Part shown: piece by piece, positions 1-11,769 of the stretch | Position numbering within the stretch: the first letter of the stretch is position 1 | Layout of the letters: every line of letters starts with the position of its first letter | IMG/VR virus record: IMGVR_UViG_2740892233_000023 | From: a virus | Lineage: Duplodnaviria > Heunggongvirae > Uroviricota > Caudoviricetes | DNA: 11,769 nucleotides | Strand: one strand, 5' to 3' | Notes under the pieces: model-generated | Database searches by the model: none | Told to the model about the DNA's origin: nothing | What the model saw: the letters and a program-made list of their open reading frames with translations, nothing else | Position numbers and translations under genes: made by a program

Positions 1-19
1 CTAATTGATAAATAAAAAA

Positions 20-1315
20 TTAACTTTTCATCGCTTCGTTATGGGGCATGGTTGGGGCAAACTCGCTTAACTGTGTATTTAACAGCGTTACCTGCGCATT
101 ATTATTTTCTGACATCCATTTCCCGTACACCTGAAACACCATTTGCGCATCTGCATGGCCCATCTGGTTTGCAATGAATGCCGGGTTAGCTCCTGCTGTT
201 AACGACCAGCAGGCATAAGTGTGTCTCGACTGATACGATTTGCGATGGCGGATTCCGGCACGCTTTACCGCTGCGTCCCACATCTGCCTTATTGAGTCAA
301 CGGTAAAATGGTCACCATAATTTTTTACTTTCGCTGACACTTCAGGTTGAAAAACAAAGGTACATTTTTGTTTCTCTGTTCTGCCGAATTCTCTGAGGTG
401 AACATCGATGATATGCTCTTTGCTCAGTCTCGTTAGTGCCATCTGACTCCGGAGAGCGTCGATTGCGGGCTTAATAAGGTGAATCACACGATTGGTTCCC
501 GCCTGTGTTTTTGGTACTGTAAAACGGTCTTTTGCCAGATTTCTTCTGATTATCATTGTTCCATTTTTCAGATCTATATCTTCCCATCCAAGCGCACAGA
601 GTTCACCAGGGCGAATCCCAGTATAAACGGAAACACACCATAAATTTTTGGCTTGCTGATTTCTGCACGCGTCAATAAGGCGGATAAACTCCTCCCGCGA
701 AAGTGGATCCGGGATGGTTCTCGACTCCTTTAATGGTGAGATCCCCTTAAATGGATTGTCTGCCAGATAACCGTTATCAACACCAAACTGGAACACGGCG
801 TAAAGATTTGTCATGTAATTATTTACGGTAACAGCCGATCTCCCTGGTTGTGTAACAATATAGTTACTTTTGGGGATCTGGTATCCAGTCAGTAACTCTT
901 TACGTACCGCCAGCAATTTTTCTTTATTAATCGATGATGCAAGATTTTTTTCACCGATTATGCTCAGAATATTTTTGATGACGGCACGGTACGTGTTGAG
1001 TGACGTTTTTGCGACTTCAGTTTCTTTCAGTGCCAGAAATTTTTCAGCCAGTTCTTTTATGGTTAAATCTTGTCGGGCCTCACCAAATTTTTCCAGATTG
1101 TGTGAGGCGGGAAACTGTTTTGCATAGTCGAAAGCGCCAGTTTTTATTGCGTAACAAACAGAGGCGCGTAGCTCACCTGCAATGCGCCTGTTTTTTGCTG
1201 TGTCAGGAACCCCAAGATTTTCCCGGACTCTTACACCTTTATAAACAAACCAGATACGTAATTTCCCTCCATGGTTTTCCACGCCTGTCGGATATTTCAT
1301 TTCAGCTTCTCTCAT
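20..1315 (-). CDS. int: Phage tyrosine integrase (lambda-Int-like, with N-terminal arm-binding-type region)
   Basis: 431-aa minus-strand ORF. The C-terminal region has the tyrosine-recombinase pattern (…SRHTYACWSL… then …MVFQVYGKW… with the candidate catalytic Tyr). It sits at the prophage end directly downstream of an excisionase-like gene. Family call from motifs and synteny only. Confidence 0.9.
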   Translation of the reverse strand: MREAEMKYPTGVENHGGKLRIWFVYKGVRVRENLGVPDTAKNRRIAGELRASVCYAIKTGAFDYAKQFPASHNLEKFGEARQDLTIKELAEKFLALKETEVAKTSLNTYRAVIKNILSIIGEKNLASSINKEKLLAVRKELLTGYQIPKSNYIVTQPGRSAVTVNNYMTNLYAVFQFGVDNGYLADNPFKGISPLKESRTIPDPLSREEFIRLIDACRNQQAKNLWCVSVYTGIRPGELCALGWEDIDLKNGTMIIRRNLAKDRFTVPKTQAGTNRVIHLIKPAIDALRSQMALTRLSKEHIIDVHLREFGRTEKQKCTFVFQPEVSAKVKNYGDHFTVDSIRQMWDAAVKRAGIRHRKSYQSRHTYACWSLTAGANPAFIANQMGHADAQMVFQVYGKWMSENNNAQVTLLNTQLSEFAPTMPHNEAMKS

Positions 1316-1334
1316 TGGTTCGTGTTGCTTTTAG

Positions 1335-1586
1335 TCAAGCAAGATGACGTCTTGGTCTTGCAGATGCCTGGCGCTCAATCCAGCGATCAATTTCTTCCAG
1401 GTTGTAAAAGCATGGACTGTTATCCCATGGCATACCGTCATGAGCGACATGCTTATATTCCCTTCCTTCCATAAACGATTTTTCCCGGGCCTTTTTTAAC
1501 GTACCTTTTTTTATTCCTTTCAGCGCAATTAACTGCTCTTCGGATACCCATTTGCCGGGAGAGACGATCATGATTACTTCGCTCAT
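1335..1586 (-). CDS. xis: Excisionase-like protein (YdaQ/XisR-like)
   Basis: 83-aa minus-strand ORF immediately upstream of int in the same orientation; small basic protein. The start could be the first ATG (1586) or the second ATG (1571); both have weak SD context. Confidence 0.75.
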   Translation of the reverse strand: MSEVIMIVSPGKWVSEEQLIALKGIKKGTLKKAREKSFMEGREYKHVAHDGMPWDNSPCFYNLEEIDRWIERQASARPRRHLA

Positions 1587-1615
1587 CGCTTTCTTTATCT
1601 CTTACATCAGACGAG

Positions 1616-1647
1616 CGCCGGTTGCAGAATACCAGTCACAACCGGCG
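1616..1647. promoter_or_regulatory. 9-bp-stem inverted repeat (CGCCGGTTG / CAACCGGCG, 14-nt loop) in the exo-xis intergenic region
   Basis: Seen directly in sequence. No U/T tract follows on either strand, so it is not a canonical intrinsic terminator. Possible RNA processing or protein-binding site. Confidence 0.3.
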
Positions 1648-1658
1648 ACAGTTGAACA

Positions 1659-4600
1659 TTAAGAATCAGCCTGACTCGGGATCAGTTTTTGCCAGATAAC
1701 TGAAACGTATTTTGCCTGGTAACGGGCGTCATCAAGTGCATTATGGCGCTCACCTTCGAATGGAATAGCCGTTCTGGCATCGAAGTCTATGGCTTTCCCC
1801 AGCTCAACGATTGTGCGTACATCGCGATCGTTGTAGTAACGCCACGGGCAGGGGATCCCCTGCCGTTCGTATGAACGGCGCAAAATCGTGTTGTCGAAGT
1901 TGGCTCCATTTCCCCAGACCTGAACAAAAAATTCACCGGAGTTTTCGTCGATAAATTCCCGCAATTGTAACAGTGCATCATCTAACGGGATTTCATCGGT
2001 CATAATGGCAGATTGCGCTTCGCGTGATTGCTTAAGCCACCATTTAATGGTGTCCCGATCAATGACCCCGCCAGCAGTTTCCAGATCGATAGTCTTACTA
2101 AATTCCGGCCCCATATCTCCGGTTTGCGGATCGAAAAATATTGCACCTATTGAGATGATCGGGGCATCAGGATTTTTTCCCATGGTTTCAAGGTCGATCA
2201 TTAGATGGTCACACGTCCTGCNNNNNNNNNNTCCGCCAGCAGTTTCCAGATCGATAGTCTTACTAAATTCCGGTCCCATATCTCCGGTTTGCGGATCGAA
2301 AAATATTGCACCTATTGAGATAATCGGGGCATCAGGATTTTTTCCCATGGTTTCAAGGTCGATCATTAGATGGTCACACGTCCTGCTGGTGGATGTGATT
2401 TCTTGATGACCGTTCACCTTAATTGAGTGATCTGCCGTCTCGCCAGTTTCATTATCGCTATCGTGATGCTGATTGCCGTCAGTGTTCTCCTTGTGTGGAT
2501 GTTCAGCGCCTTCCATTTCCTCCGGATCATCTTCCTGAACTTCAACCTGATACTCTTCATCGAATGTTTCCTGGTATGTTGCGTCGCCCATCACCGCGCC
2601 ACAATCAGGGCAGTTGCCGCNNNNNNNNNNAATGCGATGACCGTTCACCGTAATTAAGGGATCTGCCGTCTCGCCAGTTTCACTATCGCTGGCGTGGTCC
2701 TGAGCGCTGCCAGCATTCTCCTTGTGTGGATGTTCAGCGCCTTCCATTTTCTCCGAATCGTCTTCCTGAACTTCAACCAGGTTCTTGTCATCGAATGTTT
2801 CCTGGTATGTTGCGTCGCCCATCACCGCGCCACAATCAGGGCAGTTGCCGCCGCCGGTCTGACCGCAGGCGGTGCAGACTTTTTCCGGTTCCTGTTGCGC
2901 TACTGGCTCAGGTTGTTTCGTTTCTGGCTCGTTTTGTTGCGTATTTGGGCTGTTTTGTTCCGCTTTCTGGTCGTTCTGTTCCGATTCTTGCTGGTTCTGG
3001 TTTACAGAATCGCGGGTTTCAATCCCCTTTACCCATTTCGGATCATTCGGGTCGCTAATCCCTGCAACAAATTCTCCGCGAGAGGCAGCAAGCAACTTAT
3101 CGGCGTCAGGCTGGCTGATATTGGCTGCCTGCATAATTTTGTTTACTTCGTCAGCGGTAANNNNNNNNNNACTCCTCTGACCGCAGGCGGTGCAGATCTT
3201 TTCCGGTTCCTGTTGCACTACTGGTTCAGGTTGTTTCGTTTCTGGCTCGTTTTGTTGCGTATTTGGGCTGTTCTGTTCCGCTTTCTGGTCGTTCTGTTCC
3301 GTTTCTGGCTGATTCTGGTACACAGAATCGCGGGTCTGGATCCCCTTAATCCATTTCGGATCATTCGGGTCGCTAATCCCTTCAACAAATTCTCCGCGAG
3401 AGGCAGCCAGTAATTTGTCTGCATCGACAGGATTTTGGGGCGGAATGTTTTTCCGGGCTTCATGGAGTTCTGCCCGCAGTTTCTGATATTTCGCATCAAC
3501 AGAATTTACCTGTGACTGAGCATCCAGCGGCTGCGTGTCCTGATGATGTTCAGTTGCATCCGGTTCCACTGTTTCAGCCGTTGCCTGTTCATCTGCCATT
3601 GCGCAAGATGGTTGCGGTTTTTCTTCATCATTTTCTTCTTCTTCTGTTTCCTGCTTAGCAGCCAGTTCGCGGTTAACTTCTTCCAGGATATCTTTTTCCG
3701 GTGTATGTCGTGCAGCAGTGAGAGTTTCCTTGCTGGGGTTCTCGTGATCAGTCTCCGTTAAGTAGGCGTTGATATACCCCTGAAGGCGTCCCGGGTAGTG
3801 ATAAAACTCAGGGTGAGCGCTCCGGATAAGTGCAAAAATAGCGGCGCGGGAATAGTCCAGAATACCCGGGGTTGCGCGAAGTGCTGCGGACCATTCTTTG
3901 AACGGACTTTCTCTTTTCAGGACGATTTCTTTTGCGCGACGATAAACGCTGCCCGGAATTTCATAAATATTAAAATCCATCGGAAGTGTGGCTGCTGCAA
4001 TCTCCACATCCAGCGTATCGAAGGTGTGTACTAAATTCGGATTGCGATCGGTTTTGTTCCCGCCACCGGCATTTGCACCGGAAGCCGTACGGGTGATACG
4101 CGAAACACGATTTCCTTTCATCCACTCTTTTGTCAGCAGACCCCGATCAGTGTAGTCAGCGTCCAGGTATGCCTCGAAAAAAGCAGTTATCAGTCCCAGG
4201 TCTGAATTACCGGGATTAGGGAAAACTTTGTCAGTGTCGCGTGCCAGTTTATGAAGGTCGCGAATCTCCAGCGGGTCGAGCAGCTTTGTGTTGTGGGAAA
4301 TGGCCAGGGCAGTAACAGCCGGCAGTTCTTCCGCCCGTGCTATATGTAATGCCTGAAGTTCTTCCCGTGCAACGTGCGTTACTGGTTTTTCGCTGCCGTG
4401 TTGCGCAAGCCAGCGAATGGGCAGCTCCTGACCAGAAACCGGCAGGAGCATATTCTCCTCAATCTCCGTCATGTCTTCGCCGTTGACGTTGGTATTGTCA
4501 GTACTGGCTGGTTTCTCCTGCACGGAGGGAGAGGGCGCGATAAATACCATTGTAATGCCATCTTCCCCGCCTTTTTCGTATCGGTTGCAGAATTCGGTAT

Positions 4601-4835
4601 CAAACACGCCTTCAGGTGGAAGGTCATTCACAACGGGTAAATGGACGCGAACGGGTTTTTTAAAGTCGTCTTCATCATAATCGTTGTCATCCATTGCGGT
4701 AATGCAGCGGGAGATGGCAACAGATAATTTTTTTGCTGTAGTCCAGTAAAAACCACCTTTAATTCCCAGACGTTTTCTGACTTTGTCATTTTTTGCTTCG
4801 CAATATAGCGCAAATTCTTCTTTATCAGTGCTCAT
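1659..4835 (-). CDS. Prophage exonuclease: RecE (exonuclease VIII) N-terminal-like region fused to a C-terminal DEDDh (DnaQ-like) 3'-5' exonuclease domain; ORF crosses three N10 runs
   Basis: Long minus-strand ORF with GAGG SD 9 nt upstream of ATG at 4835. The N-terminal ~600 aa resemble the non-catalytic N-terminal part of RecE-family proteins (from memory). The C-terminal ~180 aa carry DEDDh motifs: Exo I MIDLETMG, Exo [13 protein letters not shown], Exo [15 protein letters not shown]. Protein length is unreliable because the N10 runs at 2222-2231, 2621-2630 and 3161-3170 are flanked by duplicated sequence; the true protein is probably about 830 aa. Confidence 0.8.
2222..2231. other. N10 gap flanked by ~154-bp near-identical copies (2068-2221 vs 2233-2386, 2 mismatches)
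   Basis: Direct comparison of flanking sequence; the copy offset is 165 bp (a multiple of 3). Confidence 0.95.
2621..2630. other. N10 gap flanked by ~228-bp diverged copies (about 2393-2620 vs 2631-2860, roughly 88 percent identity)
   Basis: Direct comparison of flanking sequence; the copy offset is 231 bp (a multiple of 3). Confidence 0.95.
3161..3170. other. N10 gap flanked by ~270-300-bp diverged copies (about 2861-3160 vs 3171-3440, roughly 92 percent identity; ends diverge)
   Basis: Direct comparison of flanking sequence; the copy offset is 318 bp (a multiple of 3). Confidence 0.95.
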
Positions 4836-4927
4836 TGATAAACCTCATTACAGATTTAAGGGTGAACAAATCCCTGCCATTGCTGGCATTTTTAATCCGT
4901 TGGTATGGTGTTAATATGGCTGGAGGG

Positions 4928-5116
4928 TTATCCAGCCGGTGTTTCGTTATTCAGGTACAGCGATACTTTTTTTACCGGGAGGCATTCACCAGAAATTTTT
5001 TGCTCGTCTCTTGCCTGGAGGCAGGATTCTTTACTGGCATAAATTCCGGTAATCACATTCTGTGATTCACCCGTTATAAGAAAAACCGTCATCATCAGTG
5101 CAAATGCTGAAGTCAT
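4928..5116 (-). CDS. YdfD-like small membrane protein (62 aa)
   Basis: Minus-strand ORF whose ATG overlaps the dicB-like stop (ATGA). N-terminal hydrophobic segment (AFALMMTVFLITG) and two Cys. Position immediately downstream of dicB-like matches the Qin-type ydfD position. Family call from memory and synteny. Confidence 0.6.
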   Translation of the reverse strand: MTSAFALMMTVFLITGESQNVITGIYASKESCLQARDEQKISGECLPVKKVSLYLNNETPAG

Positions 5117-5301
5117 TGACGTTCTCCGAAAATACCAAGTTCAAGAAGAGCAATTCGGGAAAGTATGGAATTATCATTGAGCAGATAAGGCTCATATTTC
5201 CTCATATTAATGGCATCTTCAGTAAACTCCCGGTTACTGAGCAGAACACCAATATCAAAACAACCTTCAGACGTATTAACGTTTGGTAATAACGTTTCCA
5301 T
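5113..5301 (-). CDS. dicB: DicB-like cell-division inhibitor (62 aa)
   Basis: Minus-strand ORF starting at ATG 5301 with GAGGA SD 7 nt upstream. Product METLLPNVNTSEGCFDIGVLLSNREFTEDAINMRK… matches the remembered DicB family (LLPNVNTSEGCF…FTEDAIN) in length and sequence. It lies directly downstream of a DicF-like sRNA, as in the Qin dicB operon. The ORF-track GTG-start extension to 5406 is not needed. Confidence 0.75.
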   Translation of the reverse strand: METLLPNVNTSEGCFDIGVLLSNREFTEDAINMRKYEPYLLNDNSILSRIALLELGIFGERQ

Positions 5302-5470
5302 TATCGCGTCCTCAACAATGAATTTTGTGATGCGGTGCCTGGTGCCTCCAGGTGACGTTAACCAGTTAACAATTAACGCCGGATACAGAGAATCCACCCA
5401 TAACACTGTTTTTGGTTTTAACTGTTCCGCGTGCGCTCAGCCGCATTCACCACATCACAAAATTCACTTT

Positions 5471-5528
5471 AAAAAGGGCGGCAGAGCAGTCACGGAGTAA
5501 AACTGATACCGCCAAACGTCACCAGAAA
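5471..5528 (-). ncRNA. dicF: DicF-like sRNA (copy at end of contig before N-run)
   Basis: Minus-strand sequence TTTCTGGTGACGTTTGGCGGTATCAGTTTTACTCCGTGACTGCTCTGCCGCCCTTTTT matches the remembered 53-nt DicF sRNA followed by a U-run. Located upstream of dicB-like in the same orientation. Confidence 0.7.
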
Positions 5529-5554
5529 ATTGATAACAGAGGGCGTTGCAGCGG

Positions 5555-5564
5555 NNNNNNNNNN
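5555..5564. other. N10 gap; the ~116 bp before it (5439-5554) are repeated after it (5566-5681) with 3 differences
   Basis: Direct comparison of flanking sequence; both copies end at the same point (…cgttgcagcgg) before an N-run. Confidence 0.95.
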
Positions 5565-5597
5565 GAGCCGCATTCACCGCATCACAAAATTCACTTT

Positions 5598-5655
5598 AAA
5601 AAGGGCGGCAGAGCAGCCAAGGAGTAAAACTGATACCGCCAAACGTCACCAGAAA
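5598..5655 (-). ncRNA. dicF: DicF-like sRNA, variant copy (2 substitutions, CCGUGACUG to CCUUGGCUG)
   Basis: Second copy of the DicF-like sequence on the short segment between two N-runs. It may be an allele or paralogue brought in by contig concatenation rather than a second gene in the same genome. Confidence 0.55.
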
Positions 5656-5681
5656 ATTGATAACAGAGGGCGTTGCAGCGG

Positions 5682-5691
5682 NNNNNNNNNN
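5682..5691. other. N10 gap (junction between DicF-containing segment and twin-hairpin/cassette contig)
   Basis: Seen in sequence; no overlap detected across this junction. Confidence 0.95.
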
Positions 5692-5719
5692 AGAAATATC
5701 CTTTCAGTAAACTGTCAGT

Positions 5720-5769
5720 GCCGGATGTTCACCCGTGTCCGGCGCACGCACTCCACTTCACCCGTGGAG
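5720..5769. repeat. Twin GC-rich hairpins each carrying decamer TTCACCCGTG (GCCGGA-loop-TCCGGC and CTCCAC-loop-GTGGAG)
   Basis: Seen in sequence. A second copy at 6703-6752 carries CTCACCCGTG in both positions (the same T to C change in both repeats). No T-run follows. Confidence 0.5.
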
Positions 5770-5801
5770 AACTCCTTAATTACCAACCCTCAGGAGGGTG
5801 A

Positions 5802-6035
5802 ATGTTAAAATCAACTCTTATTGCTAAATGCCTTTATCAAAATCGCATGGTAAGCAGCATTTCAATAGGCGAGTCTGCAGTTAAAAGTATTTTCGAAGAG
5901 TACTTTCCCGGGCATGATTTTAATAAATGGAATACCAAATTACCGCCAGCAGTTTCAACGCGTATTCTGAAAGCAACCGAAAGAGCAAGTACAATTCGCG
6001 TTAACTATTTCATTAAAGATTTGTGGGATCTTTGA
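5802..6035 (+). CDS. Hypothetical protein (77 aa), AT-rich, inside variant-specific cassette
   Basis: Plus-strand ORF with GGAGGG SD 4-5 nt upstream of ATG. It is convergent with the 135-aa minus gene (23-bp 3' overlap) and no competing long ORF lies on the other strand. No recognisable family. Confidence 0.4.
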   Translation: MLKSTLIAKCLYQNRMVSSISIGESAVKSIFEEYFPGHDFNKWNTKLPPAVSTRILKATERASTIRVNYFIKDLWDL

Positions 6036-6420
6036 TATCCACAGAGCCTAAAGTATGTGCATATGGATGTGCTATTATGCGCCCTCGCAGATTTGCATCA
6101 TTTTCTAAATTCACTGAACGAAACAGGGCATCAACAAGGCTCTGTACAATGCAAAGGCAATCGAAGACTGTCGCCGTTTCTGTTTTGATTGATGAAAGAA
6201 CATGGCCATTCACGCAAACAGAAATTACCCGTTTATTAACATCGCTTTCCTGCTTTTGATTATCAGAACCATATAGCCCAGAAAAAGCATTGCGCACATT
6301 ACGAACCATATTATCGATGGTTTCTTTTTCTGCGGTACTAAGGTCAAGAGTAGCCAGTTGTGAACGAACTATATTCGATGCCATTTCCTGTAATGGCGTT
6401 GGTAAATCTTTAAATTCCAT
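6013..6420 (-). CDS. Hypothetical protein (135 aa), AT-rich, inside variant-specific cassette
   Basis: Minus-strand ORF with ATG at 6420 and GAGG SD 8 nt upstream. It follows a truncated ydfC-like 3' end by 22 bp. No TM segments or recognisable motifs. The plus-strand ORF 6023-6259 is treated as its shadow. Confidence 0.55.
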   Translation of the reverse strand: MEFKDLPTPLQEMASNIVRSQLATLDLSTAEKETIDNMVRNVRNAFSGLYGSDNQKQESDVNKRVISVCVNGHVLSSIKTETATVFDCLCIVQSLVDALFRSVNLENDANLRGRIIAHPYAHTLGSVDIKDPTNL

Positions 6421-6442
6421 TATTAGCCTCGTTGGTTAGCTA

Positions 6443-6513
6443 TTAACGTGGGTATGTAATCATTCTGGCAATGCTTAATGCCGCTGCTTTTTCCAGATTG
6501 GTGATATCCTGCT
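6443..6513 (-). CDS. 3' fragment of a ydfC-like gene, truncated by the N-run (variant contig)
   Basis: Near-identical to 6792-6862 (one mismatch in about 85 bp); encodes …ARMITYPR-stop. Only the C-terminal part lies before the N10 run. Confidence 0.4.
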
Positions 6514-6523
6514 NNNNNNNNNN
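6514..6523. other. N10 gap flanked by repeated ~85-bp segment (6429-6513 vs 6777-6862)
   Basis: Direct comparison of flanking sequence. Confidence 0.95.
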
Positions 6524-6702
6524 CTGGGGAAGGAATAACCCCGCCATACTTACCGCCGCGCCATTTCGCGGATTGCCACAACCGGAAGCGCACGGTCGAC
6601 GAAAATTTAACGACAGGCTATCTATGAACCAGCTACCTCGCCGTGCGCTTTCGCGTTATGGTCTGACTTTTCAGGGAAATATCCTTTCAGTAAACTGTCA
6701 GT

Positions 6703-6752
6703 GCCGGATGCTCACCCGTGTCCGGCGCACGCACTCCACCTCACCCGTGGAG
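6703..6752. repeat. Second copy of the twin hairpins (loop decamers CTCACCCGTG)
   Basis: Seen in sequence; lies in the contig variant without the cassette, between the segment upstream of dicF and the ydfC-like gene. Confidence 0.5.
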
Positions 6753-6791
6753 AACTCCTTAATTACCAACCTTAGCTTCGTTGGTTAGCTA

Positions 6792-7010
6792 TTAACGCGG
6801 GTATGTAATCATTCTGGCAATGCTTAATGCCGCTGCTTTTTCCAGATTGGTGATATCCTGCTCCAGAGCGGACAGATTTTCAGCCTGCTTAGCCCTGGCT
6901 TCATTGGCCCATTTCAGGTCCTGCGCTGCCTTAATTTTCTGGTGCATCCACTCATAAAGTTCATCATCGGTATAGTCTGGCGCGATGATGACGGGGTCTC
7001 GTTTCTGCAT
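6792..7010 (-). CDS. YdfC-like small coiled-coil protein (72 aa)
   Basis: Minus-strand ORF with AAGGAG SD 6 nt upstream of ATG at 7010. Its length and its position upstream of dicF/dicB match ydfC of the Qin dicB operon. Family call from synteny and length only. Confidence 0.6.
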   Translation of the reverse strand: MQKRDPVIIAPDYTDDELYEWMHQKIKAAQDLKWANEARAKQAENLSALEQDITNLEKAAALSIARMITYPR

Positions 7011-7082
7011 GTCGGCTCCTTGTGGTTAGCGTTGCCTGCTTTTTAACCACGTCAGGCGAGGTGGTATCCTCTGAGGGGTCTG

Positions 7083-7439
7083 TTACTCGAGAGGAAATTG
7101 GTTATGAATACAATCAAGTTTTCTTGCCCAGAATGTGGTGGCTAAGTCTTTGACACATCCTTTAAGCCGCAGGGCTCTGACAGTTTCGCGGGAGCCATCT
7201 GCAAAAATTGTGGTCACCTTGTAACTGAAGATGAGTCCTCGCAGTTCGATGACGAAATCGTTGACAATATCTTCGGTGCACTCACCAGAGACTTTCTGAA
7301 GTAAAGGCGCATACCGCTTAGTTACCGCTCTGATAATTCTTACCTGTCCGGCAATGGCGCTGATATCAATATAAAGCGCCATCGCTGTTTCTTTGCTGAT
7401 CCCTGGATGCCTTCCATTCTGATGTTTGACTTCGCCCAC
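7083..7439 (-). CDS. Hypothetical 118-aa ORF (GTG start); possibly only a mirror-frame shadow of the plus-strand zinc-ribbon ORF
   Basis: Uninterrupted minus-strand ORF with GAGGA SD before the GTG. It is in exact codon register with the plus-strand ORF 7104-7304, so one of the two is likely non-coding. It is on the same strand as the operon, which favours it; the repeated motif argues for the other strand. Confidence 0.3.
   Translation of the reverse strand: MGEVKHQNGRHPGISKETAMALYIDISAIAGQVRIIRAVTKRYAPLLQKVSGECTEDIVNDFVIELRGLIFSYKVTTIFADGSRETVRALRLKGCVKDLATTFWARKLDCIHNQFPLE
7104..7304 (+). pseudogene. Zinc-ribbon-like small protein (CPECGG … CKNCGH) interrupted by an in-frame TAA after codon 13
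   Basis: ATG at 7104 with AGAGGAAA SD 9 nt upstream. Translation is MNTIKFSCPECGG-stop-VFDTSFKPQGSDSFAGAICKNCGHLVTEDESSQFDDEIVDNIFGALTRDFLK-stop. Two CxxCG knuckles sit about 20 aa apart. The stop could be AAA to TAA (a single substitution). Confidence 0.35.
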
Positions 7440-7619
7440 TGAGAAATCCTCTGTTTCCCCTTAACGCCGGGGTAGCGGAACAAAAAACCTGCTGCATAGT
7501 TAAACGTAATCCCCGCCGTCATGTTCATACGCCTCAGGCTGGCTACTTAACCCCTGACCACTGCCGGGTAACTCGAAGTATTGCCCTGCGTTCTGTGGGG
7601 CGGGGTGGGTTTATGGATA

Positions 7620-7675
7620 CAATTTACAAATTAAAATTTAACTGGTCAACATGTTTATTATTAAATTTGTAATTG
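7620..7675. promoter_or_regulatory. Imperfect inverted repeat CAATTTACAAATT … AATTTGTAATTG with central AACATGTT palindrome, upstream of higB-like
   Basis: Seen in sequence; AT-rich with a candidate -10 (TATTAT at 7656-7661). Shares the 12-mer AAATTTGTAATT with the immunity operator region at 8904-8915. Confidence 0.45.
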
Positions 7676-7717
7676 CGGGCTGTTGCATCAGTCCCAAAAT
7701 GGGACTACTATACAGTT

Positions 7718-8020
7718 ATGAAGATTATCTCAGTTAAAACACTCAGGGATTTTTGGGCGGAGAATCCTGATGCAGAACAACCGCTAAGGGCATGGGTGGA
7801 TGAGGCGGCAAAAGCTGACTGGAAAAGCCCAGCAGACATTAAGGCACAATACCGAACGGCCAGTATATTGAAAAACCGGCGCGTGGTATTCAACATAAAA
7901 GGTAATCATTACCGTTTAATTGTTGCAATTGCGTATCAGCGAGGATGGGTATTTGTTAAATTCATCGGAAACCACAAGGAATACGATGCTATTGATGCTG
8001 ATACCATCGAACTGGAGTAA
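7718..8020 (+). CDS. higB: HigB-family toxin (RelE/ParE-superfamily mRNA interferase), ~100 aa
   Basis: ORF from ATG 7718 with motif …VFNIKGNHYRLIVAIAYQRGWVFVKFIGNHKEYD… resembling HigB toxins. It lies immediately upstream of an HTH antitoxin-like gene (toxin-first order, typical of higBA). No clear SD; the TTG at 7673 is an alternative start. Confidence 0.75.
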   Translation: MKIISVKTLRDFWAENPDAEQPLRAWVDEAAKADWKSPADIKAQYRTASILKNRRVVFNIKGNHYRLIVAIAYQRGWVFVKFIGNHKEYDAIDADTIELE

Positions 8021-8022
8021 GC

Positions 8023-8382
8023 ATGAACATCAAACCTATTCGTACAGAGCAAGATTATGAAGCCGCGTTGCGTGCTGTTGAACCCATGTTCGACAATGAG
8101 CCCGAAATTGACACGCCTGAGGGGGATTTTTTTGAGGTGATGTGTTTGCTAATAGAGGAATATGAAAAAAAACATTATCCCATTGAGCCACCATCCCCAA
8201 TTGAAGCTATAAGATTTCGCATGGAACAGCAGGGGCTGACTGTGAAAGATTTGGAACCCGCAATTGGGAAAAAAAATCGGGTTTATGAGGTGTTGAATGG
8301 TACCAGAAGCCTTACGTTACCAATGATTCGCCGTCTTCATAATCAATTTGGTATCCCCCTGGAAAGCCTGGTTGGATTATAA
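8023..8382 (+). CDS. higA: HigA-family antitoxin (HTH, XRE-type), 119 aa
   Basis: ATG 2 nt after the higB-like stop, with GGAG SD. C-terminal HTH …GLTVKDLEPAIGKKNRVYEVLNGTRSLTLPMIRRLHNQFGI… resembles HigA antitoxins. Confidence 0.75.
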   Translation: MNIKPIRTEQDYEAALRAVEPMFDNEPEIDTPEGDFFEVMCLLIEEYEKKHYPIEPPSPIEAIRFRMEQQGLTVKDLEPAIGKKNRVYEVLNGTRSLTLPMIRRLHNQFGIPLESLVGL

Positions 8383-8398
8383 AATCTGCTAGTCATTT

Positions 8399-8447
8399 GC
8401 CTGATGCTCGTTCCAGAAAAGGAATGCATCAGGCAGTTTTGTTTTTC
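8399..8447 (+). terminator. Intrinsic terminator for the higBA-like transcript (overlaps the 3' end of the repressor gene)
   Basis: Stem GCCTGATGC / GCATCAGGC with inner TTCC/GGAA stem and AGAAAA loop, followed by AGTTTTGTTTTT on the plus strand. Confidence 0.55.
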
Positions 8448-8821
8448 TGCCGCAGTAACTCTTCAAGTTTCCGTTTATAGAAATCGCGTTTTTGCTCCAT
8501 ATCACGAATGATCTGCTCTGCGTCGCTTTGAGGTAACTCATCTAAAAGCGATATGATTTTTCGTTGTTGTTCTGTAAGTTGCGGTTGGTTGTCATTACTG
8601 GATACAGCCATTTTATCGCCGAGAGTTTCTTCTTCCATAAAGAACCAATGGACGGGATGTTGTGAGAGCTCTGCTAATTTTTCCAGTTTATCCATTCTTG
8701 GCATCACGCCTTTCAACCAACCTTGCACGGATTGGGGTTTTACACCAAGACGTCTTCCCAGCTCTGACTGGTTTATATTCAATTCCTGCAACACCTGCTG
8801 AAGGCGTTTTACAAAGATCAT
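8429..8821 (-). CDS. Prophage repressor, DicA/RacR-like (N-terminal HTH, no S24 peptidase domain)
   Basis: Minus-strand ORF; likely start is ATG at 8819-8821 with GAGGGG SD. HTH …NQSELGRRLGVKPQSVQGWLKG… and a C-terminal region resembling the DicA C-terminus (…LPQSDAEQIIRDMEQKRDFYKRKLEELL…). Divergent from a Cro-like gene. Confidence 0.8.
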   Translation of the reverse strand: MIFVKRLQQVLQELNINQSELGRRLGVKPQSVQGWLKGVMPRMDKLEKLAELSQHPVHWFFMEEETLGDKMAVSSNDNQPQLTEQQRKIISLLDELPQSDAEQIIRDMEQKRDFYKRKLEELLRQKNKTA

Positions 8822-8874
8822 CACCACCCCTCGTAAACTAGTTCCGCGATCCTACAGAAAAAATTGATAAGTGG

Positions 8875-8914
8875 CATTACAAATAGAAGTTGAAATTTAA
8901 ATTTAAATTTGTAA
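8875..8914. promoter_or_regulatory. Operator-like perfect 9-bp inverted repeat ATTACAAAT … ATTTGTAAT (22-bp spacer) in the divergent repressor/cro intergenic region
   Basis: Seen in sequence; it flanks a candidate promoter (TTGAAA at 8890-8895 with an AT-rich -10) and includes TTTAAATTTAAATTT direct repeats. Confidence 0.5.
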
Positions 8915-8947
8915 TTATCGGTGTCATCGTAAAGTTCGGAGGGAAAC

Positions 8948-9208
8948 ATGCAAAAAAGTACTCAAGTGAAAATCCTGTCAATAATGAGCCAATCAGAATT
9001 AGGGCGTCGTCTTGGTAAAACACCGCAAACCATAAGTGGGTGGTTTAAAAAACGAGTGCCAGCGGAGGAGGTTATACCAGCATGTGAGGCGCTTGACTGG
9101 GGAGTAACTCCGCATGAATTGCGCCCTGATAAATACCCTAATCCAACCGATGGTTTACCTGTTGAGTATCAGGCTAACGCACAAGCAGCGGCGGGAGTTG
9201 ATTCATGA
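8948..9208 (+). CDS. Cro-like HTH regulator (YdaS family)
   Basis: 86-aa ORF with GGAGGG SD 5 nt upstream. HTH …SQSELGRRLGKTPQTISGWFKK… closely parallels the repressor HTH. Divergent from the repressor; YdaT-like gene follows with ATGA overlap. Confidence 0.8.
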   Translation: MQKSTQVKILSIMSQSELGRRLGKTPQTISGWFKKRVPAEEVIPACEALDWGVTPHELRPDKYPNPTDGLPVEYQANAQAAAGVDS

Positions 9209-9642
9209 AAATCAAGCATGAGCACATCCGCATGGCGATGAATGCGTGGCTGCTTTATCCGAGGGTAGGGCGCAAAAAAATCGCTGATGATATAGCGACA
9301 GCATATTTTGAGCTTGAAATGACTTATCCACCAATGCATGACACCTCTACGACAGAGGGTATTGGATTGAACATACAAAATATTTTTCGCTGGCTTGAAA
9401 AGGATACGCCTGATGCTGTTGAAAAAATTCAGGCACTAATTCCAGCTATCCTGACTGTTCTTCCGCGTGAACTGCGTTATCACCTCAGTATTTTTGACAC
9501 TGTTGAGCGCCGTGCATTACTGGCGGCCCAGGAAGCGTTGAGCACGGCAATTGATGCGCATGATGATGCAGTCCAGGCAGTTTACCGGAAAGCGTATTTC
9601 AGCGACGGCGGGTCATCCGGCGAGTCTGTTGTGGTGCATTGA
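9205..9642 (+). CDS. YdaT-family protein (CII-like regulator of Rac-type prophages)
   Basis: 145-aa ORF starting MKIKHEHI…, translationally coupled to the ydaS-like gene. Family call from memory and synteny. Confidence 0.75.
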   Translation: MKIKHEHIRMAMNAWLLYPRVGRKKIADDIATAYFELEMTYPPMHDTSTTEGIGLNIQNIFRWLEKDTPDAVEKIQALIPAILTVLPRELRYHLSIFDTVERRALLAAQEALSTAIDAHDDAVQAVYRKAYFSDGGSSGESVVVH

Positions 9643-9728
9643 TATTTATGCCAGACCCCTGCTGATTCTGTTGATTGGGGAATCACAGAATATCACCAGA
9701 GGATGGTTCGTCACAAGATGAGGCAATT

Positions 9729-10739
9729 ATGGCCGCATTACCATACATGCAACTGTACATAGCTGATTACCTGGCTGACACCATGCATTTGTCCGCAGAG
9801 GAGCACGGTGCGTATTTGTTGCTGATGTTCAATTACTGGCAAACAGGGAAACCAATACCTAAAAACAGGCTGGCAAAAATTTCCCGTCTGACTAACGAGC
9901 GATGGGCTGATGTGGAACCATCCTTGCGGGAGTTTTTTTGCGATAACAGCGATGAATGGGTGCATCTTCGGATTGAGGAAGATCTGGCATCAGTCAGGGA
10001 AAAATTGACCAAAAAATCAGCCGCCGGAAAAGCATCTGTTCAGGCCAGAAGAAGCAGAAAGGAAGCATATGTTCAAACAAAACAAGAGAGAGATTTAACA
10101 GGTGTTCAAACAAATGTTGGTGTTGTGTTTGAACATGACGCAAACACAAAAGCAACTAATAAAGATACAGATCTAAAAGAATTAAACCCCACACATAACG
10201 TGCGTGAACGCGAGAGTATTCCGACCAGTGAGTCGCATGGTGCGCCGTTGCAGACAGCCGAACCTGAATACCTGGACGGCCTGAGCGAACCGATCGGGAA
10301 ATTTTCGATGACTACTGTCTGGCAGCCGTCGCCGGATTTTCGACAACGGGCAGCAGTGTGGGGTATGGCTCTGCCTGAGCCGGAATTTACACCTGCAGAG
10401 CTTGCCGCATTCCGGGATTACTGGATGGCGGAGGGGAAGGTTTTCACGCAGGTTCAGTGGGAGCAGAAATTTGCCCGCCACGTGCAGCACGTCAGGGCAC
10501 AGGTAAAACCAGTCAGCAAGGGGGTAAGCCATGCAGCATCAGGTGGCACGGCATCACGGGCAGTTCAGGAAATCCGGGCAGCACGCGAACAGTGGGAACG
10601 TGACAACGGATTTATCAGCAACGGAAACGGCCTGGAAGCTGTGGGAGCTTATGGGGGAGGTGTATTCGAACCGCTGGACACAGAAGAACGGGGCCGCACC
10701 TTCGAAGCTCTGGATTGCCCAGATTGGCGCGATGACTGA
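9729..10739 (+). CDS. Replication initiator-like protein, DUF1376/YdaU family N-terminal domain with additional C-terminal domain
   Basis: Start chosen at ATG 9729 (GAGG SD 5 nt upstream) rather than the ORF-track 9675. N-terminus MAALPYMQLYIADYLADTMHLSAEEHGAYLLLMFNYW… fits the DUF1376 pattern. A low-complexity linker contains iteron-like DNA repeats. Confidence 0.7.
   Translation: MAALPYMQLYIADYLADTMHLSAEEHGAYLLLMFNYWQTGKPIPKNRLAKISRLTNERWADVEPSLREFFCDNSDEWVHLRIEEDLASVREKLTKKSAAGKASVQARRSRKEAYVQTKQERDLTGVQTNVGVVFEHDANTKATNKDTDLKELNPTHNVRERESIPTSESHGAPLQTAEPEYLDGLSEPIGKFSMTTVWQPSPDFRQRAAVWGMALPEPEFTPAELAAFRDYWMAEGKVFTQVQWEQKFARHVQHVRAQVKPVSKGVSHAASGGTASRAVQEIRAAREQWERDNGFISNGNGLEAVGAYGGGVFEPLDTEERGRTFEALDCPDWRDD
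10070..10152. repeat. Iteron-like repeats (TGTTCAAACAAA x2 direct, plus an inverted TTTGAACA and a degenerate copy) in an AT-rich patch inside the initiator gene; candidate ori
   Basis: 12-bp perfect direct repeat at 10070-10081 and 10104-10115; inverted copy at about 10127-10134; degenerate CAAACACAAAAG at 10141-10152. Lies in the inter-domain linker-coding region. Confidence 0.45.
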
Positions 10740-11193
10740 ACAGCAAATCCGGCTGGTCTGCCGTCAGTGCATGGACCGCTGCCGGGCGGGTGAAACGTGG
10801 CCCCCGGACCTGGCTGAGTTTGTTGCACTGATTTCGGAGAGTGGGGCAAATCCATTTGGTCTTACGGTGGATGCAGTGATGGAAGAGTACCGGCGCTGGC
10901 GCAATGAATCCTGGCGATACGACGGGAGTGATAAATACCCGTGGCCACAGCCTGTGCTGTACCACATCTGCCTCGAAATGCGTACCAGAGGGATTGAGCG
11001 CCAGATGACGCAGGGTGAGTTAAAACGACTTGCGGAACGGCAACTGACGAAATGGGCAAAGCATGTTGGTAACGGGATGAGTGTTCCGCCAGTGCGACGA
11101 CAACTGGAAGGGGCGAAACACCCGCAAGGGCCAACGCCAATTGAGCGGCTGAAACAGGAATACGAACGCCGGAAGGCAGCTGGTTTTATTTGA
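10531..11193 (+). CDS. Lambda P-like replication protein (helicase loader)
   Basis: C-terminal two-thirds resemble lambda P from memory (…PDLAEFVAL… YPWPQPVLYHICLEMRTRGIERQMTQGELKRLAERQLTKWAKHVGNG…). ATG 10531 has a strong AAGGGGGT SD but overlaps the upstream gene by 209 bp out of frame; an alternative start at ATG 10732 overlaps its stop as ATGACTGA. Confidence 0.65.
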   Translation: MQHQVARHHGQFRKSGQHANSGNVTTDLSATETAWKLWELMGEVYSNRWTQKNGAAPSKLWIAQIGAMTEQQIRLVCRQCMDRCRAGETWPPDLAEFVALISESGANPFGLTVDAVMEEYRRWRNESWRYDGSDKYPWPQPVLYHICLEMRTRGIERQMTQGELKRLAERQLTKWAKHVGNGMSVPPVRRQLEGAKHPQGPTPIERLKQEYERRKAAGFI

Positions 11194-11226
11194 ATCTGAG
11201 AAACGATTTTGTCGGAGGAAATTTTA

Positions 11227-11769
11227 ATGGAAACCGTATTTGACGCACTGAAAGCACTGAAAAGAGCCTCTTCACAGGTAGTGGCGGCCCGCCTTGGAAT
11301 CAGCCGTGAAGATGCGGTCAACGAACTGTGGAAACTGAAGCGCCGCGGTGAAGCGGATAACAAGGGGTCGATGTGGTGGCTGATTCAGGCTGGTGAAAGT
11401 GAACCGGTGTCACCGGTACCGAAAGTGACAGCGCAAATGCTGACTGAGGCGATTGAACAACATGGCCCACAAACGGCGGATGAGCTGGCACTGATGTTCG
11501 GGATTACCTCCCGCCGGGCGAATTCATCGCTGGCCATGGTAATCAGCAAAGGGCGTCTGATTCGCGTGAATCAGGGCGGTAAATTTCGTTACTGCATACC
11601 GGGCGCTGATTTACCGGCAGAGCCGGAAGCTGCATCCGTAGCGGAAACCGATGGTAAAGCCTTTCCTCAGCCAGCAGGTGTTGCGTTACCAGTTCGGGAA
11701 GCAGAAACACAGGAAGAAATAAAAACGGAAAGTGTGGCGGTCACAGTGCAGTCACAGCCGTCGTTCACC
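11227..11769 (+). CDS. Hypothetical protein, 5' partial (runs off window end), two winged-helix-like repeats
   Basis: Open frame of 181 codons from ATG 11227 (GGAGG SD 9 nt upstream) to the window end with no stop. It is not in the ORF track because there is no stop. Two similar ~50-aa segments (…[25 protein letters not shown]… and …[29 protein letters not shown]…). Confidence 0.6.

Follow-up and report, generated by a model that had tools for sequence, protein, structure and literature searches.

In-frame duplications in a lambdoid prophage exonuclease gene: very probably an assembly artefact

Does the exonuclease gene of this prophage contain tandem repeats, or were the repeats introduced when the sequence was assembled? 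The window, by which we mean the whole stretch of 11,769 nucleotides analysed here, covers the left arm and the immunity region of a lambdoid prophage of Escherichia coli. Apart from the integrase (20-1315) and excisionase (1335-1586) genes it carries a DUF1482 gene, dicB, an HTH repressor gene, YdaS- and YdaT-like genes and a DUF1376/DnaT replication gene. The exonuclease ORF as scaffolded lies on the minus strand at 1659-4835 and comprises 1058 codons, including three runs of N that appear as X in the translation. An earlier note, which was made from the window alone, had left the choice between overlapping allelic contigs that inflate the protein and a gene with diverged in-frame tandem repeats. 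We consider it very likely that the three in-frame duplications are an assembly artefact in which both arms of graph bubbles were kept in series, a reading that rests on sequence comparison.

N10 runs and the origin of the flanking copies

Six runs of exactly 10 N divide the window into seven pieces, c1 to c7. Three of the runs fall inside the exonuclease ORF (join 1, 2222-2231; join 2, 2621-2630; join 3, 3161-3170) and the remaining three outside it (5555-5564, 5682-5691 and 6514-6523). Near-identical copies flank each in-gene run, as the earlier note had described with identities of 99, about 88 and about 92%: we found 98.7% over 154 nt at join 1 (2068-2221 and 2233-2386), 89.8% over 216 nt at join 2 (2405-2620 and 2636-2851) and 91.2% over 250 nt at join 3 (2858-3107 and 3176-3425). 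The copy-to-copy offsets of 165, 231 and 318 bp are indeed all multiples of 3, and the 1058-codon ORF does stay open across the three joins. The excess over the normal gene had been put at about 220 aa, which was too low, as it measures 238 codons (714 nt). An N10 run adjoins all three in-gene duplications and two further ones in the window, and this pattern of near-copies around N10 runs is far beyond chance. No copy-to-copy junction is read through in the window, all three being hidden by N10. A pattern spanning join 1 had no match among the genome contigs or the viral contigs searched.

The pieces were compared column by column with homologous sequence in the window and with reference alleles from closed genomes, namely L001 (NZ_CP148339) and two other alleles, L002 and L003. 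Seven gap-free loci on viral contigs (L004-L006 and L008-L011), recovered by allele-specific patterns, served as added single-copy controls. Pieces c1 and c4 are 99.8-99.9% identical to L001. Piece c2 is 100% L001 over its first 168 nt and of the L003-L006 allele type thereafter, and c3 is 100% L001 over its first 222 nt and of the L002 type thereafter, including a private upstream context. Closed genomes contain c2 (at 99.7%) and c3 (at 98.3%) as single colinear pieces.

This composition assigns a source to each arm. At join 1, arm a (2067-2221) is the 155-nt tail of c1 and ends 64 nt past its last variant, and arm b (2232-2386) is formed by the first 155 nt of c2, is 100% L001 and begins at the first variant base; the two arms differ at 2067, 2109 and 2157, each time at codon position 3. 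At join 2, arm B' (2400-2620), the 221-nt tail of c2, is of the allele type of L003-L006, encodes a stretch bounded by a 14-residue and a 10-residue motif and again ends 64 nt past the last variant. It is followed by arm B (2631-2851), the first 221 nt of c3, which is 100% L001 and begins at the first variant base. At join 3, arm C' (2853-3160), the 308-nt tail of c3, is the L002-type allele of the DADKLL...CTACGQ block, and arm C (3171-3478), the start of c4, is 100% L001 and has the first variant base as its start (codons for RS against TG). Judged by these assignments, the extra copies are evidently fragments of other natural alleles of the exonuclease gene.

Arm C' also carries the upstream context of the L002-type allele, a 17-residue stretch that is native to the DADKLL block in both L002 and L003, whose N-terminal halves belong to a different module family from that of L001. 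The earlier note had remarked that this different context would fit a real internal repeat. That argument does not hold, because the context, followed over 23 residues, is the native single-copy context in the L002/L003 allele family, and it is therefore evidence for a paralogue fragment instead.

Over its 2221 nt, c1 differs from L001 at three positions only (2067, 2109 and 2157), all within the last 155 nt, and there it has the bases of the L004-L006 allele type. The locus may be a natural recombinant, or c1 may have run into the arm of a paralogue at its end.

The runs outside the gene were absent from the earlier note; at two of them the flanks overlap, and the offsets there (127 and 349) are not divisible by 3. 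A fourth duplication (5438-5681) consists of a 117-nt tail of c4, the N10 run at 5555-5564 and the 117 nt of c5, the copies being 96.6% identical (4 mismatches) at the offset of 127. Piece c5 is the version identical to L001, where the region is intergenic and lies downstream of dicB. Both copies end on the same homologous base. The 822-nt piece c6 (5692-6513) has its first base at a variant site and runs on for 64 nt past its last variant; its first 97 nt match c7 at 6675-6771 and its last 110 nt match c7 at 6753-6862. The gap-free locus L006 contains c6 uninterrupted at 100%, with about 634 nt that are absent from c7; c6 is accordingly an arm with an insertion/deletion that derives from another prophage copy, and the scaffold is redundant there. 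Two ORFs, 6423-6593 (minus strand) and 6471-6788 (plus strand), cross the N10 run at 6514-6523.

Graph geometry and the proposed assembly route

The ends of the pieces follow a rule. Each of c2, c3, c4, c5 and c6 begins exactly on a variant base, and c1, c2 and c6 each run on for exactly 64 nt past their last variant. Another rule, that contigs end 2 nt before a variant site, was true for c2 only and was replaced by this one, in which 64 is k-1. Moreover, two stretches that are identical in both versions are written once and shortened. The first, of 77 nt, is represented by 13 nt at 2387-2399, and the second, of 65 nt, by the single nucleotide 2852, which are the numbers of 65-mers that they contain (77-65+1 = 13; 65-65+1 = 1). 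With these nodes the lengths of the pieces add up, c2 to 389 nt (155+13+221) and c3 to 530 nt (221+1+308). Thus, a de Bruijn graph with k=65, its nodes printed without their first k-1 bases, accounts for these boundaries. Two ends depart from the rule. At join 4 (5555-5564), the tail extends 61 nt, not 64 nt, past its last variant, and the two visible versions alone do not explain why c3 ends at 3160. The latter would need a further branch, for instance a third paralogue differing at 3096 or 3161, given that 3160 lies 64 nt past a wobble variant at 3096 or 1 nt before a putative variant at 3161.

We propose the following route. A source genome with at least two diverged copies of the lambdoid-prophage exonuclease gene would give bubbles in a k=65 graph, that is, differing stretches between at least 65 identical bases. 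Instead of picking one arm per bubble, the scaffolder would have laid both in series (a|b, B'|B, C'|C), which would yield the order c1 up to arm a, N10, arm b with the 13-nt node and arm B', N10, arm B with the 1-nt node and arm C', N10, and c4 from arm C onward. As the two arms occupy the same place, the estimated gap is zero or negative and the minimum gap of 10 N is written. The assembler was apparently Velvet-like: Velvet prints nodes without their first k-1 bases and writes gaps below 10 bp as 10 N, and presumably it leaves bubbles of more than 100 bp unmerged, a length that all arms here exceed.

Alternatively, contigs could have been ordered on a reference genome and the overlapping contigs concatenated with a fixed N10 spacer, no paired-read scaffolder being involved. 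All six gaps are exactly 10 N, and the in-gene pieces follow their start coordinates in L001 (6468, 6636 and 6858), both of which such a procedure would produce. However, c6 precedes c7 in the scaffold even though homology puts its start after that of c7, so that simple ordering by reference coordinates fits the three in-gene joins and fails for c6 and c7. We regard reference ordering as unlikely; in any case the piece boundaries are k=65 graph nodes under any ordering tool, and the nature of the feature would be unchanged.

A second question concerns the cell from which the second arms were derived. The exonuclease gene was present in 4,746 of the 5,426 complete E. coli genomes searched, at a median of 2 and a maximum of 9 places per carrier genome, and the copies sit in different lambdoid prophages. 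Since E. coli is haploid, the alleles are most likely paralogues that reside in further lambdoid prophages of that one genome; with such copy numbers the paralogues needed are the usual situation. The same artefact could also arise if the second arms came from a second strain or subpopulation, through mixed culture or contamination; the arms are alternative natural alleles, and the window is silent on their cell of origin. We judge this quite improbable, as multiple copies per genome are the norm and make paralogues the simpler source, and as at least three allele types within 1.4 kb, together with the same behaviour at further prophage positions, are what is expected of a poly-lysogenic, STEC-like genome. 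From these considerations we infer that the second arms derive from paralogous prophages of one genome. Of the two readings in the earlier note, that of overlapping allelic contigs was thus essentially right, with the amendment that the alleles are most likely paralogous prophage copies and that the pieces are nodes of a k=65 graph.

Copy number of the blocks in relatives, and the reading frame

In the best 30 closed E. coli records, the matched place spans 2587 bp where the query has 3301 bp, and the 714 bp that are missing equal 165+231+318. The exonuclease annotated in L001 has 820 aa, and those of L002 and L003 have 823 and 795 aa. When the three were aligned with the translation from the window, each block occurred once in the closed-genome alleles, and the window stood out by three insertions with X runs at their bounds. 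Likewise, the blocks occur once each in the seven gap-free viral-contig loci, and protein length is 815-821 aa in 119 of the 120 nearest clusters. No repeat unit was found more than once in any gap-free member of the family, a statement that covers L001-L003, the seven loci and the nearest protein clusters.

Collapsing the scaffold, by joining c1 to 2387-2399, 2631-2852 and c4 from 3171, gives a gene of 2463 nt for 820 aa, which we take to be the true size of the exonuclease gene. It differs from L001 at 3 nt, all synonymous, and its product matches the L001 protein WP_000102128.1 with 0 aa differences. On 999 contigs there is an identical 820-aa protein, P0002. An alternative path via arm B' of c2 also yields 820 aa, and either B or B' may be the arm that belongs to this locus. 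Relatives and geometry together suggest that each block is single-copy in the source genome.

Longer versions of the exonuclease exist in other draft E. coli assemblies. P0001, P0122, P0123 and P0126 (905, 916, 920 and 852 aa) have in-frame duplications inside the DEDDh domain, with differing breakpoints and on one contig each; in locus L007 (GCA_005381365.1, BDLE01000057.1) the duplication is a perfect 255-nt tandem copy without N at 8050-8559. The longer draft exonucleases may reflect mis-assembly of a conserved segment that exists in several copies, or else private duplication.

The remaining reading holds that the gene truly contains three diverged in-frame tandem duplications which broke the assembly, with units running from RTCDHL through a 12-residue motif to VNGH and from DADKLL to CTACGQ, and that the true protein has about 1050 aa. 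It can point to the ORF that stays open over all three joins, to the divergence of about 10% between the copies of blocks 2 and 3, as in old repeats, and to the singleton proteins of 852-920 aa in other drafts. The last were rejected as precedents, because they duplicate another region, the DEDDh domain, with private breakpoints. The blocks never occur twice in the closed genomes examined or in the nearest protein clusters, and each second copy corresponds to a different natural allele, in one case with its private flank. Real repeats, too, would break a graph at shared 65-mers, yet with arbitrary breakpoints, and pieces that start at the first variant after at least 65 identical nt, with the nodes present once, would amount to a triple coincidence. 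Real duplication would also leave orphan halves of the CxxC-x7/8-CxxC motif (CTACGQ..NCPDCG), as they stand in the translation of the scaffold ORF. The single occurrence of the blocks in closed genomes and in 119 of 120 nearest clusters, and the common 820-aa protein that results from the collapse, speak against the diverged tandem repeats offered by the earlier note, and the units named there are single in the aligned alleles of 820, 823 and 795 aa. Real tandem duplication is hardly credible, and we give next to no credence to its fuller form. In that form the exonuclease would be enlarged to about 1050 aa by in-frame duplication of three adjoining modules, namely the DADKLL-Q/E/N-rich segment, the acidic segment that follows the zinc ribbon and the beginning of the DEDDh domain, with copies captured by recombination from other prophage alleles.

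The earlier note estimated that random scaffold joins would preserve the frame about 1 time in 27. If both arms of each bubble were kept in series, the copy-to-copy offset would equal the distance between first and last variant plus 64, 1 and 10, that is, (last - first) + 75. As 75 is divisible by 3, a first and a last variant at the same codon position suffice to keep the frame. At joins 1 and 2, first and last variants are at codon position 3 and are 90 and 156 nt apart. Join 3 is not a closed bubble, as its L002-type arm diverges entirely. Position 3 accounts for 27 of 56 variants in the codon-position spectrum. Two random variant sites share their phase with p = 0.37, and the value for three joins is about 0.04-0.05, barely above 1/27, so that wobble bias alone does not make three in-frame joins likely. 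The chance argument of the earlier note is softened by the geometry of k=65 and N10 and by the offsets of 127 and 349 at the other joins, which are not multiples of 3. The in-frame outcome is explained mechanistically for joins 1 and 2 and is still partly luck, that at join 3 resting on an unseen branch. Three in-frame joins are weakly improbable and unremarkable, and an unbroken frame over N joins is only weakly indicative of biology.

The 820-aa exonuclease and comparison with known systems

From its N-terminus, the 820-aa protein consists of an Exonuc_VIII-like region, a Q/E/N/P-rich segment, a four-cysteine motif, an acidic segment and a C-terminal DEDDh domain. In Pfam, residues 57-189 match PF06630 (Exonuc_VIII; E = 5.1e-34, 118 bits against a cut-off of 25), and the C-terminal domain matches PF16473/RNase_T, the Rv2179c-like DEDDh 3'-5' exonucleases (E = 2e-67, 226.7 bits against a cut-off of 27), over profile positions 2-177 of 177. 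Residues D643/E645, D743, H793 and D798 are invariant in the alignment, and the motifs DLE, NFD and HNALDD are visible. A PDB search returned 8kel and 8ken as the only solved sequence relatives, with no RecE nuclease structure among the matches.

The gene is strongly modular. The last approximately 190 residues, which form the DEDDh domain, are almost identical across prophage alleles, and the N-terminal approximately 460 residues belong to unrelated-looking families, with PF06630 in the L001 type and not in the L002 and L003 types; in L002-type alleles a Pfam search found it absent. Homology between the allele families resumes exactly at one 13-residue motif, which looks like a recombination joint between prophage modules. 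The four-cysteine motif (CTACGQ-x-NCPDCG, CxxC-x7/8-CxxC; C548-C551 and C559-C562, at about 2830-2880 of the window on the minus strand) sits between the Q/E/N/P-rich and acidic segments and is invariant in all aligned alleles. It resembles a zinc ribbon or knuckle and has no matching family in Pfam.

The duplications are very probably an ordinary artefact of assembly, affecting a prophage gene that is well known, and not a real feature. Their importance is one of data hygiene only, in that an open ORF of 1058 codons with X runs could enter databases as a long, repeat-bearing exonuclease. The geometry of k-mers offers a quick test, independent of reads, by which false duplications can be told from real repeats: the pieces open on a variant base, their tails run k-1 beyond the last variant, and the stretches that are shared have lost k-1. 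The frame is kept by substitutions that share a codon position wherever the sum of k-1, 1 and the gap is divisible by 3.

Among known proteins, the closest counterpart is WP_000102128.1, the 820-aa exonuclease of an E. coli lambdoid prophage, which is the same as the collapsed product and shares with the window a neighbourhood of int, xis, exonuclease, DUF1482 and dicB. Unlike it, the scaffold ORF has 238 added codons. In annotation this protein goes by 'exonuclease', '3'-5' exoribonuclease' and 'exodeoxyribonuclease VIII'. With RecE (exonuclease VIII of the Rac prophage) it has in common the PF06630 N-terminal region and the same place in the early left operon of lambdoid prophages. By contrast, its catalytic domain is of the DEDDh type (PF16473), and the likeness to RecE is probably confined to the N-terminal region. 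The earlier assignment to the RecE family is therefore apt for the N-terminal PF06630 match and apparently not for the catalytic domain, a DEDDh 3'-5' exonuclease; the PDB matches do not include a solved RecE structure.

As an assembly product, the scaffold resembles the false duplications that arise from unresolved de Bruijn bubbles, the class of 'haplotig' duplications of diploid assemblies. There, too, both arms are kept in series, and arms of equal length, a minimum N gap and boundaries tied to variants and to k-1 are found as they are here. 'Haplotig' duplications stem from haplotypes, whereas those of the present window most likely stem from paralogous prophage genes of a haploid genome.

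Follow-up and report, generated by a model that had tools for sequence, protein, structure and literature searches.

A RecE-like prophage exonuclease with a DexA-type DEDDh domain and no adjacent annealase

The exonuclease gene directly upstream of xis and int in the sequence studied here encodes RecE-like N-terminal and middle regions joined to a C-terminal DEDDh domain of the DnaQ/DexA type, in a conserved gene order that lacks an annealase. The RecE/RecT pair is the recombinase of the textbooks and is heavily used in recombineering. We consider it slightly more probable than not that the present protein, encoded in the early-left operon of Qin-like lambdoid prophages, is instead a stand-alone exonuclease that acts on DNA ends in the 3'-5' direction, and not part of a two-component recombinase. 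The gene is real, widespread and already annotated in databases; the fusion itself has no description in the literature that we found, which was searched for Rv2179c, DEDDh, prophage and lambdoid.

The window, the whole 11,769-nt stretch of viral DNA that was analyzed, is a chain of joined contigs, with 10-N spacers inside the exonuclease open reading frame (ORF) at 2222–2231, 2621–2630 and 3161–3170 and further ones at 5555–5564, 5682–5691 and 6514–6523. The ORF is 1058 codons long as assembled, and this length is an artefact, inflated because the contig ends overlap (by 154–250 nt) at the three scaffold joins. The real gene is that of the 820-aa ‘exonuclease’ WP_000102128.1 in the complete genome NZ_CP101292 (locus L001). 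The two outer contigs of the ORF are genuine, with 100% protein identity to WP_000102128.1, while the two short contigs between them are only 93–96% identical to the NZ_CP101292 copy, which indicates that they are paralogous copies. The parts of the ORF are as follows:

1659–4835, minus strand: exonuclease ORF, ATG to stop, 1058 aa as assembled
3171–4835, minus strand: genuine 5' contig, aa 1–555 (99.8% identical to L001 in DNA, 555/555 in protein), with the RecE-like N-terminal region, a linker that is acidic and rich in Gln, Glu and Pro, and the first two of the four Cys of a zinc ribbon
2631–3160, minus strand: contig assigned to a paralog, about aa 455–631 of a sister gene with a complete zinc ribbon (95.6% identity to L001 9736–10194)
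2232–2620, minus strand: second contig assigned to a paralog, with half a zinc ribbon, the linker and the DEDDh start of a type B-like copy (93% identity to L001 9568–9956)
1659–2221, minus strand: genuine 3' contig, aa 635–820 and the stop codon, with the DEDDh (DnaQ/DexA-type) domain (PF16473, E 2e-67)

The contig at 2631–3160 overlaps both neighbouring contigs and belongs to another prophage copy rather than to this copy of the gene. The contig at 2232–2620 is the source of the artefactual duplication, and its translated linker resembles the type found in HannyBb, a complete record of 45 kb that was submitted as the genome of a phage and carries the gene. Near-identical partial E. coli fragments were the sole homologues returned when the N-terminus was used as query, and assemblies routinely break within the gene.

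The preliminary description had read the protein as a RecE-like N-terminus followed by DnaQ-like motifs, and profile matches to PF06630 and PF16473 bear this out. Its motifs lie at 2178–2201 (MIDLETMG, with a duplicate at 2343–2366), 1887–1907 (GANFDNT) and 1725–1745 (HNALDDA). The N-terminal features located in the window are:

3651–4835, minus strand: aa 1–395, predicted folded multi-domain N-terminal region
4269–4667, minus strand: match to PF06630 (Exonuc_VIII), aa 57–189, Pfam E 5.1e-34
3192–3194 and 3183–3185, minus strand: C548 and C551, the first zinc-ribbon Cys pair, in the 5' contig

By BLASTP, residues 58–623 of the 820-aa protein are 62% identical to residues 50–592 of RecE from the K-12 Rac prophage, a span that includes the PF06630 region (profile positions 48–203 of 203), the acidic linker and the zinc ribbon, whose four cysteines align with RecE C517, C520, C528 and C531. 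BLASTP against K-12 RecE gave no similarity past RecE aa 592, DNA homology with Rac recE ends at about aa 622, and PF12684 (DUF3799, PD-(D/E)XK), which K-12 RecE matches at aa 615–850, has no match in the protein. The RecE equivalog model NCBIfam NF007259 scored 996.5 bits, below its cut-off of 1269, with only model positions 1–603 of 877 covered. No structural relatives were found with the model of the N-terminal region. The function of the roughly 600 N-terminal residues of RecE is not known (PMC11611040). Full-length RecE, N-terminus included, enhances linear-linear recombination according to work cited in PMC11611040, and because of this the RecE-like scaffold may still be recombination-related.

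The C-terminal domain matches PF16473 (Rv2179c-like) over the full-length profile at aa 639–810, with 226.7 bits against a gathering threshold of 27 (E 2e-67). Its catalytic site is intact: D643 (2193–2195), E645 (2187–2189), D743 (1893–1895), H793 (1743–1745) and D798 (1728–1730) make up motifs Exo I (D-x-E), Exo II (D) and Exo III (H-x4-D), and all five residues are invariant in an alignment with DexA and stand-alone homologues. An AlphaFold2 model of the domain (pLDDT 89.8, pTM 0.87) has T4 DexA (8KEL) as its top Foldseek match in the PDB (E 1e-11, TM 0.75), followed by RNase T, Orn, REXO2 and Cap18, all with probability 1.00, which places it in the RNase H-like DnaQ fold. The Foldseek matches included no PD-(D/E)XK fold. 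Profile search and structure prediction, two of the checks proposed in the preliminary description, thus agree on a DEDDh nuclease of DexA-like fold rather than the PF12684 nuclease of RecE. T4 DexA and EcD, a homologue from E. coli, both act as 3'-5' exonucleases on DNA (PMC12153337), and from family membership the domain is expected to digest 3'-5', the opposite polarity to RecE.

RNA is a possible substrate of the domain as well, given that the Pfam family takes its name from the exoribonuclease Rv2179c. The protein would then be a 3' exoribonuclease resembling Rv2179c, RNase T or Orn, acting on operon transcripts, on small RNAs such as DicF or on nucleotide-based immune signals. The fold neighbours after DexA (RNase T, oligoribonuclease, REXO2 and Cap18) and the presence of the sRNA gene dicF in the same operon fit such an activity. 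However, the nearest relative with biochemistry, by sequence and by structure, is T4 DexA, a DNA exonuclease, and the scaffold itself derives from a DNA exonuclease. We give this weak rival a low probability, and it still stands because the sequence does not discriminate RNA from DNA. DNA is the probable, not the only conceivable, substrate in the stand-alone exonuclease reading that we prefer.

The genes around the exonuclease in the window are:

20–1315, minus strand: tyrosine integrase (Arm-DNA-bind_2 and Phage_integrase)
1335–1586, minus strand: excisionase xis (DUF1233), from a profile match and annotated as excisionase in L001
4928–5116, minus strand: YdfD-like DUF1482 gene, directly upstream of the exonuclease in the same leftward operon
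5113–5301, minus strand: dicB, 62 aa (PF05358, aa 36–97 of an ORF that is listed as running on to 5406)
5476–5527, minus strand: DicF sRNA (Rfam RF00039), with a duplicate at 5603–5654 from contig overlap

The dicB product is also 62 aa long in L001, and the two DicF copies score 76.7 and 71.5 bits with RF00039. Immediately downstream of the exonuclease, xis is separated from it by 72 nt. No recT-like, ydaC or ralR-like gene had been seen between the two in the preliminary description, with the proviso that a recT-like gene might emerge once the N-runs were resolved; in N-free complete genomes none does, and in NZ_CP101292 xis adjoins the exonuclease with nothing between them. The order int-xis-exo-ydfD-dicB, without recT, ralR or rcbA, is found in seven sampled E. 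coli or phage contexts (L001, L007–L011 and the phage record HannyBb). The 30 fused loci examined, which represent at least 14 genera of enterobacteria, all have xis and int no more than about 350 bp beyond the gene; RecT, RalR, RcbA and the RecE C-terminal domain (RecE-C) have no match within 6 kb of these loci, and a repressor gene lies just 0.75–2.9 kb upstream in 29 of them. Annealase families of Pfam and PHROG gave no match among the ORFs tested, and no annealase gene (RecT/Redbeta, ERF, Rad52/Sak or Sak4) turned up in the window or in the 37 contexts made up of the complete genomes, the HannyBb record and the 30 loci of other genera. Uncharacterised small neighbours (ORFs of 135 and 118 aa in the window, one of 212 aa in L001, and phrog_13002 elsewhere) could include an unrecognised partner, and a second prophage in the cell might provide an annealase.

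These data bear on a role as a recombination exonuclease, in which reversed-polarity resection or 3'-flap trimming would be coupled to RecA, RecFOR, RecBCD or the annealase of a co-resident prophage. The gene occupies the exact recE slot upstream of xis-int and keeps the RecE N-terminal and middle regions that enhance linear-linear recombination as part of full-length RecE; some lambdoid phages, such as epsilon34, house stand-alone DnaQ-type nucleases within canonical Rec modules (PMC12315714), and Asadulghani et al. assigned these genes to an Exo VIII-type recombination system. Against this, an annealase is present in none of the 37 contexts. In 5426 complete genomes of E. coli, 8111 copies of the DEDDh module were counted, spread over 4069 genomes, and recT (1842 copies) matches RecE-C (1827 copies) in number, not the DEDDh module. 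Homologous recombination is usually inhibited by 3'-5' DnaQ-type exonucleases (PMC12315714, citing Lovett 2011), and the same 2025 survey explicitly keeps the DnaQ-type nucleases that adjoin int in lambdoid phages outside Rec modules. Its int-proximal placement fits the window and all sampled contexts, which share the order int-xis-exo; a fusion to a RecE-like N-terminus is not mentioned in its main text. Chi sites in HannyBb (5 plus 2, versus about 0.85 expected per strand) are only moderately enriched, fall short of the 18 or more usual for the class without a Rec module, and do not decide the matter. We regard the recombination role as unlikely, if slightly less so than the ribonuclease.

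In the stand-alone exonuclease reading, the gene, which lies at the distal end of a repressor-controlled leftward operon, would be co-expressed with ydfD, dicB and dicF upon induction or infection. A scan for promoters and terminators around the gene found nothing above shuffled expectation. With this operon-distal place and no promoter-like site of its own above chance, expression in the lysogen is not expected, which weighs against an HREX/EcD-like nuclease for superinfection exclusion or defence that would help the lysogen by selectively degrading modified DNA (e.g. 5hmC) of invading T-even phages. Several features do suit a defence function: the Pfam family and fold are shared with T4 DexA, EcD breaks down 5hmC DNA and confers protection from T4 (PMC12153337), the neighbouring dicB is reported to be protective against phage when expressed, and the gene is highly frequent among the prophages of E. 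coli. EcD is, however, a different stand-alone protein, with a start (MIDTET) and end (TIPETYD) given by its primers that occur in none of the 120 closest homologues. In DexA, W152 and D169 are the residues proposed for 5hmC recognition, and D90 is the tetramerisation residue, replaced by Ala in EcD, a change that makes that enzyme dimer-only. Here Asp90 is retained (motif PLDDAL), so the dimer-only signature of EcD is absent, while Tyr and Ala stand opposite W152 and D169, respectively, in a gapped and ambiguous part of the alignment, with Asp two and four positions downstream. PADLOC did not match the 820-aa protein, and its relatives received just a weak, generic DEDDh match. Defence is improbable on these grounds, though the least improbable of the alternatives to the stand-alone lytic exonuclease.

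How common the architecture is depends on which part of the protein is counted. The suggestion that it may be widespread in Qin-like prophages holds for the DEDDh module, present in three-quarters of the complete genomes as counted above, and less so for the RecE-type extreme N-terminus of the window, which was found in 1472 places versus 6860 for a YdfE-type N-terminus, about 4.7 times as frequent. We also observed that the catalytic module on a RecE-like scaffold may be PD-(D/E)XK, DEDDh or none, and that the DEDDh version dominates over RecET about four-fold in E. coli. The N-terminus of the YdfE-type (‘type B’) protein is 100% identical to K-12 ydfE, and this pseudogene is the IS2-truncated stump of the type B form. 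A stump of the window-type protein was considered for ydfE as well and rejected, as BLASTP gave no similarity to the window-type N-terminus.

It is highly improbable that the gene is a decaying, non-functional RecET remnant or a mere assembly chimera, even though the ORF in the window is truly chimeric, Asadulghani et al. scored the Exo VIII-type systems in Sakai as defective in every prophage but Sp10, and K-12 has just the truncated ydfE. Uninterrupted ORFs of 813–823 aa are annotated in every sampled complete genome and in the HannyBb record, the fusion is conserved in at least 14 genera, and the DEDDh domain, with all catalytic residues kept, is under purifying selection (dN/dS 0.12–0.13 at dS of about 0.45). 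For the gene family this explanation is contradicted; all that it still accounts for is the excess length of the ORF in the window.

The favoured stand-alone exonuclease would have arisen on a scaffold of RecE-like N-terminal and middle parts with the conserved zinc ribbon and acidic linker. At the linker before the RecE nuclease (RecE aa ∼592), the PD-(D/E)XK nuclease together with recT, ralR and rcbA appears to have been exchanged for a single DexA-type DEDDh domain, and removal of nucleotides in the 3'-to-5' direction is therefore expected. The protein would trim nucleotides off free 3' ends, most probably of DNA, and would not need a dedicated annealase. Its job during lytic development would be the processing or degradation of DNA 3' ends, rather than initiation of single-strand annealing in the manner of RecE/RecT. 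A bolder version, which we hold to be doubtful but somewhat likelier than the defence role, takes the scaffold as a nuclease-agnostic platform that brings its module to a particular DNA structure or to a partner from the host, the DEDDh form being a self-sufficient 3'-end-degrading effector in lambdoid lytic growth that replaces, rather than degrades, the two-component recombinase. If so, candidate roles would include the suppression of 3'-tailed recombination or SOS intermediates and the destruction of 3'-ended nucleic acids used by host defences.

Across E. coli prophages, a RecE- or YdfE-type scaffold is found far more often with a DexA-type exonuclease and no annealase than with the canonical nuclease and RecT. 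Many proteins labelled ‘exodeoxyribonuclease VIII / RecE family’ should accordingly not be taken as 5'-3' recombination nucleases, and a prophage whose Exo VIII system has been scored as defective may hold an intact but different function. The K-12 pseudogene ydfE gains an identity, and the natural chimeras allow the function of the scaffold to be probed comparatively. The practical payoff is modest at present, the activity of the protein being a predicted one.

Among known systems, RecE of the K-12 Rac prophage is likewise encoded upstream of xis-int, at the same place in the leftward operon, but its first 57 or so residues differ from those of the 820-aa protein, its PD-(D/E)XK 5'-3' nuclease domain stands where the DEDDh domain is found here, and recT, ralR and rcbA do not follow the 820-aa gene. 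T4 DexA (PDB 8KEL/8KEN) shares the Pfam family, the DEDDh residues and the fold with the C-terminal domain (phmmer E 1.7e-6), at an identity of only about 27% and with extra loops that are absent here; DexA and EcD (HREX) are stand-alone proteins of about 190–227 aa, whereas the domain forms the tail of an 820-aa protein. Closer in sequence are the stand-alone DnaQ-type nucleases of temperate enterobacterial phages (e.g. PhiR55_1 and PhiR46_1), with 54–59% identity to the C-terminal domain and genes that are early-operon and often near int. These have no counterpart of the N-terminal 630 residues, whether RecE-like or YdfE-like, and some adjoin annealases or polymerases. The YdfE-type exonuclease of Qin-like prophages and HannyBb differs in its first ∼470 residues, which are unrelated or distant and have no PF06630 match, but it occupies the same slot in int-xis-exo-ydfD-dicB and is 83–91% identical over aa ∼471–820, which span the linker, zinc ribbon and DEDDh domain.

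The 1058-aa ORF at 1659-4835 (-) arises because three contig joins happen to preserve the reading frame. The window consists of short-read contigs chained by six 10-N spacers, three of which lie inside this ORF and are flanked by repeats of 154, 216 and 250 nt. When mapped onto the complete genome NZ_CP101292 (locus L001), window positions 1-2221 and 3171-5554 form a single locus at 99.8-99.9% identity, and 2232-2620 and 2631-3160 are sister-prophage copies at 93-96% identity. The true gene has 2463 nt and encodes an 820-aa "exonuclease" (WP_000102128.1), with aa 1-555 and 635-820 encoded by genuine window contigs with zero differences. Assembly breaks within this gene are routine in drafts, and protein databases contain thousands of "partial" versions. 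A Chi site (GCTGGTGG) is located early in the stretch that codes for the DEDDh domain, at window 2385 (the duplicate copy), L001 9721 and position 26330 of the HannyBb phage record (L003); in L001 it ends at 9728, six bases beyond 9722, where the window contig end 2221 maps. DicF sRNA was detected twice, at 5476-5527 and 5603-5654 (-), the second match being an artefact of contig ends overlapping around the N-run 5555-5564.

The preliminary description proposed a RecE-like N-terminus followed by a DEDDh domain instead of the PD-(D/E)XK fold, and both parts are borne out by the true protein, which has two main Pfam matches:

aa 57-189, PF06630 (Exonuc_VIII)
aa 639-810, PF16473 (Rv2179c-like 3'-5' exonuclease), E 2e-67

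The Pfam search also gave a weak RNase_T match and no PD-(D/E)XK family match. The five DEDDh catalytic residues are complete (D643, E645, D743, H793, D798), and the AlphaFold2 model of this domain (pLDDT 89.8) has T4 DexA as its closest structure (8KEL, E 1e-11, TM 0.75), followed by RNase T, oligoribonuclease, REXO2 and Cap18; DexA is also the sole PDB sequence match.

Among the exonuclease genes sampled, there are two N-terminal types that are alike only over aa ~471-820 (83-91% identity). Type A, the window form, starts with MSTDKEEF and has PF06630, while type B starts with MSKVFICA and lacks it; their 5' ends were found at 1472 and 6860 places, respectively. The K-12 Qin pseudogene ydfE (L012:5079-5999), cut by IS2 after 256 type B residues, is 100% identical (256/256 aa) to the type B N-terminus of the HannyBb exonuclease (L003:25769-28240), and is the IS2-truncated N-terminus of a type B DEDDh exonuclease. 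Its annotation does not show this identity.

Searched exhaustively, 1.84 billion cluster representatives contain only 221 relatives of the RecE-like N-terminus. In the best 150 of these 221, the tail is DEDDh in 15, PD-(D/E)XK in about 30 and a RecT fusion in two, while many have no recognisable nuclease, some of which may be truncated; "RecE-2" proteins without a nuclease domain were reported in a 2025 survey (PMC12315714). With tails that vary in this way, the scaffold behaves as a module in its own right whose tail can be exchanged. AlphaFold2 models the scaffold with confidence (pLDDT 87.9), and no informative structural relative of the model was found. One relative of 703 aa (P0243) runs from the PF06630 N-terminus straight into a RecT domain (PF03837, aa 528-678), no nuclease domain intervening; it may be a genuine variant or a fusion created by deletion. 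Six others (P0248, P0252, P0262, P0270, P0290 and P0356) carry two tandem copies of a helical module, the counterpart of roughly aa 130-240 in the window protein.

The order in the window is int (20-1315), xis (1335-1586), a 72-nt gap, the exonuclease, a ydfD-like DUF1482 gene, dicB and DicF, whereas that of Rac is intR-xisR-rcbA-ralR-recT-recE. The identical order occurs free of Ns in L001, and also in a second prophage with the window's immunity region (L007), four more complete genomes and HannyBb, a complete 45-kb record deposited as a phage. No annealase family was matched among the ORFs between exonuclease and repressor (Pfam, PHROGs), and the earlier claim that recT is missing therefore holds with the N-runs resolved. 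With neither a PD-(D/E)XK C-terminal fold nor a recT-like gene found, the DEDDh assignment stands. Using one genome per species, we found the full-length fusion in about 30 loci from Escherichia, Shigella, Enterobacter, Citrobacter, Klebsiella, Kluyvera, Pluralibacter, Kosakonia, Buttiauxella, Phytobacter, Leclercia and others. In 30/30 loci, the next ~350 bp bring an xis-sized ORF and an integrase belonging to one of three families. In 29/30 a cI/DicA-like HTH repressor is encoded on the same strand only 0.75-2.9 kb upstream, conserved ORFs between exonuclease and repressor have at most 163 aa, and no RecT, RalR, RcbA or RecE-C homologue was found within 6 kb in any of the 30. No dedicated annealase accompanies the DEDDh exonuclease.

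Places and genomes matched by megablast in 5426 complete E. coli genomes
DEDDh module: 8111 places, up to 7 per genome, in 4069 genomes
RecE PD-(D/E)XK module: 1827 places in 1736 genomes
recT: 1842 places in 1749 genomes

Since its count tracks the RecE PD-(D/E)XK module and not the DEDDh module, recT pairs one-to-one with canonical recE and is ruled out as partner of the DEDDh form. That the exonuclease serves recombination together with host factors or with partners acting in trans is rather unlikely. Exo VIII-type systems were scored "defective" in all Sakai prophages except one (Asadulghani et al.). That the gene is a non-functional remnant is highly improbable, as it is contradicted by seven sampled genes that are all intact ORFs (813-823 aa) with a DEDDh-domain dN/dS of 0.12-0.13 in the most diverged pairs (dS ~0.45); the gene is not decaying.

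Other features of the window are:

6013-6420 (-), 135-aa ORF, on a small contig of its own with N-runs on both sides
7673-8020 (+) and 8023-8382 (+), HigB/HigA toxin-antitoxin pair between leftward operon and repressor
8429-8827 (-), cI-like repressor gene

The complete genome L007 is annotated with a matching HigB/HigA arrangement. The 135-aa ORF and a 212-aa protein in L001 (12863-13501, -) have an N-terminal module in common (phrog_1363, phrog_2151) and sit mid-operon, the place of lambda Rec and kil genes. Outside E. coli, in other genera, the fused exonuclease is preceded at a distance of 160-200 bp by a 126-aa Rrf2-like winged-helix ORF in 17/30 loci (e.g. L035:5458-5838), and a 163-aa phrog_13002 protein takes that slot in 9/30 (e.g. 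L032:4968-5459); each of the two may be a conserved regulator or partner.

The RecE-like::DEDDh fusion is solidly real, and we infer its function. The protein couples a complete DexA-type active site to a RecE-like scaffold, and its gene is the last before xis-int in a repressor-controlled leftward operon. By family, the domain would start hydrolysis at the 3' end, with DNA the most probable substrate. Its nearest characterised relatives are 3'-5' DNA exonucleases, namely T4 DexA and E. coli EcD (PMC12153337); RNA as substrate is quite improbable. A promoter scan found no promoter of the gene's own above chance, and the gene's position suggests expression alongside ydfD, dicB and dicF on induction or infection. 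With moderate confidence, we favour a stand-alone enzyme that would process or degrade DNA 3' ends during lytic growth over a SynExo-type recombinase. This agrees with reports that exonucleases of the DnaQ type are as a rule inhibitors of homologous recombination and that int-proximal DnaQ genes are excluded from Rec-module membership (PMC12315714). A defence nuclease like HREX is unlikely: the residues proposed for 5hmC recognition and for a dimer-only enzyme cannot clearly be made out, the DEDDh domain here is fused, and the exonuclease has no PADLOC match.

A paper of 2025 had already noted DnaQ-type nucleases adjacent to int in lambdoid phages (PMC12315714). Many phages have stand-alone DEDDh relatives, in a variety of DNA-metabolism settings. 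The fusion has PHROG families and PGAP labels ("exonuclease", "3'-5' exonuclease" or "RecE family exodeoxyribonuclease"); our literature search found no description of it, its dominance over RecET or experiments on it. A full-length enterobacterial-type copy (87% identical) in a Veillonella parvula MAG (L017) and stand-alone copies (57-59%) in a Geobacteraceae MAG (L051), an Actinomycetes MAG (L064) and Chryseobacterium (L093), all genome bins from unrelated phyla, are in all likelihood binning errors or prophage contamination.

In comparison with K-12 RecE, the protein is 62% identical between its aa 58-623 and RecE 50-592 with no likeness beyond, and DNA homology to Rac recE stops at about codon 622. 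Both have a 4-Cys zinc ribbon (C548, C551, C559, C562 in the 820-aa protein), and RecE itself carries PF12684 (PDDEXK-like) at aa 615-850. The exchange point is therefore in the linker immediately before RecE's nuclease domain, downstream of the ribbon. The NCBI RecE equivalog model matched only over the first 603 of 877 positions, with a score below the cut-off. Because three defining RecE features were tested and failed, the protein is not a RecE; its sequence makes it a PF16473 member, predicted to work in a DexA/ExoX-type manner.

Follow-up and report, generated by a model that had tools for sequence, protein, structure and literature searches.

A 634-bp segment in the window (the whole stretch of viral DNA analyzed here, 11,769 nucleotides) is a genuine presence/absence polymorphism inside a dicB/dicF-type early-left operon. 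The ydfC-dicF interval of EHEC lambdoid prophages (PPompW type) is a hypervariable hotspot for accessory genes, and the segment is one of its alleles. The conserved unit within this segment is a gene for a 77-aa protein (gene A) together with a convergently encoded core of about 78 residues (the B core), an ancient module of two genes carried by temperate phages of enterobacteria. We propose, with a probability of roughly 0.4, that the two form a cognate antagonistic pair in which A is an effector expressed by the lysogen and B its immediate-early antidote, the E. coli copy being a derived allele of the hotspot. The coordinates of the relevant features are collected in Table 1.

Table 1. Positions of the segment, its genes and the surrounding landmarks in the window
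Feature	Position	Strand	Basis
Extra segment, 634 bp, 39.1% GC	5789-6422		Flank comparison; absent at 6771/6772 of the next piece
Gene A, 77 aa, WP_000920491.1, phrog_10348, antisense to the early operon	5802-6035	+	ORF; RefSeq hypothetical
Shine-Dalgarno AGGAGG of gene A	5792-5797	+	Sequence
135-aa gene, WP_000394552.1, phrog_1363, directly downstream of ydfC	6013-6420	-	ORF; RefSeq hypothetical
Shine-Dalgarno GAGG of the 135-aa gene	6427-6430	-	C at 6428; the empty site has T at 6777 (GAAG)
N domain, residues 1-52 (MEFKDLP...AFSGLY), predicted helical hairpin	6265-6420	-	Alignment; AF2
B core, residues ~58-135 plus stop, predicted beta-hairpin and helices	6013-6249	-	BLASTP; profiles; AF2
23-nt 3' overlap of gene A and the 135-aa gene	6013-6035		ORF coordinates; geometry survey
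Twin hairpins, left landmark outside the module	5720-5769		Sequence
dicF sRNA gene, downstream landmark	5476-5527	-	Rfam RF00039
dicF, second, variant copy on another contig piece	5603-5654		Rfam RF00039
ydfC, right landmark, upstream gene on the operon strand	6792-7010	-	RefSeq annotation of identical sequence; phrog_1744
HigB/HTH_3 pair	7718-8382	+	Domain matches
HTH_3 repressor	8432-8827	-	Pfam

The extra segment and its setting

The 11.8-kb window consists of seven contig pieces chained by N10 runs, two of which (5682-5691 and 6514-6523) bracket the occupied piece (5692-6513), and its content is that of the left arm of EHEC-type lambdoid prophages. In addition to the genes in Table 1, Pfam searches of the minus strand identified DicB (PF05358, 6e-37) and DUF1482, and the same strand encodes a RecE-like exonuclease, an excisionase and an integrase. 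The order and strand of ydfC, dicF and dicB, together with the HTH_3 repressor, are those of a Qin-type dicBF early-left region. The two copies of dicF, both on the minus strand, scored 76.7 and 71.5 bits against RF00039 and were the sole Rfam result, the twin hairpins giving no match. These hairpins (GCCGGA...TCCGGC at 5720-5743 and CTCCAC...GTGGAG at 5751-5769, with TTCACCCGTG in each loop) are common to occupied sites, empty sites and the Qin prophage of K-12. [quoted passage not shown] Genes between ydfC and dicF are not described in either of these papers.

The segment was delimited by ungapped comparison of the occupied piece with the next piece of the window. Its left flank (5695-5788) equals 6678-6771 with two mismatches and its right flank (6423-6513) equals 6772-6862, again with two mismatches, which places it between ydfC and the hairpins upstream of dicF, with ends that are ambiguous by about 2 nt. 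The initial annotation had reported an insert present in one variant and missing from the other, carrying convergent ORFs with strong Shine-Dalgarno sequences (77 aa on the plus strand, 135 aa on the minus strand), and all of this agrees with the 634 bp found here. The boundaries were also as described, the segment starting 11-13 nt before the plus-strand ATG and ending at the minus-strand ATG, and so was the single C/T difference in the flank that converts GAAG to GAGG on the minus strand. Its low GC content relative to the flanks held as well (51.5% in the left 97 nt, 42.9% in the right 91 nt and 54.7% in 6524-6770), but the value is 39.1% rather than about 36%; ORF A alone has 36.3%.

Many finished EHEC chromosomes contain the 822-bp occupied piece uninterrupted and with 100% identity. 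When genomes holding at least 80% of this piece were counted, the occupied form was found in 646 of 5,426 complete E. coli genomes; at least 2,880 genomes have the empty junction. K-12 derivatives are among these, the junction there being the ydfC-dicF interval of Qin. Qin, whose dicBF operon is ydfABC-dicF-dicB, resembles the host locus in carrying ydfC, dicF, DicB and DUF1482, with the empty site at its junction, and differs from it in having no cassette. Strain E2865 holds both forms, the occupied one at 1.744 Mb and the empty one at 1.224 Mb. Since they lie at different positions, the two variants in the window are better read as paralogous prophages collapsed by the assembler than as two variants of the same locus, the initial interpretation, of which the insertion/deletion itself is retained. 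In the annotated copy both ORFs are labeled hypothetical and reside in a prophage integrated at ompW (PPompW type). Curated records of PPompW/Stx2a prophages contain the cassette as well, as does Escherichia phage Evi, and the gene pair occurs in hundreds of sequenced EHEC strains (O157, O26, O103, O145).

The same site holds at least four further cassettes, each composed of a forward gene and a small convergent partner, in agreement with the earlier suggestion of a hotspot within a prophage early operon. Proteins of 133, 201 and 208 aa that begin with the N domain (see below) are all encoded at one position, with ydfC or ydfA on the upstream side and dicF/dicB on the downstream side, and their reverse-oriented partners are 76, 63 and 69 aa long, respectively. 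All components of the hotspot cassettes fall into PHROGs of unknown function.

Gene A, the B core and their pairing

The product of gene A matches phrog_10348, a family without assigned function, over 77 of 77 residues (1.1e-47), and AF2 predicts an all-helical fold of five helices (pLDDT 96.8). Homologues of conserved length, with 55-72% identity, were found in many Enterobacterales, including Klebsiella, Raoultella, Salmonella, Serratia, Yersinia, Morganella, Proteus, Dickeya, Xenorhabdus and Photorhabdus. Structure and profile searches returned no PDB or viral fold relative. One source labels the protein a dGTP triphosphohydrolase, a label that proved baseless (BLASTP against K-12 Dgt, E = 24), and inspection of the alignment led us to dismiss LIAKC as a lipobox.

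The 135-aa protein is a fusion between an N domain that is resident at the locus and the ancient B core. Its PHROG matches divide into N-terminal and C-terminal families: the protein matches phrog_1363 (4.8e-47), and residues 55-128 match phrog_23433 (1.7e-8), which is also matched by a stand-alone B protein of Serratia (4.6e-17). Both families are listed in PHROG with function unknown. The AF2 model, of moderate confidence (pLDDT 72.8, pTM 0.36), shows two domains joined by a disordered linker (residues 52-60), with N-domain helices at 8-23 and 32-50. The N domain exists as two alleles, which differ in residues 8-31, and is common to E. coli proteins of 124, 133, 137, 201, 208 and 212 aa whose C-termini are unrelated. 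The B core, on the other hand, is related to stand-alone proteins of 75-80 aa from Dickeya and Serratia (35-43% identity, E 1e-13 to 1e-17 by BLASTP), and such stand-alone proteins are the convergent partners of A in other genera. A profile of the core has matches throughout Enterobacterales, yet an exhaustive HMMER scan of 1.84 billion proteins recovered just 72 clusters at 50% identity. Some members of the family are fused to a ClpX-type zinc finger (PF06689) or to a YdfC-like segment, and another of the N-terminal fusion modules corresponds to the C-terminus of the 133-aa protein from E. coli. The earlier description of a two-gene cassette is right in that both genes are real, but the conserved unit is A plus the core rather than A plus the whole fusion. 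Prophages of Klebsiella, Serratia, Salmonella, Citrobacter, Yersinia, Proteus, Dickeya and Xenorhabdus also harbor the pair.

Two functional assignments were considered for the B core and rejected. The motif ASGKT has the wrong spacing for a Walker A motif and is missing from the E. coli copy, as seen by alignment inspection. Antiterminators of the lambda N type are intrinsically disordered proteins with an N-terminal arginine-rich RNA-binding motif; the N termini of B-core proteins (MEKQMNGRRVEV, MSKSGRLVEV) lack any such motif, and a folded structure is predicted for the core.

Searches for function were extended from the window proteins to 30 relatives of A and 36 of the B core. None of these proteins had a match in Pfam or NCBIfam. 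PADLOC-DB v2 gave zero matches for the window proteins and lone, chance-level ones among the family members. Neither A nor B matched a fold among PDB and viral structures, and HMM searches with both family profiles against PDB sequences returned nothing. A Pfam match to ROS/MucR (E = 0.088) fell below the cut-off and was taken as chance, and a match to YjdP was dismissed on the same grounds. The initial statement that neither protein has a recognizable family hence holds for Pfam, NCBIfam and PADLOC but not for PHROG, where both have families, albeit function-less ones; likewise, the BLASTP and structure comparisons it had called for placed neither protein in a well-characterized family or known fold. 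A literature search on the accessions, PHROG identifiers, locus and architecture found no description.

To what extent A and B travel together was judged from 249 A loci. These encode 43 distinct A proteins, of which 32 share less than 90% identity with the window copy. A convergent B lies beside A in 41 of the 43 lineages, across Enterobacterales, and the 3' ends overlap by 23 nt in 34 lineages, by 26 nt in four and by 51 nt in one, A being frameshifted in the other two. The two cases in which A has no convergent B are a locus at a contig end and a Psychrosphaera homologue that is 43% identical and does not lie in a prophage. Within prophages, then, A was never found without B (32 distinct non-E. 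coli lineages, at least 10 genera). B was found without A only in the E. coli 201-aa variants, where a C-terminal extension and another reverse gene of 63 aa replace A and the overlap is again 23 nt. Such an asymmetry is expected if A is harmful without B. We considered the opposite polarity, in which A is a secondary insertion that truncated a 201-aa gene, and rejected it, since the A/B-core pair and its 23-nt overlap are ancestral across genera; the 201-aa form is the derived one. Between genera, pN was 0.24 for A and 0.36 for the B core against a pS of 0.72 in each case (pN/pS about 0.3-0.5, synonymous sites saturated), which argues that both are maintained as proteins.

Promoters and operators around the module

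In prophages of Serratia, Citrobacter and Dickeya, the module is located immediately downstream of a CI-type repressor gene, with B on the repressor strand. The region upstream of B in Serratia (locus L005) contains the repressor-gene terminator followed by a promoter, TTGACG-16-TAAACT, flanked by two 16-nt palindromes (GTTTGTATATCAAAAC and GTTTACATAACAAAAC); these palindromes are seen again, three times, between cI and cro. In Citrobacter (L012) the cI-cro region and the sequence immediately preceding B share one 18-mer, AAGGTAACAAAAGGTACC, without any difference, and in Dickeya (L002) palindromes of the ATACCCTAGGGTAT type occupy the same two places. The sharing of operator-like repeats between the cI-cro region and the sequence preceding B shows, at the level of sequence, that B is the first gene of the repressor-controlled early-left operon, behind a pL-type promoter, in three immunity types.

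Gene A appears to be controlled differently. A TGnTAnnnT motif lies 39-43 nt before the A ATG in all 27 unique non-E. coli elements and also in Dickeya, where the upstream sequence is otherwise unrelated, yet keeps it. This extended -10 motif is the sole invariant block in the alignment of A-upstream sequences. We asked whether the element might instead be a structured RNA or riboregulator, but RNAalifold gave this no support: the consensus structure reached -1.7 kcal/mol, with a covariation term of 0. From the invariant extended -10 and the lack of a competing RNA structure we infer that A has its own promoter, facing the early-left operon and, to judge from the consensus motif, autonomous outside E. 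coli. In most lineages the predicted promoter is overlapped by an inverted repeat, GCCTG-N14-CAGGC. The promoter belongs to a portable module that also serves unrelated genes in reverse orientation. Between A and B, no intrinsic terminator was detected, searches in other genera giving weak and inconsistent matches.

The E. coli arrangement is derived, with B fused to the N domain and A devoid of a detectable promoter. Its place there is in the middle of the operon, behind ydfC and a long way from the immunity region. The cassette boundary falls just 11 nt before the A ATG, so that the ancestral A promoter would have been cut off. Consistent with this, no E. coli copy has an extended -10 within 110 nt of A, and no consensus sigma-70 promoter for A was detected in the window or in the uninterrupted locus; nor was an intrinsic terminator found between or after the two genes in the window. 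The earlier emphasis on strong Shine-Dalgarno sequences is thus correct as to the sites themselves, but that of A lies behind no detectable promoter in E. coli. We also considered that the twin-hairpin flank is a diverged A-upstream element and the empty site a deletion. A promoter model (R1) built from 20 non-E. coli elements had no match at 5700-5800 or 6690-6771 (E <= 10), and this idea was abandoned. Because dicBF is a single unit transcribed from dicBp, the N-B fusion should be co-transcribed with ydfC, dicF and dicB, and in cassette-bearing prophages this transcript must read through the antisense strand of A.

These features raise the question of whether the E. coli copy is a decaying remnant in which A is carried along unexpressed and only the N-B fusion is made, from the ydfC-dicF-dicB transcript. 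Besides the truncated upstream region and the failed promoter and R1 searches, the changes within A speak for it. The E. coli substitutions hit positions that are invariant in the family (G23S, P36S/T), and the distinct changes within E. coli number 7 synonymous and 11 non-synonymous, a ratio that hints at relaxed constraint; moreover, the 201-aa variants have replaced A altogether. However, A is intact, with its consensus Shine-Dalgarno sequence, in essentially all 646 genomes, and truncated copies are rare. Consensus scans also miss many real promoters, and antisense transcription from downstream could express A. Overall we regard such a remnant as less likely than not, if well worth keeping in view. 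With its promoter undetectable and invariant residues substituted, though, A may not operate with B as a pair in E. coli.

Possible roles of the pair

Under the proposed antagonistic pair, A, with a putative promoter of its own opposing the operon, could be made in lysogens while the early operon is repressed. B, first downstream of the repressor operators, would be made at once upon derepression or infection. A would then be the effector, most plausibly one that blocks the development of incoming phages, and B an antidote by which the resident phage, or a B-carrying incoming phage, could escape A. In E. coli, B would share the ydfC-dicF-dicB transcript, and expression of A may be low or absent. 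Three features lead us to this reading: A is never found without B, B occupies the earliest slot, and the pairs are swapped as units. Several points weigh against it. Neither protein matches a defence, toxin, antitoxin or anti-defence family or has a fold relative, the strict linkage could reflect the mere physical overlap of two small genes, and the A promoter rests on a consensus motif. In E. coli, furthermore, A has no detectable promoter and has changed at invariant residues. The defence, anti-defence or exclusion role suggested in the initial annotation is, accordingly, a conjecture. A broader version of the proposal, in which A and B constitute an undescribed two-protein prophage system (A blocking phage, B the antidote) and the hotspot holds at least four analogous pairs sharing an N-terminal adaptor, seems to us rather doubtful.

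The pair could alternatively be made up of accessory regulators of the lysis-lysogeny switch, B being a pro-lytic protein (antirepressor-like or involved in host takeover) and A, produced in the lysogen, buffering leaky B and, through its convergent transcription, dampening the early-left promoter and so stabilizing lysogeny. The placement of the non-E. coli module in or next to the immunity region, with B directly behind the repressor operators in three immunity types, would suit such a role, as would an A promoter that faces the early-left promoter from about 600 bp away with no intrinsic terminator between them; the GCCTG-N14-CAGGC repeat could be an operator. Neither protein has an HTH or a known regulator fold, however, and the E. 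coli module persists far from the immunity region and without the A promoter. The module is also missing from most related prophages, which argues against a core component of the switch, and we consider this explanation quite improbable.

We hold to a similar degree of skepticism the notion that A and B are independent accessory genes linked by adjacency and overlap, with B a protein that modifies the host early on and A a moron unrelated to it. The 5' end of B recombines freely, acquiring the N domain, a zinc finger, the YdfC-like segment and others, the promoter module of A is shared with unrelated reverse genes, and the 201-aa variants carry B without A, all as would be expected of separable genes. 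Yet the absence of any A without B in 32 non-E. coli lineages, despite saturated divergence and frequent flanking recombination, is difficult to reconcile with independence. The overlap geometry is conserved, and the other E. coli cassettes are likewise exchanged as forward/reverse pairs. Finally, an assembly chimera or spurious ORFs, brought to mind by a window of N10-joined short pieces with duplicated variant segments and named beforehand as an outcome to be checked, can be discarded: the 822-bp piece is contiguous and identical in complete chromosomes and in records of isolated or curated phages, both forms occur in single strains in different prophages, and both ORFs are conserved as proteins across genera.

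Known systems offer partial parallels to the proposed effector and antidote. Lambda rexAB, sieB/esc and 933W stk are exclusion genes of lambdoid immunity regions that are expressed in lysogens. Like them, A/B is accessory, patchy in distribution and located near the early-left or immunity region, with a predicted A promoter that is independent of the repressed operon. Unlike them, A runs against the early operon and is tied to the first early gene, and the pair has no sequence or fold similarity to these systems. BstA is reportedly a prophage defence with cognate self-immunity provided by a DNA element, aba, within its gene. A defence that must be neutralized when the resident prophage becomes lytic is the logic proposed for A/B as well, but the self-immunity determinant of BstA is DNA whereas the proposed antidote B is a protein, and the proteins are non-homologous.

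Toxin-antitoxin systems (e.g. the type II HigBA pair in the window) resemble A/B in that the module is compact and exchanged as a block, and one partner never occurs alone. RalR/RalA of Rac is a type I toxin-antitoxin system, and convergent layouts with 3' overlap, as seen for A/B, are typical of some type I systems. Yet type I partners are a peptide and an RNA, whereas A and B are both conserved, soluble-looking and predicted to be folded proteins. Type II genes are co-directional; A and B are convergent in all 41 lineages, are not co-transcribed and have no homology to known toxin or antitoxin families (Pfam, NCBIfam). Morons are autonomous promoter-gene units in prophages. A/B shares with them its presence/absence pattern (646 versus at least 2,880 genomes) and its deviant GC content (39.1% versus about 50%). 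A promoter of its own is predicted for A from a sequence motif in non-E. coli lineages, but no such motif was found in the window. The module differs from morons in that no terminator of its own was found and in being a pair that includes a gene on the operon strand.

Accessory genes at a prophage hotspot are of a well-known kind, but a convergent module that sets the first early-left gene against a gene with its own predicted promoter appears to be undescribed. If A and B were merely two unrelated accessory genes, the locus would be an instance of ordinary prophage mosaicism. If instead they are effector and antidote, the resident prophage would gain self-immunity and incoming phages that carry B would gain counter-defence, and the ydfC-dicF interval would be a compact hotspot for the exchange of cognate pairs. 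A widespread gene pair that is annotated as hypothetical throughout, and in which neither protein has a known fold, now has a defined anatomy and a proposed regulatory logic, which makes A/B a directly testable candidate for a new module of phage-phage conflict or lysogeny control.

Putative promoter elements in the early-left operon

Upstream of A, the 77-aa gene of the cassette, homologous loci in other genera carry a promoter element composed of an inverted repeat (GCCTG-N14-CAGGC) and an extended -10 (GGTGGTAT). This A-type element also matched the window at 7033-7070 on the plus strand (E = 4e-8), where the start of a small reverse-oriented ORF encoding a zinc-ribbon protein lies 34 nt downstream. 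The ORF contains an in-frame TAA at codon 14 (7143-7145), and the RefSeq annotation instead places a 99-aa ORF on the complementary strand. In the Citrobacter prophage (L012) the same element lies ahead of A and again ahead of a 148-aa reverse gene (phrog_5286). It resembles a portable promoter unit serving antisense-oriented genes within early-left operons. A HigB-type toxin gene and an HTH_3 antitoxin-like gene, oriented against the operon, separate the prophage repressor from the early-left genes; in lambda this slot is occupied by rexAB.

Features located in the window and in the Citrobacter prophage L012
Feature	Position	Strand	Remark
A-type promoter element copies	L012 4612-4680 and 5517-5591	-	Citrobacter
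Zinc-ribbon ORF	7104-7303	+	CPECGG...CKNCGH
dicF copies	5603-5654 and 5476-5527	-, -	Rfam; separate contig pieces
RecE-like exonuclease region	2100-2221 / 2232-2400, 2400-2620 / 2631-2860, 2860-3160 / 3171-3420		partly duplicated variant pieces joined by N10
HigB-type toxin gene	7718-8020	+	PF09907, 5e-33
HTH_3 antitoxin-like gene	8023-8382	+	

Sequence variants and assembly

Both dicF copies score above the Rfam threshold (76.7 and 71.5 bits). They diverge at the loop and in the upper part of the stem (UCCGUGACUG against UCCUUGGCUG), which is consistent with a source genome bearing several dicF-containing prophages. Since the exonuclease region likewise consists of N10-joined, partly duplicated pieces, the 1,058-aa ORF listed over them is an artefact of concatenation. 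In the region equivalent to window 5720-5769, to the left of the cassette, L129 and 12 other loci from E. coli viral contigs have a single hairpin (…GCCGGATGTTCACCCGTGGAG…) instead of two. Direct repeats of TTCACCCGTG lie in both hairpin loops, and the one-hairpin variant looks like a deletion between them.

A homologues, N-domain alleles and B-core fusions

The sole A-family member found outside Enterobacterales prophages, 43% identical to A, belongs to a Psychrosphaera sp. MAG (L017 3974-4228), where its neighbour is a large glycoside-hydrolase gene and neither a B partner nor prophage genes lie in the vicinity. Within the N domain of the 135-aa protein, residues 8-31 (window 6328-6399, minus strand) occur as two sharply different alleles, PTPLQEMASNIVRSQLATLDLSTAE and PKEIQTIAATTLGDSLVKIDPAYTK, whereas residues 32-50 are conserved between them. 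The window has the allele that also occurs in the other cassette types; among the 135- and 201-aa proteins the alternative one predominates. The B core, the C-terminal part of the same protein, occurs with several fusion partners. In Citrobacter its N-terminal partner is a ClpX-type C4 zinc finger (PF06689; P0177, P0206-P0208 and P0218; L012 4001-4420), in P0217 a YdfC-like segment, and in P0222 a module that the 133-aa N-domain protein of E. coli has as its C-terminus. In this region, small domains are shuffled like beads.

What the first reader, a model, noticed from the sequence alone, without database searches (positions are those of the whole stretch)
7620..8915. Shared 12-mer operator-like motif links the higBA-like promoter to the immunity operator
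The higB-upstream palindrome and the repressor/cro intergenic operator both contain AAATTTGTAATT (7663-7674 and 8904-8915), and both have an inverted partner containing ACAAAT. A 12-bp exact match between two short regulatory regions is unlikely by chance (of order 1e-3 for these region sizes, before allowing for AT-richness). It suggests that the DicA-like repressor or the Cro-like protein (which share the SELGRRLG…PQ…GW HTH) also binds the higBA-like promoter, or that HigA binds the immunity operator, coupling toxin-antitoxin expression to the lysogenic switch.
Basis: seen in the sequence. Interest (0 to 1): 0.55.

Follow-up and report, generated by a model that had tools for sequence, protein, structure and literature searches.

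The report
Prophage left and right operators match
The repeated AT-rich motif is the ordinary pair of left (OL) and right (OR) operator sets of a lambda-like prophage repressor in pathogenic E. coli. The higBA toxin-antitoxin genes are a passenger between them with their own separate promoter and operator.

Summary
The repeat is real. It extends to an exact 14-mer, TTAAATTTGTAATT, which shuffles of the two regions reach about 1.5 times in 10,000.

It does not link a higBA promoter to the immunity operator. The 7621-7675 region is the prophage's early-left promoter and operator (PL/OL).
- It abuts a conserved leader that feeds the leftward ydfC-DicF-dicB-exonuclease-xis-int operon.
- It holds a leftward promoter, TTGACC-17-TAAATT, that is a near twin of the candidate cro promoter PR.
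- Both of its arms are kept in Sodalis, Serratia, Arsenophonus and Phlomobacter prophages that have a related repressor but no higBA.

Stand-alone higBA cassettes lack the AT-rich motif. They carry AGTCCCA-N3-TGGGACT palindromes instead. The window keeps one of these (7690-7706) inside its own promoter.

This is the known lambdoid layout, shown experimentally for Qin (DicA, dicBp) and CP-933P (PaaR2, YdaS, PL933P). The repressor and Cro-like protein probably do bind upstream of higB, but because that DNA is OL. Nothing supports HigA binding the immunity operator.

One open point remains: the distal OL site ends 7 bp before the higB -35, so some crosstalk is possible. Interest is low.

The parts
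7621..7649 (-). Candidate PL, the early-left promoter and the equivalent of dicBp. On the minus strand the -35 is TTGACC (7649-7644), the spacer is 17 nt and the -10 is TAAATT (7626-7621). The proximal OL operator (AATTTACAAATTAAAATTTAA, 7621-7641) covers the spacer and the -10.
   Evidence: Promoter scan. 17/18 complementary to the PR operator stretch 8897-8914. Same position relative to the conserved leader as PL933P in phage Evi and as dicBp in Qin. Conserved in E. coli, Salmonella, Sodalis, Serratia, Arsenophonus and Phlomobacter.
7661..7675 (+). Distal OL operator, TTAAATTTGTAATTG. It lies upstream of the PL -35 and ends 7 bp before the higB -35.
   Evidence: An equivalent site at the same place occurs in prophages without higBA: Sodalis AAAATTGCAGAT, and Arsenophonus and Phlomobacter TTTAATTTGTAATTAT.
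7683..7711 (+). The higBA promoter itself: -35 TTGCAT (7683-7688), candidate HigA operator palindrome AGTCCCAaaaTGGGACT (7690-7706), -10 TACTAT (7706-7711). The -10 ends 6 nt before the higB ATG and there is no Shine-Dalgarno sequence, so the mRNA is probably leaderless.
   Evidence: Aligns with stand-alone higBA cassettes from Klebsiella, Plesiomonas and other E. coli, which carry the same palindrome twice. It is the only exact TCCCA-N3-TGGGA in the window.
7718..8020 (+). higB toxin gene (100 aa)
   Evidence: Pfam PF09907 HigB_toxin, E 4.8e-33. RefSeq annotation.
8023..8382 (+). higA antitoxin gene (119 aa, helix-turn-helix)
   Evidence: Pfam HTH_3. Matches E. coli K-12 and Shigella HigA structures 5ifg and 5ycl, E about 3e-9.
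8397..8436 (+). Stable hairpin followed by a T-rich run. Probable terminator of higBA. It overlaps the stop codon of the convergent repressor gene.
   Evidence: Fold -23.5 kcal/mol, z -3.6, 0 of 200 shuffles as stable.
8429..8821 (-). CI/DicA-like repressor (130 aa). N-terminal helix-turn-helix, no S24 peptidase domain.
   Evidence: Pfam HTH_3. Full-length but weak similarity to DicA (22% identity; NCBIfam DicA 49.9 bits against a cut-off of 101). The recognition-helix segment is invariant in relatives down to 48% identity.
8875..8918 (.). OR: three TTGYAAW-like sites with start-to-start spacing of 13 and 19 nt. Site A is CATTACAAATAG (8875-8886). Site B is the PR -35, TTGAAA (8890-8895).
   Evidence: The same three sites at the same spacing occur in nine relatives from four or more genera.
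8900..8927 (-). Candidate promoter for the repressor gene (PRM-like): ATGACA-16-TAAATT on the minus strand, overlapping PR.
   Evidence: Promoter scan only. Not otherwise supported.
8948..9208 (+). Cro-like (YdaS family) gene
   Evidence: Pfam YdaS_toxin and HTH_3. PHROG transcriptional repressor.
9205..9642 (+). CII-like (YdaT family) gene
   Evidence: Pfam YdaT_toxin. PHROG 163, CII-like activator.
7440..7611 (-). Conserved leader of the PL transcript. It marks the left edge of the immunity-specific module.
   Evidence: About 3000 of the 5426 E. coli genomes had a match to the 7440-9210 query, but only 148 covered most of it. The partial matches to phages with other immunity types were all to this leader, at 88-93% identity. 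Also present, more diverged, in Sodalis, Arsenophonus and Phlomobacter.

Best explanation
The window is the early region of a lambdoid prophage of the Qin/Rac/CP-933P type, found in enterohaemorrhagic E. coli O26, O103, O111 and O45. The two AT-rich regions are its left and right operator sets. OR (8875-8918) lies between the divergent repressor and cro-like genes. OL (7621-7675) lies on the leftward early promoter PL, which drives the leader, a PHROG 21318 gene, ydfC, DicF, dicB, the exonuclease gene, xis and int. The same repressor dimers, and later the Cro-like protein, recognise a WTTGYAR(W)T core at both places. That is why the motif is shared. PL and PR are near-twin promoters: TTGAMM at -35, an A/T-rich spacer, and TTTGTAA at the -10. 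Each also has a further inverted site upstream of its -35, placed one helical turn (11 bp) further out at OL than at OR. The higBA cassette is a passenger inserted between OL and the 3' end of the repressor gene, in the slot that rexAB occupies in lambda and paaA2-parE2 in CP-933P. It is transcribed towards the repressor gene from its own promoter (TTGCAT-17-TACTAT), whose spacer holds the HigA-type palindrome AGTCCCA-N3-TGGGACT. Shown here: the sequences, their positions, their conservation, and how they sort with or without higBA. Inferred: that the repressor and the Cro-like protein bind these sites, that the named hexamers are the active promoters, and that HigA binds the GC-containing palindrome.
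For: 1. Position. The genes left of 7620 are the leftward dicB-type operon (Rfam DicF; RefSeq ydfC, dicB, exonuclease and integrase; ydfA and ydfB in close relatives). The only consensus-like leftward promoter in 7400-7720 is TTGACC-17-TAAATT at 7649-7621.
2. Homologous position to experimentally defined promoters. Qin dicBp reads TTGACC-17-TAATCT with the DicA operator in its spacer. DicA represses it 22-fold, and the operator sets at dicA-dicC and at dicBp are described as equivalents of lambda OR and OL (PMC10448788). The primers used to clone PL933P (PMC8630535 supplement) map in phage Evi to the DNA that directly abuts the same conserved leader. PaaR2 and YdaS repress that promoter about 100-fold. 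The distance from the -10 to the leader motif AACCCACCCC is 9 nt in both Evi and the window.
3. 7624-7641 is 17/18 complementary to the PR operator stretch.
4. The region from OL to cro is inherited as one block. The same 148 of 5426 E. coli genomes hit with the higBA half and with the repressor/cro half, and all 23 IMG/VR loci carry both. The leader to the left and ydaT to the right vary independently.
5. Repressor relatives at 52-71% identity that lack higBA keep both OL arms. In Phlomobacter the PL operon starts with an N-peptide gene.
6. higBA cassettes outside prophages have no AT-rich motif and carry their own palindromes.
7. The recognition-helix segment of the repressor is invariant across all relatives. 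This fits the conserved operator core.
Against: No binding or transcription data exist for this prophage. Promoters and operators are assigned by consensus, position and conservation only. The exact dimer-binding unit is not resolved: the sites are not clean palindromes, and the inverted arms are 31 bp apart at OR and 37 bp apart at OL. The PRM assignment rests on one consensus match. Among close relatives, with repressor identity of 93% or more, no higBA-free version was found. The 'without higBA' evidence therefore comes from more distant relatives at 52-71% identity.
Confidence: 0.85

Rival explanations
1. The prophage repressor or the Cro-like protein, bound at the distal OL site (7661-7675), also controls the higBA promoter, so toxin-antitoxin expression follows the lysogenic switch.
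For: The distal OL site ends 7 bp upstream of the higB -35. That is the place where stand-alone cassettes carry their second, distal HigA palindrome. The 9-nt distance between the TTGTARW core and the -35 is the same in the E. coli and Salmonella versions even though the intervening bases differ. A toxin-antitoxin system wired into a prophage immunity switch has a precedent in paaR2-paaA2-parE2 (PMC8630535).
Against: The site exists at the same place in prophages without higBA, so higBA is not needed to explain it. The cassette keeps a complete promoter and a proximal autoregulatory palindrome. The rightward hexamers around 7646-7674 lack either the A at position 2 or the T at position 6 of the -10, and the scan did not list them. 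Conserved spacing over this modest divergence is weak evidence.
Confidence: 0.18
2. The AT-rich palindrome is the higBA operator, and HigA also binds the immunity operator OR.
For: Only the shared motif itself, plus the fact that HigA has a helix-turn-helix.
Against: Six diverged higBA cassettes share AGTCCCA-N3-TGGGACT, not the AT-rich motif. K-12 higBA has the same 7-N3-7 layout with different bases, and it is autoregulated by HigA (PMC2814082). OR contains no such palindrome. The HigA helix-turn-helix is unrelated in sequence to the SELGRRLG...GW segment of the repressor and Cro-like proteins.
Confidence: 0.04
3. A chance match between two AT-rich, low-complexity intergenic regions.
For: Both regions are 30-34% GC and rich in AAATTT-type repeats. 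Relaxed versions of the motif are not enriched across the whole window.
Against: A shared 14-mer arises in 0.015% of dinucleotide-preserving shuffles. The sites sit at conserved positions in relatives from six genera.
Confidence: 0.02
4. The shared bases are only promoter elements (-10 and spacer) of twin promoters and are not protein-binding operators.
For: Site C overlaps the PR extended -10, site B is the PR -35, and the proximal OL arm overlaps the PL -10.
Against: The copies at 7661-7675 and 8875-8886 lie upstream of the -35 elements, where no usable promoter is found, yet they are conserved. In the experimentally studied homologues the operators do overlap the promoter hexamers (PMC8630535).
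Confidence: 0.06

Closest known systems
CP-933P / Sp12 immunity region of E. coli O157:H7 (PaaR2 = CI, YdaS = Cro, YdaT = CII, PL933P with OL1-3; toxin-antitoxin pair paaA2-parE2 inside the immunity region) - PMC8630535
   Same: The gene order is the same: PL/OL, toxin-antitoxin cargo, short non-cleavable helix-turn-helix repressor, OR, ydaS-like gene, ydaT-like gene, replication genes. OL and OR share their repeats. PL abuts the same conserved leader.
   Different: The operator sequence differs (GTTTAGTAA repeats there, WTTGYARWT here). There the toxin-antitoxin pair is co-transcribed with the repressor and its antitoxin has no DNA-binding domain. Here higBA is convergent to the repressor, has its own promoter, and has an antitoxin with a helix-turn-helix.
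Qin cryptic prophage of E. coli K-12: DicA/DicC switch and dicBp - PMC10448788 and the work it cites
   Same: Leftward early operon ydfABC-dicF-dicB. PL-equivalent promoter TTGACC-17-TAATCT carrying an operator shared with the dicA-dicC intergenic region. The repressor has the same length and architecture.
   Different: The repressor is only 22% identical and scores below the NCBIfam DicA cut-off. The operators are unrelated in sequence (TGTTAGTnATGACTAACA type). Qin has no cargo between dicA and dicBp, and most of the conserved leader is missing.
Phage lambda OL/OR with rexAB between OL and cI (textbook knowledge)
   Same: Two operator sets for one repressor and one Cro. Passenger genes sit between OL and the repressor gene. 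The immunity module runs from OL to cro.
   Different: The repressor here lacks the RecA-cleavable C-terminal domain. The cargo is on the opposite strand with its own promoter. OL and OR are 1.25 kb apart.
HigBA type II toxin-antitoxin system of E. coli K-12 (ygjN-ygjM; PF09907 toxin, HTH_3 antitoxin) - PMC2814082; PDB 5ifg
   Same: Toxin-first gene order, the same Pfam families, and a promoter with 7-N3-7 palindromes.
   Different: The palindrome bases differ (GTTGCCA-N3-TGGCAAC in K-12). The prophage copy has lost the distal palindrome.

Membership tests
Lambdoid immunity region with paired OL/OR operators (CI/Cro, DicA/DicC, PaaR2/YdaS type) | Divergent repressor and cro-like genes with repeated operator sites overlapping divergent promoters in the intergenic region | tested here: met
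   Repressor 8429-8821 (-) and cro-like gene 8948-9208 (+). Three TTGYAAW sites with 13/19 spacing, conserved in nine relatives. PR-like and PRM-like hexamers present.
Lambdoid immunity region with paired OL/OR operators (CI/Cro, DicA/DicC, PaaR2/YdaS type) | A second operator set with the same motif on the early-left promoter, beyond the 3' end of the repressor gene | tested here: met
   7621-7675: leftward TTGACC-17-TAAATT, 17/18 match to the PR operator, exact 14-mer shared with OR, and the same position relative to the conserved leader as PL933P and dicBp.
Lambdoid immunity region with paired OL/OR operators (CI/Cro, DicA/DicC, PaaR2/YdaS type) | Early-left operon (kil/dicB, recombination genes, xis, int) downstream of PL, and CII-like and replication genes downstream of cro | tested here: met
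   DicF, dicB, ydfC, exonuclease, DUF4224 xis-like gene and integrase to the left. YdaT/CII-like, DUF1376 and replication protein P genes to the right.
Lambdoid immunity region with paired OL/OR operators (CI/Cro, DicA/DicC, PaaR2/YdaS type) | OL, repressor, OR and cro inherited together as one exchangeable module | tested here: met
   The same 148 genomes hit with both halves. All 23 IMG/VR loci carry both. The flanks are mosaic.
Lambdoid immunity region with paired OL/OR operators (CI/Cro, DicA/DicC, PaaR2/YdaS type) | Repressor and Cro physically bind both operator sets and repress PL and PR | not testable with these tools
   Needs gel shifts, footprinting or reporter fusions. Only shown for the homologues Qin and CP-933P.
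DicA family (NCBIfam NF007257) | Score above the curated cut-off of the DicA model | tested here: not met
   49.9 bits against a cut-off of 101. 22% identity to K-12 DicA over the full length. It is DicA-like in architecture, not a DicA family member.
HigBA type II toxin-antitoxin system (PF09907 toxin) | HigB_toxin domain protein followed by a helix-turn-helix antitoxin in one operon, toxin first | tested here: met
   PF09907, E 4.8e-33. HTH_3. HigA matches PDB 5ifg and 5ycl. The two genes are 2 nt apart.
HigBA type II toxin-antitoxin system (PF09907 toxin) | Own promoter with a palindromic operator for autoregulation by the antitoxin | tested here: inconclusive
   The conserved palindrome AGTCCCA-N3-TGGGACT sits between the -35 and -10 in six cassettes. 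Binding by HigA was not tested.
Three-component toxin-antitoxin system under a prophage repressor (paaR2-paaA2-parE2 type) | Toxin-antitoxin genes co-transcribed with the repressor, and an antitoxin without a DNA-binding domain | tested here: not met
   higBA is on the opposite strand, convergent to the repressor. It has its own promoter, and HigA has a helix-turn-helix.

The most novel reading that the evidence does not exclude
When the higBA cassette was captured, its distal HigA operator was replaced by the distal OL site of the prophage. That site now sits 7 bp upstream of the higB -35, at a spacing kept in Salmonella. Occupancy of OL by the repressor, by the Cro-like protein or by an OL-OR loop would then modulate higBA transcription. 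Conversely, higBA transcription runs head-on into the repressor gene. The toxin-antitoxin system and the lysogenic switch would in that case be mechanistically coupled.
Probability: 0.15. Interest if true: 0.45.

Novelty: new member of a known kind. Interest (0 to 1): 0.2.

Why it matters
It matters modestly. The analysis assigns candidate operators (core WTTGYARWT), PL, PR and the module boundaries to an uncharacterised immunity type. That type is carried by 148 of 5426 complete E. coli genomes; the strains listed include serotypes O26, O103, O111 and O45. Relatives occur in Salmonella, Sodalis, Serratia, Arsenophonus and Phlomobacter.

It adds a second example, after paaA2-parE2 in CP-933P, of a toxin-antitoxin pair lodged inside a prophage immunity module. 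It also shows that the slot between the repressor gene and OL takes variable cargo.

It corrects a tempting misreading. A motif shared between a 'toxin-antitoxin promoter' and an immunity operator needs no cross-regulation model when the first region is simply OL.

Tried and rejected
- I looked for close relatives of this repressor without higBA. E. coli complete genomes and IMG/VR gave none at 93% identity or more, so I had to use relatives at 52-74% identity.
- S. enterica diarizonae (L035/L036, phospholipase-D-family cargo) and serovar Javiana (L045/L046, PaaA2-like plus TM2 cargo) did not give a clean PL/OL next to a recognisable leader. I did not use them as evidence either way.
- A rightward, PR-like promoter using the 7663-7674 copy as its -10 was rejected. 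The possible hexamers (TGTAAT, GTAATT, AATTGC) lack the A at position 2 or the T at position 6, and the -35 at PR-like spacing is AACATG.
- The conserved leader was tested as a structured RNA. Its fold is no more stable than shuffles (z +0.9) and it has no Rfam match.
- A 62-codon ORF in the leader (7340-7528) was rejected as a gene, because relatives carry 2-nt indels inside it.
- Whole-window enrichment of relaxed motifs was not significant. The case therefore rests on position and conservation, not on counts.
- A PDB sequence search for the repressor gave only a weak helix-turn-helix hit.
- I did not run structure prediction, fold search, or the metagenome and GTDB scans. They would not bear on the question.
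Full report
**What the window is.** From 6524 to the end, the window is 99.7% identical and colinear with a prophage of E. coli O26:H11 strain 11368. ORFs, Pfam, PHROGs, Rfam and the RefSeq annotation give this layout:
- integrase (20-1315, -), xis-like gene (1335-1586, -) and exonuclease gene (-)
- DUF1482 gene, dicB, DicF sRNA and ydfC (6792-7010, -)
- a PHROG 21318 gene (7083-7382, -)
- a conserved non-coding stretch (7440-7611) and an AT-rich stretch (7612-7717)
- higB (7718-8020, +) and higA (8023-8382, +)
- a 130-aa helix-turn-helix repressor (8429-8821, -)
- a 126-bp AT-rich intergenic region
- a YdaS/Cro-like gene (8948-9208, +), a YdaT/CII-like gene (9205-9642, +) and replication genes

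. This is the early region of a lambdoid prophage of the Qin/Rac/CP-933P kind.

**The observation.** The exact match is really a 14-mer, TTAAATTTGTAATT (7661-7674 and 8903-8916). I shuffled the two intergenic regions 20,000 times, preserving dinucleotide content. A shared word of 12 or more appeared in 0.48% of trials and of 14 or more in 0.015%. Both inverted partners containing ACAAAT exist.

**What the region upstream of higB is.** The leftward dicB-type operon needs a promoter to the right of its leader. The only consensus-like leftward promoter in 7400-7720 is TTGACC-17-TAAATT at 7649-7621. Read on its own strand it is a near twin of the cro promoter:
- PL: TTGACCAGTTAAATTTTAATTTGTAAATT
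- PR: TTGAAATTTAAATTTAAATTTGTAATTAT

The 7440-7611 stretch just downstream of it is shared with prophages and phages of other immunity types. About 3000 of the 5426 E. coli genomes matched the 7440-9210 query, but only 148 covered most of it, and the partial phage matches were to this leader.

Two homologous positions have been studied experimentally.
- In K-12 Qin, the promoter next to the remnant of the same leader is dicBp, TTGACC-17-TAATCT, with a DicA operator (TGTTAGTCATGGCTAATC) in its spacer. That operator shares ATGACTAACA with the dicA-dicC intergenic operator. DicA represses dicBp 22-fold, and the literature describes the two operator sets as equivalents of lambda OR and OL (PMC10448788).
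- In CP-933P, PaaR2 (CI-like) and YdaS (Cro-like) repress a promoter called PL933P about 100-fold. It has -35 and -10 elements identical to PR and three OL sites (PMC8630535). The primers used to clone PL933P map in phage Evi to 2678-2795 of locus L005, directly abutting the same conserved leader, with the reporter-proximal end at the leader. The distance from the -10 to the leader motif AACCCACCCC is 9 nt in both Evi and the window.

So 7621-7675 sits exactly where PL/OL sits in the characterised relatives.

**Sorting test.** If the AT-rich arms belonged to higBA, they should travel with higBA. If they are OL, they should travel with the repressor.
- Close relatives cannot separate the two ideas. 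Every genome or viral contig with this repressor at 93% identity or more also has higBA.
- More distant relatives can. Repressor homologues in Sodalis (71%), Serratia (58%), Arsenophonus (52%) and Phlomobacter (54%) have no higBA, yet they keep both arms next to the same leader.
- The Arsenophonus OL reads GGAATATAATCTACAAATTAAAATTTAAACTGTCAACATGATTTATAATTTAATTTGTAATTAT.
- In one Phlomobacter contig the operon fed by this promoter begins with an N-peptide antiterminator gene, and a boxA-like CGCTCTTTAAC lies in the leader.
- Conversely, higBA cassettes with HigB 83-88% identical, in a Klebsiella chromosome, a plasmid-like Plesiomonas contig and another E. coli context, have no AT-rich motif at all.

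**The regulatory DNA of higBA itself.** Those stand-alone cassettes carry two copies of AGTCCCA-N3-TGGGACT. One lies upstream of the -35 and one lies between the -35 and the -10. The window and the Salmonella prophage version keep only the proximal copy (7690-7706), inside TTGCAT(7683-7688)-17-TACTAT(7706-7711). The alignment breaks just upstream of the -35, where OL begins. K-12 higBA has the same 7-N3-7 layout with different bases and is autoregulated by HigA (PMC2814082). No such palindrome exists in OR.

**OR anatomy.** In all relatives OR has three TTGYAAW-like sites with start-to-start spacing of 13 and 19 nt. The middle site is the PR -35, and the right site overlaps an extended -10 (TGTAATTAT). 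In PL's own orientation, OL has the same layout as PR plus the upstream inverted site, but that site lies 11 bp (one helical turn) further out. The core-to-core distance is 43 nt at OL and 32 nt at OR (sequence). The repressor segment QSELGRRLGVKPQSVQGWLKGV is invariant from E. coli to Arsenophonus. This fits the conserved operator core.

**Verdict.** The shared motif is the expected signature of one repressor/Cro pair acting at OL and OR. higBA is cargo in the slot between OL and the repressor gene. In relatives that slot holds other cargo:
- a PaaA2-like gene plus a TM2 gene
- a phospholipase-D-family gene
- two small genes
- or nothing

. Nothing supports HigA acting on the immunity operator.

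One point cannot be excluded. The distal OL site ends 7 bp before the higB -35, at the place where stand-alone cassettes have their distal palindrome. The arrangement is convergent with the repressor gene, and a strong hairpin (8397-8436) overlaps the repressor's stop codon. Some crosstalk could follow from either feature.

**Novelty.** This is a new member of a known kind: an uncharacterised immunity type and a new toxin-antitoxin passenger in an established architecture.

Noticed in passing
window 7440-7611 (minus strand); also L005 2501-2674, L032, L051-L053: A leader of about 170 nt directly downstream of PL is conserved at 88-97% among E. coli prophages and phages of different immunity types. 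Its 5' part is still recognisable in Sodalis, Arsenophonus and Phlomobacter. It has no Rfam match and no unusual folding energy, and an apparent 62-codon ORF in it is broken by indels in relatives. Its function is unknown.
   Followed up: partly
window 2222-2231, 2621-2630, 3161-3170, 5555-5564, 5682-5691, 6514-6523: Six runs of 10 N are flanked by duplicated sequence, which looks like scaffold joins. They inflate the exonuclease ORF to 1058 aa (the O26 genome annotates a 2451-bp gene). They also probably create the second DicF copy (5476-5527 and 5603-5654). Left of about 4840 the window is only 87-89% identical to O26 11368.
   Followed up: partly
window 7706-7720: The higB mRNA is probably leaderless. 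The -10 TACTAT ends 6 nt before the ATG and there is no Shine-Dalgarno sequence. The same 6-7 nt geometry is seen in the Klebsiella, Plesiomonas and Salmonella cassettes, while one E. coli cassette (L041) has a leader with AAGGA.
   Followed up: partly
window 8397-8436: A very stable hairpin (-23.5 kcal/mol, z -3.6) followed by a T-run on the + strand overlaps the stop codon of the convergent repressor gene. It looks like a terminator for higBA but not for the repressor transcript, which may read antisense into higA.
   Followed up: partly
L030, L032, L035, L045, L049, L051 (between the repressor gene and OL): The slot between the repressor gene and OL holds different cargo in relatives: higBA, a PaaA2-like antitoxin plus a TM2-domain gene, a 424-aa phospholipase-D-family gene, two small co-oriented genes, or nothing. 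It appears to be a hotspot for passenger or defence genes.
   Followed up: partly
window 4846-4857 (minus strand): AAATCTGTAATG is a two-mismatch copy of the motif that resembles the ATCTGTAAT variant of OR site C in relatives. It lies just upstream of the exonuclease gene start. It is within chance expectation (2.5 such hits expected).
   Followed up: no
L044 1180-1240 (E. coli K-12 higB upstream): The K-12 higBA promoter has CCGTTGCCAatcTGGCAACGG and a second, partial copy. This is the same 7-N3-7 palindrome layout as here but with different bases, which suggests operator specificity diverges within the family.
   Followed up: no
window 5269-5478 (minus strand): An STnc100-like match that is below the Rfam threshold (38.7 bits against a gathering score of 47) lies next to DicF.
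   Followed up: no
L053 1470-1817 and its leader: In the Phlomobacter phage with the same OL, the first PL gene is an N-peptide antiterminator, with a boxA-like CGCTCTTTAAC in the leader. The window has no recognisable N gene. How its early-left operon gets past terminators is open.
   Followed up: no

Follow-up and report, generated by a model that had tools for sequence, protein, structure and literature searches.

The founding toxin-antitoxin (TA) pair of family PF09907 is HigB/HigA of Escherichia coli K-12 (YgjN/YgjM; PDB 5IFG and 6KML, and 5YCL from Shigella), in which HigB is a translation-dependent mRNA interferase, HigA autoregulates and activation is Lon-dependent (PMC2814082). HigBAC, described from E. 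coli NT1F31 and present with the same architecture in BP-4795, H-19B and Stx1a phages, is a HigB-based toxin-antitoxin-chaperone (TAC) system of lambdoid prophages that lies in the slot downstream of cI and defends against lambda (bioRxiv 10.1101/2024.02.24.581848). In PD-lambda-2 of ECOR42, toxicity resides in the B protein, in which a HigA-like part is fused to a C-terminal peptidase of ImmA/IrrE type (PF06114); a HigB-like protein rescues, and defence requires a third gene, PF14350 (Vassallo et al. 2022, PMC9519451). An addictive TA of another kind, paaA2-parE2, sits in the same immunity slot of prophage CP-933P; the CP-933P switch controls how it is expressed, and stabilisation of the immunity region has been proposed for it (PMC8630535).

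The locus described here lies in a window of 11,769 nucleotides, the whole stretch of viral DNA that was analysed, and comprises the genes higB and higA (Table 1). It is very probably an intact, self-contained type II HigBA module of the K-12 YgjN/YgjM, PF09907 kind, carried as a moron by a lambdoid prophage of Qin/Rac/CP-933P-like type, within its immunity region, in STEC-type E. coli. The pair is ordinary, being of a well-known kind and already annotated in public genomes.

Table 1. Positions of the higBA module and of neighbouring features in the window.
Feature	Positions	Strand	Description
PL-like early-left promoter	7621-7649	-	-35 TTGACC 7649-7644, -10 TAAATT 7626-7621; putative function
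OL-like operator repeats of prophage repressor	7624-7674		TTACAAATTAAAATTTAA 7624-7641, inverted TTAAATTTGTAATT 7661-7674; putative binding
higBA own promoter/operator	7683-7711	+	from cross-context alignment; predicted transcription start and HigA binding
higBA -35	7683-7688	+	TTGCAT
Palindrome	7691-7705		GTCCCAAAATGGGAC; within the 17-nt spacer of the higBA promoter
higBA -10	7706-7711	+	TACTAT
higB	7718-8020	+	100 aa plus stop; HigB family, PF09907, RelE/ParE superfamily
Shine-Dalgarno of higA	8014-8017	+	GGAG, 5 nt before ATG, within the 3' end of higB; read from sequence
higA	8023-8382	+	119 aa plus stop; HTH_3, homology to K-12 HigA
higBA intrinsic terminator (predicted)	8397-8446	+	hairpin 8397-8436, then TTTTGTTTTT 8437-8446
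Prophage repressor	8429-8821/8827	-	DicA/PaaR2-like HTH, 130-132 aa, convergent with higBA
OR-like operator region with PR-like promoter	8876-8918		repeats I3/I4
YdaS-like gene	8948-9208		
YdaT/CII-like gene	9205-9642		

HigB, HigA and their described relatives

HigB matches the Pfam model HigB_toxin (PF09907) with 113.7 bits (curated cut-off 27 bits; E 4.8e-33) at model positions 1-74 of 74, which bears out the HigB-like toxin named in an earlier, sequence-only reading of this DNA. Residues 1-93 of 100 match the solved K-12 and Shigella HigB chains 5IFG_A and 5YCL_B (E 3e-7), at an identity to K-12 HigB of only ~28%, and the PADLOC profile PD-Lambda-2_A is matched at positions 1-96 of 97 (E 1.1e-40). 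In RefSeq the protein is WP_000692026.1, 'type II toxin-antitoxin system HigB family toxin'. Neither HigB nor HigA is matched by NCBIfam, which tells nothing about the pair, given the matches in Pfam, PADLOC and PHROGs alike. The residues N59, G62, N63, R66, H86, E88, Y89 and D90 are invariant among HigB, its alleles, BP-4795 HigB and K-12 HigB, and copies from Salmonella and Kluyvera retain them except for E88Q in Kluyvera. They resemble the E/R/H/Y set of YoeB, and we take them to be a putative active site. A single-sequence AlphaFold2 model of HigB reaches a pLDDT of 43, too low to use, so that the fold is argued from sequence homology alone: the likeness to solved HigB implies a RelE/BECR fold.

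The HTH antitoxin of HigA type that had been proposed as the partner is likewise recovered, with an HTH_3 match at residues 63-115 (Pfam, E 4e-6) and a match of residues 6-112 to K-12 HigA (5IFG_B, E 3e-9), an alignment that spans the N-terminal part and the C-terminal HTH of this HigA. K-12 HigA is longer, at 138 aa. HigA covers the first 119 of the 402 positions of the PADLOC profile PD-Lambda-2_B (E 1.7e-42), and the Pfam search of HigA gives no match to the peptidase PF06114. More than 7,996 homologues of HigA were found; the best 120 are all of ~119 aa, and some homologues are named HigA by their sources. The stand-alone 119-aa HigA is, on these matches, a large and stable family across many contexts. 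The genes are separated by 2 nt in the toxin-first order previously described, and higB, unlike higA, has no Shine-Dalgarno sequence. Among E. coli alleles with 3-5% DNA divergence, dN/dS is 0-0.08 for both genes (0.02-0.06 for higA); the Salmonella and Kluyvera copies have both ORFs at the same length as here, and none of the examined copies has a shortened higB or higA. Purifying selection on the two genes is strong, and the low dN/dS together with the identity of length across genera shows that the ORF pair is not a chance one.

The toxin-first bicistronic order is shared with K-12 HigBA, which is chromosomal, whereas the present pair lies in a prophage immunity region and has a distinct putative operator. 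With HigBAC it shares the core of a PF09907 HigB and a HigA, each 43% identical to the BP-4795 protein, as well as the repressor-adjacent slot of rexAB type (bioRxiv 10.1101/2024.02.24.581848; BP-4795 layout). However, BP-4795 HigA (ORF21) has 218 aa with a C-terminal chaperone-addiction (ChAD) extension of ~98 aa that the HigA of this pair does not have, the alignment with ORF21 stopping at residue 117 of 119, and no gene for a SecB-like chaperone (HigC) was found, either in the window or among the genes that RefSeq annotates in the carriers; in BP-4795, ORF20 matches PD-T4-9_C. HigBAC is also co-directional and downstream of cI, whereas this pair is transcribed toward the repressor gene. Without HigC the published gpV-sensing mechanism of HigBAC cannot apply here, and membership in HigBAC was rejected because ChAD and HigC are both absent. 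A recent truncation of HigBAC was rejected as well, since no more than 43% identity is left and the 119-aa form makes up a large, stable family known from many contexts. Membership in PD-lambda-2, prompted by the strong PADLOC matches of HigB to its A protein and of HigA to the N-terminus of its B protein (PMC9519451), was rejected because there is neither a peptidase domain nor a third gene: no further plus-strand ORF follows higA, and the terminator and the convergent repressor come next. The unexpected reversal of roles in PD-lambda-2 implies that homology is no guarantee of the polarity of toxicity.

In CP-933P of E. coli O157:H7, paaR2-paaA2-parE2 likewise places a TA between PL/OL and a CI-analogue repressor, in a region of YdaS/YdaT type, and that repressor too is of DicA/PaaR2-like HTH type and lacks a peptidase domain. 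Its toxin is a ParE and its antitoxin has no DNA-binding domain, both unrelated to HigB and HigA; moreover, paaA2-parE2 is co-transcribed with and controlled by the repressor, whereas higBA is convergent, with an HTH antitoxin, a promoter and a terminator of its own. The exclusion morons rexAB and sieB of lambda occupy a like position, in or beside the immunity region, with no kinship in sequence or mechanism. Expression in the lysogen is plausibly common to them and higBA, though rexAB is co-transcribed with cI and higBA has the opposite orientation. A plain two-gene HigBA is thereby added to the repressor-adjacent lambdoid cargos, namely rexAB, paaA2-parE2, HigBAC and Stk.

Promoter, candidate operator and terminator of higBA

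Homology among five unrelated genomic contexts starts at the higBA promoter, so placed by cross-context alignment, and the cassette is predicted to carry this promoter as its own. The hexamers are weak (7/12 consensus match), under the threshold of a generic promoter/terminator scan, which missed the promoter; the same scan missed the terminator, whose loop exceeds 8 and which was detected by folding. The start codon of higB lies 6 nt past the -10, so the higB mRNA may be leaderless. The palindrome in the spacer is unique in the window, and its pattern GTCCC-N5-GGGAC is invariant in 6/6 aligned sequences with differing flanks, which makes it the likely HigA operator. A second, distal copy of this operator is present in two of the five contexts (L016 and L021), and in the window a phage operator sequence stands where those two carry the distal copy. 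The Salmonella and Kluyvera cassettes have neither the distal operator nor a phage operator nearby.

The hairpin downstream of higA has perfect arms of 10 bp (repeat I12) and folds as RNA at -23.5 kcal/mol (z -3.5), with 0/200 shuffles as stable; it covers the stop codon of the repressor (8429-8431) and its last codons. The minus-strand version folds at -22.8 kcal/mol without a U-tail. Because the U-run (8437-8446) follows the plus-strand version alone, the hairpin is predicted to terminate higBA rather than to act as a canonical bidirectional terminator. The sequence-only reading had higBA converging on the repressor with a shared terminator region: the convergence is upheld, and there is one strong hairpin at the repressor stop, but it is not predicted to be a canonical bidirectional terminator. 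In the other contexts of the cassette the hairpin is not part of it.

Immunity region and distribution of the cassette

The module lies on the plus strand, with the PL/OL-like region (7621-7674) on one side and the 3' end of the repressor gene on the other, whereas the repressor and the int-proximal, early-left genes are on the minus strand. Both the strand arrangement and the rexAB-like slot had been noted before and are upheld. The PL-like promoter (9/12 consensus match) is divergent from the higBA promoter and has a conserved position among other carriers. The 18-nt arm of the OL-like repeats is 94% complementary to 8897-8914 in the intergenic region between repressor and cro, and an exact AAATTTGTAA occurs at 7663 and 8905 only, so that operator-like repeats are common to 7624-7674 and 8876-8916. 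The OL-like repeats are kept in A34, C5 and RMDEC364. In the OR-like region, the PR-like promoter has a -35 TTGAAA and a -10 AATTAT with TG extension, and a PRM-like promoter is found on the minus strand. The repressor matches HTH_3 (E 6.6e-9) and the DicA subfamily (E 2.3e-13, but below cut-off), has distant CI-like matches in phages and shows no peptidase domain. The TA pair and the immunity region both have ~40-44% GC, against 47-50% in the flanks; the notion that the TA is compositionally foreign to the immunity region was rejected, its GC being the same.

Among complete E. coli genomes, higBA is present in 148 of 5,426, with the toxin already named by RefSeq. The higBA genes, the segment of repressor plus OR, and a 1-kb query spanning the two are each found in 148 genomes, and in these genomes higBA is always linked to one repressor/operator set (148/148), while the left and right prophage arms beside the immunity module vary among carriers. 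Within E. coli, the cassette moves together with a single immunity module, of which it is a constant component. In other Enterobacterales, the cassette of 100 and 119 aa also occurs at unrelated prophage, ICE and chromosomal sites: a tail-region moron slot in Salmonella, ibpAB-yidE in Kluyvera, a metabolic locus, and an ICE/IS3 region in Citrobacter. In Salmonella, the copies occupy cargo sites of prophages and have other TA genes as neighbours. When the phage collection was searched for DNA of near identity, the TA was not found and the only match was a PL-leader segment of ~100 bp (7508-7611); at this level of identity, deposited phage genomes thus lack the module. The phage protein search returned only paralogues of ~42% identity, of HigBAC type, and the literature search found no paper on this module or its RefSeq accession.

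Mechanism and possible roles

The most likely mechanism, by analogy with the family, is that of a canonical ribosome-dependent mRNase toxin restrained by an autoregulating HTH antitoxin. HigB would enter the ribosomal A site and cut translated mRNA, leading to translation arrest; HigA would bind and neutralise HigB and, through its HTH at the palindrome, repress the operon; and loss of the labile HigA, or its degradation by Lon, would free HigB (PMC2814082). The possibly leaderless higB start without a Shine-Dalgarno sequence, beside a higA start with GGAG, would keep the antitoxin in excess.

The role is tentatively taken to be one of addiction, by which the immunity cassette or the prophage would be stabilised, an effect shown for paaA2-parE2 in the same slot of CP-933P. 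That the main function is instead anti-phage, higBA serving as an abortive-infection or exclusion moron, is possible but rather doubtful. Infection by another phage would bring down the level of HigA, by shutting off the host or by way of a phage trigger, and the freed HigB would halt translation, leaving the cycle of the invader incomplete and the lysogen population protected. The variable repressor-adjacent slot, like that of lambda rexAB and of the anti-lambda HigBAC (bioRxiv 10.1101/2024.02.24.581848), speaks for such a function, as do the 43% identity of toxin and antitoxin core to BP-4795 HigB/HigA, the best PADLOC matches being PD-Lambda-2_A and the N-terminus of PD-Lambda-2_B, and the company of other TA genes around the Salmonella copies in prophage cargo sites. 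However, the parts by which these relatives sense phage or defend (ChAD and the SecB-like chaperone; the peptidase and the third gene) are absent, the same cassette is found in ordinary chromosomal loci too, and the literature search found no report of defence for a plain two-gene PF09907 HigBA. Stabilisation and abortive-infection defence are not mutually exclusive. It is very improbable that the pair has decayed or been domesticated and is now a remnant, with HigB inactive, or with toxicity reversed as in PD-lambda-2, and HigA acting only as a transcription factor. TA loci, both chromosomal and prophage-borne, do often decay, and the HigB-like protein of PD-lambda-2 acts as an antidote (PMC9519451), but every examined copy is full length, dN/dS of higB is 0-0.08, the residues invariant across K-12, BP-4795 and this HigB are retained, and the toxic part of PD-lambda-2 is the full-length HigA-like/peptidase fusion, whose peptidase domain is absent here.

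A wiring of higBA into the lysis-lysogeny switch, with repressor occupancy tuning the TA and read-through from the TA disturbing repressor expression, is unlikely. The geometry is suggestive: the higBA promoter is back-to-back with PL, the operator-like repeat at 7661-7674 sits 9 bp upstream of the higBA -35 and belongs to the set shared with 8876-8916, and phage operator sequence replaces the distal HigA operator of L016/L021. The transcript is convergent, with its terminator over the last codons of the repressor, higBA is linked to the immunity cassette without exception (148/148 genomes), and the control of paaA2-parE2 by the CP-933P switch offers a precedent (PMC8630535). Yet HigA has its own HTH and a conserved operator, so that a phage regulator would be unneeded, the Salmonella and Kluyvera copies have no distal operator and no phage operator near them, and the strong terminator favours insulation over interference. 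A hybrid-regulated higBA that reads the lysis-lysogeny state and enforces inheritance of one OL-repressor-OR set is similarly improbable. In its promoter, an operator of the prophage repressor would join the proximal HigA operator, at the place where other copies carry a second HigA operator, and the repressor gene would have the convergent transcript and the terminator of higBA built into its end; if true, this would explain the 148/148 linkage.

The pair opens no long-standing question, as its family and the underlying concept are both well established. If defensive or stabilising, higBA could affect prophage retention and superinfection among strains rich in Stx phages; its carriers include the clinically relevant STEC lineages O26, O103, O45 and O111.

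The higBA pair and its place in the immunity region

The genes at 7718-8382, which the sequence-only reading took for a toxin-first pair of HigB and an HTH-type HigA, are present as ORFs at exactly these coordinates, and both products match the named families. HigB covers the entire Pfam HigB_toxin model (PF09907) at 113.7 bits (E 4.8e-33), above the cut-off of 27 bits, and the HigB/RelE-family assignment of this 100-aa protein is thereby upheld. Residues 1-93 match the solved HigB of E. coli K-12 and Shigella (5IFG_A, 5YCL_B, 6KML_A; E 3e-7), and HigA residues 6-112 align with K-12 HigA (5IFG_B; E 3e-9), an alignment that includes both the N-terminal part and the Xre-type HTH (residues 63-115). 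The pair is thus very probably a canonical HigBA module. Identical genes in E. coli O26:H11 11368 already carry RefSeq annotation, the toxin gene as 'type II toxin-antitoxin system HigB family toxin' (WP_000692026.1) and the second gene as an HTH protein (WP_001022415.1), named HigA-family antitoxin in some newer records; higBA is an uncharacterised member of a large, well-studied family, annotated in public genomes.

Judged from sequence comparison, higB and higA are real and maintained. Alleles in other E. coli prophages show 3-5% DNA divergence but only 0-3 residue differences per protein, with Nei-Gojobori dN/dS of 0-0.08 for higB and 0.02-0.06 for higA. In the Salmonella and Kluyvera copies, synonymous sites are saturated, dN is 0.12-0.16 and ORF lengths are exactly equal. 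Residues N59, G62-N63, R66, H86, E88, Y89 and D90 are invariant among the window HigB, its paralogue in phage BP-4795 and K-12 HigB, and may serve in catalysis.

Features of the immunity region and adjoining arms
Feature	Position	Strand	Remark
Integrase, DUF4224, RecE-like exonuclease, DicF/DicB-region genes, YdfC	left of PL-like region	-	in that order
PL-like promoter and operator-like repeats	7621-7674
higB	7718-8020	+	100 aa; pair lies between operator-like repeats and repressor
higA	8023-8382	+	119 aa
DicA/PaaR2-like repressor	8429-8827	-	without peptidase domain
OR-like region	8876-8918
YdaS-family Cro analogue	8948-9208
YdaT/CII-like gene	9205-9642
Replication genes	beyond YdaT/CII-like gene

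The window is a STEC-type lambdoid prophage, whose segment 6530-11769 is 99.7-99.9% identical to prophages of O26, O103 and related genomes. A TTACAAAT.../...AAATTTGTAA motif flanks the higBA-repressor block on both sides: the 18-nt arm 7624-7641 shows 94% complementarity to 8897-8914, and exact copies of AAATTTGTAA are confined to 7663 and 8905. These repeats look as the OL and OR operators of a single repressor would and are candidate operators. Because they lie on both sides of the block, higBA sits inside the immunity region, at the position of rexAB in lambda, as the earlier assignment to an exclusion or defence moron slot had it. The orientation described there also holds: higBA is on the plus strand and the repressor and int-proximal genes on the minus strand, with higBA transcribed toward the repressor gene, not together with it.

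In the left arm, annotations conflict between a 118-aa ORF at 7083-7439 (-), which matches phrog_21318 (E 1e-66) and is the version annotated in phage Evi, and ~7104-7304 (+), in RefSeq an 'ECs_2282 family putative zinc-binding protein'. Six 10-N scaffold gaps (2222-2231, 2621-2630, 3161-3170, 5555-5564, 5682-5691, 6514-6523) leave the toxin-antitoxin region free. At four of the six, the 61-64 nt preceding the gap are repeated beyond it, and the RecE-like exonuclease ORF has 1,058 aa in the window versus 816 aa in O26 11368; since sequence recurs across gaps, the inflated ORF and repeated segments are probably assembly-join artefacts rather than biology. A Qin-like early-left operon is expected to hold one genuine DicF. 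Two DicF sRNA matches (5476-5527 and 5603-5654, minus strand; 76.7 and 71.5 bits against a gathering score of 48) lie 127 nt apart on either side of the 5555-5564 gap, the second copy being likely a scaffold-join duplication.

Promoter, translation start and terminator

In the alignment of upstream DNA across contexts, homology starts ~35 nt 5' of the start codon (window ~7683); at the other end it stops at the higA stop codon. The conserved upstream block contains a -35-like TTG-hexamer, a 17-nt spacer and a TAnnAT -10 (7706-7711), with an invariant GTCCC-N5-GGGAC palindrome in the spacer (7691-7705). This block carries the signature of a self-contained promoter, PhigBA, with a putative antitoxin operator to which HigA would bind; K-12 higBA has been shown experimentally to have its own promoter with an antitoxin operator (PMC2814082). 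In two contexts (L016, 3638-3707; L021, 3635-3704) a second palindrome copy lies just upstream, so that one stands on each side of the -35. The Salmonella and Kluyvera copies and that of the window (compared over 7658-7727) have the proximal one only; the phage operator-like repeat TTAAATTTGTAATT takes the distal place in the window.

The higB start codon lies 6 nt past the -10 and lacks a Shine-Dalgarno sequence, so its mRNA may be leaderless or near-leaderless; higA, after a gap of 2 nt, has a GGAG 5 nt 5' of its ATG. Such an arrangement would favour antitoxin excess.

Downstream, a hairpin spanning 8397-8436 folds at -23.5 kcal/mol, a stability that none of 200 shuffles reaches; it covers the stop codon and last codons of the repressor gene and is directly followed by TTTTGTTTTT on the plus strand. 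Its minus-strand counterpart (-22.8 kcal/mol) is without a U-tail. The proposed shared terminator region therefore stands as a real, stable hairpin at the repressor end, but it is a canonical terminator for higBA only. The higBA terminator probably keeps antisense transcription out of the repressor gene.

Linkage to the repressor and other contexts of the cassette

When three queries were searched against 5,426 complete E. coli genomes, the pair alone, the repressor and OR segment alone, and a spanning 1-kb query were each found in 148 genomes at 149 places. Left-arm neighbours (YdfA/B/C, Rha, DicB variants) and right-arm replication genes vary among the carriers. With linkage constant and arms varying, higBA in E. 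coli is therefore a constant part of a single immunity cassette in a mosaic prophage family. The only part common to >3,000 other genomes and Rac-like phages is a ~100-bp PL-leader segment (7508-7611); in the Rac-like phages the slot separating this segment from the repressor contains either nothing or a different small gene. The spanning query is partly matched in >3,000 E. coli genomes. The segment, 92-97% conserved in Rac-like phages, adjoins the PL-like promoter on its left, has no annotated gene and may supply the early-left transcript with a conserved 5' leader or a regulatory site.

The HigA search gave >7,996 homologues, and the best 120 are all ~119-126 aa with 74-99% identity, from Salmonella, Citrobacter, Kluyvera, Erwinia, Serratia, Providencia, Xenorhabdus, Pectobacterium and an Edwardsiella plasmid; several are called HigA by their source records. 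The cassette is both mobile and autonomous. The toxin-first pair of 100 and 119 aa occurs in Salmonella prophages between tape-measure and minor-tail genes, beside other cargo and toxin-antitoxin genes, on the Kluyvera chromosome, where ibpAB and a yidE-like transporter flank it, in a bacterial metabolic locus, and in Citrobacter adjoining a TraI relaxase and an IS3 transposase. The HigBA-carrying Salmonella prophages hold further toxin-antitoxin-like cargo (at 8511-9413 in L008 and 8467-8931 in L009-L011) on the opposite side of the tape-measure gene, either a PF05015 HigB-like toxin accompanied by HTH partners or a YafO toxin, which suggests that this tail region is a TA-rich cargo hotspot.

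Known relatives and possible role

By analogy with the K-12 pair (PMC2814082), HigB would act as a ribosome-dependent mRNA endonuclease and be neutralised by HigA; HigA would repress the operon at the GTCCC-N5-GGGAC candidate operator, and its loss or degradation would free the toxin.

In organisation, the nearest analogue is paaR2-paaA2-parE2 of CP-933P, likewise a toxin-antitoxin set between PL/OL and a CI-analogue repressor (PaaR2) in a YdaS/YdaT-type immunity region. That system is addictive and was proposed to limit immunity-region rearrangements (PMC8630535). Its toxin, however, is of another family, its pair is co-transcribed with the repressor whereas higBA is transcribed toward it, and its antitoxin lacks a DNA-binding domain while the window HigA has an HTH. 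Stabilisation of the immunity cassette or prophage by addiction is a serious candidate, if slightly short of probable: linkage to the repressor is complete, the same cassette is found at non-phage loci, no sensor component is present and CP-933P offers a precedent. Abortive-infection defence, for which the slot and the defensive relatives speak, is possible though doubtful. Coupling to the lysis-lysogeny switch is improbable; it would fit the back-to-back PL and PhigBA, the repeat resembling a repressor operator that lies 9 bp from the higBA -35, at the place of the second HigA operator in other copies, and the terminator built into the end of the repressor gene. That the pair is decayed or of reversed polarity is highly improbable, higB being under selection. 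The slot is already known as a host site for toxin-antitoxin and defence cargo, and the sequence-only observation and interpretation are essentially correct.

In PADLOC, HigB matches PD-lambda-2 component A over its full length (E 1e-40) and HigA matches component B (E 1.7e-42), the match being confined to positions 1-119 of a 402-position profile. PD-lambda-2 has three components (Vassallo et al. 2022, PMC9519451): the first is HigB-like; the second, in which a HigA-like HTH is joined to an ImmA/IrrE peptidase, is the toxic part; and the third, a PF14350 gene, is needed for defence. With neither peptidase nor third gene there, the window pair was rejected as PD-lambda-2.

A search of phage-genome proteins found a ~42%-identity paralogue that directly follows cI in H-19B, BP-4795 and many Stx1a phages. 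In these phages three genes follow cI (BP-4795, 4001-5342), labelled in the records just HigB toxin, transcriptional regulator and hypothetical protein: a HigB (95 aa in BP-4795), a 218-aa HigA with a ~98-aa C-terminal extension, and a gene matching PD-T4-9_C, the SecB-like chaperone of CmdTAC (E 3e-11). This set has the HigBAC toxin-antitoxin-chaperone architecture. The window pair, in contrast, has neither ChAD tail nor chaperone, so the HigBAC sensing mechanism cannot apply to it. The prophage of the window, as it occurs in O26:H11 11368 (L001), carries a second type II pair, a RelE/ParE-family toxin with a ParD antitoxin (17445-18007), ~8 kb to the right of higBA and outside the window.

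Follow-up and report, generated by a model that had tools for sequence, protein, structure and literature searches.

Does a cluster of short repeats inside the initiator gene of a Rac-type prophage mark the place at which its replication begins? The question is raised by a stretch of DNA of 11,769 nucleotides (the window), in which the original prediction had placed a candidate origin resembling that of phage lambda. Comparison with close and distant relatives supports this reading, and every element of the ori-lambda analogy that could be tested computationally held. Judged from the sequences, the cluster at 10070-10152 together with the AT-rich tract at 10153-10190 would be the replication origin of a Rac-type prophage, located in its own initiator gene, in the part that codes for the linker; a probability of about 0.7 is given to this reading.

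Prophage context and the initiator gene

The window covers the early region of a lambdoid Escherichia coli prophage of the Rac type. Its gene order, as derived from Pfam and Rfam matches, is as follows.

20-1315, minus strand: integrase, then excisionase
after the integrase and excisionase: RecE-like exonuclease (1058 aa)
after the RecE-like exonuclease: DicB with two DicF RNAs, then a HigB/HigA-like pair
8429-8827, minus strand: repressor
8948-9208: ydaS-like gene
9205-9642: ydaT-like gene
9729-10739, plus strand: YdaU-like initiator gene, with ATG at 9729 and GAGG ahead of the start
about 9741-9989 (residues 4-86): DUF1376 domain (PF07120, Pfam E 8.4e-26)
about 10302-10502 (residues 191-257): DnaT-type domain (PF17948, Pfam E 2.9e-17)
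10732-11193, plus strand: lambda-P-like helicase-loader gene, the start overlapping the initiator stop codon (ATGACTGA)
after the lambda-P-like gene: DUF1627 gene

The PF07120 match of the initiator scores 90.6 bits (gathering cut-off 30.1) and covers the full profile, positions 1-86. Pfam matches up to E 0.01 comprise the DUF1376 and DnaT-type domains only; the Phage_rep_O domain of lambda O is absent at this threshold. The gene is 100% identical to a copy in E. coli strain 03_3013, annotated there as 'DUF1376 domain-containing protein', and the identity with this strain is likewise 100% over the replication segment of 1.5 kb. Of 5426 complete E. coli genomes, 1842 contain DNA matching the replication segment. 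For the DUF1376 domain, AlphaFold gave a confident model (pLDDT 85.8). A fold search with this model against the PDB gave weak winged-helix matches only (E at least 0.024; TM 0.44), and the DNA-binding role of the domain therefore stays putative. The P-like helicase-loader gene that had been said to follow the initiator is indeed present. Its product matches PF06992 (E 3e-15, profile positions 53-161 of 162) and is called 'replication protein P' in RefSeq genomes; it is short (153 aa) and corresponds to the C-terminal two thirds of the profile only.

The repeat cluster

The features of the cluster and of the DNA that adjoins it are listed below.

10070-10081 and 10103-10114, plus strand: 12-mer TGTTCAAACAAA, exactly two copies on this strand
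10124-10135, minus strand: inverted copy of the 12-mer with one mismatch (TGTTCAAACACA)
10070-10079, plus strand: site 1, TGTTCAAACA, specific to the Rac lineage; the 12-mer extends to 10081
10103-10112, plus strand: site 2, TGTTCAAACA; the 12-mer extends to 10114; aligns with YGTTC(A)AACR of other genera
10126-10135, minus strand: site 3, the same 10-mer (the plus strand reads TGTTTGAACA); aligns with YGTTKGAACR of other genera
10115-10152: extra half-sites around site 3, TGTT at 10115 and 10121 and AACA at 10143
10153-10180: conserved tract CAACTAATAAAGATACAGATCTAAAAGA, within the stretch of 30% G+C, with (NNAGAT)n / (GATACA)n hexamer units and GATC
10159-10186: mosaic junction, where the BLAST alignment ends (query 485-502 of 9675-11193)

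The repeats that had been described were all found, namely two exact direct copies of a 12-mer, an inverted copy, and a degenerate copy, which is the cluster of half-sites GCAAACACAAAAG at about 10140-10152. Only the distance of 34 bp between the direct copies has to be corrected, as they lie 33 nt apart from start to start with 21 nt between them. The unit exactly common to all three copies is 10 bp long; it is the quasi-palindrome TGTTCAAACA (TGTT-CA-AACA), which occurs three times only in the 11.8-kb window when both strands are counted. The centres of the sites are 33 and 23 bp apart. The repeats (10070-10152) code for residues about 114-141, i.e. for the linker between the DUF1376 and DnaT-type domains, and the AT-rich patch that had been claimed to encode an inter-domain linker is thus where it was expected. 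The G+C content is 0.36 in the repeat patch (10060-10146) and 0.30 in the tract next to it (10147-10190); elsewhere in the initiator gene it is 0.47 before (9729-10039) and 0.58 after (10191-10739).

None of 5000 dinucleotide shuffles of 10040-10200 reproduced the arrangement of the 10-mer, twice direct and once inverted, and codon resampling with the peptide held constant did so in 2 of 5000 trials. A direct repeat of at least 12 nt arose in 24 of the 5000 shuffles and in 47 of the 5000 resamplings. Eleven TGTT/AACA half-sites lie at 10060-10160, where the window-wide mean is 1.22 per 101 nt; none of 10,000 shuffles reached this number, and all 101-nt intervals with at least 10 half-sites fall at the repeat cluster. 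By 9-mer repeat score, the repeat region ranks first among 561 windows of 100 nt. A motif scan of the whole window with two mismatches allowed is non-significant taken alone (31 of 200 shuffles). The significance resides in the clustering of the motif copies, the count for the whole window being without significance of its own.

Signals of other kinds were also sought. DnaA boxes (TTATNCACA, one mismatch allowed) number 9 in the window where 10 are expected, and none lies within 700 nt of the repeats. The 13-mer of oriC type (GATCTNTTNTTTT, two mismatches allowed) has one match in the conserved tract, at 10161-10173 on the minus strand; it was given no weight as evidence, the count of the 13-mer in the window being below the chance expectation. 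An Rfam scan returned two copies of DicF only, elsewhere in the window. The cluster contains neither a promoter-like site nor a terminator-like site of the plus strand, and the nearest terminator-like matches are on the minus strand at 10188-10208.

The inverted orientation of one copy invites the explanation that the copies form an RNA or DNA hairpin which controls how the initiator-loader operon is translated or transcribed. The arms at 10069-10084 and 10121-10136 are 94% complementary, and the DNA fold has a z-score of -2.09, with 6 of 200 shuffles folding equally well. This excess of stability is modest, however, no Rfam family maps to the region, and compensatory changes that would preserve the pairing between the sites were not seen across the homologues. 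Two Rahnella loci (L101 and L106) carry three direct copies of the site and no inverted partner, so the conserved feature would be the site rather than a hairpin. The hairpin is accordingly a very improbable explanation of the cluster.

Conservation and exchange of the repeats

Conservation among close relatives was assessed in 44 distinct IMG/VR sequences with N-terminal domains 96-100% identical. Minor haplotypes per column average 0.53 in the cores, 2.94 in the remaining linker and 1.62 at third codon positions of the conserved domain, which makes the cores about five times less polymorphic than the linker around them; as the 44 variants are closely related and non-independent, this test is supportive rather than decisive. 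Drift affects the spacers, the three cores being retained. Copy 2 does not preserve the additional 'AA' of the 12-mer, and by this comparison the conserved unit is the 10-bp quasi-palindrome rather than the 12-mer. Copy 1 is altered, to ATATTCAAAAAA, in the deposited phage Rac-SA53 and in a few other variants. The comparison of the repeats with the protein, which the original prediction had named as its check, thus favours the origin reading, the cores being conserved above both the linker and the synonymous-site background; the repeats are moreover inherited with the N-terminal domain, and in most of the distant homologues an equivalent cluster follows DUF1376, also where the cluster is untranslated.

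The distant homologues were collected by a scan of one genome per species, which gave 80 loci with DUF1376 domains 35-96% identical to the query. Repeat richness was evaluated for 75 sequences (the window and 74 loci from genome contigs), each over a locus of about 5.3 kb. With no selection by eye, the 100 nt just 3' of the DUF1376 domain have the highest repeat score of their locus in 40 of the 75 and belong to the top 2% in 50; the other 25 fall short of the top 2%. The layout common to these loci consists of short direct and inverted repeats after the DUF1376 domain, followed by a tandem tract of hexamers.

The core of the sites differs between lineages. TGTTC(A)AACA is the core in Rac and in Citrobacter braakii, with TGTT/AACA present 11-12 times and CGTT/AACG not at all. 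Other Enterobacterales, Pseudomonas, Rahnella and Serratia have the core CGTTCAACG / CCGTTKGAAC, which is also found in Propionivibrio and Azotobacter; CGTT/AACG occurs 5-9 times in these loci and generally in those of gamma- and beta-proteobacteria other than Rac and C. braakii. The core GCAATGC / GCATTGC is that of Acidobacteria and some betaproteobacteria, and a GCAAATGC-like core is that of alphaproteobacteria. The type of tract tracks the type of site; the tracts are of the types (GATACA)n, (TCACCN)n and (CAGAAC/CAGATACC)n. One planctomycete MAG has the core GCGAACGCA. Distant homologues carry (GATACA)2-8 at the equivalent position.

In the alignment across genera, sites 2 and 3 have the counterparts noted in the feature list, a counterpart of site 1 is absent, and a CAAC(A/G) half-site is conserved. 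The tract CAACTAATAAAGAT(A/C)CAGAT...AGATCTAAAAGA is nearly invariant in Escherichia, Citrobacter, Enterobacter, Kluyvera, Klebsiella and Pluralibacter, although the mean column identity of this alignment is only 50%.

A low-complexity linker may produce repeats of its own accord. By this explanation the cluster would reflect a repeated peptide or a linker prone to slippage (VQT...VQT, TDTD), with no function at the level of DNA. Both direct copies do encode V-Q-T, and the hexamer tracts encode dipeptide repeats of TD, SP or EP. The inverted copy, however, encodes VFEH, and the resampling with the same peptide gave the pattern in only the two cases mentioned above. The TD tracts always use ACA GAT, though ACA makes up 6-40% of the Thr codons in those loci (copies within a TD tract arise by slippage, and the independent units here are therefore the loci, not the copies). 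Furthermore, in four loci (L130, L139, L149 and L156) the DUF1376 reading frame ends before the repeats, which together with the hexamer tract are then non-coding. The repeats of L130 are upstream of an SF2 helicase gene, and the sole open reading frame that covers them uses another frame than in L134. These observations support selection on the DNA rather than on the protein as the force that would maintain the cores; the peptide explanation, already disfavoured, is left with a very small probability.

The cluster also coincides with a junction of modules. Upstream of the junction, the DNA for the N-terminal domain and the repeats is common to the window and K-12 ydaU; downstream of it, the DNA for the C-terminal domain and the P-like gene is common to the window and phages of the PPompW type. 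K-12 ydaU and phage 683R6 share the N-terminal domain and the repeats with the window (95%), beyond which their C-terminal part is unrelated and their loader is DnaC/IstB-like. The DnaT-type C-terminal domain and the P-like gene of the window recur in PPompW and Stx phages, whose N-terminal domain is instead of HTH_36 type, with a different array at the equivalent place, ACACCCAAA(AAC), in about five direct copies. Three combinations of modules are thus found.

Combination 1: DUF1376 and TGTT repeats, DnaT-type C-domain, P-like gene
Combination 2: DUF1376 and TGTT repeats, other C-domain, DnaC-like gene
Combination 3: HTH_36 and ACACCCAAA repeats, DnaT-type C-domain, P-like gene

Because pairs of N-domain and repeats swap against pairs of C-domain and loader across K-12 ydaU, 683R6 and PPompW, the repeats are seen to travel with the N-terminal domain and are not carried by the C-terminal domain or the helicase loader. 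In lambdoid O genes, likewise, the iterons move with the N-domain, and the C-domain and P form the other module.

In hundreds of E. coli genomes the mosaic breaks within the conserved AGATCTAAAA/hexamer tract, at 10159-10186. This position would agree with a role of the conserved DNA as boundary homology that mediates recombination between modules, with no part in initiation and with the repeats as low-complexity by-products. Such a role accounts for the junction tract and fails for the quasi-palindromic sites, specific to each lineage, that precede this tract. Nor does boundary homology explain either the concerted change from TGTT to CGTT on both arms or the repeats that are kept in the non-coding DNA of split genes in distant phyla, and a functionally conserved tract would be a hotspot of recombination anyway. 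Boundary homology is therefore regarded as a quite unlikely substitute for an origin.

Relation to known origins and proposed mechanism

Ori-lambda occupies the middle of the initiator gene and consists of repeated binding sites for the initiator followed by an AT-rich tract (PMC7466680). The locus studied here resembles ori-lambda (lambda, 933W, P27) in the placement of the proposed origin in the middle of the initiator gene, between N- and C-terminal domains, in sites with dyad symmetry, in the AT-rich tract alongside, in a gene of the P family downstream, and in the pairing of N-domain with sites as one module and of C-domain with loader as another. It differs in its initiator, which combines DUF1376 with a DnaT-type domain and is without Phage_rep_O; the proposed origin would thus be ori-lambda-like in function and no member of the O/ori-lambda family by descent. 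Further differences are the three 10-bp sites (two direct, one inverted) with half-sites, as compared with the four to six direct 19-bp iterons of lambda and Stx phages, the conserved tandem tract of hexamers that accompanies the sites, and the shortness of the P-like protein. The comparative evidence supports a putative in-gene origin of ori-lambda-like type that combines an unrelated initiator family with an extra conserved hexamer tract.

Theta plasmid origins of the pSC101, RK2 and R6K type have a winged-helix-type initiator, direct iterons of 17-22 bp, DnaA boxes and an AT-rich unwinding region. The likeness to these origins consists in repeated initiator sites that adjoin an AT-rich region. 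The sites in the window differ from the plasmid iterons in being shorter (10 bp), of mixed orientation and in coding DNA, with another initiator family and no DnaA boxes nearby.

The origin of the K-12 Rac prophage, oriJ, was reportedly treated by Diaz et al. in 1979 and by Potrykus et al. in 2000, the latter as cited in PMC11014345. Literature searches on oriJ, ydaU and DUF1376, outside of which the latter study fell, returned no description of oriJ at the nucleotide level, and no paper linking DUF1376 or ydaU to an origin was found in the literature searched. The K-12 Rac prophage is of the same type as that of the window, and K-12 ydaU has three identical cores (NC_000913.3, 1,421,511-1,421,576); it is 95.3% identical to 9722-10172 of the window and unrelated downstream of about 10172. 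The prophage of the window differs from K-12 Rac in the C-domain of the initiator and in having a P-like loader instead of the DnaC-like YdaV. Rac is described as having a functional or 'active' origin, oriJ, and a primer pair was reported to frame it (PMC3945230); K-12 Rac is called replication-defective in recent papers (PMC11014345). These primers map inside K-12 ydaV, at 1,422,240-1,422,394, about 660 bp downstream of the K-12 repeats. The segment between them is of ordinary composition, contains neither repeats nor an AT-rich patch, and has no counterpart in the prophage of the window.

The location of the oriJ primers in ydaV, like the lack of DnaA boxes near the repeats, is what might be expected if the DUF1376 protein or some other regulator of the phage bound the sites and these served as an operator, an autoregulatory site or a partition-like site, not as a start of replication. 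The comparison links the sites to the DUF1376 domain and is silent on the events that follow binding. On the other side, the position of the sites mirrors that of classical in-gene origins, being 3' of the DNA coding for the DNA-binding domain, beside an AT-rich tract and 5' of genes for helicase loaders or helicases, and the repeats swap with the N-domain exactly like the iterons of lambdoid phages. YdaT, which is CII-like, has an exact operator of its own, TTGATTCATGAAAATCAA at 9198-9215 (motif from PMC9986795), unrelated in sequence to TGTTCAAACA; a YdaT operator was for this reason rejected as the identity of the cluster. A regulatory site of this kind is considered unlikely.

For the preferred reading, that of an origin within the initiator gene, the following mechanism is proposed. 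The link between the sites and the domain is shown by comparison of the sequences. The N-terminal DUF1376 domain, probably as a dimer, would bind the TGTTCAAACA sites and the TGTT/AACA half-sites that flank them. The distances of 33 and 23 bp between the centres amount to about 3 and 2 helical turns, which would place the sites roughly on one face of the helix. The nucleoprotein complex would then destabilise the neighbouring tract of 30% G+C, CAACTAATAAAGATACAGATCTAAAAGA, as the putative site of unwinding. The domain identities suggest that the C-terminal DnaT-like domain might hold single-stranded DNA, recruit the P-like loader carrying the DnaB of the host, or both. Rightward early transcription from a promoter on the ydaS side would be predicted to cross the site, as in lambda.

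If the origin reading is true, the Rac origin, long known and poorly located, is placed at specific nucleotides, a functionally unassigned Pfam domain, which stands first in Rac-type replication modules and is found in phages of several phyla, acquires a role in origin binding, and the fall of the mosaic joints of replication modules at exactly this place is explained.

The generality across the family is the more interesting part when compared with the single case of Rac. We tentatively suggest, at somewhat less than even odds, that DUF1376 serves for origin recognition in a widespread family of phage and prophage initiators from gamma-, beta- and alphaproteobacteria, Acidobacteria and others, with a two-part origin grammar immediately 3' of the domain. 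This grammar would consist of lineage-specific quasi-palindromic sites and, after them, a tandem array of hexanucleotides of one of the three types given above. As part of the same tentative suggestion, the hexamer array would be kept at the level of DNA whether or not it is translated. The array may be a repeated element for single-strand recognition or unwinding, rather than a mere AT-rich spacer, by a logic comparable to that of the DnaA-trios, and it poses the question how DNA is opened by these initiators. For annotation, the rule would be to search just 3' of DUF1376 for short inverted and direct repeats and then for a hexamer array. Where a T5orf172/MUG113 domain is inserted, as in one subfamily, GTAGCTACG palindromes take the place of the other cores, and (GATACA)n still follows them.

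Sequence elements downstream of the repeats

In most loci that encode a DUF1376 protein, the repeat cluster is followed by a tandem tract of hexanucleotides, either (GATACA)2-8, (TCACCN)n or (CAGAAC/CAGATACC)n. The type of tract goes with the type of iteron, and the tracts are found in coding and non-coding DNA alike. Their positions in loci from other genomes are as follows.

Hexanucleotide tandem tracts (locus coordinates)
L101, L113, L117-L125: about 2880-2960
L130-L163: about 2850-2960

The tract of the window is closed by a GATC (Dam site) at 10170-10173, inside AGATCTAAAAGA. This GATC at the tract end is kept in all enterobacterial versions (columns about 160-185 of the cross-genus alignment, A3), among them that of the PPompW phages (L003, about 3005), whose HTH_36-type initiator is unrelated.

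Variant architectures and partial proteins

In one DUF1376 subfamily (L110, 2900-3165; L111, L112, L114) the stretch that separates DUF1376 from the TD tract carries an inserted T5orf172/MUG113 domain, and GTAGCTACG palindromic repeats, at least five of them in L110, take the place of the CGTT-type sites. A split architecture was observed in L130 (2900-3035), L139, L149 and L156, where a DUF1376-only ORF of about 110-140 aa ends before the repeats and the hexamer tract, which are thus intergenic; in L130 the next gene encodes an SF2 (ResIII/Helicase_C) helicase. Many database proteins of the initiator family are partial and end within or shortly after the linker (matches P0001-P0108), which suggests that assemblies often break at the mosaic, repeat-bearing linker junction common to several prophages per genome.

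Position of oriJ in K-12

A primer pair has been described as 'framing oriJ' (PMC3945230, supplement). The product of these primers lies within K-12 ydaV, in the Walker A region (3241-3395 of the Rac ydaU/ydaV locus L004, NC_000913.3 1,422,240-1,422,394), roughly 660 bp away from the sites inside ydaU. The ydaV segment bounded by the primers contains neither repeats nor an AT-rich patch. The position of oriJ in the literature or databases may be imprecise.

Other features of the window

The published operator of the CII-like YdaT is 5'-TTGATTN6AATCAA-3' (PMC9986795). By motif comparison it is matched exactly by TTGATTCATGAAAATCAA at 9198-9215, which overlaps both the stop codon of the ydaS-like gene and the start codon of the ydaT-like gene. 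Further genes and RNAs are listed below.

1659-4835, minus strand: RecE-like protein, 1058 aa
5476-5527 and 5603-5654, minus strand: DicF antisense sRNA, two tandem copies (Rfam RF00039, 76.7 and 71.5 bits)
7673-8020: HigB-like toxin gene
8023-8382: HTH_3 antitoxin-like gene

In the RecE-like protein, an Exonuc_VIII segment (residues 57-189) is joined with an Rv2179c-like 3'-5' exonuclease domain at the C-terminus (residues 877-1048). Both DicF copies are upstream of the dicB gene (5113-5406, minus strand), and the HigB-like/HTH_3 pair (7673-8382) adjoins the prophage repressor gene.
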